Origin: Octopus bimaculoides
Lineage: Eukaryota
DNA: 64,000 bases
Reading direction: 5' to 3'
Assembly: GCF_001194135.2 (NCBI RefSeq)
Contig: NC_068984.1
Coordinates: 101,784,247 to 101,848,246, forward strand
Of the stretch, positions 1 through 64,000 are shown piece by piece. The position numbers and the translations under genes were made by a program. Each line of letters begins with the position of its first letter. The stretch's first letter is position 1. The notes under the pieces were generated by a model. It ran no database searches. It saw only the letters and a list, made by a program, of their open reading frames with translations, and was not told the origin of the DNA.

Positions 1-246
1 GCTTGTGCGGGTGGCACATAAAAGACACCATTTCGAGCGTGGCCGTTTTTGTGCGGGTGACACGTAAAAGCACCCACTACACTCTCTGAGTGGTTGGCGT
101 TAGGAAGGGCATCCAGCTGTAGAAACTCTGCCAAATTAGATTGGAGCCTGGTGTTGCCATCCGGTTTCACCAGTCCTCAGTCAAATCGTCCAACCCATGC
201 TAGCATGGAAAGCGGACGTTAAACGATGATGATGATGATGATGATG
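1..246 (+). mobile_element. RTE LINE 3' end (or derived SINE) with (GAT)n tail
   Basis: Matches the 3' UTR of the 11846-13475 element; ends in ACGTTAAAC(GAT)n. Confidence 0.8.
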
Positions 247-1061
247 ATTATTATTTGTAATTATTTTTTTATGTATTTCTACCTAACACCTCTTCCATCC
301 TGACCTACTCTTATTTTCCTTTACCCTTCTCCATCCTGAAATACACCATCGATTACTCCTCCACCCATGTTCACAATACATTGCAATCACCTCTTTCCTC
401 GTCTCTATTGTTTCTCACTCTCCTTTCACATTCCTGTGAACCCATCCTTGATTCTGTATCCCTCTTTTCTCTTTATCTACCTTTTTATACCTTGAGGGTA
501 TGTTTTCACACATCATTTCCACCATCTGTTCTCCCTTTCCTGATGGGGTATCCTCATAGATTCTCTACAGCAAGACACCTGGTTTTTGTCTGTCTGTCAT
601 ACGTTAGCCTCTCCACCAAGGACAGTGCTACCTGTTTCAATGCTGCACTACCACTCAGTCAAGTGGTTTTGTCTTGCAAGTTACTTGGTGACCTCTCTAG
701 TGCCAGTACTCTGAAAAAAAAAAGCACCCAGTACATTCTATAAAGTGATTAGCATTAGAAAGGGTATCCACCTGTAGAAATATTGCCAATGCAGACATTG
801 AAGTCCAACACAGTCCTCTGGCTTGCTGGATCCTGTTGAACTGTCCAACCCATACTAGCCTGGAATATGGATGCTAAATGATGACTTCTTTTTTTTTTTT
901 GTAGGCTCACTTCATATCAAATAAACTTAACTGAACAGAAATCAGATAATAAGCTTCCATTAGAGGTTGTATGTCAGTTAAAATTACATCCCAACTCCTC
1001 CACTTTCATTTTTCTAGTCATTTAACTTTTAATATTTTACTCTGAACTGTTTTGTTCCTTA

Positions 1062-2305
1062 TGAAGGTGAGTTGAAAAGTTTGTAGACTATCTATGAAGG
1101 AATGGTGCTAGGGCTGTGAAATCTTGCATGCATTATTCCAACTCTTCTTAATAACTGCATCTTTTTCATTCCAGGTTAAATTGACACCTGACTGTTCAAA
1201 AAAAGATTTCAAAAGTAATTAGTAATGCCTTCTCCTAAAAACGGACAAAATTTGGCATTGTGGGGTTATCAAGTACCTGTAGAAAAAGGGTCTGGCCCCC
1301 AAGGACATACATGCTGACATTGCTGTGACATTAGGGGATGACACTCTAGCTTTATCAAAAGTGGGCAGCTGAATTTAGGAAAAGGTGAAAGAGTCTTGAA
1401 GATGACCCAAAGTTTGGACGTTCTGCAGCTGACACCACTGAGGAAAACATTGATAGTGTTCACTACATGGTAATGGATGATAGGTGATTGACTATAAATC
1501 AAATCCTGTGAGAGTTGAGAATATTTTTCACAATGAACTTGGCATGATGAGGGCTTCTGCTCAGTGGGTGCTACGTCTTCTGACACTTGATCAAAAGTAC
1601 ATAAGGTTAATCACATCACAGGAAAATCTGACATTGTTTGAGGCAAATTTGGCTGGTTTCCTTGAACATTTCATCACTTTGAGCCAGAGACGGAAAGGTA
1701 ATTCATGCAGAAGAAACACCCCCTCCTCACCTGCTTCAAAGAAGACCAAAGTTATTTCATCTGCAGATAAGGTGATGGCCTCAGTTTTTTGAAATGCAAA
1801 CGGCATTGTGTTTAATGACTATCTTGAAAAAGAGCCTCACCATCAATGGGAAGTACTATGCCAACTTGCTGAGGCAGTTACAAAAGGCTATGAAGGCTAA
1901 ACATTCAGGAAAACTAATGAAAGGGATCTTGTTTCATCAGGACACTATTCCAGCACACAAGTTCTTGCTTTCAATGGCTGCTGTACATGACTGTGGCTTT
2001 GAACTGGTTGATCAGCCTCCCTATTCACCTGTTTGGCCCCATCTGACTATCATCTGTTCCCCAACATGAAAAAAAACCCCACTTGGTTGGGAACCAGTAT
2101 CACAGTAATGATGATATCATATCTGCTGTTGATGACTTTTTTGACCGACAGTATGAAAACTTCTTCACCAATGGAAACCAAGCACTGCAACACCGATGAA
2201 AGAAGTGTGTGGACTGCAAGGAGGACTATTTTGAAAATAAATCTCATTCAGTCACTTTCCATGAGAATATCTTGGTCAATCTATGCACTTTTTAGCTGAC
2301 CTTCA
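1062..2305 (+). mobile_element. Mariner transposon, full length but degenerate
   Basis: Imperfect TIRs (TGAAGGTGAGTTGAAAAGT / reverse complement TGAAGGTCAGCTAAAAAGT) with TA flanks. Transposase relics WVLRLL, FHQDTIPAH, PPYSP and APSDYHLFPNMKK. Confidence 0.9.
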
Positions 2306-2970
2306 TATGAAACATTGGTTTAGGATAAAGGTAGAGTACTTACAATATTTTGTCTATTGAAAATATCCTCCAGGGCTGACAACCTTGTCTCCCATAACAG
2401 CACAGGAAGTCACTATACACCTCCAAGGAAACAATCCTTGCATTATACACTCCTGGGGCCTCACTACAGGATTTCTCTTGAAAAATGGCACATCAACTCA
2501 GAAAAGACATCACATTAATTAACTTTTTTCAGAGCTCAGCCAGCCCTCACCCAACTACTAACCCTCTATGAAGCTCAAGTGGAAAGAGGCTGCTGCTTGA
2601 CACATGCGTCATAAACTATATACAAAGGATGACCACTTGAATGATCTCATGAAATTGCTCCAACCTCAGCCAGCAGCTGTTCTTTCTCATTTGTCAGCTT
2701 TTGCAACTGTAACCATAGATCTTTGGAGCTAACTGGTCTTATGTTACTTCTACCACCCCTCAGACATTTCCAACTCATCTATTCTCCTTTTGTCTTCACC
2801 CAGTCTTTCCTCCTCAGATTGTCCCTCCTCTGGAATTTTTTCCTTGTATATTATTCCTGCAGCTGTCAATTTATGACAATTCAGAAGACCTGCAAAAGCC
2901 ATAACTCCTTTTTCAATCCAGATAAGACCAAATCAATTAGGTATTTATAATAAGCTTTTATATATATATA

Positions 2971-2971
<1 letters not shown>

Positions 2972-3058
<87 letters not shown>
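2972..3058 (+). repeat. (CA)n microsatellite; one of many (CA)n/(TA)n/(GA)n tracts
   Basis: Direct reading of the sequence. Confidence 0.95.
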
Positions 3059-3061
<3 letters not shown>

Positions 3062-3212
3062 CCATGGTCAAAAGTTTGGAAAATGTAAAAAAAAATCAAA
3101 ATTGTTATACCCAAGTACAATTCGATTCAAATATATAGAACGTATATATTTGGGCATTTAATATAAAAATTCTAATTTTCAGACCTATGTTCCAAACTTT
3201 TGGCCATGACTG
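3057..3212. mobile_element. Tc1-like MITE
   Basis: TIR CATGG(T/C)CAAAAGTTTGGAA at both ends, embedded in CA/TA repeats. Confidence 0.7.
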
Positions 3213-3221
3213 TGTATGTAT

Positions 3222-3258
<37 letters not shown>

Positions 3259-6200
3259 TTTTATAGTGAGTAAAAATGGAATACATCTTTTATATTGATG
3301 AATCTTTATTAAGTTCAACAACAGTAACATTAAATAAAAAAATACAAGGAAGAATAAATATATCTGAAATGCAGTCCTAGCTGAAAGAGAAATGGTTAAG
3401 AAAGAATAAATGGGGGTGAGAAGTTAGGGTAGCTAAGATATGTCAGAATATATATTTTATACAATAGTGAAATATGCTGTACTCATTTTTTTTTCCTTTT
3501 AATGTCAAGAATTTTAGAAGACAAAATAATATTAACTGTATTAAAAAATGTTTTTTCCTTTAAGTAAAATAAATAACTTATTGAAAACTATTTATAATTT
3601 GTGGTAGATGGAGATAGAAGATATTGATTATCAGCTGGACAGATATTAGGGGGTTCATAGGAATTGGGATATCACATGGTGAAATACGTCAAAGAAAAGT
3701 CAAAGATATAATTGCTATATATATATATATCGTATATGGTATGTTTAGTGTGTAACTGTAACAACCTCTATATGTATAGGGATGTATTTACTGTGTATTA
3801 TTTATTGTAGCAGTATCTACATATGAAGTAAGTTGATCTGAGATCATCTGTTGAAACTAAAATAATAACAGTGTGCAAGAGCAATGAAAGTCATAGCACA
3901 TACCATTATATGCAGTTTTTTCTTAATTTTTGATAGCATTTATAATATCAGCCATCAAAAGTTTTCACTGTGTACTTATAATTGCACTGCATCTATATAA
4001 TGATAGCAGCCATGACTCATCTATAATGTGTGTGCACATGTTGGTATATTAAGGGTAGCCATCCTCTGTCTGTGTGTGTATTGTGGCTGAAGTTAAAAAT
4101 ATACATGGATATATTAGTTTAAATTGCATTATAGTATCAATTACAAATAGGCTTCTTTTTTTTTTTTTTAACTTTCTATCGGTATAAATAAATATTTAAG
4201 ATAAGGCCTTGAATGTCAAATTGAATATTAAAGTTAATTCAGCGTTTTAAATCACATAGCAATAGTAACTTCACACCTAATTATTTCTGTGGAATTTTCT
4301 TTCTAAGGTTATTTTTATTTGTGAACAGTTGATGCTTAAGATGGGGGACATCTCTCACCAACACTTTTCATAGTCTCACAGAAAAAGGAAATGTGTTTCA
4401 AATTCTACAATATCTAGCTGTACCCAAAAGGACATGACAGTATTAACAGATGCTGATACTGGGATATATAGAAAATAATGAAATAATGAGATAATTGGTG
4501 ATATACTGTGCAATGAACAAACTATGGAAAAATGAACAATAATGATGATACTGTAAGGAATGTAGCAATAAACAAATCTAAAGACCTGGGCATCAACAAT
4601 GCAAAAATAATATTCCTGAAGATTTATCTTCATATAGTGTGTTGAAGCCATGTCAATGAAGTACAACAGTCTTTTATTGCCATATTGGAGAAAATGAACT
4701 CAGCAATGAAAGCCTGAAAAACCACTTGTATACAATATTGTAATTATAGCGATGAGGAGCTGTGCCTCCTATAGTACTTATTGACAACAGGATGAACTGG
4801 GCATTACATTAAGAAAATTAAATACCTTGGCCAGATTCTAAAATCTGAACTGCAAATTATAAGATGAAATTTACTATTTATGCTTACTTCAGCATAATTC
4901 ACCATAATCAAATGTTTATATTGTATTTCAATTAAGCAAGCAAATGAAAGGTGTATTGATAACTAATAAATGCTAATTTACACCACTTTTGGGACTCACT
5001 ATATTCAAGTATATTGTTATGCTATGACCACTATCCTCCTTGAATATATTGTACTAATAAAAAAATCACAATTTTATAAATTATGTGATAAAATGTAACA
5101 TCAGGAAAAAAATGGGTGTTAAATTTTTTTAAGGCACAACACCCAGAATTATGTTTCAAGAAAAACTAAAAGATGTTTTTTTTCTCCATTTAGGACTAAT
5201 ATATATAGTTTCTAAGATTTAAAACTATATTCAAATATCCTTGGAATATATTTCTGTAAGTCCTTTCTAGGATCAAGAAAGAAGAATCACGACCAGGTTC
5301 CCACCATGTTTACTTTACGGTTACATTTCCAACAAACCCTATTCCTCCAGCAACCACTACACTAGATAATTCACTCTCAAATTTTGATCAGAAACAGGAC
5401 ACTGTGACCATCAAAGAGAGATGTATGATCAGTGTCTAGCTCATTAATATTTGACAAGTTAGCAAGGGTTGTTTAGTTCTGAAAAATGTAGGTTTTCACA
5501 AGTATTTCTGGAGCAGATATTTTCAGTTGAATTGTTTTCCAGCACTAATCATTTAACCACAAAATGAGAAAACAATCTAATTCCAGTTCACTTAACCAAG
5601 GCAGGATAATAAGCACAAAAATTGTGGAAGAATTTGAACACATAATGGTCACTATTTAAGTATTCTAACCAGTCAGTTACTTGAACTAATTGCTAAATAA
5701 ATGAAAATATAAGTTTGGATTTTAGTAATTCCATAAAAATACCCCATAAGTTTGAAAGACAAGCATCTTGGTTACAAGAAATATAGCTCCAGTGTCTGAT
5801 GTCCAGAAGGATTTTCAAAATAGATGACAGTTACATACAAAACTTTGAATTTTTAGAGGGTTTGTTGTTGCTTAATCCCCTTCCAAGACATCCCTAATTG
5901 AGCAGATTTATGGTTGAAGAAATTCTCACAGTGATCATTCCGTATGTTTGTATATCCAAGACAGCATTATCCGATGTGTCCATTTTTAAAGACAATCTGG
6001 GACTGAGGGAGATTTACCTACTATTTCTAGCAGAGTAACCAAGTGGTAATATAAGACTGACATTCATGCCTCTATATCAAGGCTGTTAGCAACATAAGTG
6101 AAGTGAAATTACAAACAAGAAATTTTAAAAAGTAGCAAACCTCCCCAACAAATTACCTCCACACTGCTGTATGTAAAATTCAATAACATAACTGTGTGAA

Positions 6201-8352
6201 AAGTGTCTGCCCTACAAATATATTTCAATCAACAACCGTCATAAATATAATGATTACATTGGTTTTGATTTGTTTCCAGTTTAAAGTAAAATAGACTGGA
6301 ACAGTATATACATGACAATTACTATAATATAGCCCTATGTATTCATAGAATATATACATGAATAGGAAGAAAAGGAGATTCCAGTGACTTATTTTGTCTG
6401 CTAATGGCAACTATAGATCCAGCAAAAGAATAATTATTTTTAATCATCCTAAAACCCATCACTGACCCACCACACACAGACACATTTTTATGCTAATGAG
6501 ACTCAGAGTGTGTGTATGTGCATATCTGCCATACTCCTGGGAGCAACTTGCATATATGTAAACACACACATACATACACAAAGCAGAGAAAATAAAAGAA
6601 ATATTATAGAAGAAAGTATGCACAGAGAAAGAAAGAAGGCATTGGTAGAGGAGGAAAGAAGTTTCCAAATGAACCAGATGCAGAGAGGATGCTACAGTGA
6701 CTGAGCACATTAGCAGCAGAATCAAAGATGACAGGAAAATTAACTATGTATGGGTACACACAATACAACCTGACTAACAGTTGCACTGAAGCTGAAATTG
6801 AAGCAATCAGCAACAACATGTTCATTAGGGCCTGTGCAACCAGAAACTACTTGATAGAGTTTCAGAGCATGAAACAACATTGCATTCCCAATGCCACTTG
6901 AAAGGCAAATATAACCATGCATACATGTTGCATCTGTGTGCACATGTCAATGTATGTGTGTTATAATCATGATGGTGTATTTGTGAGTGTTGTTATCTGC
7001 AAAATTAGATTTCCAAATTAAATATTCTAACAAAACATATCAATTTCTAGATGATCCTTTCTGTGTGGGGGGGTTAAGTTGTGCCTTAGAAGAAGATATA
7101 CTGGAGAGGTTTCATATTGTTATCATCAGCTGGGCAGAATAAATAAACACTTTATAAGCAAGAGAAGTGTTATTCAAGCCTTTCTGAAGAACATAACAAA
7201 TTATCCGTTAAGTGAAATTACTGAGTGGAAGCCAATGCATTGATTGGGACACCATAAACTTACTTGTTTTCTGGTGGTTCACATTATTAACAATAGATAG
7301 ATAGATTAAAATAAGAAAAAGAAAAATCAAAACATTTGGCAGCACTCGAAAACGTTTAATTTAGGTTTAGGTAGAGAATATGAACATATATGTTTATATT
7401 CTCCACCTAAATTAAATATTTCCTTTTTTGAATTATGCCAAATGTTTATATATACATATATATANNNNNNNNNNNNNNNNNNNNNNNNNNNNNNNNNNNN
7501 NNNNNNNNNNNNNNNNNNNNNNNNNNNNNNNNNNNNNNNNNNNNNNNNNNNNNNNNNNNNNNNNNNNNNNNNNNNNNNNNNNNNNNNNNNNNNNNNNNNN
7601 NNNNNNNNNNNNNNNNNNNNNNNNNNNNNNNNNNNNNNNNNNNNNNNNNNNNNNNNNNNNNNNNNNNNNNNNNNNNNNNNNNNNNNNNNNNNNNNNNNNN
7701 NNNNNNNNNNNNNNNNNNNNNNNNNNNNNNNNNNNNNNNNNNNNNNNNNNNNNNNNNNNNNNNNNNNNNNNNNNNNNNNNNNNNNNNNNNNNNNNNNNNN
7801 NNNNNNNNNNNNNNNNNNNNNNNNNNNNNNNNNNNNNNNNNNNNNNNNNNNNNNNNNNNNNNNNNNNNNNNNNNNNNNNNNNNNNNNNNNNNNNNNNNNN
7901 NNNNNNNNNNNNNNNNNNNNNNNNNNNNNNNNNNNNNNNNNATATATATATATATACAAAGCAAGTGACTCACGTTATTAATTATCTGTTATGTTGCTAA
8001 GTTAAGAATGATGGTTTTGTGTGTGCATTATATATGTATAATGGTATCTATCTTTGCAAAAGGCCAATATTATGTATTATTCAGCCATCCTTCACAATCA
8101 AATATGATTCAATAGCAGTATGCATCAATATCTTTATCCCTGTTTTAGGTAACTGGACAGTGATAAGATATAGACACCCTCTGAACTCTGAACCCTGCAT
8201 CCCTGACTCAGCAGAACCTCAAAAGTTGTGACAGTGTTGGGAGAGAAGGCTGCATCCCAGAACTTTATTATATCAATCCCAGAAGGATTAAAAGCAAAGC
8301 TGTGTGTGTTGGTATATATCTTAAGGCTGTTTATAAGTCATTTTGTTTATTA

Positions 8353-8581
8353 AATAATAATAATAATGGTTTCAAATTTTGGCACAAGGCCAGCAGGTTC
8401 AGGAAAGAGGTAAGTCAATTACATTGATCCCAGTGATCAACTGGCATTTATTTTATTGACCTTGAAAGGATGAAAGACAAAGTCAACCTTGGCAGAATTT
8501 GAACTCTGAACATAAAGATGGATGAAATACCACTAAAGCATTTTGCCTGGTGTGCTAATGATTCTGCCAGGTCACCACCTT
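8353..8581 (-). mobile_element. SINE in the putative MYLIP 3' UTR
   Basis: Same family as ~14990-15205, 36600-36790, 37960-38165, 50833-51035 and 61215-61425; (TTA)n tail. Confidence 0.75.
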
Positions 8582-8707
8582 CATTAATACACATAATAAA
8601 CCTAATAATAATAATAGTAATAATAATATACAACTGTTTGTAGTTCTGTCAATAAGATGACGAATTTTGGAGGTTAAAAAAAAAAACTGAAGCAGATCAT
8701 CATGTCA

Positions 8708-8941
8708 TCAGGAATCTTCATCGGAGTTATTGGCTGTAAAGTTATCAAAGGGCAAGTAAATTTTTTGAATTCTTATGATTTTTTCTCGACAGAGAGGACA
8801 TTCTTTGATATGAGGTGCACAGACTCTGCAGCAGACAAGATGGCCACATGGACACAGAACTGTTGAGATATTTGCATTCATGCAGATTCGACATGTTAAA
8901 GAGTCCTTCACTGTTTGAACTGTATTTCTAAGACTGCTCAC
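8708..8941 (-). CDS. MYLIP: MYLIP/IDOL last coding exon (RING finger)
   Basis: VSSLRNTVQTVKDSLTCRICMNANISTVLCPCGHLVCCRVCAPHIKECPLCR...stop: IAP/IDOL-type C3HC4 RING. TTTTGTCTTTTAG acceptor, phase 0; TGA at 8710-8708. Confidence 0.95.
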   Translation of the reverse strand: MSSLRNTVQTVKDSLTCRICMNANISTVLCPCGHLVCCRVCAPHIKECPLCREKIIRIQKIYLPFDNFTANNSDEDS

Positions 8942-9751
8942 CTAAAAGACAAAAACAAAAAACAATTTGATTACTAAATTGTGTTTCTTTACAATACAGG
9001 GATATAATGGAAACACAGGGTTATAATACAATGTGAAGTGTCAGTGACAAATGAAGAAAGGCTTTGATGTTTTATCATACATACTTAGGTAATTGCTAAA
9101 ATAGGGTCCCACTAAGGTAAGCAAGGGTGTAGTTGATTATCTCAACTAACATACCTCCCTTTTCCTGCCCTTAATACATTCATTCTTTCATTTTCAACAA
9201 CACAACCACTTGAGCCAGAATCTACTATCATATTTCTGACTACTTCTACTCATCTGATTTACTATATTGTATACAGTTGTCCATGCCCAACAAATAAGTT
9301 AGGCTAGTTGTGACCAGGGAAATTGCTTCAATGAGCACCAGTTGGATGCCTGTAGGAATGTCCTTGGTCTTCTGAAGCCCTGTGGCTTGTGACTTCAACT
9401 CTTCTAAATACCTCTCCACATTTGGAGTTCACAAACATTAGTATTCAATCGCAACCTACCAAGTCAGCAAACAATAGCTCATTTTTCAACTAGGTACTTC
9501 AAACTATAATGGTATAGATATTTGCCTAGGCATGGCTGTGTGGTTACGGAAGCTTGCTACTCAGCCACATGGTTTTGGGTTCAGTCCCACTGCATGACAT
9601 CTTAGGCAACTGTCTTTTGCTATGGCCTCACTCTGACCAAAGCCTTGTGATTGAATTTGGTAGGCGAAAGTTCATGTCATATGTGTAAAAATACTTGTGC
9701 CTCCTTTAATAGATAGGACAAAAATTCTTTTAATTTCACCTTCCTGCCCCA

Positions 9752-10225
9752 CATCATCATCATCATCATTTAACGTCCGTTGTCCATGCTGGCATGGGTT
9801 GGACAGTTTGACTGGGCTGGCACATTGGAAAGCTGCACCAGACATCAGTATGATTTGGCATGGTTTTCTATGGCTGGATGCCCTTCCTAATGCCAACCAC
9901 TGAGGGTGTAATGGGTGCTTTTATGTGCCACCGGTATAGGTGCCATTTGCATGACACCAGGGTGCATTTACATACCACTGGCATGGGTGTCAATTTGCAT
10001 GACACTGATATCTGCCACAACTGTGATTTTGTTCAGCTTGATGGGTCTTCTTCTCAAGCATGATATAATGCCAAAGGTCTTGATCATTGCCTCTGTGAGG
10101 CCCAATGCTCGAAAGAAACTCAGCCACTTTGCCTCCATGAGGCCCAACGCTTGAGAGGAACTCAGCCACTTTGCCTCTCTGAGGCCCAATGTTCAAAAGA
10201 TGTTCTTTATGTGCCACCAGCACAG
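9752..10225 (-). mobile_element. RTE LINE 3' fragment with a local 42-bp tandem expansion
   Basis: (CAT)n tail at 9752, DLWHYIMLEK C-terminal relic, ~2.5 copies of gaggcccaa...actcagccactttgcctc. Confidence 0.75.
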
Positions 10226-10606
10226 GTGCACCACAAAAAATAAAAGAACTTTTTCATCTTATTGTCATGTATTTTTATTTCTTTGTAACTGTTTTTCTGC
10301 TTGTCACTCGTTAACTACACTGCAAATCTTCCTCACACCAATCACTATGCACACAATGCACTAATGGGGTATTTTATTATCTTTCAGCTTACAAAGTTTG
10401 GGGTCATTTTTGAAAATTTGACAACTGAAATAACTTCTGAAGATTCCAACAAATCTTTTTAAAAATTAATTTCAAAATTTAGCCCTTTTGACACCAGCCT
10501 GACCAAAATCACCATACCCTTGTTAGTTTGATATAAGACCTCAAGTTTTGAAGTGTTCATATTTCAGTTAAAAATCTAACAAATTTATGGAAAAATCTTT
10601 TCTTAA

Positions 10607-10809
10607 CCCTTTAGCATTCAAACCAGCCATATATGGCCCAAATATTCTACCTCTTATGTTCAAACTGCCAGAACCTTGTCTCTTACAAAATTTTAAAAAA
10701 TACAATTACATCATTGCAATATCAAAGTTACAAGATATTGCATGATTAATTCAAAACAATGTAAATAAATAAGCATCAAATTTATCAGAGTAATTTGAAT
10801 GCTGAAGCG
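10607..10809. mobile_element. TTAA-flanked (piggyBac-type) MITE
   Basis: TTAA-CCCTTTAGCATTCAAA...TTTGAATGCTGAAGCG-TTAA; related copy at 34232-34451. Confidence 0.75.
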
Positions 10810-10873
10810 TTAAGTTATGTTCCAAGTACCAAGTTAATTATAAAGTTATTTTACTTAATCCTACCAAATCCTT

Positions 10874-11222
10874 CATCATCATCATCATCGTTTAACGTCC
10901 GCTTTCCATGCTAGCATGGGTTGGACAATTTGACTGAGGACTGGTGAACCAGGCTCCAATCTGATTTGGCAGAGTTTCTACAGCTGGATGCCCTTCCTAA
11001 CGCCAACCACTCCGAGAGTGTAGTGGGTGCTTTTACATGCCACCAGCACGAAGGCCAGTCAGGCGGTATTGGCAACAGCCACGCTCAAAATGGTGTCTTT
11101 TACGTGCCACCTGCCCGGGAGCCAGTCCAGCGGCACTGGCAACGATCTCGCTCGAATGTCCTTACATGTGCCACCGGCACAAGTGCCAGGGCACAGGTGC
11201 CATCACGATTTTGCTTTCAGTG
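10874..11222 (-). mobile_element. RTE LINE 3' UTR copy (young subfamily)
   Basis: (CAT)n tail; close match to 1-246 and to 18260-18606. Confidence 0.85.
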
Positions 11223-11310
11223 TTTTCAAAATTAATTGGAAATGTATTTCATTAAAATTATTTTTTCAAAAGTATTAANNNNNNNNNNNNNTATATATAT
11301 ATATATATAT

Positions 11311-11696
11311 ATGGATGTAGACAGTTGCATATGGAAGTACTGATCAGAGTGGATGGAACTTGTGAAAGAGGGTCACTCAGAAAAACATGGAACGAAGTAT
11401 TGAAGGCTGATCTCAAGATATTGAGCCTTATGAAGGAGATAATTAAGGACTGAGACATCTGGTACATTGCTGTACTCAAGAAGACCCGTATGCCACAGCA
11501 GAATTGATATTGGTGCCACATAAAAAAAGCACCCAGTACACTCTGTGGAGTGGTTGGCATTAAGAAAGACATCCAGCCATAGAAACCATGTCAGAACAGA
11601 CAAGGAGCCTACTGTGGCGCCTGGCCTTACAAGCTCTGGTCAAACTAGCCAACCCATGCCAGCATGCAAAAAGGGATGTTAAATAATGATGATGAT
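11311..11696 (+). mobile_element. RTE LINE 3' end (older subfamily)
   Basis: DGTCERGSLRKTW relic followed by 3' UTR and (GAT)n tail. Confidence 0.75.
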
Positions 11697-11845
11697 GTTT
11701 TTATATGAAACAAGGCTACTCAAAGCAAAACAAAAAGCTCTGAATTCATTATAATCATTCAAATAGTGAATGTAGTTCACTTTATTTTGAGAAATGACTG
11801 TCTCAAAAAACACTGATATGAAATGAATTATAATAAAATGTATGA

Positions 11846-13475
11846 CATCATCTGGCATGGGTTGGACGGTTTGACTGAGGACTGGTCAGCCAGAAGGCTG
11901 CACCAGGCTCAATCTGATCTGGCAAAGTTTCTACAGCTGGATGCCCTTCCTAACGCCAACCACTCCAAGTGTAGTGGGTGCTTTTACGTGCCACCAGAAC
12001 GAGGGCCAGTCTGGCGTTTCTGGCAATGACCACGCTCAAAAAGTGTTCAATACGTGCTACTTGCATGGGAGCCAGTCTGGCGGCACTGGCAACGACCATG
12101 CTCAAATGTTGTTTTTCACATGCCACTGGCACATGTACCGGTTAAGCAACACTGGCAATGATCACGCTCAAATGGTGCTTTTTACGTGCCACCGGTACGA
12201 GAGCCAATCCGTGGCCCTGGCAATGATCGCGCTTGGATGTGCTTTTAACATTCCACTGGCATGAGTGCCAAACAGGCGGTACTGTCATCGACCACGTCAG
12301 CGATTTTGATTTTACTTGCCTCAAAAGGTCTTTGCAAGCAAAGTTTATTGTCCAATGAATGAGGGGTATTCATAAGTGGGCTGGTTACACCCACTGGCAT
12401 AGGCCACGGGCTATGTTCTCACTTGGCTTGTCGGGTCTTCTCAAGCACAGCATATCTCCAAAGGTCTCGGTCACTAGTCATTGCTTTGGTAAAGCCCAAT
12501 GTTCGAAGGTTGTGCTTCACAACCTCATCCCAAGTTTTCCTGGGTGTACCTCTTCCACAGGTTCCCTCAACCGCTAGGGTGTGACACTTTTTCACGTGGC
12601 TGTCCTCATTCATTTGCAACACATGACTATATCAGTGCAGTTGTCTCTCTTGCACACCACATCTGATGCTTCGTAAATCCAACTTTTTTCTCAGGGTACT
12701 TGCACTCTGTCGTGTATGCACACTGACATTACACATCCAGCGGAGCATACTGGCTTCATTCCTTGCAAGCTTACACATGTCCTCAGCAGCCACAGCCCAT
12801 GTTTCACTGCCATGTAGCATGGCTGTTCGTACACATGCATCATACAGTCTACCTTTTACTCTGACCGAGAGGCCCTTTGTCACCAGCAGAGGTAAGAGCT
12901 CTCTGAACTTCGCCCAGGCCATTCTTATTGTAGCAGCTACACTTTCAGAGCATCCACCCCAGCTACTGACTTGGTCTCCTAGGTAACGGAAGCTATCAAC
13001 TACTTGTAGTTTTTCTCCCTGGAATGTGAGAGAAGCTGTTCTGTGCACATTTTCAGTGTTTATAGCACCTGGGCATTTGCCACATACAAAAACTATCTTC
13101 CTAGTTAGCCTTCCTTTAATATTACTGCACCTCTTATGTGTCCATAGCTTACACTGGGTACATCTTATGGAGTTTCTACCTATACCTTTTCTACAGATCG
13201 AGCAGGGCCATCTACCTGAAGGGATTTGTGGTTTGTCTGCCTTCCTACTTAGTAAGACTTTGGTTTTAGCTAAGTTGACTCTAAGGCCCTTTGATTCTAA
13301 TCCTTGCTTTCACACCTGAAACTTCTCCACTAGTTCTGATAGTTACTCAGCTATTAGAGCAAAGTCATAAGCATAGAGGAGCTCCTAGGGGCATCGTGTC
13401 TTGAATTCCTTTGTTATTGCTTGGAGGACTTTGATGAATAAACTGAGGACTGATCTTTGGTAGACCCCTACCCGG
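11846..13475 (-). mobile_element. RTE-clade LINE, 5'-truncated (RT 3' half, C-terminus, 3' UTR), degenerate
   Basis: GVYQRSVLS, LYAYD (YADD), FRYLG, LYDACVRTAMLHGSETW, GRGTPRKTW and DRDLWR motifs with in-frame stops. The 3' UTR carries ~55-60 bp tandem units. Confidence 0.9.
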
Positions 13476-13554
13476 AATATGTAAAAGATATTAATGAACT
13501 CAGGCTGAATGATTCCAAAAAACAACAGGTTTATTCTTTTGAGACACAAAAAAA

Positions 13555-14049
13555 TCTGTTTGGAAGGAACCTGTGGAAGAGGTAGACTCAGGTAGCAGGC
13601 TCTTCAAACATTGGGCCTCACAGAGGTGATGACATGTGACTTGAGAAGACTCAAGTCAAGTGAAATTGTAGTCATGGCTGATGCCAGTGTCATGTGACTG
13701 GCACTCATGTCAGTGGTACATAAAAGCACCAATGCTGGAGACACGCAAAAAGCACCAATGCTAGAGACATGTAAAAAGCACCCATTACATTCTTGGAGCG
13801 GTTGGCATTAAGAAAGGCATCCAGCTATAGAAACCATGCCAAATCATACCGGAACTTAGTGCAGCTCTCCAACTTACCAGTTCCAGTCAAAGTGTCTAAC
13901 CCATGCCAACATGGAAAGCAAACACTAAATAATAATGATGATGNNNNNNNNNNAGCTCTCCAGCTTACCAGTTCCAGTCAAAGTGTCTAACCCATGCCAA
14001 CATGGAAAGCAAACACTAAATAATAATGATGATGATGATGATGATGATG
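13555..14049 (+). mobile_element. RTE LINE 3' end
   Basis: EGTCGRGR relic, 3' UTR and (GAT)n tail ending ~33 nt from the MYLIP exon donor at 14082. Confidence 0.75.
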
Positions 14050-14082
14050 AAGGGAAGGAGAAAAAAAACAATCAAATCTCAC

Positions 14083-14228
14083 TTCATTTTCTTCAGGCTC
14101 ATTTGACATGTTTGTTGCAGTGGAATTTGTTTCTGTTTCAATGTCGTTGCTCATCTTGTAAAGTTTTCTCCGTACATGATCATGGACCTCTTGACTTGTT
14201 CGTTTAATGTCAAAAATATAGGTTTTAC
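14083..14228 (-). CDS. MYLIP: MYLIP/IDOL coding exon (post-FERM and linker); absent from the ORF track
   Basis: Manual translation: (G)KTYIFDIKRTSQEVHDHVRRKLYKMSNDIETETNSTATNMSNEPEENE, matching IDOL [28 protein letters not shown] acceptor and GTGAGA donor; 146 nt, phase 1 to phase 0. Confidence 0.93.
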
Positions 14229-16418
14229 CTACAAAACATAAGTGATATTGTTAGATACAAAAATATGACATTGTCTGAAATACATAGGAAAACAGATTTT
14301 TTACTTTCTCACATATAAAATACACATAAGAGTCTTTCCATTTTGTCTTTTTAACCCCCAATTTCTTTCCATTCACCCAATCTTCCTTTTTTTTTCACTC
14401 TCTGTGGTCTCGTGTTTCTTATCTCCATGCAATCTGAAGCACTTACACTCCAGTTAAATATATTTCAAGTCCAATATGTCACAATATTTAAGCAATATTG
14501 CCTAAGATAAGAAAAAAAATTTATTTTTTAAAAATGTTAAAAACCATCATCATGGTTCTGTGTAAATTAGGAAACAATGGTGAATGAAAATTTGGTAAAT
14601 AGAATTATAAGCTTTCATCATATCATCTTTTATCTTTTACTTGTTTCAGTCATCAGACTGGGGTCTTGCCAGGACACTGCCTGGAAGAAGAATCTTTAGT
14701 GAAATGGATTGTCCCACCCCCCAGTGCTTATTTTTTTTTCAAGCCTGATGCTTATTCTATTGGTCTCTACTGCCAAACTGCTAAGTTACAGGGACATAAA
14801 CACAAACGCACACACATATGACAAGCTTCTTTCAGTTTCTATCAACCAAATCCACTTACAAAGCTTTGGTTGACCCAGGGCTATAGCAGAAAACACTTGT
14901 CCAAGGTGCCATGCAGTAGGACTGAAACCAGAACTATGTGATTGGTAAGCAATCTTCCTACCACACAGCTATGCCTGCACCTATAAAACATTGGTTTCGA
15001 TTTTGGCACAAGGCCAGTAATTTTGAGGGAAGGGGATAGTGGATTACACCAATCCTACTGCTCAAATGGTACTTATTTTATCAACCCTGAAAGAATGAAG
15101 GACAAAGTCAACTTCAGTGGAATTTGAACTCAGAACATAAAGACAGATGAAATACTGCTAAGCATTTTGCCCAGTGTGCCACAAATTCTACCAGTACATT
15201 GCCTTAATTGACTTTAGCCCATTTTTTTTTCCTGTATGCCCCAATATTAGACTATTTCTATAGTCAATGTAAAAGCTTATGACTCTATTTACAAAAGATT
15301 ATCATCATTATTCAGACTACTCACCCCACAGCTTCTCTGCTACTTTAACAGCCCTCTCTGACCAAATTCCAGGATACCCAACACTTCTCTTCCTTCCTTC
15401 CTTTGCATTCTTCACCCACTATCACCTATTTCCCCTTTTCATGTTTACTTTCCCTTGTGTGTGTGTGTGTGCGCACGCACGTACTTGTATGCCACCATCA
15501 TTATTTAACATCCATATTCCATACTGGCATGAGCTGAATGGTTTGATGGGATCTGACTAACCTGAAGGCTGCACTGGTCTCCAATGTCTACTTTGGCATG
15601 GTTTCAATGGGGAATATCTTTTTTAATGTCAACTACTTAATAGAGTGTATTGGGTGCCTTTTCTTTGTTGGTACTAGCACGAATGAGTCACCAAGTGCTA
15701 TATATATATATATATATATNNNNNNNNNNNNNNNNNNNNNNNNNNNNNNNNNNNNNNNNNNNNNNNNNNNNNNNNNNNNNNNNNNNNNNNNNNNNNNNNN
15801 NNNNNNNNNNNNNNNNNNNNNNNNNNNNNNNNNNNNNNNNNNNNNNNNNNNNNNNNNNNNNNNNNNNNNNNNNNNNNNNNNNNNNNNNNNNNNNNNNNNN
15901 NNNNNNNNNNNNNNNNNNNNNNNNNNNNNNNNNNNNNNNNNNNNNNNNNNNNNNNNNNNNNNNNNNNNNNNNNNNNNNNNNNNNNNNNNNNNNNNNNNNN
16001 NNNNNNNNNNNNNNNNNNNNNNNNNNNNNNNNNNNNNNNNNNNNNNNNNNNNNNNNNNNNNNNNNNNNNNNNNNNNNNNNNNNNNNNNNNNNNNNNNNNN
16101 NNNNNNNNNNNNNNNNNNNNNNNNNNNNNNNNNNNNNNNNNNNNNNNNNNNNNNNNNNNNNNNNNNNNNNNNNNNNNNNNNNNNNNNNNNNNNNNNNNNN
16201 NNNNNNNNNNNNNNNNNNNNNNNNNNNNNNNNNNNNNNNNNNNNNNNNNNNNNNNNNNNNNNNNNNNNNNNNNNNNNNNNNNNNNNNNNNNNNNNNNNNN
16301 NNATTCTACAAAGTATTTTGGAAAAAATGGTAAATCTACAGAGAAGGTAATATTCATCTCAAACAGAATGTAATAAGATAATTAACTTTGGTAGTTAACT
16401 AACAAATCCCCTCTCACT

Positions 16419-16461
<43 letters not shown>

Positions 16462-16556
16462 TGTCTGTGTGCACGCACACAAGATCATCCTCACACACAT
16501 CAAATTAACAAAGCTGCAAGAAAGGAACTCATTCATAATTGTGTAATCTCTATTAC

Positions 16557-16819
16557 CTAATGATGTGTTCTCATTAAATAGGGAGACAAAAGTCCCTTTT
16601 AAATCCCGACAGTATTGCGTGGCTACAATACTGCGAACTGTGTCACATCGATAGAAAGAATGAGTTTCAGTCATACAACGGTAAAGGGCCTTTGCTGCCT
16701 TCTCACTGACTAGTTTGAAGCCAACAGTTCTACTATCTTCTTCAGTTGCTTGATTAATCAGCTGAACAAATACAACACGGTCAGCAAGTGTAGCCTTCTG
16801 CATCATATGGAAATCAACA
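16557..16819 (-). CDS. MYLIP: MYLIP/IDOL coding exon (FERM F3)
   Basis: VDFHMMQKAT...FKLVSEKAAKALYRCMTETHSFYRCDTV...QYCRDLKGTFVSLFNENTSL(G) matches IDOL LYRAITETHAFYRCDTV/RDLKG. TTTTCAG acceptor and GTAAT donor; 263 nt. Confidence 0.95.
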
Positions 16820-17798
16820 CTGAAAATACAAGAAAACAACAGATGTATTATTGAAACATCTAACACTGTTACAGGGTCACAAATTTGCCTGACAAATGTA
16901 ATTGAGTGAATCAAACCTCTCACAAACTGATCCTTATTTCATTCACTGCAGAAAAGATAAAGCTAAGGGGGGGGGGGATCTAAATGATCCCTCCAATGAC
17001 CTTGCACAGTTCCCATCAGCCACATTTCACTATCATGACATATAGCCTCTATTGTGGTCATACTGAGGCCTTCAATGGAGGCTTAGGGCGATTCAGTTGA
17101 ATGACCTGTCTCTTTGAAATGTGTAACTAACCATGTGTACCACTTTTATGGGAGTTATGTTGTTAGCATTGTTCTGCTTGGTGTTTTTCTTTGTGTTTTG
17201 CTTCCAGTTGCCTGGTGCACTCTGTATATATTCTACAGAAGAAGATGAACTCAGAAGTAAACTCATCAAACTTCTGTATTGTACAACCATTACCTTACCA
17301 AGACACATGGTTACATCAAGGCATTCTACTGCGGTATCATCAGCCAACAAAGAAATCATTATGTGGTTGTTTGGCTTACTAGAAATAGCAGGCAAATTTC
17401 CCTTGCCACCTTAATACATTGGACAATGTAGTTCTTGATATGTATACAAAAAGATAGGATGGTCTCAGACAAAATGTCAGGACTGCTCAATGAAGGCTGA
17501 CCTGGGATTAAGCAACAACAACTTCAGTACCAGATTCATCTGTCTCCACCAACTAAATAAACACATGTTCAATACATCATTAGTTATCATTCAATCATAA
17601 ATGACCATAATACAAGCTCTACTGGGTCTCCCCTCAATTAGTCACAAGTTTATTTATTACAATACAGTATAAAGCCTTTTCAAAGTGTTATACAAGACTA
17701 AGTATTTTGTCACCAATACAATCAACAGAAAACTATTAATGTGAACCATCTGAAGAAGGTGACCTGTCTCCAGTCCCACCATTACAACAAGTCAGTGT

Positions 17799-18185
17799 AT
17801 CATCATCATCATCATCTAATGTCCATTTTCCATGCTGGTATGGGTTGGACGATTTGACTGGAGATGATAAAGCTCCGTTGTCTGTTCTGGCATGGCTTCT
17901 ACGGCTGGATGTCCTTCCTAACACCAACCACTCCACAGAGTGTACTGGGTGCTTTTATGTGGCACCAGCACCAGAATCAATTCTGCTGTGTTTGGATCTT
18001 CTTTAGTACAACAAGGTGTCAAATATCTCAGCTCTTTTGTCATCTCTTTCGTAAGTTTCAGTGTCTTGAAATCATCCCATGTCTTTCTGGGTCTCCCTCT
18101 TCCACAAGTTCCATCCTCTTTAAGTAATCAGCCCTTCTGTATGCAACTGTCTACATCCATATGCATCACATTATGTGTATGGATA
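17799..18185 (-). mobile_element. RTE LINE 3' end (older subfamily)
   Basis: (CAT)n tail; similar to 11311-11696 in reverse complement. Confidence 0.75.
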
Positions 18186-18259
18186 TAGATGCCCAACTTT
18201 TTTCTCAATACACTAGCACCCTGTCACATGTGTACATCAACATTGCACATCTAGTGGAG

Positions 18260-18606
18260 TATCACCATTTGAGTGTGACCGTTACCAACGGCATATGAAA
18301 AGACATTTGAGCGAGTTTGTTGCCAGTGCCGCCGAACTGGCTCCTGTGCAGGTGGCACGTAAAATACACCATTTCGAGCGTGGCCATTGCCAGTACCTCC
18401 TGACTGGCCTTCGTGCCGGTGGCACGTAAAAGCACCCACTACACTCTCGGAGTGGTTGGCGTTAGGAAGGGCATCCAGCTGTAGAAACTCTGCCAAATCA
18501 GATTGGAGCCTGGTGTAGCCATCTGGTTCACCAGTCCTCAGTCAGATCATCCAACCCATGCTAGCATGGAAAGCAGATGTTAAACGATGATGATGATGAT
18601 GATGAT
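18260..18606 (+). mobile_element. RTE LINE 3' UTR copy (young subfamily)
   Basis: (GAT)n tail; roughly 90% identical by eye to the reverse complement of 10874-11222. Confidence 0.85.
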
Positions 18607-19532
18607 TCCTCTCAGGATGACATGTAAACTAGACAGCTCGATTTGTACAACTTTATATATGACAGAAATAAGGCAACATTGTTCACTAGTTAAATGAATA
18701 ATATTTACAGGTGTTTATTTTGTTACTTGCAATTTAGTGTCAAGAACTTTTATAGTGAATCTCTTGAAAAAAAGATAGAATTTGTTCCTATGGATCTGTT
18801 CATCAGCTGAGTTAATTAATTTAAAAAATTTTTCCCAATCAATCAGCAACTGACTAAGCAGCTTTATCAAAAGTGTACTTAATTGCAAAGAGTGGTGATA
18901 TCTCTACTCAAAGTGACTACCATTATAACATATGGTGCTGTATATGGAACAAGGTTCTTTCTACACATCTTGCCACCAGAGAAGACAGAGTCACCAGCCT
19001 TCAACTAGACTTGATAAACAAGTTTGGCTTAAGTTTAATACCACACTCCTTTAAACTTCTCTATTTCTCTTAATTCAACTGTCCCACATTATGAAGATTA
19101 CATATATACACAGACACACAGTAACATATTCACGGCATAACATGTTCGTGCACATACACACATGATTTATGTATTCTGAACAACTTTGTGAACAATGTGT
19201 AGGCTTAAATTGGACATCAACAATCATTTAAAACTACTCATCATTAACAGTAATTAAAGGCCACACATCATTTGCAATAATTTTATATTGTTTGTTCAGG
19301 CCTGTTACTGCCAAATTAACTTATCAGCAAGGTCAAAATATACTTTCCTCATTCTGTGATTATAAATGAATAAAACGGTAATATAATTTGAATAAACGTC
19401 TTTCAGTTGAATTTTTATTTTCTACACATGCACAAAATGTAAAATGATTCTAAGTTTGGTACTTTATTCATGCAACAATAAAAACAAAAGCTACAGAAAA
19501 AGAATAACACAAATTTATAATTAATGACTTAC

Positions 19533-19928
19533 GTCTCAACTTGTATTAAATTTTCATCAAAAATAGTAATGCCTTCAGGTCCAACTCCAATATGAACATT
19601 TTCTCCACTACAGTTCTTGGCTTCATGGAATGATATTCCATAGTTTGGAAGTTCAGCAACTTCTTGCAGCAGCTTGTATTCAGCTTGGGCTGGGTTCAAA
19701 GTTGAAATGCCGGTATGTTGTTCAGCAACTTCATTGGCTAGAGCTAAACCTCCACCAATCTTTTCAACAAGTGTTGTATAGATTGATTCAGTGAACTCGG
19801 TGACAGGGTTTTGATCTAATTTAGACAACTGTGCAAGTAACGCACATATGTTTATACAAGTGGTTTTGTCAGAAACTTGTAATTTCTGACTCATGAGATC
19901 TTTTATAACTTGAAGAGAAAACTGATGC
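19533..19928 (-). CDS. MYLIP: MYLIP/IDOL coding exon (FERM F2-F3)
   Basis: (R)HQFSLQVIKDLMSQKL...AEYKLLQEVAELPNYGISFH...IGVGPEGITIFDENLIQVE(T). TTCTTGCAG acceptor and GTAAGT donor; 396 nt; phases match both neighbours. Confidence 0.95.
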
Positions 19929-20764
19929 CTGCAAGAACAGAATGAGATTATTTTTTTAAGATATTGAACTAGAGAATAAAAAAAAAAAATCCAAAAGGAT
20001 TAATGTTGTTGTAAGGCCACATATTTATAGGGGGTATACTTGATTGATCATCAATTTCTCTAAATTCCAGATTTTAACCCAAAATCATTAAAACTGATGT
20101 CATGTATTTTATCAATCATGTACAGTATTTATTTCATCAATCATGGAAGGATGACGAAGTCAACTGAGGTAATACTTTGAAGTCCAAATGAAGAGAGTTG
20201 AATATTGCAAGTCAATGTTCAACTGTTTGCAATCCCATCCCTCTCCCTTTTTATCATTTAAATTACACAGCAAGGAGGTAGAGCTGATTTAATCAACCCT
20301 CAGTATATGACTGTTACTTATTGATCCTGGAGAGATAAACTAACTATGGCACAATTTGAACTGGGAATATAGTAATTTTTAAAGATGGCATAAAGCTAAG
20401 AATCTTGGTGGAAAGGAACTGATTTTATCGGAACTCAGTGTAAAGGAACATGGCTGAATACTCCAAAACCTTTATTGCTCATCTCATACTCCCAGCTGAC
20501 CTAACATTACATTCGCTTTGTGATGTTCACCCTCTTTGCATTAATCTCCAGGTTGTTGTCTTTGCTAACAAGTATTACTCACTGAGGTAGTGTAGGAAGG
20601 AGAGGATTCCAGCAGCACAACAAGGCAATAAAATACTTGCTGAATATATAGTGTAACTTTTGTTTACAATGACCGACTGCGCATCTTTCTATTATTTATG
20701 CAGAGCTGGAGGGATAGAATATAAATATTGACACTGAGTAGAAACTGTGTGAAGTGGGTGGTTT

Positions 20765-20806
<42 letters not shown>

Positions 20807-20841
20807 NNNNNNNNNNNNNNNATATACATATATATATATAT

Positions 20842-20876
<35 letters not shown>

Positions 20877-22840
20877 TGTGTATTTACATATATTATTGCA
20901 CACAAATGCATACATACACAGACTTTTTCACTTAGTCACAAAAGATTATACTAATCCTGCTGACAGATATAGATGTGTTAAGATCATTCATTCATCCAAC
21001 CATAATATTGTTATCATCATCTTAGCATCCATTTTTTTCACGCTGGCATAGTTTAGACAAAGTTTATTGAGGCAGATTTTCTATCGCTGGATGTACTTCC
21101 TGTCACCAACCCTCACCTGTTTCCAAGCAGGGCAATATTTTTCCCTGGCCAGACATGTTCTCACAGAATATTAGAAATGAATGACACTGCCTGTATGACA
21201 GCAACAATAATTTACAACAATCATATTATGTCAAGAATAAAGAGATACAAACACATTATTTGAGTGGGTGTATAAACAGGTGCATGTGTGTGCATATATA
21301 TGTATATAAACATCTCTATATATATATATATATCATCATCATCATTTAATGTCCACCTTCCATGCTGGCATAGGTTAAACAGTTTGACAGGAGCTGGCCT
21401 GGCAGGAGCCTGCACCAGACTTCTGTCTCTTTTGGTAGAGTTTTTACGGCTGGGTGCCCTTCCTAACACCAACCACCCAGCAGAGTGGAGTGAGTGAGTG
21501 CTTTTTACATGGCACAAGCACAGGTGATGTCAGTTTTGACAAGGTTTTTACACCTGGATACCCTTCTAAATGCCAACCACTCTACAGTGTGGACTGAATG
21601 CTGTCACCAAGTAACTTGGAAGACAAAGATCTTTTGAGGGGGAGGGGGCATTGGAGGAGGTGATCTTGTGTGAGATGATGAAAGGTTATAATGAGAAAGA
21701 GAGACAGAAACAGGTGTCTTGCTGTAAGAGTGAGAGAGATCAGGAATGAGGACAGAAACAGGTATGCTGCTGTAATGGGGATACATGGTTACCCAACCTG
21801 AAGGAAGAGCAAGAGAAAGAAAAAGAGAATGGCAGACAGTAAAAGTGCAGGAGAGAGATGGGGGTAGAGTGCCAGGCATACTCACAAGGGACAGGGATCA
21901 GAATATAAATGGGGTGGTTGAGGAAAAGAAGAGAGAGATATAGATGATGGCAAGTGCCAGGGCATACCCTAGAGGTATGGAGGTAATGATATCAGTGGCA
22001 GGACATTGACAAAGAAGTGGAGGAGGAGAATGCAGTAAGTGGTGAAAACCTGGATATATATAGAGGGGGTGGGGGCTACCAGATAGCAATGATACAGTGA
22101 ACAGGGCCATGAGAACAGGATTGGAGAGTTAGAGGTAAGCATAGTGCATGAAAGAGATGTAAGGAAGAGATGTTGTTTGGTTTGTTGGGGTAAGGTACTT
22201 GAAATGTTTTCTTGTTACCTGTGGGTGGAATACAAATGCTTGTGGAATACACAGCCCTTCTAGAACTCAGTTTCGCTGACGTGGGTGGGTCTTCTCAAGA
22301 ACCTCATATTGCCAGACATCTCAGCCCAAATACGATCAACGGAGCAGCTTGCTCATGAAATTAACATGCAAGTGGTTGAGCACTCCACAGACATGTGTAT
22401 CCTTAATGTAGTTCTCAGGGAGATTCAGCATGACACTGAGTGTAACAAGGCTGGCCCTTTGAAATACAGGTTCTACTTATTATCTTTTATCTTTTCCTTG
22501 TTTCAGTCATTAGACTGAGGCCATGTTTGGGCACTGCCATGAAGGGTTTAATTGAACAAACTGACCCCAATATTTATTTTTCTCTAAGCCTGGTATTTAT
22601 TCTATCAGTCTCTTTCTGATAAACTGTTAAGTAATGGGGATGTAAACAAAACAACACCAGTTGTCAAGTAGTGGTAAGGAACAGATACAATGACACACAC
22701 ATTCCATCTACCAAATCTACTCATAAAGTTTTGGTAAGCCTGGGGCTATAGTAGAAGACAACTGCCCAAGGTTCCATGCAGTGGAACTGAACCTGGAATC
22801 ATGTGATTGGGAAACAAGCTTCTCATTCAGACAGCCATGC

Positions 22841-22911
<71 letters not shown>

Positions 22912-23333
22912 AAGAGTATATAATATATGCCAGAATAATAATGAATATAATCTCATCTATTTTTGATGATGAATGAATGTTTGATTGATTGATCAACAGA
23001 ACAACCTAGTTTCCTTGCATTTGTTTTACAACAAACTCATTGTAATATGTAATATGGTGTGGCTGTATATACCACAGACACTTGTACCCTTAACATAATC
23101 CTCAAACAGAATCAATGTGACACAACATACGACTAGACTGACCCTTTGAATAGAAAGGAAAGGGAACAGGGCACAGAAAGTGTTTCCACACCATTTATTT
23201 GCTAAATTAAACTCACAAGGCAATCAATACTATGGTAGAAGACATTTGTCCAAAGTGCTATGTAAAGGATAGTTCTTGGATTCTCATGATTGCATGACCA
23301 AACTAAGACCAAGCACCATCACTTGCTTACATA

Positions 23334-23545
23334 TGATGGGGTGCTGAAAAGTCCCTGGCTTTGGGTAAAAGAAAATACAGGAGAATCAGTTATGATTTTA
23401 TCCAACATATTCCCCTCTCAGATTCACACACTTATTGCAGTGGTCCTTCAGTTTTCCTAAGCCCTGTAAAAGAACTTCAAAGGTTGGGCCTCCAACCAGT
23501 CCTTTCATGATACCCTTAAAGCTAGGAACTTTTCAGCACCCCTCA
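23334..23545. mobile_element. Mariner-type MITE
   Basis: TIR TGA(T)GGGGTGCTGAAAAGT at both ends with TA flanks; 212 bp, 54 nt from the exon donor at 23599. Confidence 0.8.
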
Positions 23546-23599
23546 TATATACAAAAACATATAAGAATACAACACTTTACAAGCAAAAAAAGTAGTTAC

Positions 23600-23790
23600 C
23601 TGGTTGTGTTTTGCAACAAGGAATGGGGAGGTACAAAAAATTTGACCTTTAGAAGAAGCCGGTATGGTGGCTGTCTGTTGAGTTGTTGGTTTAAGCGGTT
23701 GCGCATATTCAACCATAGCTGTTCTCCTTTATTTCCTTCATACTGAAGACCAAAATAATCAACCTCTAAAATACCAAGTTGCTGGCAAAC
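23600..23790 (-). CDS. MYLIP: MYLIP/IDOL coding exon (FERM N-lobe), first exon found; probably exon 2
   Basis: [17 protein letters not shown]...LWLNMRNRL...[22 protein letters not shown](R) matches the IDOL FERM F1 region. AG acceptor at 23792-23791, GTAAC donor at 23599; 191 nt, phase 0 to phase 2. Confidence 0.95.
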
Positions 23791-24166
23791 CTGCAAACAA
23801 GAAGAGTGATAGACATATAAGAATAACAGTGTTTAGAGATAATACAAAAGTAATCATTTAAGATGAAAAAGAGAAGAAAAGTAACCAAACATAAGAGAAA
23901 TATTGAAAAATTTTGAGAGACACTGTAACTTAACTGAAAAATCATGAGTGTAATAATGAAATCTGAAGAATATAAGCACCATTTCACATTTGATTTTTCA
24001 TACTGGTATGAGCTAGATAGGTCTGTTGCAGTCCTTTACCATCTGACACACACAAAGACAACACTAAAAATCTCTTATTTTGTATGACATGATTTTTGTA
24101 GTTGGGTTCCTTTCATATCACCAATTGCTTTACAAAACGTATCTTATCAAGAGTAATATTTTAGAA

Positions 24167-24625
24167 CAGTGGTTCTCAACCATTTTAGCCTATGGACTCC
24201 TTTGAGTCTTACTTTACTGGACCTTGTGTGGAGATCCAGGATATGTGTATCTGGTGGTTAGAGTGTTGGGCTCATGATCATAAGATTGTGGTTGCAATTC
24301 CTGGACTGAGCAAGGAGTAGTATTCTTGAGCAAAGCACTTCATTTCATGCTGCTCCAGTCCACTCAGCTGGCAAAAATGAGTAATCCTGTCCAGCTGGGG
24401 AATATATAAGCCATGAAACCAGGAAACTAGTCCTTATGAGTCAGTATGGCTTGAGAATGTAACTTTACTACTGGGCTTCGATAGCCATTTGATGTATATA
24501 AAAAAAAAAGTCCTGCAGTATTTTTATAATTGAATATTATTAGGAACTGTTTATATAAAAAAATATTTTGTGTATTGAAGAAGTATAAGCAATTTATAGC
24601 ACATAAATTTTAACAGCAAAATCTT
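24167..24625. mobile_element. Truncated hAT-like MITE with a nested tRNA-derived SINE (~24230-24470)
   Basis: Starts CAGTGGTTCTCAACCATTTT, same family as 62034-62330 in the opposite orientation. It is interrupted by a SINE with a tRNA-like head. Confidence 0.6.
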
Positions 24626-25293
24626 GGAACAGAAGGAACAGGCATTGGTAAATTTTTCTTGTAATATTTGGATAACTGATCCTGTAGTTCACCAATGATT
24701 TCTGTCATTGGCAAAATGTGTGTTGTGAGGTGTGTTGAAGGGCTGGTAACAGTGGCAGAAAAATGTCAAAGGAATATTAAAATATTTGAATCAAAACATG
24801 TTACTGGTGCTTACATTAAAGTAAAAGGTAAAGTTCATCAAGGTGAGTTTGAACTCAAAATATAAAAAGAACAAAACAATGTCCTAGCTATTATCTTCAA
24901 AATGAACTGAACTAGATTTTAAACTTTTTCACATGTATTTATCTTAACAGCTGTTCAAATATGAAGTGAATTACTTTGATCTACATAAAACTATTCACAC
25001 TAGATATTATCATTACTGAAAAACCTGATCTATCAATATAACATGACCCACCCCGCCCACCTTTGTCTCCACACTCACTATAGCTACCCACATGTACTTC
25101 TGGCCTCCATTTCTGCCACTAGTCATTTCCAGTCCTCTCCCTTTCACTCTCATACTCTATGCACCAACTATTTACAGATTTATGACACTGCTGCTCTCCT
25201 GTGCTGCTACTTGTCACACACTCCTTCCTGAGCCACTTGTATTTCTTGCTCCTCCCTGCTCCATACAGATATATATATATATATATATATATA

Positions 25294-26472
25294 TCAGGTC
25301 ATCCCATAAGTTCTCTCCGAATTTTGAATAAAGAAAACAAATGATCAAATGTTATATTTAATTGAAATTTAATCATCAATGTACTTTCCCTGATTATCTA
25401 TGATTTCCTTCCATCTATTTACAAGCTTTTTAATCCCATCAATGTAAAACTCTTTTGGTTTCAAAGCGAAGAACTCTGAAATGTCAGTTTCGACCGCCTC
25501 CTGGCTTGTGAAAGTTATGTCCCCCAAATGATTCTGTAAACTATGAAACAAATGGTAGTCTGAAGGAGCAAGGTCGGGAGAATAAGGTGGATGAGGAATG
25601 TTTTCCTAACCAAGCTCTTCAATCTTCTGTGATGTGATCTTTGCAGTGTGGAGTCATGCATTGTCCTGATGAAACATCACTCCTTTTCGATTTACTAAAG
25701 CGGGTCTTTTTTTCTTCAAAGCTTGGTTCAAATGCTCTAATTGCTGACAGTAGACTTCAGCATTGATTGTTGAATTAGGTGGTAACAATTCAAAGTGAAT
25801 TACTCCAATGCAATCACACCAGATAGAGAGAAGAAACTTTTTCCCAAGAAGTTCCATTCTCGGTTGTGGTTGAGCTTTTTCCCCTTTTACCAAGCCACTG
25901 TTTACGACGTCTAAAATTTCGATAAAAGATTCATTTATCGTTACCAGTTACAAGTCAATCCCAAAAGAGTGAAATGAGCAGATATCAACTCAGGATTTGC
26001 AGTTGTTTTCGGAAAATTCATGAAGCACCCATTTTCCAAGTTTAGGAAACTTTCCAAGTTGTTGAAGATAACGATGAACAGTTGTATGGTTTAAAGTAAG
26101 CTTTATTGCCAATTCTTCAACTGATAATGCAAGATTTTCTTCAAGTAACGCCCCAAGGAGCTTATCATCAAACTCAACTGGACGTCCTGTTCGATCTACA
26201 TCTTCAAGGCTGAAATCTCCACTTCTGAATTTTGCAAACCATCTTCTGCAAGTTTTTTCATTCAAGCATTCTTTCCCATAAAGTGAGTGTATGTTTCGAG
26301 TCCCTTCGGCTGCAGAGTTTCCTTTTTTGTACTCATAAAGCATTATGTGCCTCAAATGCTCTTTGGATACAAGTTTTAATCAAAGAAATTTTAATCCTAT
26401 TATCATGTAAAATAATATTTAATTAGTTTAAATGTACGCAAATGCATAAAAATAATTTTAAATTCCATTAGA
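25294..26472 (-). mobile_element. Mariner transposon (second family), degenerate
   Basis: MRHIMLYEYKKG...WFAKFRSGDFSLED..RTGRP, GKWVLHE, FHQDNA and SDYHLFHSLQNHL motifs. TIR TCAGGTCATCCCATAAG follows (TA)n; the other end is not resolved and may lie in the N gap. Confidence 0.88.
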
Positions 26473-26874
26473 NNNNNNNNNNNNNNNNNNNNNNNNNNNN
26501 NNNNNNNNNNNNNNNNNNNNNNNNNNNNNATATATATATATATATATATATAGGCATGCTGCCACAGATATGACAAAGGAAACAATGTAAATATTTTGAG
26601 TTCCGTTATTGATGTGAATATGTTAAGGAAATGATTATATCCTTTATGTTTGAAGTCAATGTGGTCATCTGACAAGAATGGTTCTTTCAAATGATGTAAT
26701 GTTTTTATTAAGCAATTAAAAGAGTTGCTTGAAATGGCTGTAATGAACTGACACCTGTACAACTTTGTCAATTTATATTTTATTTACCTAAGTTGGAATC
26801 TGCACTTCAGAAATAAATATTATTTAGGTGTGCAAATTATACAGATCTAGCAAGGTGCCCCAATCTAAGTAGTC

Positions 26875-26920
<46 letters not shown>

Positions 26921-27060
26921 CTATCTATCTATCTATCTATCCTAATAGATACATACATACATACATATACACATACATACATGCACACACACATATATAC
27001 ATACATACACACACACACATGAATCATTCACTATTCTTTCCATTTATTTAAGATGTATTA

Positions 27061-27800
27061 CTAACATGCTAACGTTCTTGAGTTAAAATAACTATATAAC
27101 CTGTAATTTGTTACTTTCTCTAATAACTTTTCAAATCATATCCCTTTAACTCATTTGTTACCAACCCGGCTGAAACCGGCTCTGGCTCTGTTGTACAAAT
27201 GTCTTGTTTTCTTAAGGTTTTAATTAATATCTTCCACCAAACTTTAGTCACAATTTATGTTCCTAACACTAGCTGAATGATAACTAATTTATTTTACTAA
27301 ATTCTTTGTTATATTCAAAGTAACTGAAAGAAACACAGAGCATCTCAAAATAAATACAGTAACGAAAGGGTTAAATACTTGACATAATTCTCATGTGTTT
27401 CTATCATTCTTTGCTTCACTACTGTTCTTTGCTGATATTTTGATTTTCTTGTGGCGAAGCCAGCCACTTATTTGACCACTTCCAGCTGTAGATTATATAA
27501 AGAACCCCTTTGCACATGGTTTCTCTCAAACCTTCACACTTTGCCCTGCTATTGTACACCATCATATCATGACGTGAAATGTCCGACCACTGAGCTAAGA
27601 AACTTCTCTAGTTTTTAATCGTTCATCATTCTTGCCAATGTACTTGAGTTAAAATAACTTCATAACCTGTAATTTGTTACTTTCTCTAATAACTTCTAGA
27701 ATTGTACCCCTTTAAACACTTGACATAATTCTCATGTGTTTTTATCATTCTTTGCAACTATTTCGATTTTCTTGTGGCAAAGCTAGCCATTTCTTCCATT
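27061..27800 (+). repeat. Local duplication of ~170 bp; the first copy is interrupted by a MITE
   Basis: cttgagttaaaataact...ctgtaatttgttactttctctaataac...cttgacataattctcatgtgttt occurs at ~27077-27470 and ~27643-27790. Confidence 0.8.
27150..27370. mobile_element. TTAA-flanked MITE (second family)
   Basis: TTAA-CTCATTTGTTAC...GTAACGAAAGGG-TTAA; the empty site is visible in the adjacent duplicate near 27711. Confidence 0.8.
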
Positions 27801-28171
27801 TCTTGTTCATGATGTGACACCCTTTCCCACTCCCACCACCAATACCAGAAATCCCTTCTCCTGTACCAGTAATCTCTTCCCTTATACCGAAAACTCCCAC
27901 AGAGCTCTGCCTCACTTCTGCACGAGAAGACCTACATACTGCCACCCCTCCTACTTCCCCTCACTCCTCCCTTTATCTATCTGTGTAAATATATATAATG
28001 GACTAACCCAATCAAATAGCAGCCTATTTACTTACTTATTTAATTTAACATTAGCATATTCATATCAATATTTGCAACTACAGTAACGCATATATTTACA
28101 ATGCTTACATTACTCTCACACCCAGTAAGAGCAGCAGTTTTAACAGGTCTGAATGATGATGGGTTAAAAGC

Positions 28172-30540
28172 ATGAACAACTATTGTGACATGTCTGTTCT
28201 CAAACGATCGTGGAAACTTTCTTTTCAGGCACTGAATAACATCTCCCCTTCCCATGTTCCCTCTCAGATCCTGTTCCCAGTTTTCAGAGTTGTCACTGTA
28301 AATGTAGGCACATTGAAATGTAGGTCTAACGAGATTGTAGAGATGCTTGAATGGAAGCATGTTGATGTATGTTGCATCCAAGAGGTAAAGTGGAGAGAGG
28401 AGCTTCAACCAGGTTCCTCACAGGCAAGACACATAGGTATAGAATCTTCTGGGAAGGTAACAGTGACGGAGTAGGTGGGGTGGGTATACTTCTTGCAGAG
28501 AAATAGGTGGATAAGTTCATAGAGGTAGTCAGAGTGTGTGATAGAGTACAAGGCTAGTCTTGCAGAATAGTATAGCTATAATTACATCTGCCTAGGCCCC
28601 ACAAGCAGGCCTACCAAATGAACAGAAGGGCCACTTTTATGATATTCTTCTGCAGGCTACTTCAAAGACGAGTGACAATGATCTCATCTTCGTGGCTGGA
28701 GATTTCAATGAGTATGTTGGACGGCAGCCTGGTATCTTCCATGGTGTTCATGGGGCCATGAAATTGGTTCCCCAAATGAAGAGGAAGCATGGCTATTGGA
28801 GTTCTGTGATCCAAATAACCTTTGGATCTGCAACACCAACTTCAGGAAGCCAGCCAGCCACCTACAAATCAGATGACTGTGTTAGCCAGATTGATTCCAT
28901 TCTCACCAGACAGCAGGATGCATGATTAAATACAAAGACCCTCCCTGGTGAAGAATGTACCCCCCACCAGCATAAACTAGTCATTAGTGACTTTAGACTC
29001 GAGGCCAGAAGGATGCCAAGAAGCAGACCAATCTGGAAAAGAAGGATTTAGAAGCTTAAGGAGCCTTCATGTTGTTACAGATCTAGGGACATCCTAATTG
29101 AGAAATTTGATGAGAGGGAGGAGGAGCTACAAACTTGTGACATATAGGGCAACTGGGAATTCCTGTGAGACAGCTTGCTGAGTGCCACAGACCAAATCTG
29201 TAGCTGGTGCAAAGTCTCTTCCAGAACCAGGGTAACATGGTTGTGGAATACTGTAGATAGGACCATTAGAGCAAACAAACAAGCCGGGAAGAGTGAGGGT
29301 AGCAGCGAATTGTATCAGATAGCCAGAAAGGAAGCTAGAAGACAGGTATATCTAGCCAAGGGAGAAGCAGAAAAGAAGTTTACCTATGTTCAGTGTTATG
29401 AAAACCAAAGAACTGAAGTATTTCAGATTGCAAGACTGAGTGAGAGAAAATTGTGATGTCATAGGAGAGAAATGTGTCTGCATGGATGATGGTGCACTTG
29501 CTTTTAATGAGTCTGAAAAGAAAGAGGCTAGGAAATGCCATTATGAAAGACTGCTGAATGTGGAGAATGATTAGGAGGAGGAGAGTCTGCCAAATGTTGA
29601 CCCAATTGAGGGACCAGCTACTAGAATTGACAGTACCCTGGTAGATAAAGCAATTAAGGATACAAAGACAGGGAAAGCACCCAGCCCATCAAGAATCACC
29701 ACCGAGATTCTTAAAATACTTGGCGGTGTGGGTTGTGGTCTAGTCACCCATATTGTAAATCAGGTGGTTCATGAAGTAGTCATACCCAATGACTAGTGTA
29801 GTAGTAAACTGCTACAAAGGTAAAGGTGATGCTTAAGATAGAAATAATTACAGAGGTATCAAATTGTTGGATCAAGTGATAAAAGTTACGGAGAGTCACA
29901 GCCCAACTAATTAGAGAGAGAATTAGTCTAGATGAGACGCAGGTAGAAGCACCACTGATACTATATTTCTGGTAAGCCAACTGCAGGAGAAATACCTAAA
30001 GATAAACCTCTATACTTGGCTTTTGTTGACTTGGAGAAAGCTTTTAACAGAGTCTCCCAGTCCCTTATCTTGGTGGTCAATGTGGAAACTAGGGATAGAC
30101 GAGTAGTTGGTGAGAGCCATACAAGCCTTATACAGGGATGCTACCAGTAAAGTGAGGGTTGGCAACAAGTACAGCGAAGAATTCAGGGTACAAGTAAGGG
30201 TTCACCAAGGATCAGTGCTCAGACCCCAGTTGTTCATCATAGTCCTCCAGGCAATAACAGAAGAATTCAACACAGGCTGCCCCTGGGAGCTCTTCTATGC
30301 TGATGACCTTGCTCTTGTAGGTGAATCATTACCCGAACAAAAGAAGTTATAGGTATGGAAGCAAGGTCTACAATCAAAGGGCCTTTAAGTTAAGCTAGCA
30401 AAAACCAAAGTCATGGTAAGTAGGAAGGCAGACAAATCACAAATCCCTTCACATAGATGGTCCTGCTCAATCTGTAGAAAAGGTGTAGGTAGAAACTCCA
30501 TAAGATGCACCCAGTGTAAGCTTTGGACACATAAAACGAG
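28172..30540 (+). mobile_element. RTE-clade LINE (endonuclease + RT 5' part), 3'-truncated, degenerate
   Basis: TVNVGTL...VDVCCIQEVKW and AGDFN (APE endonuclease), FVDLEKAF, VHQGSVLRPQLF and LFYADDL. Many stops and frameshifts. Same family as 11846-13475. Confidence 0.9.
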
Positions 30541-30747
30541 CTATATGACATGTGACGACAATTCACTCCCCAACTGAAATAGGCTCCCAACTTCTGTATC
30601 ATGAATGGTTATGTAGACCACTGCCAATGAAAGCGGGAGCTTCCTTCAAACCACTACATAAAGAGTATTAGTAAAATAAATGTGATTTAGATATACTTTT
30701 ATTTTAGTTGTTTACACTGTTTTACGCTTGTTTATACTCTTATACAT

Positions 30748-30990
30748 TCAAAGTTCACAAATTTCCTCATTTAAATTATGAATCATATTCCTTTCAATAA
30801 AATCCATAGAATTACAAAGCTTCTTTGTAGATGATATTTTTTGTTTGGTTGACGAGTCCATTGTTCTACTCATAGCGACGTACAACTGGCCATGTATAAA
30901 CATCAGAATGGGTAAAAATATACATACATGATCTAAAGTCTGGCCCTGTGGCTGTGAATGCGCAAGTGGAATCATTAGGGATCTGCCCAT
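30748..30990 (-). mobile_element. Helitron helicase relic
   Basis: SQPQGQTLDHVCIFLPILMFIHGQLYVAMSR resembles Pif1/Helitron helicase motifs V-VI (KSQGQTL...HGQLYVALSR). Confidence 0.75.
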
Positions 30991-31167
30991 CTATGATAGG
31001 AAATAAAGGGATAGTATCTAAACCCTCTAAATTCATGAACTATATAGAGTGGGGGTGTGATCCAGAGTCAATCATTGTCACTAGAATTTTAACAGAAAAA
31101 AAAATCAAAGGTAATTTATTAATACAAAACTCAATATCCAGTAAATTATCACATTTTTCACATTTTT

Positions 31168-31537
31168 TCTGCTAAAAACCTCCCTAATCCTGAAAAACAT
31201 TGTGACCATTGGTCCAGCCATTTGACCATGAAAAATGAACAGATGAAAAGGGAACAGACGGACATAATGCCCATTATAGTAAGAAGTTGACTTATTTTCT
31301 TTTGCTTCTTTTATTAGTTATCTTCCCCCGTAATTTTTATTTACTTTTTACGCCAGTAAACCAAACAATTACCCTCAATATCCACTAAATAATCATACTT
31401 TTTCTCATTTTTTTTGCTAAAAACCTTTCTGATTACCTCCTTTGTAATCCAAAAAAACATCATGACCATTGGTCCAGTCATTTGACCATGAAGAGGGAAC
31501 AGACAGAAAGAGGGACATAACACCCATTATAGTAAGA
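31168..31537 (+). repeat. Two diverged copies of a ~120-bp unit
   Basis: gctaaaaacct...tgaccattggtccag-catttgaccatgaa...ggacataa-cccattatagtaaga at 31168-31286 and 31412-31537. Confidence 0.7.
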
Positions 31538-33335
31538 TTATATATAAAAGAAGATAAATAGTAAAAAGAATGATTAGAAGAGTGACTAATACAGTTTTAA
31601 CTTCAATTAAAACCACCATGAACAACCATGATAAAAAGGAACAGTAAATTTTTTTTTAAATATAAAACAAAAAGTTAAGAGTAAACTTTACTAAATATCC
31701 TTTAAGAGTAAAATGAATGAATTTAAATACAAATGAAAATAAAGTTTACAAAATAAAGACACAATGAACTTGAATTTTCAGTTTCAGTTTTCAAAGCATC
31801 TCATGAAAAGAATATGTTTTGGAAATTTTTTCTTTTTTATTATCTTTAATCATTTTAGTGGATAAGAGAAAGATGAAAAATATTCTATTTCTTTTATTTT
31901 TTAAAAATAAATTTTACCTTTTTTTTTTGTTTAAACTATCGATACAAAACTATTTCCTGAAGCAAAATGGAGAGAGAGAGAGAGAGGGGGGAGGGAGAGA
32001 GAGAGAGTGGAAAGGAGTTGGTGAGAGGTCTACTGGAAATACTCAAGTATAACAAGAATAGGAATCTACAATGAAATGAATTCTATTTGAATGAGGATAT
32101 GACAGAACTACATCCTGAGATTGAGCATTATGAAGAATGTGTAGAAGCATCATAAGAGATGGATGCAGGTGAGGAAAAAGATAAAAATTCAATGAAAATG
32201 TAAAGGAAAAACAAAAAGTTAGAAGGGTGGCAGAAAATGATGAGCAGCAAGCAATATTCATCAAACAACAGCACAAGACAATGCCTGCTGAGATATTGAT
32301 GAAATTAGCAGAGAGACACCTCTCTGCAGACATATGTACACAGCATGTCACAAATATGGCAGATTTTACAGAATGACTAAGAGCTAAATATTACAAGAAT
32401 GCATCAGTTCCATTTATCCTATTTTTGTTTGGTTTCACAGATACTCAGGAAGGAAACACACAGTATAATGAAGTGGGTACATAACTATTCTTGCTTTTCC
32501 TGATCTATATGATACAAAAATTTAAATTCTGTTTGTATGTGTGTTCCTTGATTATAGACTAAACACTACACTGAAAATAAAATGTTTCAACCTATATATT
32601 CAAAGATGTAAGCCTTTGTACTTGATTAACTTTCAAAAACATCTGACCTCTAGATGCCTCAAAACAAGAATTTTGCTTCTTATTATTTCAACATGCTACA
32701 AAAAGTTGTTGCCAATTCTACATAGAAAACAAAGAGTATATGCATGCAACAAACACACGCACGTATGTATGCATGCATGTATATGAAAAGATGTTTATTC
32801 TGTTTATTTTGGCATTAAATTCATTATCATTTCTGTTACAAAAATCTTATGGCTACATGTTAGCGTCTGCAACTGTAAGAGATAATAATCCAGGACGTAA
32901 TAACATTTTCAGCTGACACAGGAATAGAACTTGGCCAATAAAAAGTATTCATATTTGAATGTTGAACATGGAAAGTCAGTCTCCCAAATCCAAACCTGAA
33001 TATCAATGGTCTCTCAATCTCTTGGAACAAAAAATGCTTCAACTACCTAGGCATTGATGAAAATATACAAAAGTTACTGTGAATAAAAATATTAGATAAC
33101 AGGACCTGCAGGTTCAAGATATGACCCATACATTGAGTCCAGAGAGGGATTTTTAAAGCTGACTTATAGAAAATACAGGTTCCAAATGTTCAGAAAAACA
33201 GATACCCTATCTGATACCATAGCACAACTATCCAAGGGTTTACATATTGTCAAGGAGGTTTCCAAATTTTTATAACTGAAATGTTAAAATAGTACCTACT
33301 TATTTGAATATTTCAGCTGTTTGCTCCTTTTGCAT

Positions 33336-33713
33336 GGAGACGCAATGGCCCAGTGGTTAGGGCAGCGGACTCACGGTCATAGGATCGCGGTTTCGATTCC
33401 CAGACCGGGTGTTGTGAGTGTTTACTGAGCGAAAACACCTAAAGCTCCACAAAGATCCGGCAGGAGATGGTGGCAAACCCTGCTGTACTCTTCCACCACA
33501 ACTTTCTCTCACTCTTTCTTCCTGTATCTGTTGTACCTGTAATTCAAAGGGTCAGCCTTGTCACACTGTGTCACGTTGAATATCCCCGAGAACTACGTTA
33601 AGGGTACACGTGCCTGTGTAGTGCTCAGCCACTTGCACATTAATTTCACGAGCAGGCTGTTCCGTTGATCGGATCAACTGGAACCCCCGACGTCGTAAGC
33701 GATGGAGTGCCAA
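33336..33713 (+). mobile_element. tRNA-derived SINE, well preserved
   Basis: A box TGGCCCAGTGG, B box GTTTCGATTCC, and a body shared with decayed copies at ~22260-22465 (-), ~43884-44190 (+) and ~23060-23225 (-). Confidence 0.8.
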
Positions 33714-34231
33714 NNNNNNNNNNNNNNNNNNNNNNNNNNNNNNNNNNNNNNNNNNNNNNNNNNNNNNNNNNNNNNNNNNNNNNNNNNNNNNNNNNNNNNN
33801 NNNNNNNNNNNNNNNNNNNNNNNNNNNNNNNNNNNNNNNNNNNNNNNNNNNNNNNNNNNNNNNNNNNNNNNNNNNNNNNNNNNNNNNNNNNNNNNNNNNN
33901 NNNNNNNNNNNNNNNNNNNNNNNNNNNNNNNNNNNNNNNNNNNNNNNNNNNNNNNNNNNNNNNNNNNNNNNNNNNNNNNNNNNNNNNNNNNNNNNNNNNN
34001 NNNNNNNNNNNNNNNNNNNNNNNNNNNNNNNNNNNNNNNNNNNNNNNNNNNNNNNNNNNAGGGAGAGAGAATCCAAGAGTAAGTTATGTTTGCTTTTAAA
34101 ATAGATATCAGAAACTTCTGTGTGTATAATCTACAATAGATTAGCAATTGCCAAGAAATGGAGATTAATTGATAATACTAACTGATCCTACAAATCTTTG
34201 AAGGGGAAATGAAAAGATTAAATCATTTTAA

Positions 34232-34451
34232 TCTTTTAGCATTTAAACCAGCCAAATTTAGCCCAAATATTCTACTGGTTTTATGTTCAAACCAGCCAGA
34301 TCTGGCCTCTCACACCTACCCTACAATTTCAAACTAAAAATAAACAATTACTACATCGAAAGTTTGAAGTTATGAGGTAATACATGATTAATTCAAAACA
34401 ATGTGAATAAATAAGCATTACAGTTGAAAAAGTAAACTGAATGCTAAAGGA
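34232..34451. mobile_element. TTAA-flanked MITE, same family as 10607-10809
   Basis: TTAA flanks, TIR (T)CTTTTAGCATT...AATGCTAAAGGA, shared internal sequence. Confidence 0.7.
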
Positions 34452-35629
34452 TTAATGTCAAAAATGTTCAGAGTAATAAATATGAATGATTATATAACCA
34501 TTTATAAATGCTTAAGAACATGCATTATGAAGATTTTCTTTGTGCAAATGTGTTTGTATGAGCCTGTATGTATATATTTCTTTATTGCCCACAAGGGGCT
34601 AAACATAGAGGGGACAAACAAGGACAGACTAAGGAATTAAGNNNNNNNNNNACCTCGGTGGAATTTGAACTAAGAATGTAACGGCAGACGAAATACCGCT
34701 AAGCATTTCGCCTGGCGTGCTAAGGATTCTGCCAGCTCGCCGCCATCTGAGCTTGTATGTATAAGCTTGACAATGTTTGCATGTTTGAGGTGAAGACAAT
34801 GGTTAGTATTCTGTCATTTGCATGATTATCTCAAAGGTTGAGATGCAGAATTCTCTTTGGTTCAGTCCATTTATTTGTAAATAGGTATCACACAGACATA
34901 GTACATAATTATAACTAGCAGCAACAGTGTTTAATTAATAAATATTTCATTAACTTACAATGCTGAGTTCAAGTTTACTGCAAGGTTTGAACCATGACAG
35001 AAGTACAGTTCTGATTAACCAATCCTTTTATCATTATCACTCTAAGCTGCAGACCAAATTACTTTTGACCATGAAGGATTTGTAAAAGTAAGATGTCTTG
35101 GAGTTCAGGCATGTGTATATAAACTGGGGATCTTGTGGCTAAGCCTATAATTATAACTAGAGCATTAAAAAAAAATGCCTGTTGGAATCCAAATAACAAG
35201 ATTAAGGAGAATCCTTTTAATCTCTTAATTGAATCCTTCTAAATCTCATTAGTTTGGTGGAAGTTCTGAAAATAAGACCCATTATAAACTTACTTAAATA
35301 GTAGACTTTCATATCATACGACTTGCCAATGTCGCCACCATCATCATTGAAATCAGTGACTGACTGGAATGGTAGAATCCCACTGTTAATTTCTAAAAAT
35401 ATTTAGTTTCATTCCTATACAATCTTGCCAGAGTTGATAAAATTAATACCAGGTATGTATAGATGTAAGCATATTTCATTATACAAATAATAACCAAAAG
35501 ATATCATTACCATAACAGTAGTCATATTACTGTTTTATTTTTGTATAATTCTATTTAAGATACACTCTGTGCCTATTTGTGCTACATTTTTTACATCCTT
35601 ACATCCTTGGATCTTGGGTTGTTAACTTT

Positions 35630-36100
35630 TAGTTGTTTCTCCACCCCAACCTCAATCTAAATGAGCCCATAAGCATTCATTTTTTTTCAGTTCCAAAACT
35701 GGGTACAGACATGGTTGTGAGGTTAAAGTGGAGATTGTACCATGGTTCCTGGTACAATCTCACTTTGTGGCATTTTAGGCAATCATCTTCTGCATACAGC
35801 CCTAAGTCTATGAAAAAAAAAAAAGCTTTGATTGATATTTTGTGAAAGGAAACTGTATGAAAGCCCATCAGAGTCCATTCCTATTTTGGGACAGCAGACT
35901 GAATCTGTCACCTTGTTTAATATCACCACTTGGTTCATGGGGAAGGTGGGGGGATGTTTCATAAAGTTCATTCAGATTAGATTTCTGCTCTAAGGATAAT
36001 TCTTTCCTGCCTGTTTTGGAGGCCCAAAAGAAATATGGACGTTGCACTTCTGTGATAATATCAAATAAAAAATTCTTTTGCATCTGTCGAAAACTTCCTA
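35630..36100 (-). mobile_element. Ancient LINE RT relic
   Basis: SGDIKQGDRFSLL followed by LGLYAEDD resemble the GxxQGD and YADD motifs, in the correct order. Confidence 0.45.
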
Positions 36101-39100
36101 CAATTTAGATTGATCATTAATGACACCAACCATGTCCAGCTTACCTGAATAGTGGGGGTAGCACAGAGGTACAGAAAGGCTATAAAGCACTGGCATTCAT
36201 CCTCACATTATGAGGTCAATTGTAAAAGGATTGTGGTGTACACAGTGTCAGCTGAGATTTAACCTCATCTTGCTTCCTCCGTCTTCCTCTACCATAGGTC
36301 CCCATAGTGTTAAAACTTACAAACCACTTCCTGGTTGGCACTAGGAAGGACATCCAACCATAGAAACCATGTCAGAACAGACAATGGAGCCTGGTGTGGC
36401 CCCTGGTCTTACCAGCTCTGGTTGAACTGCCCAACCCATACCAGCATGGAAAATGGATGTTGAATGATGATAATAATAATTTAAACAGTATTCTTTTGTT
36501 TCTTAAGGAAAATTCAGACTTTTTATATCTGTATATAAAAGAAAAAGGGATGCCTCCTTCACTTCTGACTTATTTTCTTTCATTATTTATACATATATAA
36601 AGGTGACAAGCTGGCAGAATCATTAGCATACTGGGCAAAATGCTCAGAGGCATTCTGTCCATCTTCATATTCTGAGTTCAAATTCTGCTGGCATTAGTTT
36701 AGCTTTCCATCATTTCAGGATTGATAAAATAAGTACCAGTTAAGTACTGGGGTTGATGTAATCAACTAGCACCTCTCCATAAAATTTAAGCAGAAAGAAT
36801 TATTTATACATACACACATGTATACATTCATATATGTTCTCTACCAGTTATTACATAGTCATAAAAAAAATTTACAGTGTTCATGATAGTAAACATGTTT
36901 ATATTTAAACAAGCTATTTAAAATAGCCACGAAAAGAGGAAAATATACTTTTTAAAGCAGAAAAAAAGAAAGATCAAATAGCGTGACTAACATTCCAAAG
37001 TAGATTACTTCTGGATAATTAGGTCTAAATCAAACCAAAAAAAAAAAAAAACATCTTTGTTGTTGTTGTCGTCGTCATAGTAGTAGCTTTGTTTTTTTCA
37101 TGACCCCTGCTCGAGCTACTTTTAATTATTTCCATCATTAAGAAAGGATAGATTATCACTAATCTTAAAGGTTTTTGCAAATATCTGTAAAGCTATTTTG
37201 ACAATTAGCAATGGATTATCAGATTAAATCCCCCAATAGCCAATCAGCTGAACTCATACGAAACGAGAAGCTAAGGTACATCATAGCTTTACAGTGTTTA
37301 TGTGTGGAAGGGGGGGGGGAGGAGAGAACATAGTTGTATCTCATGTGTGTATGTGTGCATGTGCATGGCTATTTATCTGTCCAGCAAATAGTGTGCATTT
37401 ATGCTAGCTTGCACACGTGATTATGTGGATACTAATTAAGGGAAATTACCTAGGGACGCCATCCATATGAAACAATAACAGACTGAAACTTCAGATTAAC
37501 TTATTATTAATCCTCGAGCTAATGTTTTCATCTGCTTGTGACAAGAGTTAATTCTAGTTTTATTTACAATTTCAGAATCGCCTCCCCAACCACTCTTTCC
37601 ACGATTAGACTTAACGTTAGTCAATGAGCTTATGTTTCTCACTCCTAATTGCAATTTTGTTTTTGTTCACTAAATATTAAATACATCAGCACTCAATAAG
37701 TAATGATGTTTGCTTGTGAATGAAAAGATGTTTACTGTTTGTTTTTCCAACTTGCATGGATTGGGCAGGCTTGCCCTTTTTGAGGTAGTAATTTATCACT
37801 GGATGCTTTTCCTATTGCCAAACCTTACCTGTTTTTCAAGTATGTTATTTAAAACTGAAAGCATGCAATCACCATTCTAGATAAGAATTAGTTAGTTTAT
37901 TTTAGGGAGAATAGATTGCAGCAGGGAACATAACAATTAACAGTTAATATTAGTTGTGCTGGCAAAGCGGCAAGTTGGCAGAATCATTAGCATGCTGGGA
38001 AAAATGCTTAGCAGCATTTTGTGCGTCTTAATATTCTGAGTTCAAATTCTGCTAAGGTTGACTTTGCCTTTCATCCTTTTGGGGCCGATAAAATAAGTAC
38101 CAGTTAAGTACTGGGGTCGATGTAATTGACTAGTCCCCTCCCACAAACTTGCTGACTTTGTGCCAGCATAGAGTGATGTCTGAAACACTGGAATAATTGA
38201 AGTTTGTGCAATTTTATGCTAATCTTGTTCACTTGAAAACCTCTCTCGTGCTCAAATTTTCTATTCTTTGTGAATCAGATTAAGTCTACAGATTCATGTA
38301 ACAACTTGAAGTTTGCATTTAATGGGATTTAATTCCCCACAATACATTGGCTTTTATGTTTACTAACAGATTCAAGTCAGACCTGATATTTACAAATGCA
38401 GGTTAATGCATTATTCTTTTATTCTCTAATTTCATTTACATACTTGCAAATGGTTTCTTTCTATTCTGTCATGTGTATGATTAAGCAAAAGACTAACATT
38501 TTCAAAATTCTTTTAAATAATATTTATTCAATATTTTTCTGCAAGGTCACAGCTGGTTCCTGAGTGAAAATAAATTTTTCTTTTAATTAATTTATGCTGG
38601 AAGTTTTCTATTAACGATCAATGGAAAGAAGTTACTTTTTGTTTTGCTTTTAATTTCCTAATAGCAAAGTAATTTCTCTGGACAATACTGTTTTTGAGCC
38701 TTATGACTCATAGGGTCAGTTACCCAATTTCTAAGGTATATAAGTGAGTGAGATCACAATATTTCCCTTGAATGGGATGTCGGTCCATCACAGAGTTACT
38801 CATTTACAGCTGAGTGGAGTGGAGCAATGTGGAATGAAGTTATTGCCCAAAAACACAATGTACCACTGGTCTAGGAACAGAAACCATGATCTTGTGATCA
38901 TGAGTGCAACATTCTAACCTCTAGGCCACAAACCTTCGCAATTTCCTAATAAAATGTACCAAATTCATACAGCATGAGACTCCCCAATATTTCAAGACTA
39001 AATTCATAGCTGCTTCCTTAAGTAGACAAGCAGATTATTAGCTATTCACTATAATAATTTTGACACTTTTTTTGGATACTTGGCTTTGGGTTAGAGCAGC

Positions 39101-42100
39101 AATGAGCTTGATGTAAATACTTCAGCACAAGTACCCGTTATAGAATAGGAACTGGTTAAATATAGACATTTCAGATCTGTTCATAGTCAAGATATTTAGA
39201 TTACAATGACCAGTCCAATTTCTTGCCAGTAGGGGCCAAAGGGTATAGGTAGCATTGCCTCTGTAACATTGGAATGGTGGTTGGACTTGCTGAGTTCCCT
39301 TGCTCTTCAATAGAGCTACTACAACCCAATATTTTTTATGGAGGATGGGTGGGGGGAGGATCACACATATTTCCTAACCATATAGTGTTGGATTCAGTCT
39401 CACTGAATGGCACAATAACACTGGCAAAATTCTTGTGAGTGAATTTGGTAGATGGAAACTGAAAGAAGCCAGTTGTGTGTGTGTGTGTGAGTGAGTGAGA
39501 GAGAGAGAGAGTGAGAGTGAGTGAGTGAGTGAGTGTGAGTGAGAGTGAATTTGTGTGTGTGTGTGTGTGTGTGCGTGTACATTGTCTTGACATCACTCTT
39601 GTGTACACCCTTGTCTCGACTATCTGTCAACAAATGCACGACCATACAAGCTATATTGTTTGCTTCTAGTTTTCTGTGAAAAAAAAATGTCTGACCATGG
39701 GAAATATTACCATGTTTGGAAATAGGCAAAGGTTGACAAGAGGAAGAGCATCTGGGAAGAAAATCTGCCATAACAAATTCTGTCTGGCTCCTACAATTAT
39801 GGAAATGTGGATGTTAAGATAATAATTATCATTATTTCATCATTCCATGATAATTGCTTTTAGGAATTTTGGAAAACCCATAGATATTATGAAATGGGTC
39901 ACTATATACCATCACAGCAGGATTTCTGAACAACATTAGTCATATGTGATGTGTCGAGCATTGCAATGTCTAGAGAAGATAGACTCATTTTGTTAACATT
40001 CATTGGACATTAAAGCTGAAGAAAAAATATTAGATGATGTTGCAATAGCAGATAAAGTGCAATAAACTGAAGTTGAATAGTGAAGGTGGCCAACCTACTC
40101 TGTTTAGATCGATGTTGGCTGTATGGTATTAGAATAAGTATTGGGAGAAGAGTCAACTTTATGGCTATTAACTGTTGAAATGACTGTCACTTGTAAATTA
40201 ATGATGGCTTTATTTCCACAAGGGTTATCTTCTTCTATAGTTAAAAAACAAAAGAAATCAGTTTAGGTCTCAAAGAAATGGTGCTTTATACAATTAAATG
40301 GTGGAGATAATGAAATATTTTGAAGAAGAAGAATTAAAAGGGAAATTGAAGATTTAGTTTTTTGCAAAGACTCTTCACTATTTAATGTTCAATCTAAGTG
40401 GAAAAGAATAAAATGCTTCCAAATGTTGTTTTACCATCATCATCAGCAGCAGCATTCTTCCATTTACTTTCCTATATACTGACTCAATGATAAATCATTT
40501 CTAGAACCAATTTCTAAGTCTCTACAATCAATTCAGGCTATCCCCACCATACATTATTATCCCTTTACATGTTCTTGAAGACATCAGCTTATGTCTCTCA
40601 TGTGAAAATAACTGTTTTCAAATTTACATGCATTCAAAACTATTACACAGTCATTCCTCACAATTGTGTCACACATGTTTAACCCATAAACTGCTGGGAT
40701 TTTGCTGTATGTAACACAAACTGCTGAGCAAATGGCAACTGATTAGTTCAGTGAACTTTTCCAAAGTCATTCCGCCAATCAACATCGATCTATCACTCGA
40801 AAAAAATACTCAGTGTTTCTTAACACCTTCTGTGATTGACTACACTGTTTCTAGGGTGAAAGGGTATCGTGTGCATACATTATAAGTCATCAAAATTAGG
40901 TCAGATCATGCCCTACTTCCGTGGCCACGCACGTGGCCTGTCGGCCACTGAGGTGACCCATCACAGTTTATGGGTTAACATTCACATCACACCTTTAAAA
41001 CTAATTCTACTTTTAATTTTTTCAATATGCAACTCGAAAGTTTCTGATGAGTTTTTTTATCAGCACTTAGCATTTTCATTGCCTCCTACCTGACTTCAAA
41101 ATAAGAGACTGTCAACCACTGGCACTAATATAAATATGCAGCTGTTTATTCTTTACCTCCTCTTGCAATTACCTCACTACAAATATAACTTTTTTGTTTC
41201 CACATCTAGATGCAAGCCTACCCAAACAGTCATATTTTGTACAAACAAGCTTTGCTACAACCCTCATCATTAGTTTTGACACATCAATAGTTATTCCTCT
41301 CTATAATATATCTTACCTTTCAAGGTATAAGCACATATCACTTACACTTATGCTACCTCTATCTCCTTCCTAATCTCCCCAGCTGTTATAGCATTTGTTT
41401 CCATTACTAGTAAAGAATATTTTGGTGAGATTAGCTTTGATCATAAATCTGCTTAATGAAAAGTGATATGGAGACAAACATCAACTTTCATTAGGTCTCA
41501 TCTTCATCAACAAAACTAAACACACTAAAATTGAGAAGAAAGCACATCATATCTAAAGGTAACTGAGACAACCATCAGACAACAAACAGAACTGGAAGGA
41601 TAAATCCAAATAAATATTATTGATCCATGGCAACAACTAAAGGCTTATATGACTATTTCAGTGGTCATCTGCCAGTTGAAACTAAATTTGTTATCCTAAT
41701 CCTTCCTCCTATTTTAAAGTTTTTCCGCTTTTTTTTTTGTCTTACATTACCACCCACTAATTTGTCAGATGGGCCGTGTGTAAAATACATAGGAAATTTT
41801 CACACCCAACACATAAGATGCCCAACAAGCCAGTTTGTTGAAAAGCTTAGTATTTAATTAGAGCTGAAACTATGACCTGTCTTTGCTATGAGAGTATTGG
41901 GTCTTACCACACTGTCTCTAGGACGGGCAATATGTTCTAAGATTTTGAATTTTAAAACATGTGGTCACAATTTTGGCTAACTGAGTGTTTTGTTGATGAT
42001 TTCTTCATTTGGCTGTGAAGACACTCCCACACAGGCTTGTAATTGTGATGATGATATTAGAGACAAAGATAGTGGGATGGTGGAGTAAAGATGATAAATA

Positions 42101-43883
42101 ATTTAAGGGAGAGAATTCACCCCTAATTACCAGCTAGGGAGTGAATAGAAGACAGAAAGAATGCATAAGCAAATATGTTTATTGATAAATCTCATAAAGG
42201 TTGTTGTTTTTCAGGCTTTATTCAAAAGAGTTGCTTAATATTTATCACTGGCAGCAGAATGACAACTGGTGAATTCAAGGTGGCTTTAAAATAATTTGCA
42301 CTATCTTCACTAAGAACATAAAATTAGGAGTCTTAAAGGAAACAAATGCAGATTTAGGGATTAGCTACCAGCTTAAAAACGCAAAAAGCTGTCCCAACTG
42401 TGTGTTTATGATGGGAAAGAAAACTCAGAGAAATGGATATTGACCTATTAAATGTTATGGAATGTAACAATAACCAGAAATTAGATTGGTTTTCAAGGAT
42501 TCAAACCAATTAGTATTTATCATGTACAAGTTGTTTGAATAATATCAACAGCCAAAGGACGGGATGGTCAGTGACCCACTTTGACTTGTGAGACTTTACA
42601 AAATAACTTTACAGGAACTTACATACAGAGCATTTCTCACCATAGAAAATGAGAAATTAGTGAAAGCTATGGTTGATGAGCTAACTGTTATGTCAAAACA
42701 GCTAAAAAAATTTATGTAAAGACACATCGCTAATGCTTCATCAGAAACTAACACTCCGCCAATAGCAATGAAAAAAGAGTTGGCTATTGCTTATCACAAA
42801 AGCAATTTAGAAACAAATAGGAAACTTTGAAGTGTATTATGGTAGCTGATCATGTAGATAACCCTCACAAACTGTGAAATTGAGATACAAAACATAAAAA
42901 GGTGAAGTCAATAAAATCTTATGTGAAGACTTCCAGATAGCATGTGTATGGCAGTATTTCTCACTGGACTAAACATTCTCCGTTTGCTGATTACGCCAGA
43001 AGTGCCTGTAACTGTCATACAAATGACTTCATTTCCTTTCACTAGTGTCCTATGGAAGACAATGATCACTGCAGCTTTTCCTTTCGTGTAACACACCTAT
43101 GACATGTATGTCAGCAGTGACACGCTGTTGATATTTATGAGACAAGCAATGGGCTGGAAAAACAAAAAAAAAAACTCTGCAATTTCTATCATAAATTTCA
43201 ACAGACTGGAATTCAAAAGTTCCCCATCACTGATCTAGAACATCACTAAAGGAAAGAGTGTAAACAAGTCCAGTGTTCCAATTTGTGAGAACATTAGGGA
43301 CAGCAATATGAAAAGACTTCTTGTTTCTTCAACTGTTAGACCAGCACTTTATAAAACAGAATATTGCAACGTTTTCAAGTTTGTTATTGTCTTTTATTGT
43401 AGATATAATCAAGAGAAAGCAATGGTTCACCATAACCTTTGCAGCCTCTAAGACCAGAGATATCAATAATGGTTTATGTTCAGTTAGAACATCTATAAAT
43501 CTATACCTACAAGAAAGACATGGTGATGGAATTCAAAAGATTTGACATTCTGGTGAGGGTTTGAGGAAAAAATGGTTAGTGCGAGATATAAAGATGAGTA
43601 GAGTATGAGTGACAAAATAAAGGATAAATAATCTCGAGTGGAAGTGATGTGCCTCAAGTTAGTCCAAAGGAGCAGAAAATGTAGAAGCTATAATAAGTAA
43701 GGTGAGAAAACTGAATAGGTTAGAGGTTGAACTGCATTGCAGAGTCAGTCTTTGCCAGTTAGTCAGATGGCTTTCTTCTGGATATGGAAGTTTGTGCAGG
43801 TAGCTAAACCATCTTAGATGTGGGAGCAGTACTCTGTTGTTGACATTAGAGCATCAAATGCAGTTATTTAACACATCTTTACT

Positions 43884-44190
43884 TGTGTGGCTTAGTGGTT
43901 AGGGTATTTTGCTCATACCAGGTCATCACTTCAATTCCCAGTGGTGTGTTATGTCCTTGGGCAAGATACTGTTTCATATTGCTCAAGTCAACTCAGCTGA
44001 CAAAAATGAATAGTATCTTTATTTCAATGGGCCAGCCTCGTCACATTCTGTCACACCGAATCTCCCTCAGAACAACATTAAGGATATGTATTTGTGGAGT
44101 GCCCAGCCATTTGCACATTAATTTCACAAGCAGGTTACTCTGTTGATTGAGTCAACTGGAACCCCCATCATTGTGACCGACGGAATGCTG
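43884..44190 (+). mobile_element. tRNA-derived SINE, same body as 33336-33713
   Basis: TGGCTTAGTGG head and cacttgcacattaatttcac-agcaggtt-ctctgttgat core. Confidence 0.7.
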
Positions 44191-44290
44191 GGTGTTTTTT
44201 CCAATAAGTAGTGCACAATGTGCACATTGCAATAAGGTCAACATGAAAATCATCTAGATAAAATGTCATGTGGAAATGAGTTAGTTTTGC

Positions 44291-44555
44291 TTATAGAAGT
44301 AACAGGAAATATCTGACTAGAATTTATAAAAGTATCAGAAATAACAATAGCACCTATAGAAGTAGTAGGAAACATCTAACAAACACCTATAGAAGTAACA
44401 GGAAACATCTAATTGTATCACTTATAGAACTAGCAGATAAACCTAACTTGGAACTTATAGAGGTAGCAGGAAACATCTAACTAGCATTTTAAAATAGGAG
44501 AAAACACCTAACTGTCACACTTACAGAAGTAGCAAAAAATAACAATAGCATTTAA
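44291..44555 (+). repeat. Degenerate minisatellite, ~32-bp unit
   Basis: About 8 units of cttatagaagtagcaggaaacatctaact. Confidence 0.75.
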
Positions 44556-45005
44556 AAAAAAAACTACACACACAATAAGGTGACTAAGTACATTTGACTA
44601 CAATCCAAAGTTAATAGCAACAGCTTATTTTGACTCATTAACACATGCAAAACACTTTGACATTTTAAAAATAATTTATTGCACATTCCTAATTTACTTT
44701 CAGTAAATAAATGTATTAATCCCCTGACCTTTTATAAGCATACAGTATAAAGAGGCTCTGTCTGAAAGCTAGAGCTAAAGGATGGATGCTTGAGTAGACA
44801 GTGTAAGGATATCAGTTGAGGAATAATTGATGGTTCATACCCAATCATCAATACGGAGTGTTCTTGCGAAATTCAGCTAAACGTTTGCTTTAAAACACGA
44901 GTTTAATACACATGATAAACAAGCAGAAAATTCAGTTGGAAGGTGAATAAAATTATGACACATGATGAATATAAATGATGAGAAAAAGAAAAAAATATGT
45001 AAAAT

Positions 45006-45052
<47 letters not shown>

Positions 45053-48000
45053 TATCAATTTTCTGTTAAAATCACAGCTTTAAAGTGTTTACTGACATTT
45101 TAGTCATCAAGCTCTTATGATACACTGACATCATATTTCTCTCCCTCTCTCATGCATGTGTGTGTGTGTGAGTGAGAGGGTGCATGTGTATTACTATTCC
45201 CACTCCCAATATAGAATTTTCATTAACTGTCACTGATTACTACATACACAGAACTGTCATATGATCAAAACCATATGTTACCATAAAGCTTCAAAACTAC
45301 TGCATGAAAACTGATTTTTACCTTTAATTCTGACTAGATAGAAATAGGCACCATGAGTGTCAGGTAATAGTTTTCTTTAGTCCTAACTTTGGATGAATTG
45401 AACTTCACTGAAGTTCATTCAGTTGCGATGCTGTGCTTCAAAAAGGAGAATATTCCAGTGTAATTTTTTCCTCTCTGCTCCTTCAAATACATAAGTGAAC
45501 TCAGCATTGCAAGTGAACAAAGCTGATCACTTTTACAGTGTTGAAAGTGTACTGTTGATATAAAACACCAAGTGGATTGATTCTCATTGGTTGAGTGCAG
45601 TCATGTGGATGGCTGTGTTGGTGCTTTTGATTTGAAAACTTAAAATTTTTACACTTTTTAAGATTTTTATAAGAGGAAGGCCTCCAAAATAAAGGGTCTC
45701 TATAGCAGCAGAAGAACAAGGTCTTAGATTTTCTGGTCAGTAATCTAGATGGTTGTTTCATAATGTGAAATTTCTCTGGAATTTCTCAGGTAAAGTTTGG
45801 AATTTTTAACCTATATGATGCCCAACATGGAGATTAAACCCACAACCTTATGATGAGTCTACCAGCCTACTACAACTCTCAAACACTGTCACTTCTTCAT
45901 ACAGAAAATGGTTTTCTCTGAAACCCACTACTTAGCTATATATTTCTACCAGACACTAATCTGCTGATTTAAATTGGATCATTAAAAGCATTTGCCTTGT
46001 CTAATTAGCCCATAATTTCACTCATCATTTCAGGAAATTGTCAAATTTAAAACATTTACAATCAAGCCAACCAAAAAAAAGCACCAGAAAGAAATTAAGA
46101 CTGTGTGGTTAAGCAGCTTGCTTTGCAACCACATGGTTTCAGGTTCAGTCCCACCATGAGGGTCACTTGGGTAACTCTCTTCTATTATAGTCCCAGGTTG
46201 ACCAACACCTTGCCTTGTCAGTGAATTGGATGGACAGAAACTGAGTGGAAGCTCTTTGCACAAGTGTGTGTATATATGTGTCTGTGAAGGTTTCCTCACC
46301 ACAGTGACAACTATTACTGGTTTATTTATGTCCCTGCAAATTAGCAGTTCAGCAAGAGAGATATACCAGACTTAAAATATAAGTACTGGGGTTGACTTGT
46401 CATAGTGGTGCCCCCACATTCCCATAGTCCAATAAGAAATGAGTAAAAGATATATATATATTGACCAGTTTGGAACTGTTGCAAATTTTCAACAATTTCT
46501 GAAAGTCTAAACTCAGAATATTCTAAGAGTTGAAGCAGCCATTCTCTAAGCAGTTCAATGTGAAATCATTGAAGAAAGTTTCTTTGTAAATTATTTATTC
46601 CAATACAGAAATGACAGATATTCCTAAAATTAAATCCGTGATATTTTGTGTTTAACATCAAATACTTCCTAATCCTTAAAGTAATTCAACGGGAGTTAGA
46701 CAACAAACTGAACCAGAAGTCAACTTACAGAAGTGGAACAGCCATGCAAAAATAGAATGATATCTAAAATGATTCTATATTGATCAGCTACAAACATTAA
46801 CTTAACCATTCAAAGCCTACAAACATTAACTTAACCATTCAACAATTTGAAAGAAATAGTAACTGTCAACACAAAATACACGTTACCCCACATAATATGT
46901 AACTGAAGACTAGAATATTATGAAAATATCTTAAACAATATGCTCTGCAAACATTATAAATCTAACATTATTATAAATTTTCAAACCATGAAGTTGAGTC
47001 TTTCTTCATATCCCTTGTACTGCTTTTGTCATTTTCTTTGGCTCCTTTAGCTCCCACATTAAAGTAATAAATGTACTGAATTATCAAAGCAATGAAAGAA
47101 CCTTTACATGAACAACCATTTTTGAGAAGCAGGCCATATGAGACATGACTCATCATCAGGTGGGTCACTCGACCAAAAACATTCAAGGTAATTTTTTTGT
47201 TTAGGCATGCCATTCAGAAAGTCCTGCAGGCAGCAGTTTGCCTGGCCTGTGACTGCACTACATTATTACTTGACTTAGAAATAGCAATGAAATCTCTACA
47301 AAGTCATGTCATACCATTATAAGTAAGAAAAGGACAGTCCAAATTACACTACGTCTGGGAAAAAGACAAGACAGCCATGACTAGAATGCCTTTAATCATG
47401 AGATTAAACAACAACTCATCAAATGTATAATGGAAAGAAAGACTGCCTGATAATCTAAGGTAGCAACACTAACCTTTATGAGGTCTAAATTATTGACGGT
47501 ATATTCTACGTTAATGAATTGTTAAGCAAACTAATCATTTTTGGTCAGATGAATAAATAGCTTTCACACTATGAGTGTATGGATTAAGATAATTATTGTC
47601 CCTTTTGTTAATTATGACTAAGCATCTCAATCTTACAAAAATAGAAACATTTCTTGGTCAACTGACAGCTGATTACCATCAGCATTATAATACCTTAGCA
47701 GACAGCCAAAATTTATGATAGGTGGGAACAGGAAGAGTGTAGTGGACTTAATCAACTCCACTAGTTCTTTATTGAAACTTATTGTATCGACAAAATAAAG
47801 ATGAATTTATTTAAACTTGAGGACATAACTAAATACTGTAAAGTCTGTCTTTCTGGCTTCACACACTAATAATAAAAAGGATTTGCAATTTTGGTACAGA
47901 GTCAGCTGTTTTTGATGGGAAGGGAAGTCGATCATATCTACCCCAGTACCTGACTGGTACTTATATTATCAGCCCCGAAACAATGAAAGGCAATGTCAAC

Positions 48001-49345
48001 CTCAGCAGAATTTTGGCTCAGAATGTAGCACACATTATCAATTCAGTCAGTTTGCCAGTTATAATAATAATAATAATTATAACAATAATAATAATATTAA
48101 TGGTTTCAAATTTAGGCACAAAGCCAGCAATTTCTAAATTATATCTGAATCTAAAGCACTTACTTTCACAGAAATCAAATTAAAAAAAAGTTTTGAAAAT
48201 TGAAATTAAAATGCAAAATTTACAATGAAATGTTTAAGAAAATAAAATTTATCTAAGTTTGAATTTTAATGTTTTTTTCTTTAAACTTTCATATTCCTTC
48301 ATATTTTGTTTTTTTGTATTTTGTTCAGAGAAACAACCCAATTTTATTAATTTTGAATTTCATGATAAAATTTTAAAAAAAGGCAATTAAAAAACAAAAA
48401 ATACTTGCACCCCCACCCTTTTATTAAGAGTACAGAAAGACTTGTGTATTTATTGTTTTTAACCTTTTCTCTTGACTAATTTTTCTTTGTGACAGAATGA
48501 CATACAAACAATAATATCCATGCACGCATACACACTTTGACAAATGAGTTTATTTTTAGCCTTTCTCTAAGGTGTCCCAGAAATATCAAAGCAGCAGCTG
48601 TGTGCAATCAACAACTTCCTTGTTTTGCTATGTTTATGTATATGTGTGTGCATGTGCGTTTGAGAGAGAGAGACAGAGAGTGTATGTTTATGTGTGGACA
48701 CGTGGAAATTTGTGCATGTGCACGTGAAAGAGAGAGTGTGCATGTATGCTCATGTGTGTACATGTGGAAATGTATGCATGTGTGTGTTTTAGTGTCACAA
48801 ATGAAAGTGTATTCAATTCATGATATAGAATTCATTTATAATAGCAATCTTCTCAAGGTTGCCTGAGTAAGAGAGTGAGTCATCAAATCAACTGATAACA
48901 TTATGTGCTTGTGTGTGTGTGTGTGTGTGGTTGTGTGTGTGTGTGTGTGTGTGTGGTTGTGTGTGTGTGTGTGTGTGGTATAATTTGCTCACTACACCAC
49001 TTACATTTTCTCTTTTCCGTAGCAGAGTTGTTTGTAAAGGTAAATAATATAGAGATATTCTTTCCCTCATCTTCAGGTATGTAGACCTCATCAGTACAGA
49101 TTCATGACCACATACATAATTAACGAATTCAATTATTGTGTCATCATCACTTTTTTAATGTTTACCTTCCCAAATTTGCATGAGTCATACGAAAGAGGCA
49201 GATTTTCTATGCTGGGGTACCCTTCTTGTCAGCAACCCTTCCCTGTTTCCAAGCAAGGTCATATTCCCGCATGGCCAGACATGACTGGAAACAAAGGACA
49301 ACACTTGTTTGCAACCATTATATAATGTCAAAGCCAGGAGACACC

Positions 49346-49385
<40 letters not shown>

Positions 49386-49392
49386 CTATCTA

Positions 49393-49441
<49 letters not shown>

Positions 49442-50498
49442 TTAGATATAGATATATATCTGTATATGATGGGCTTCTTTCAGTTTCCACCTACCAAATC
49501 CACTCACAAGGCTTTGGTTGGCCTGGTTTTAGAGTATAAGATGCTGGCGAAAGGTTTCACTCAGTAGGATTGAACCTAAGACCAGATGGTTGCTATGTGA
49601 ACTTCTTAACCACATAACATCCTGTGGCACTATCCTGTAAACAGGATATTAATTTCTTGCCAATGTATGTTTTAAGACAATGCCCTGTCATAATGCATGT
49701 ACTGTGTTCCTGTTTTTGCCTGAAGCTCCATTTAAATGTTATTGCTTTTTATACTCTTACTAAAATGACTGATGTATACTGTAATAATATACAGTCCTAA
49801 TTTTGTTTATATATTTATTTTCAAACTATTTCCTGCTAGTAGTATTAGTAGTAATATTACAATATAGTGCTACTATCTTACATCTTCCTTGCTATTGTTG
49901 CTACAATATACAAACATTATATGTACAAATACATACATATATACATATTTATACACAAATAATATTCATGTATTTTATAATGCCTAAATTCTCCAGCAAT
50001 TGTTGATACTGTTATTCTACCAAGGAGTCAACTTATTCCATTTTCTTTTCTGTATTAGTGATCTTTTGCTAGAGAATTGTGAAAATGCTAATGATATCAT
50101 TACTACTATGAGATTAAACCTATTCTCAAATGCTATTTATTCTGTAATTGAGTCATCCATGAAAGCTTCCAAACAGCTACCTTGTTTTTCACAAGTCAAT
50201 CATAAAATTACAGACATTTCAGCTATGACAATAACCACATAAAACTCAGTTTACTATAAATCTCTTTTGCAGACCCTTATCTTTTTAACTCCACTTAATA
50301 AAACAAAGGCCTTCTCATCATCTGAGATTCCTACAGGCAGCCTGCAATTCAGCCTGTTCAATCAGTTTACAATGCATATCATCACTTGTCTTGATTGTGA
50401 CAAGTTAAAGGCTTTTAGATTTAAAATATTTTTTCTACTATAGGTACAAGCACATTATTTACATTTGACGGATATTTGTCCTCATCTTGTTTGTTGTT

Positions 50499-50544
50499 AA
50501 CACAACATTTCAGCTGATACACCCTCCAGCTTTCATCAGGTGTC
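50499..50544 (-). ncRNA. Minimal type I hammerhead ribozyme motif
   Basis: GACAC-CUGAUGA-A-AGCUG(10-nt loop)CAGCU-GAAA-UGUU/GUGUU: conserved core, stem II, near-palindromic mini stem III, NUH triplet GUU, and a 5-bp stem I (GACAC/GUGUU). Confidence 0.7.
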
Positions 50545-50610
50545 TTTGGGAAATTTCGAACCTGGGTTCTCATTCCTAAGGTATTTTTCGATGTTATTAT
50601 TATAATTCAA

Positions 50611-50682
50611 GTCACTGCCTGGAATCGAACTTGGTATCTTGGGGTTAGTAGCCTGCACTCTTAACCACTATGCCATATGCCC
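50611..50682 (-). other. tRNA-derived Pol III promoter head of the hammerhead element
   Basis: GGGCATA-TGGCATAGTGG (A box)...GTTCGATTCC (B box) at tRNA-like spacing; no intact acceptor stem. Confidence 0.75.
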
Positions 50683-50700
50683 GTGAGCATATTTCCCCAA

Positions 50701-50743
50701 GACACCTGATGAAGGCTGGAGGGTATATCAGCCGAAACCTGTT
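50701..50743 (+). ncRNA. Hammerhead ribozyme motif with a damaged cleavage site
   Basis: GACAC-CUGAUGA-A-GGCUG(10-nt loop)CAGCC-GAAAC. A 3-nt deletion after GAAAC removes the NUH triplet and part of stem I. Confidence 0.6.
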
Positions 50744-52390
50744 AACAACAAACGAGATGAGGACCAATATCCGTCAAATGTAAATAATGTAAATAATGTG
50801 CATAATTCCTCATCTCTTAAATATAGAACTGAATAGGTACAAGGCCTGAAATTTGAGGTGAGGGGACTAGTTGATTACGTTGACCCCAGTGTTTCACTGG
50901 TACTTAATTCATCAACTCCAAAAGGACGAAAGACATAGTTGACCTCGACAGAATTTGAACTCAGAACATAAAGACCAATGAAATGCTGCTAAGCATTTTG
51001 CCTGGCATGCTAATGGTTCTGTCAGCTCACCACCCTTCTTTTTAAATTAACAAAAATAAATGAAACAAAAAAAGGATCTTATTGTTTATTTGCCTTCTTT
51101 TTGTTTTCTGTCCTTGTATTTTTAAACTGACTAGCCAATATCAATTCCATGACAAGATGGTAAAGCAAGAGACTAAATGTACAACAGCTTCTGGTTTCAT
51201 TAACTTTTTGTTGCAAAGTTATAATCTCACTAGAATCCACTTCTTCTATCCTTCCAGAATAAAATAAGTATCAGCAATATATTGGGATGGTTACTAACAA
51301 TTAGTCATATACACATGTAAAATGTTCTGTAAAATAGCTACACATGATTAAAGGTCAGATTACTGTTAGACTTTACTGAGGAAGTTGAATCATTATGAAA
51401 CATTCAACAGAGGAGACACTATGCAGACTCTGCAAACAAAGGCGGATGAGAGGAGTACACATGAATGTCAACCTAAAATCAGTGCATTTACAGTTCCATG
51501 TGGTTAAAATTTCTACAAGCACCAATTGGTAAACTACAAAGGTAGAATGTACTGAGTGACCAAAATGCTGAAGATAATGGTAACAGTTTTAAAAACAATT
51601 TGGGCCGAGCTCAGTGCCAAAGATAATGGTAACAGTTTTAAGAACAATCTTGGAAAAGGCGAATATGACAACCTACAATATTGATGATATTCTTGTAGCT
51701 GAAGTAACAGTGACAGTAAAAGAGGTGAGAGGCCATCTCATAAACTATGGATTGACCATAGAGTCATTGGAATCTTTGGAAGAAAGGCAATACTGGGACT
51801 TGAACAGAATGGAGAGAACTGATCTTCTAGAGGGAGAATTAGATCCTATAGGTGAGTCACGAGTAAAGTAAGTAGGCACTGCTTTCTGTGAGTGGAAAAC
51901 TAAATGGGCCCTACTTTAAATGCAAAACCGTCACACTGACATAAAATATCATTATTTCCAGAAATAAGTCGAAGCCATAGAAATCTAAACTAAATGCCCT
52001 ACCAGGCAGTGTTCAATAGAATGACATCTAAAACTATATTGCAATCGATTCTACTGATTACATGTCCAGTGTAAGAAATTTTTATTTTCAAGGGTCAAAA
52101 CAAATGAATCTGTAAGAAAATGATCAAAAGAAGGGTGAGTTGATATAAGGATTACCTATAAGGTTTAGCAGCTAAAAAGAAATCATTCCATCTACATCAA
52201 TTTCAAACAGACAATGACCAGCAAAAGTTCAACTGAACATAAACCAAATCAGTACCACCAGTTTCAGGGGTCCTTTGACAGTCATCAGTTCCACCTCCAC
52301 CTTCTTCTAATTTAAGTTATCAAAAGAAATATATATTTAATATAACCAAAAGACTTAAACATGGAAATTAGCTGAACTAGGATTGTATGC

Positions 52391-52545
52391 TTAGGTGTGG
52401 CTGTGTGATAAGAAGTTTGCTTCACAACCACACAGTTACAGGTTCAGTCCCACTGTGTGACACCTTGGGCAAGTGTCTTCTTCTATAGCCTAGGGCTGAC
52501 CAGTCTTTTGAGTGATAGACGAAAACTGAAAGAAGCCTGTTATGT
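52391..52545 (+). mobile_element. tRNA-derived SINE 5' part; many copies, e.g. 9529-9690, 46090-46260, 53405-53555, 58035-58190, 60905-61035
   Basis: GTGTGGCTGTGTG-TAAGAAG...GGTTCAGTCCCACTG...CCTTGGGCAAGTGTCTT recurs many times in the window. Confidence 0.7.
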
Positions 52546-55500
52546 GAGTAAGTGAGTGAGTGGGCATGAGTGAGTGAGTGGACAAGAGTGAGTGAGTGAG
52601 TGTCTAGTCATGGGGAATTATTACTTTACTCAGAAATAGGTGAGGGGTTCCATCAATAAGTTTATTCAATTGAAGAAAATCTGTCTCAACAAATTCCATC
52701 CAACCCATACAAGCATAGAAAAATGGACGTTAAACAATGAGGATGAAGAATTAAAAACTGTTACAGATTCATGTTGCTAGGAGTTCCCTATCATTCGATT
52801 GCTTTTACAAATGCAGTAAGGAATTATAACATTGCTGGAAAGCTACGTTGTGTAACAGATATGAATGAATTATTTTCAGGGTATGGTATTTAATTCATCC
52901 CTAGAGCAAAATTAACTGGCAGGATTTGAACTTGAAAGGTAATGGTATCCAACTATACAGAACAGCATGATACCATTTCTGATTTTTGACCGTTATTTGC
53001 ATGAAGAATTCTTTTATTCTTTTACTCGCTTCAGTCATCTGACTGCAGCCATGCTGGAGCACCGCCTTAAAGGGTTTTAGTCTAAGAAATCAACTCCAGG
53101 ATTTATTCTTTGTAAACCTAGTACTTATTCTACTAATCTCTTTTTCCGAACTACTAAATTACGGGGACATAAACACATCAGCATCAGTTGTCAAGCAATG
53201 GCAGGAGGATGAACACAGACACACACACAAATAAATATATATACATATATATATGCTTTCAGTGCGACTGCTTCTGTTATATGGCACCGTATTTTACAAT
53301 CCTGTATATAATGATGGTATTTTTATATATAAGCTTAAAGCTTATGGCAATCACCATGCAATGACTAAGGAAAATAGTCTAATAATGAGGTATATAAGCC
53401 CTTGACAGGTTTCTTTCAGTTTCCATCTACCAAATCTACTCACAAGGCTTTGGTCAGTATGAGGCTATAGTAGACACTTGGCCAAGGTGCCACGCAGTGG
53501 GACTGAACCCAGAACCATGTAGTTGAGAAGCAAGCTTCTTGCCATACAGTCATGCTTGTTAACGTTTTTTTTTTTTTTAACATACACACAAGGTCAGACA
53601 TCTTTAGGGAGGATGAAATTGATTAGATTTATCTTGGTACTTATTGTAAAATTCAGCAGGAATTACAAGTTGTCCATGGCAGAATTTGACTTAAAATGTA
53701 AAATAACACTGTATAACAAAATTCATTTTTTTTTTTTTTTTTTTTTTTTTTGTCTTTGGTCAGTAAGTGTTAATTCCTATTTGCTTCAATTTAGAAATCA
53801 AAGGAAATGACTACTATTCCCTTCAAACTTTGCTTTTGTGACCTGGACATCAACAAAATGAAACTGACCTATTTTCCATTACATTTCAGACAGATTCAGT
53901 GCTGAATTGCTGAAACAGCAGTATCCTTATAGTAAATATTTTGCTCACTACCACAGATTTGTTTATCAGTTGCTTAACCTTAACCACTAGAGCATGTCCC
54001 TTAGTGGCTGACAATATGTGCATCTCTGATCATGAGCAGGAGTAGTGGGGAGGAACATCATAGCCATGTGTTGGGAGGGATGCTTTGGGGTGTGAATAAA
54101 TGTAACAAAAGTAAAGTTTGAAGGAAATATTATCCACTTTTCATACTTTGTAGGGGTAAGCAAATAGAAAATAACAGTCAAGGACAAAAAATCAGGTCAG
54201 ACAGTGATGATTTGATGGGATTGGTCAAATTGATGTTGACACCTCCGGTGAGAACCCAGTAAGGTTTGAAATTCAATTAAAGGTGTTCATCATTTTAATA
54301 ACATGGTTACTGCTCTCAAGCTGAAACTAGTAAAAGATAAGAGATATACACTTTAGTATAGTTTGTCACTTCTATTCTACCATGTCTACCATTCACATAG
54401 CAATAAAAATGATTTTTAAGAGTGCTTGAATAAAAAAAATAAAGTGAATTCATTTATTGTCAGAAAATTGGGGGCAATACTGAGATTGTTGAGTAACAGC
54501 AAAGAAAGATAAATGTTGAAAACTGAATTTTTCAGTCACAGCAAATCAACTCACTTCTATGAATTCACTTTTGCCAATGTAAAAACCAGAACCACCACTG
54601 CTATAAATTTCCCTGGAATGTGGGTCTTGCCTTAATGATTTCTAATTTGGGCGCCAGACCATACACATCTTTAGGAAAAGGTGGAGGAATCAATGGAACT
54701 GACCTTAGTAATTGGACTGTTTTTTTTTTTATCTCCCTCAGCAGAATGAAAGGCAAAGCTGACCAAGGAATATATCATTTCAGTGTAGTGTAGCATTCTG
54801 TTTCTGTTCTTGCATTGCTTCAATAATACTAATAATTCCTTCTACTATAGGCAATACTAATTATAATAGTAATAGTACTAGTACACCTAAATACTACTAC
54901 TAGTAGTAGTAGTAGTAGAGCTGAAGATGTGAACAACTGAATGTATATTCAGGTCAATCTATAGCAGTGTAAAATGAGAGGAAAGGAAAAAGGAATTGCT
55001 CAGCTACAAGTGACAAATCAATAGACAGTGTTGTTATTATACATCTAGGCTAATTTATCTGTTCCTCTCTAAAAACATACCTGTATTAGTTGAAATGAAA
55101 TTTCTCTAAGTTCATTTTTATGTCCATTCTTACATGTATTGATGAGATGAATATGTTACAGTCAATCACAATATACAGAATTAGAAATCATTTTATTGAC
55201 CACTGGAGGTTGAGGGTATGATCCCTACCTGTAGACAGATAAAACTAAATATTAGAAGACATTTAGTCTAGCATGACATATTTACATCTACCACTTTAAC
55301 AATAGTTAACATTTGTCTCTCTCTGACCTGTTTACATAAGGAGAAACCCATTTTGTAAGGGGTGGGTACTGTTGATTGAATTAACCTCAGTATACAAGTG
55401 CTATGATTACTGTGGGATGAAAAGTAAATATTGACATCAGCAGGGCTTGAGCTAAGAACATAGAAATCAAATGCTGTAGCCTTTTGCTCTAGATTTCCAT

Positions 55501-56523
55501 GGTTTCTATGACTTAATTCTAGAAATAAGGATATCTAATGTTGGCATGACAGTCTAGCAATAGGGTAATAGGGAACCTGGCTGGTACTCCTTTGAACTGC
55601 TAAAGCTAGCTACCAAATCTCTCTAAAATCACAACTAGCTATCTAAAGTGGTGTTGGGTGTATTGTGTCTAAGGAAAAAATAGGATGGTCATGGTTGCAA
55701 TGCTTTTGATCATAGATCTGACCTGGAGTAAAGTAACAACAGCGAGGAATTAGACAATAAAAAAAAAAACCCAGGAAAATAAATAAAACTCCCAAATGAA
55801 TACTCAATTGTTCAGTACAATCAGAGCAGGAACAATGTTTGTCAACATTAACAGACAAACAGAATAGAAATGCCCTGGTATAACATGTTAACCCTCAAGC
55901 GTATATTTATAGATCACATTTATAGATCTATGATCTAGCAAGCAGCTTCAATGCATTGAATATGCAGTAATATATATTTATGATAGCTACATTGTGTTTA
56001 CTTGTCTCTGTGTGTACTTTGTTATTGTAGCAATTGTAGGTTTTTAATATAAAGTATATTCAATGTTTGATAAAAATGAATACTACAAACTAAATATAAC
56101 TATGTTTAAATGATATTCAGAAACAAACATTTTTTATAATATAGACATATATTATCTTTATCTTCAACTAGTTTCAGTCATTAGACTGTGACCATAATGG
56201 GACACCTCCTTGAACAATTTTTAGTTGAATGAATAGACCACAATACTTATTTTTTTAAGCTTGGTACTTATTCCACCAGTCTCTTTTGCTGAACTGCTAA
56301 GTTATGGGGATGCAAACACACCAACACTGGTTGTCAAGCATGGTGGTGGGCAAACAGACACAAAACACACACACACACAATAGGCTTCTTTCAGCTTCCG
56401 TCTATCAAATCCATTCACAAGGTTTTGATCAGTCCAAGGATATAGAAGACACTTGCCCAAAGAGCCAAGAACCATGTAGTTGGGAAGTAAGCATAAGCAT
56501 CTTACCACACAACCACGTCTGTG

Positions 56524-56569
<46 letters not shown>

Positions 56570-56649
56570 TACATACATACACACACGCATGTGTGTGTTG
56601 CAAAAGAAACTTTCTGTTGATAAAAATGACTTTACCTAAGGACTACAGA

Positions 56650-57310
56650 ATTGAATCAAGTCCTTTTCAAATGGCAAAGTACTAGGTCTTGACAATATAC
56701 CAAAGGAAGTATGGAAAACAGTAGCACTCTTGAAGCCATTACTTGAAGTAGTAGTTGAGTGAAAATATTTGACTGAAAAAAAAGGTCTAGTATTAATCTA
56801 AAAAAAAACAAAAAAACAGCAAGCCTTAGATATAAACAAAACAGAGGTGTTTGTTTATTGGTTATTGCAGCTTAAATCTATAACAAAATGTTGCTTTTAA
56901 AGCATAAGCCCCTGAATAGAACTAGTTTTAAAACTCAACCAAAAATGCTTTTCTTCCAGGAAGATCAACATTATTACAAATTCTTGCATTACAAAATCTT
57001 ATTGAAGGCATCAAGGATTAGAACCTAAAAATCACTTGTAGACTTTAGTGAAGCTTTTAACTTAATCCACAGTCAAACATGCAGATCTTCAGGGTGTATG
57101 GTATCCCAGGCACTATCAGATACAATCAACATTCTCTGTAAAGATACTATCAATCAAGTTTTATCACCTGATGGTGGTACCTATTTCTTTGAGATACTGG
57201 CAGGAGTACTACAAGATAACACGTGCACCTGCCCTGCTCATTGTAGCATTGGAGTTCTCATTATGAACTGCAACATCAAATGCAGAAGAAACAGGTTTCC
57301 AAATAACATT
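56650..57310 (+). mobile_element. Ancient RTE-type LINE RT relic
   Basis: NGKVLGLDNIPKEVWK and LSPDGGTYFFEILAGVLQDNT resemble K.PG.D.IP.E.WK and GVLQGD. Confidence 0.6.
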
Positions 57311-58900
57311 CCCCACCACCAAAAAAAAAAAAAAAACTCATATTTTCTGTAATTCTATTATAGCACCAGGCTGACCAAAGCCTTACAAATGAATTTGGTA
57401 GATGCTAACTGAAAGAATCCTGTCATATGTGTGTGCATACATACATATATATATATATATACAGGGTCGGCCCAAGGGTTGCTGGTGCCCCAGGCAAGCT
57501 GAACTTCAGCATGTGCAAGCTGAGAGTCGTGGAAATTTCCTTGTCTTTCTCACGCCCTCCTTGGCACCCCATAGCACATGGTGCTCCGGGCGACTGTCCA
57601 AGTTGCTGGTACCTTGAGCCAGCCCTGTGTGTGTATGTGTATGTCTGTATACACACACACACACGTCCATGTATTTAAATGTTCTCCAAATATCACAAGC
57701 TAAAAGCAGCAACACTGTTGTTATTTGCTTTGGGCATTTGAAGATATATGTAAATAAGAAAGAAATCCCTTACTCAGAAAATAATTGTTAGATAGCAACA
57801 GGAAGGACATCCTATTATAAAACAATGCCTCAATAATATATTTAACATATACTAGCATAGAAACTAAATGGACATAAAAATGAATGAATGACCCAGTATT
57901 AAAATGGGTGGAACATACGAAATATGAGCTCTAGTTGCTGGAGAAGGCCCACCTTGAAAGAGAATGTGTTGCAGAGATGAGGAAAAACAAGAAAGTGTGG
58001 AAGAGATAGGAGTGTGCTTGACATGGCAAGACATATATATTTATAGATAAGAAGCTTGCTTCACAACCACATGGTTCCGGGTTTAGATCCACTGCGTAGC
58101 ATCTCAGCAAATGTCTTCTACTATAGCATATAGCCAACCAAAGCCTTATGAGCAGACTGTGTAAATGTAAACTGAAAGAAGTCTGTGTATATATACACAT
58201 ATACATATAAATAAGAGTGAGGGCACATGGTCTAGTGATCAGTGTGTTGCACTCACAATCTAGCAATCATGATTTCAATTCATAGATCAGGTAGTGTGTT
58301 GTGTTCTTGAGGAAAACCCTTCGTCTCGCATTGCTCTGTGATCACTTCGACACCCGATGCATGGTACACAGTGCACTGGTTCAGACAATGTCGATTTGAC
58401 AGAGAGGGTGAGCTAATGGGAGGCACAAACATCTGATCACTATAAACAAATCATTTGTACAGGTCAAAAGCTGAAGGCTCATACAACGTCTTCGATGAAA
58501 GAGTTCACAATAAATATATACATATATACACACACACACACACACGAGTGTGTGCCTTCGTGTCTGTGTTTGTTCCCCCACCACTGCCTGGCTACTGGTG
58601 CTGGTAGTGGTTTAGTGAAAGAGACCGATATAATACATACATGACTTTAAAACAATAAGTACTAGGGTCGATACATTCAACTAAAAATTCTTCAAGGTGA
58701 TGCCTCAGCATGGCCGCAGTCTAATGACTGAAACAACCAAAAGATAAAACGGTATTGTTTACAACTTTTCTCTTATCCTAGAGGATTTTAAGCCAATATT
58801 TACACATTATCAGTTATAGCTTTACCTACTTCACATTCTGTGTGTGTGCAAGAGAGATTATATGTACATATATGTTTATACATATCCCCACCACCATATA

Positions 58901-60056
58901 CTGGGTTGGCAAGAAAGTAATTTCGGTTTTTTAGTGTGAAATAAAAGTCATTTTTTTCATACAAAGAATGAACTTCAATCAATTTATATATTTTCCATTT
59001 TGTTCGATGACCTTTTGCCAGCTTTCTGGCAACTTCATTATTCTGCACTCATAGAAAATCTGGTCTTCATCAGCCAAAAACTGGAGCAAGTGCGATTTCA
59101 GGTCAAAATCATTATTGAAAGTTTTACCATTCAGAGAATTTTGCAAACTTCAAAATAAATGGTAATCTGATGGTACAAGGTCAGGGCTGTATGGTGGATG
59201 TGACATCACCTCCCAACCAAGCTCCAATAATTTTTCTTTGATTGCTTACTCCAGTTTCATTAGTTGTTGACAGTAAGCATCTGAATTGATGGCTTGGTTC
59301 CTTGGAAGCAGCTCAAAATACACAACACCTTTGTAATCCAACCAAATTGACAGCATGACCTTTTTTTTGATGCAATTCAGCATTCAATGTGGTTTGTGTT
59401 GGTTCATCAGGCTTGGACCAGGATCGTTTTTAATTGATGTTATTGTAGACAATCCATTTTAAATCACCAGTGATGATCCATTACAAAAGATGTTGACTTC
59501 ATTGTGTTTGAGATGCATATCGCAAATATTGATTTGTTACATTAAGTGAATTTCTTTCAATTTATGAAAAACCCAAATATTGAGCTTCTTTATGAGTCCA
59601 AGACATTTGAAGTGATTTTCAATTGCTGTGTGATACATTTAACTCCTCTGCAATCTCTCACAAAGTTACATGACAATCAGATTCAATTATGGCTTTGATT
59701 CAGTCAGTATCAACTTCAGTAGGTCGACCAGAATGTTGGTCATCTTTGAGAGAAAAATCTCCAGAACAGAATTTAAAAAATTATTTCTGACATGTGTGTT
59801 CTGTTAAGCAATCAACACCATAAACTTCACATATCTCTTTGTGAGCCTCAGCAGCTTTCTTACCTTTATGGAAATAAAAAAGCAAAATATGGTGAAAGTA
59901 TTCGCTTTTGCACTCCATGTTAAAATTCACACTGAACTAACAGCTGTAAACGACTATCAAATGTGAAATGGAAAAAAAATCATAATATTGACAAAAGTCA
60001 TTCAAAAAAATCTTAACTTTATTTGTGAAAAACAAAATTACTTTCTTGCCAACCCA

Positions 60057-60057
<1 letters not shown>
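58901..60057 (-). mobile_element. Mariner transposon (third family), degenerate
   Basis: 23-bp perfect TIR CTGGGTTGGCAAGAAAGTAATTT at both ends with TA flanks (58899-58900, 60058-60059). 1157 bp; the coding region is disrupted. Confidence 0.88.

Positions 60058-60121
<64 letters not shown>
60058..60121 (+). repeat. (TA)n tract at the mariner end
   Basis: Direct reading; contiguous with the TA TSD. Confidence 0.95.
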
Positions 60122-60123
<2 letters not shown>

Positions 60124-60867
60124 CATTTTTAATGACCAACTTCTATACTGGCATGGTTGGGTGGTCTAACAAGATCAGACAGAGAACTGTGTTGTGTTGC
60201 AGTGTCAGCTTTAGCATGGGTTCTATAGCTTGATGCACTACAGAGTGTACTGGGAGCTTTGTTTTTTTCTCTTTATTTTGTGGCAGTAGTACAAGTGGGG
60301 TTCCATGTAGCTCACAAGATAATGATCCCTTTCAACTGGAGTGGAGGTGGGTAATGCTCAGTAGAGAGGGTGGATGCTTTATGGAAGATGAGCAGTTACA
60401 ATATGAAAGATTTGAATACAACAGGATTCTTGTATTATACAAGAGTCACAGTAATTAGTGTGGAACTGGAAAGAGAGATAAAGATGGTGTTACTGAGATG
60501 TCAGGATGGACCTTGGGAACAGAACAGGAAGGGAGACTAGATAGAGGTGGTAAGAGTGTATGAGGCATATGAGGGTTAGAGATGGCATAGGAGGAGGAGA
60601 CAATAGCCTGAACAATGAGTAAGGGTTGAAGGGGAACAATATGTTTATGCATATTATACATGCATATATGTGCACACACACAGTCGAATGAACTGACCCC
60701 AGTATTTTTTCTTTTGTAAGCCTGATACTATTCTATCGATCCCTTCTGGCAAAATTGCTAAGTTACAGGGATGTAAACACACCAACACCCGTTGTCAAGC
60801 AGTGGTAGGAGACAAAAACAAATACAAAGATATACACATACACCCAGAACCACACTAATTGCTTAGG

Positions 60868-60904
<37 letters not shown>

Positions 60905-61214
60905 GGGCTTCTTTCAGTTTCTGTCTGCTAAATCCACTCACAAGGCTTTGGTCCGACCGAGGCACTAGAAGACACTTGCTCAAGGTGCCTCTCTGTGGGA
61001 CAAAACCTGGAACTATGCGATTGGTAACTAAGCTTCATACTACACAGCCACGCATGTCTTACATTATTTGATGACTGTGTTAGGTTTTAGAAACAATATT
61101 TAATGATCTAAATGAAAATCCTCTGAGAAAGATGAGTATATTAAAATTTCATTCGCATGTCACCTATTTTTAATGAGTGGATAACAACAAAACCATAAGC
61201 AAGGTGTGTTATCA

Positions 61215-61425
61215 AATTTTGGCATAAGGTCAGCAGCTTTTGAGGGGAAGGGTGACTAGTCGATTACATCGATCTACAGTTCTTGACTGGTACTTATTTC
61301 ATCAACCCCGAAAGGATGAAAGACAAAGTCGACCTCGGCGGAATTTGAACTCGGAACGTAATGACAAGAAATGCAGTTAAGCATTTTGACTGGCGAGCTA
61401 ACGGTTCTGCTAGCTCGCCACCTTA
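61215..61425 (-). mobile_element. SINE, CpG-retaining copy
   Basis: AAGGTGGCGAGCTAGCAGAACCGTTAGC...GTTCCGAGTTCAAATTCCGCCGAGGTCGAC head and body on the minus strand. Confidence 0.75.
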
Positions 61426-61717
61426 CGATAACAAAATATCATAGCCAAAAATACAAGTTTTACATTGTCTATCATAAGTTTTTTGACAAAAATATAAACA
61501 ACTAACTATATAGTTGATCTGAAAGAAGATGAAATACGTTACTCGTATAACGTAGTTTATGTATGATAAATTTATGGTTTCATACTTTATTCCATTTATG
61601 CTATCACAGAATTCAGTCTACTTGTACAGAATCATACATTTTCCTTACAAAACCATTTTAACATATCTTTCAATAGGTATATGATGAAACGTACTAAATT
61701 CGTTTTCCCTCTCAAAA

Positions 61718-62928
61718 TGCTTGATGAGGTTCGTATGAGTTTAGTAAGTAAATCAATATATCCAACTATTTTACTTTGTTTATTTGTTGCAGCTAGTGGA
61801 CTACAGTTATACTGGGACATAGCCATCAAGGGCTTTCAGTTAGTTATAATGACCCCCACATTTTAGTCTGGTAATAGTTTATCCATCAATATTTGTGCAA
61901 CCACGATCTCAAAAGAGAGATAAAAGATGATATATAGACACACACACACACGTTTATATATAAACGTGTGTACACAGATATAGGTTTATAAACGCATAAA
62001 CATTCCTATTTTCAATGCAAGCACGAGTTAAACCAGTGGTTCTCGACCGGAGTCCATATAAGATTTTGGGGGTTCACGCAAGCAAAACAGTAAATTGGGG
62101 ATCCACAGTAGTAATATTAAGGCTCCCTGGAAAAAAATGCGCGTTAAACGTATTTACTGCAAGAATCAGCTAGATTTCTTTCTCTAACATTTTACATAGT
62201 TCAACCTACACAAGTTAATGTGTGAAAAAAATCTGTAAAACTAGTTTTTAATTATAGAATGGCTATGGAGTTCACCAAAATAGAATATTAACCAAAGGGG
62301 TCAAGAGATGAAAATGGTTGAGAACCACTGAGTTCGGCGAATATATACTACTGAAGCATTGCTTTACACATAGATGCCATTCCTGTTGCTAACCTTTGTG
62401 TCTTTTTCAGAAAAGGGGCCTCTTATTCTACACGACTTTGAAATTGCATAGCCAGCAGGTAATTTGTTGAAAAGGCAATGACAAATTTCATCGCTTGTAG
62501 CTCGGCAATTTTTAGCGCACAGCATACAAGATTAAAACAAACAGATACACCTACACACACGCATGATGCTCTTCATACAGCTCCTGTTTACCAAATTCAC
62601 TCTAAAGGCATCGGTTAACCTAGGGTCACAGAGTATATATATATACACAATACACATACACAAACGCATAGACAATGGCCACAGCCCCAATGAATACAAT
62701 AATTAGAGCCAGTCAGACTTGCTTGATGAGGTTCGTATGAGTTTAGTAACTAAATCAATATATCCAGCTATTTTACTTTGTTTATTTGGTGCAGCTAGTG
62801 GACTATAGTTATACTGGGACATAGCCTTCAAGGGCTTTCAGTTAGTTATAATGACACCCACATTTCAGTCTGGTAATAGTTTATCCATCAATATTTGTGC
62901 AACCACGATCTCAAAAGAGAGATAAAAG
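61718..62928 (+). repeat. 209-bp direct repeat pair (61718-61926 and 62720-62928)
   Basis: Seven substitutions and no indels in 209 bp; copies start 1002 bp apart. Confidence 0.9.
62034..62330. mobile_element. hAT-like MITE
   Basis: TIR CAGTGGTTCTC(G/A)ACC at both ends; possible decayed 8-bp TSD agttaaac/agttcggc. Confidence 0.7.
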
Positions 62929-63411
62929 GAGAAGACATAAGAAAACTATTGTTTTAGAACTGATGTAAATGTAAGCCGAACAGGAATCTCGTGTGTATCT
63001 GTGCGTGTGCGTATATGCACATTTGACACACACACACACACAGTGCATTGAGTAGCGCAAGAAGACAAAGCTAATATAACACACATTATATAAACATAAA
63101 CACACACACACTTGTAAATTATATTCTGGAAAGTGTATTTTCATACAAATATATTCCGCACACACACACAAAACAGATTTATATATATATATATATATAA
63201 ATTCAAAAAGGGATAAAACTCTTTTACAAGAATTTTATCAAGAAGCCAGTGTGTAAAAAAATTCATAAGGGAAATTTCTATTCCCAAGAATATAATTATT
63301 CGTTTATATTTATATAAAGGGCATTATTACAGAAAAATAATAACGCCACACAGTGGACTTCTCAAAATAACCACATTTAGTACCTAATGAGAGGAAAAAC
63401 AACCAACAGAA

Positions 63412-63914
63412 NNNNNNNNNNNNNNNNNNNNNNNNNNNNNNNNNNNNNNNNNNNNNNNNNNNNNNNNNNNNNNNNNNNNNNNNNNNNNNNNNNNNNNNNN
63501 NNNNNNNNNNNNNNNNNNNNNNNNNNNNNNNNNNNNNNNNNNNNNNNNNNNNNNNNNNNNNNNNNNNNNNNNNNNNNNNNNNNNNNNNNNNNNNNNNNNN
63601 NNNNNNNNNNNNNNNNNNNNNNNNNNNNNNNNNNNNNNNNNNNNNNNNNNNNNNNNNNNNNNNNNNNNNNNNNNNNNNNNNNNNNNNNNNNNNNNNNNNN
63701 NNNNNNNNNNNNNNNNNNNNNNNNNNNNNNNNNNNNNNNNNNNNNNNNNNNNNNNNNNNNNNNNNNNNNNNNNNNNNNNNNNNNNNNNNNNNNNNNNNNN
63801 NNNNNNNNNNNNNNNNNNNNNNNNNNNNNNNNNNNNNNNNNNNNNNNNNNNNNNNNNNNNNNNNNNNNNNNNNNNNNNNNNNNNNNNNNNNNNNNNNNNN
63901 NNNNNNNNNNNNNN
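63412..63914. other. Assembly gap; other large gaps at 7465-7941, 15720-16302, 26473-26529, 33714-34059
   Basis: N runs, mostly adjoining microsatellites. Confidence 0.98.
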
Positions 63915-64000
63915 ATATATATATATATATATATATATATAAATGTTTATATGCGAATAAAAAGTCGTCAATCTAATGTAAAAGTCGATTCCATCTTCGG

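Follow-up and report, generated by a model that had tools for sequence, protein, structure and literature searches.

The 64-kb stretch of Octopus bimaculoides DNA analysed here (the window) includes a decayed copy of an octopus mobile element that is both short and non-coding. We give a probability of roughly 70% to the reading that this element is an octopus SINE, composed of a degenerate tRNA-derived head, a short body and a 3′ module of the type found in Penelope-like elements (PLEs), and that it is copied by PLE machinery. The 3′ module, roughly 170 nt in length, begins with GGTTCGA... and continues through a minimal type I hammerhead and a 3′ domain to a tail that pairs back to form a stem of 8–10 bp. 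The element suggests that SINEs borrow the copying machinery of Penelope elements, and no description of such a partnership was found in the literature.

The insert spans positions 50451–50832 (382 bp) and is flanked on both sides by a perfect 11-bp target-site duplication (TSD), ATAGGTACAAG; the left copy (50440–50450) is an exact direct repeat of the right copy (50833–50843), neither being assigned a strand, and the direct-repeat search detected no other direct repeat across 50300–51000. The insertion lies in the 3′ end of a host SINE on the minus strand (50844–51035), which belongs to an older, unrelated tRNA-type family with five further copies in the window, and the 3′ end of this host extends to the left of the insert as far as about 50425. 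The homologous site GGCACAAGG is present once in these five other copies, which thus provide a paralogous empty site for the insert. A 382-bp insert with an 11-bp TSD in the end of another SINE had been proposed in the original prediction, and both the exact repeat and the five paralogous empty sites bear this out. Within the insert, two inverted arms (50452–50554 and 50691–50790) are 89% identical over 103 nt. A BLAST search of the element against the 64-kb window returned only the self-match, and the covariance model R1 found no additional copy in the window. The window insertion is an old, decayed copy nested in another SINE, the signs of decay being the 11% divergence of its arms, one dead hammerhead and one weakened hammerhead.

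On the minus strand, the insert reads as a full-length direct SINE copy (50451–50690), as delimited by head-to-arm alignment with the related loci L005, L011 and L006. Its 5′ end, GCTCACGGGCATATGG, lies at about 50688–50690 and is shared with L005 and the ORF P0012, in all three cases 13 nt upstream of the A box. A regex for the A and B boxes identified a tRNA-like putative Pol III promoter (50621–50675, minus strand) with an A box TGGCATAGTGG (50675→50665) that matches at 11 of 11 positions and a B box AGTTCGATTCC (50631→50621) that matches at 10 of 11, the two being separated by 32 nt; this is the single match in the window, against 0.005 expected. Thus, the boxes of the tRNA-like head that had been predicted are present and unique in the window, whereas ARAGORN and the Rfam tRNA models are both negative on this head. 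Relaxed thresholds are needed for a cloverleaf to be called (80% for the head of L011 and 60% for that of the window), and of the tRNA features only the promoter boxes and the D-arm are retained. The SINE body (50557–50620, minus strand), which is kept in L005, L006 and L011 and is also found in many ORFs starting with MRTQVRN, ends in GGTTCGAAATTTCCC immediately upstream of the hammerhead. Downstream of the hammerhead, the arm alignment defines a 3′ domain, AACAACAAACAAGATGAGGAC...GTAAATAATGTG (50451–50498, minus strand). The direct copy ends in ...AAATAATGTG at 50451 without the terminal tail and hence cannot form the terminal stem; this tail-less 3′ end recurs in L005 and, at the homologous position, in L003. 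The sense strand of the SINE contains no T4 run, and the first one downstream, a TTTT in the flanking DNA (50423–50426, minus strand), is a candidate Pol III terminator.

A complete minimal type I hammerhead motif occupies 50499–50544 on the minus strand, as indicated by a descriptor match, by the MFE fold of the 46-mer, which yields stems I and II, and by the best R1 match (67.6 bits). It is laid out as GACAC, CUGAUGA, A, AGCUGG-8 nt-UCAGCU, GAAA, UG, UU^ and GUGUU, with a predicted cleavage site (^) between 50504 and 50503. The full descriptor, which requires stem I, the core, stem II, GAAA, the 15.2/16.2 pair and UH, is matched once in the window (minus strand, 50544→50499) and in 0 of 300 simulated windows. 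The hammerhead core together with stem II is found only in the two arms, compared with 0.18 expected per window. Boxes C3-U4-G5-A6-N7-G8-A9 and G12-A13-A14-A15.1 are present as CUGAUGA and GAAA in both arms, and in each arm stem II comprises 6 bp with an 8-nt loop (AGCUGG/UCAGCU in the direct arm versus GGCUGG/UCAGCC in the inverted arm), so that the pairing is kept in both, with the sequences given in the original prediction. The 10.1-11.1 pair is A-U in the direct arm and G-C in both the inverted arm and the consensus, and the 15.2/16.2 pair is UG in the direct arm and CG in 4 of 11 arms and the consensus; A10.1-U11.1 and U15.2-G16.2 weaken the direct hammerhead. Stem I of the direct arm is formed by 5 bp between GUU^GUGUU and GACAC, an unpaired A lies between A9 and 10.1 in all 11 arms, and there is no loop 3. 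A description of the motif as devoid of stems I and III was rejected as an artefact of using the deleted plus-strand arm as the reference, since the minus-strand arm and the consensus show otherwise.

The statistics for this fold are weak. The folding energy does not differ significantly from that of shuffled sequences (z = −1.6 for the 46-mer and −0.4 in context). In the covariation analysis of 11 arms, 79% of the cells are paired, against 21–52% when the alignment is slid, and two pairs show double changes, but 76 of 500 shuffles reach the observed score; the stem II covariation between the two arms, which the original prediction noted could be chance, is real but statistically weak. A W/R × R/Q codon-pair test gave a marginal odds ratio of about 2. 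A comparison with Rfam, foreseen in the original prediction, produced no match to the hammerhead families (type I, II, III, HH9 and HH10) at the gathering threshold or at E ≤ 10. Rfam also misses the intact tandem motifs of L003, which makes its negative result uninformative, as this class is not covered.

The family consensus retains the hammerhead core. Related copies were recovered via spurious ORFs, and most of the family evidence comes from ORF translations and other assemblies, with one copy in the window; the module is carried by 98 cluster representatives and 1837 ORFs. The majority consensus (11 arms, 4 full copies) reads GACAC CUGAUGA A GGCUGG...UCAGCC GAAA CG/UG UU GUGUU, and its CUGANGA/GAAA core, the loss of which had been named as an argument against the prediction, is intact. 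The ORF P0002 of O. sinensis encodes KTPEEGWRVYQPKRCVNNK, which is compatible with CUGAAGA...CAGCCGAAACGUUGUGUU, and has at the 15.2/16.2 position an Arg codon compatible with CG. A large sister family has codons compatible with the core in 92% of its members, and among octopus-like sequences the individual core codons are retained in 74–94%. Several relatives have mutated cores, i.e., UUCGAAGA in L001, UUCAUGA in L005 and CCGAUGA in L006, suggesting that selection, if any, acts only on source copies.

Adjoining the head of the direct copy is an inverted, 5′-truncated partner of the 3′ module with a complete 3′ end (50691–50832, plus strand), recognised by its 89% identity to the direct arm. 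It contains a defective hammerhead copy (50701–50743, plus strand; R1 score 55.7 bits), identified by arm alignment and folding, which retains CUGAUGA, stem II and GAAA. A 3-nt deletion after GAAA (GAAAC, the gap and then CUGUUAAC, versus GAAAUGUUGUGUUAAC) removes the 3′ strand of stem I, and the plus-strand hammerhead is therefore dead. Further along, comparison of the arms revealed a 9-bp duplication of an internal motif (50781–50801, plus strand), which reads GTAAATAAT GTAAATAAT GTG, the motif being single in the direct arm, P0001 and L004. The inverted second hammerhead of the original prediction is thus real as to its core and stem II, whereas stem I is lost and GTAAATAAT is doubled; of the hammerheads described as paired, one is structurally complete, with weakening changes, and the other is without stem I.

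The GTAAATAAT/(AAATAATGT) motif is internal, as complete copies run about 31 nt further. The minus-strand order of A/B-box head, body and hammerhead had been predicted correctly, but the "(AAATAATGT) tail" is not the terminus. The 31-nt terminal tail, CATAATTCCTCATCTCTTAAATATAGAACTGA (50802–50832, plus strand), is found at only one end of the window insertion. It follows the arm in P0001 (as HNSSSLKYRTI), L001, L004, L006, L009 and L011, and L001 and L004 have it at both ends, whereas the window insertion, L005, L003 and L009 have it at a single end. A 10-nt perfect inverted repeat, GAGATGAGGA (50754–50763) and TCCTCATCTC (50807–50816), forms a predicted 3′-terminal stem (50754–50816, plus strand). 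RNAalifold, applied to 8 copies from 3 families, gives a consensus 8-bp stem with one compensatory change from a G-C to an A-U pair, the stem strands of the module being AGAUGAGG/CCUCAUCU.

As judged from its sequence, the 3′ module fits the minimal type I hammerhead of PLEs. The traits of the latter include an unpaired base between A9 and 10.1, the lack of loop 3 and a stem I of 4–5 bp (PMC4209133). Features common to the octopus element and PLE minimal hammerheads (Cervera & de la Pena 2014, PMC4209133; Lunse et al. 2017) are the unpaired A9/10.1 base, the short stem I, the CUGANGA and GAAA boxes, and the lack of both helix III and loop 3, the consensus having a self-complementary ACGU at 15.1–16.1. 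Opposed pairs and tandems are frequent in both, and individual copies are heavily decayed; dual minimal hammerheads on opposite strands, 100–700 bp apart, have already been reported for PLE-rich genomes. The assignment to a minimal type I hammerhead of PLE type, made in the original prediction, is upheld by the extra base, the missing loop 3, the consensus CG at 15.2/16.2 and the short stem I. In contrast to the hammerheads of PLE pseudo-LTRs, the octopus motif forms part of a non-coding unit of roughly 270 nt that has a fixed 5′ end and a Pol III tRNA-like head. Unlike PLEs, the octopus unit has no attached RT/GIY-YIG ORF. Stem II comprises 6 bp in octopus, compared with 7–8 bp in the schistosome families.

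The architecture of the insertion points in the same direction. PLE insertions have an adjacent inverted, 5′-truncated copy and a tail of 30–40 bp at one end (PMC8557442). The inverted truncated partner and the one-sided tail are shared between the octopus element and PLE insertions (Evgen'ev & Arkhipova 2005; Craig et al. 2021, PMC8557442), in agreement with the Penelope-style inverted arms that had been proposed, and the partial tandems of PLEs are matched in the octopus sister family; however, the octopus insert corresponds to a SINE transcript and not to the mRNA of a PLE. In Octopus vulgaris, 30 recently active Penelope families have been described (PMC13282606). An inverted or tandem partner adjoins the unit in the window, L005, L006, L003, L004, L001 and L009, and the length of the inverted partner varies from about 48 nt in L005 and 75 nt in L006 to 142 nt in the window.

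In the mechanism that we propose, Pol III would initiate at GCUCACGGG, which precedes the A box by about 13 nt, and the transcript would run through the whole element into flanking DNA up to a T-run. A PLE reverse transcriptase/GIY-YIG endonuclease, the putative partner, would recognise the 3′ module, and the linear uncleaved RNA would be copied by target-primed reverse transcription at a staggered break, giving rise to the 11-bp duplication. From the opposite end of the break, synthesis may be primed again, on the 3′ module either of that RNA or of another, and the abortive product would account for the adjacent inverted, 5′-truncated partner as well as for the one-sided tail. The hammerhead would be inherited from the PLE 3′ end. 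Most likely, it is part of the fold recognised by the RT, or acts only weakly as a dimer, and most likely it is not needed for cutting each template. The fixed 5′ ends 13 nt before the A box, together with the read-through of the cleavage site, favour linear uncleaved Pol III templates.

The strongest competing explanation, that the element is an ordinary LINE-mobilised SINE whose hammerhead-like motif is a non-functional relic and whose inverted partner stems from LINE-type twin priming, is unlikely. No PLE partner has been identified: two 20-kb related loci (L003 and L004) contain no PLE ORF, the only RT there being LINE-like. LINE RT fragments are common nearby (12632–13048 in the window, 2061–2579 in L003), and this explanation also accommodates the weak covariation and folding statistics of the hammerhead. 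Neither exact nor degenerate DNA scans of viral, metagenome and prokaryote collections, nor a back-translated scan of metagenomes, gave a match, in collections apparently free of cephalopod DNA. The element shares no sequence with the LINE fragments of the window and has no poly(A) or microsatellite tail, whereas two of its features, the 31-nt tail at a single end and the minimal hammerhead that includes an extra base, are specific to PLEs. Moreover, twin priming inverts the upstream part of one RNA, whereas here each arm is a copy of one and the same 3′ terminus, and the window insert is bounded by a 3′ end on either side; twin priming of a single RNA was rejected on these grounds.

A retrozyme-like route, in which a hammerhead-cleaved, circularised RNA undergoes rolling-circle reverse transcription, is less probable still, although tandem units do occur among the relatives. 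At L003 (10027–10380), a sister family forms 2.3 head-to-tail units of 129 nt, each with an intact minimal hammerhead, the 129-nt tandems being confined to this sister family; tandem units are found in many ORFs (e.g., P0003, P0010, P0011 and P0013), and PLE-derived animal retrozymes have been proposed (bioRxiv 10.64898/2026.07.22.740005). In contrast, the window holds one direct and one inverted copy without a tandem, and copies run from a fixed Pol III-type 5′ end past the cleavage site to a fixed 3′ end, whereas a circular or cleaved template would yield permuted ends; in vitro cleavage by minimal hammerheads is also poor. The circular-RNA route of the original prediction is accordingly not favoured, given the unpermuted ends, the defined 5′ start and the read-through of the cleavage site. 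Metazoan non-LTR retrozymes (Cervera & de la Pena 2020, PMC7229834; Li et al. 2026 preprint) are likewise non-autonomous, hammerhead-bearing and proposed to depend on PLEs, but they are tandem repeats of 170–400 bp with classical type I hammerheads and circular RNAs and without a tRNA head, whereas the octopus window copy is non-tandem and its ends are unpermuted. The Sm-alpha and Sj-alpha elements of schistosomes (Ferbeyre et al. 1998; Laha et al. 2000) are short, high-copy retroposons that also combine a Pol III promoter with a hammerhead. The hammerhead of Sm-alpha is canonical and cleaves efficiently, with helix III and loop–loop contacts, whereas the octopus motif is minimal and of PLE type; Sm-alpha is typically tandem, cleavage separating its promoter from the rest, whereas the octopus element is dispersed, with TSDs and inverted partners.

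That two truncated PLE ends flank an unrelated tRNA-SINE by chance, through nested insertion, is very improbable, even though dispersed single or opposed minimal hammerheads have previously been read as truncated PLEs. A single 11-bp TSD encloses the whole unit, with no second TSD around the head. Head, body and arm are contiguous in L005, L006 and L011 (DNA) and in P0071 and P0012 (ORFs), i.e., in independent copies, whether or not an inverted partner is present, and this recurrence indicates a SINE family rather than a chance juxtaposition, as expected for the Pol III-box-headed SINE that had been predicted. The junction is constant, exactly at the 5′ end of the head in five ORFs (P0047, P0052, P0148, P0176 and P0181), whereas the truncation point of the partner varies, both in these ORFs and in the DNA loci L005, L006, L003 and L009. 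Single TSD, contiguity and constant junction together largely refute nested insertion. A foldback or MITE-type DNA transposon with 103-bp terminal inverted repeats, suggested by long inverted repeats inside a direct duplication, is refuted by the one-armed L011 (many copies are one-armed, and L003 carries tandem arms) and by variable partner lengths with inner ends that differ between copies, and it is further at odds with the asymmetric arm ends (31 extra nt on one), the inconstant TSD length (about 7 bp in L005 and 11 bp in the window insert) and the internal Pol III promoter predicted from the boxes.

SINEs are defined by their borrowing of LINE machinery. The preferred reading, a SINE with a PLE-type 3′ module, follows the logic of the 3′ tails shared by LINEs and SINEs (Ohshima & Okada; Kajikawa & Okada 2002), in that a promoter derived from a small RNA is combined with the 3′ module by which an autonomous element is recognised, whereas the putative partner in octopus is a retroelement of another class, whose RT is telomerase-like and whose endonuclease is of the GIY-YIG type. 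The consequence for the window locus alone is small. If the reading is correct, a SINE that borrows a PLE 3′ end would extend the SINE logic to that other class. At roughly 270 nt, it would serve as a natural reporter of priming by the PLE RT/EN at both sides of a break, a value that rests on its sharp 5′ ends, variable inverted partners and often one-sided tail, and it would help to show if the minimal hammerhead acts as a ribozyme or as a fold that the RT binds. Many dispersed minimal hammerheads that are annotated as truncated PLEs would also be reinterpreted. More tentatively, Pol III-driven SINEs that parasitise PLE RTs via a hammerhead-bearing PLE 3′ end may form a widespread, unrecognised class, integrating by two convergent target-primed reactions on the 3′ modules of SINE RNA, which would explain many of the thousands of orphan minimal hammerheads, dispersed or opposed, in animal genomes. 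If so, the octopus element would represent the first clear SINE–PLE partnership and a small, tractable substrate for PLE integration.

The insert (50451–50832) arose by retroposition, which left an 11-bp duplication, and is a composite of a full-length SINE copy on the minus strand (50690 to 50451) and, on the plus strand (50691–50832), a partial, inverted copy of the SINE 3′ module, i.e., the arm and terminal tail. The repeat ATAGGTACAAG, at 50440–50450 and 50833–50843, is the sole direct repeat found in 50300–51000; its two copies lie 382 bp apart, and the DNA around the insert is a reverse-oriented host SINE. By sequence match, this host SINE recurs at about 8370, 14984, 36790 (36609–36790), 38150 (37973–38150) and 61239. 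In an alignment, the homologous ...TTGGCACAAGGCC... is present once in each of these five copies, which makes the 11-mer a genuine target-site duplication within the 3′ end of the host, as originally predicted for a 382-bp insert within the end of another SINE. The host family, tRNA-type and unrelated to the insert, has six copies in 64 kb (50425–51035 and the five other sites) and a 3′ end reading ...CCTTGTGCCAAAATTTGAAACC(ATT)n. Within the insert, 50452–50554 and 50691–50790 are inverted copies with 89% identity over 103 nt, confirming the predicted second copy on the plus strand. Neither self-comparison nor the covariance model found another copy of the element in the 64-kb window, and this locus is an old, decayed copy.

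Other features of the window include ORFs matching Pfam FERM_C and FERM_M (16414–16923 and 19529–19894, minus strand), probably exons of a minus-strand FERM-domain gene, and Mariner/Mos1-type transposase remnants at 25990–26355 (−) and 1794–2069 (+) (HTH_48 E = 4e-20, partial DDE domain). A tandem repeat made of 5.9 copies of a 33-bp unit, with about 70% matches, occupies 44292–44486, and several N runs (2014 N in total), flanked by (TA)n, are assembly gaps.

Read from 50690 to 50451 on the minus strand, the element starts with GCTCACGGGCATA and contains an A box, TGGCATAGTGG, followed after 32 nt by a B box, AGTTCGATTCC, then an A/T-rich body ending in GGTTCGAAATTTCCC, and finally the 3′ arm. 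The head is the only match in the window to an A/B-box regular expression, where 0.005 are expected. The head was not recognized by tRNA models, and ARAGORN folded a cloverleaf for the head of L011, a related genomic copy, only at an 80% threshold and for the window head only at 60%. Thus, the boxes of the predicted tRNA-like head stand whereas a cloverleaf does not, and "tRNA-like" here means promoter boxes and a D-arm. The SINE 5′ end is constant: 13 nt precede the A box in the window copy, the related locus L005 and the transcript of P0012 (a related O. bimaculoides protein), as expected for a Pol III start. The minus strand of the element is free of T4 runs, the first being 25 nt downstream (50426 to 50423).

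Minimal type I hammerheads are without helix III or loop 3, and have a self-complementary 15.2/16.2 pair, a stem I of 4–5 bp, a long stem II and an unpaired base between A9 and 10.1 (PMC4209133). The minus-strand arm (50544 to 50499) reads GACAC / CUGAUGA / A / AGCUGG-AGGGUGUA-UCAGCU / GAAA / U G / U U^ / GUGUU, an exact fit to these traits. The plus-strand arm by itself suggests a motif without stems I and III, a reading superseded by the traits of Penelope-like element (PLE) hammerheads as seen in the minus-strand arm. A minimal-hammerhead descriptor had a single hit in the window, at this site, and no hits in 300 Markov-simulated windows, and a looser rule, core plus stem II, found the two arms only, with 0.18 expected. 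Stems I and II are recovered in the MFE fold of the 46-mer, the folding energy of which is not better than that of shuffles (z = −1.6), and in a 106-nt context the alternative pairing GACACC/GGGUGU competes with the hammerhead fold. Such instability has been reported for minimal hammerheads, for which a dimeric mode of action is proposed.

The predicted pairing of hammerheads holds for the core and stem II, since the plus-strand arm retains CUGAUGA, the extra A, GGCUGG/UCAGCC and GAAA, but not for stem I. The plus-strand arm reads GAAAC---CUGUUAAC, versus GAAAUGUUGUGUUAAC in the minus-strand arm, a deletion which takes away the stem I 3′ strand, and by sequence this copy is thus dead. The surviving motif is weaker than the consensus, with A10.1-U11.1 for G-C, and U-G for C-G at 15.2/16.2. 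A search with Rfam hammerhead models (E ≤ 10) gave no match in the window, a negative that carries no weight because Rfam also misses structurally intact relatives. An 8-nt palindrome, UGUUAACA, at 50494–50501 (−) and 50740–50747 (+), overlaps the stem I 3′ strand and starts 2 nt past the predicted cleavage site; it is found in octopus-like copies, is absent from a sister family, and could mediate RNA dimerization.

The original prediction took GTAAATAAT to be the tail, which is not the case: this sequence is internal, and the plus-strand arm runs 31 nt further (50802–50832, CATAATTCCTCATCTCTTAAATATAGAACTGA) up to the duplication. In the direct arm, the last bases are ...AATAATGTG. Within the 31-nt tail, TCCTCATCTC pairs with GAGATGAGGA (50754–50763), and RNAalifold on eight copies gives an 8-bp consensus stem, AGAUGAGG/CCUCAUCU, from arm to tail, with one compensatory pair (G-C to A-U) and two wobble changes; by this comparison the 3′ stem is conserved. 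Four composites have the tail at one end, on the partner side in the window, L005 and L003 and on the direct-copy side in L009, and two (L001, L004) have it at both. For the tail-less end, the window, L005 and L003 all share one homologous nucleotide.

DNA scans of viral, metagenome and prokaryote genome collections for the element were empty. Relatives were sought by arm translations, gene callers being expected to leave spurious ORFs on SINE copies. A 50-aa ORF across the direct arm matched two proteins. In P0001, from Octopus bimaculoides, the arm goes on as ...NVNNVHNSSSLKYRTI, the same 31-nt tail in direct orientation. P0002, from O. sinensis, is an exonised copy, the KTPEEGWRVYQPKRCVNNK of which is compatible at the codon level with CUGAAGA ... 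CAGCC GAAA CG UU GUGUU, an intact motif with canonical pairs. The gene models of P0002 (LOC115224785 isoform X2) and P0012 (dystrobrevin beta isoform X1) open with SINE-derived MRTQVRNFPKTPEEGWRVYQPKRCVNNK... and MPMGIWHSGEGWRVYQPKCCVNNKQDEDKYPS, respectively, i.e., SINE copies were exonised or mis-annotated as first exons. The assignment of the window to an octopus is based on the named matches P0001, P0002 and P0012. A profile search gave 98 clusters among 1.84 billion representatives, and 1837 ORFs among 90% clusters, a sample skewed to copies with this frame open. These ORFs form two groups, one octopus-like and one a large sister family, QTPEEGWRTYRPKRCGNNNKDEDNSPKTLNDKNHQASSQKFRQ, often in tandem with a period of 43 aa (129 nt). 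An alignment of the loci L005, L006 and L011 to the window copy extends from GC(Y)CACGG(G/A)CATATGG through head, body and arm, so that the predicted SINE, judged from these alignments, is a real family.

The intact minimal hammerhead is the majority consensus of the four full copies and also of 11 arms from three families. Judged by codons, compatibility with the core is 92% among sister-family sequences and 43% among octopus-like representatives, with each core codon retained in 74–94% of the latter. Individual copies show decay, with a core of UUCAUGA in L005 and CCGAUGA in L006. In L001 (768–931), both arms have UUCGAAGA/UUUCGAAG in place of CUGAUGA, and the sharing of this change by the direct and inverted arms suggests that a source copy or subfamily lost the core beforehand and still transposed. 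Across the 11 arms, 79% of cells are paired versus 21–52% when slid; the double changes are U-A to C-G at 10.4/11.4 (four cells) and G-C to A-U at 10.1/11.1 (one cell). The covariation score was matched by 76 of 500 shuffles and is not significant, leaving covariation among these arms suggestive; a codon-pair test on 133 ORFs gave an odds ratio of ~2.

The inverted partner, from these comparisons, is a regular insertion by-product and does not belong to the transcribed unit. On the outside it ends, in every case, in a 3′ end, and the point of inner truncation differs between loci: the window partner measures 142 nt, that of L006 75 nt and that of L005 about 48 nt, and that of L003 comprises 2.3 tandem units. 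In five more ORFs (P0047, P0052, P0148, P0176, P0181), the partner abuts the 5′ end of the head exactly. L011 is a plain copy with a tail and no partner. In L003 (ENA ERZ21867824, contig ctg121048l; 10027–10380, +), the partner of a sister-family SINE consists of 2.3 head-to-tail 129-nt units, two with an intact minimal hammerhead (CACCUGAAGAAGGCCGG...UCGGCCGAAACGUUGUG). Such tandems also occur in P0003, P0010, P0011, P0013, P0027, P0031, P0040, P0090 and P0093, and could arise by rolling-circle or slippage copying. L003 has another decayed arm copy (1–113), and 2 kb downstream of this copy a LINE-like RT ORF (2061–2959) with the same orientation.

PLE insertions, as described by Craig et al., are strongly 5′-truncated and often partial tandems, often directly adjoin an inverted 5′-truncated copy, and carry a 30–40 bp tail, often at one end only (PMC8557442). 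Cervera and de la Pena read opposite-strand minimal hammerhead pairs 100–700 bp apart as truncated PLEs (PMC4209133). All of these features are present here, to which the octopus element adds a Pol III head and a fixed 5′ end. A PLE partner is plausible, since octopus genomes have recently active Penelope families (PMC13282606); no PLE was found in two 20-kb related loci. The literature includes PLE minimal hammerheads, schistosome Pol III SINE-like elements with hammerheads, animal retrozymes proposed as PLE dependants, and "short non-autonomous Penelope elements" in butterflies. In the literature searched, no description emerged of a tRNA-headed SINE that carries a PLE 3′ module, and there was no match for cephalopods; the family may have been described earlier as an unclassified octopus SINE.

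The fixed 5′ end, A/B boxes and absent internal T-runs suggest that the template would be a linear Pol III transcript. From the architecture, both 3′-OH ends of a staggered break would prime on 3′ modules; one reaction would reach the RNA 5′ end while the other aborts, and the two cDNAs would then be joined. The shared traits point to a PLE RT/GIY-YIG endonuclease as the enzyme. Copies always span the predicted cleavage site on both sides in unpermuted order, and cleavage thus cannot be required for a productive template. A more likely role for the hammerhead is as one element of an RT-recognized fold, or as a weakly active, dimer-dependent processor, and in the sister family the tandem 129-nt units leave room for a retrozyme-like side pathway.
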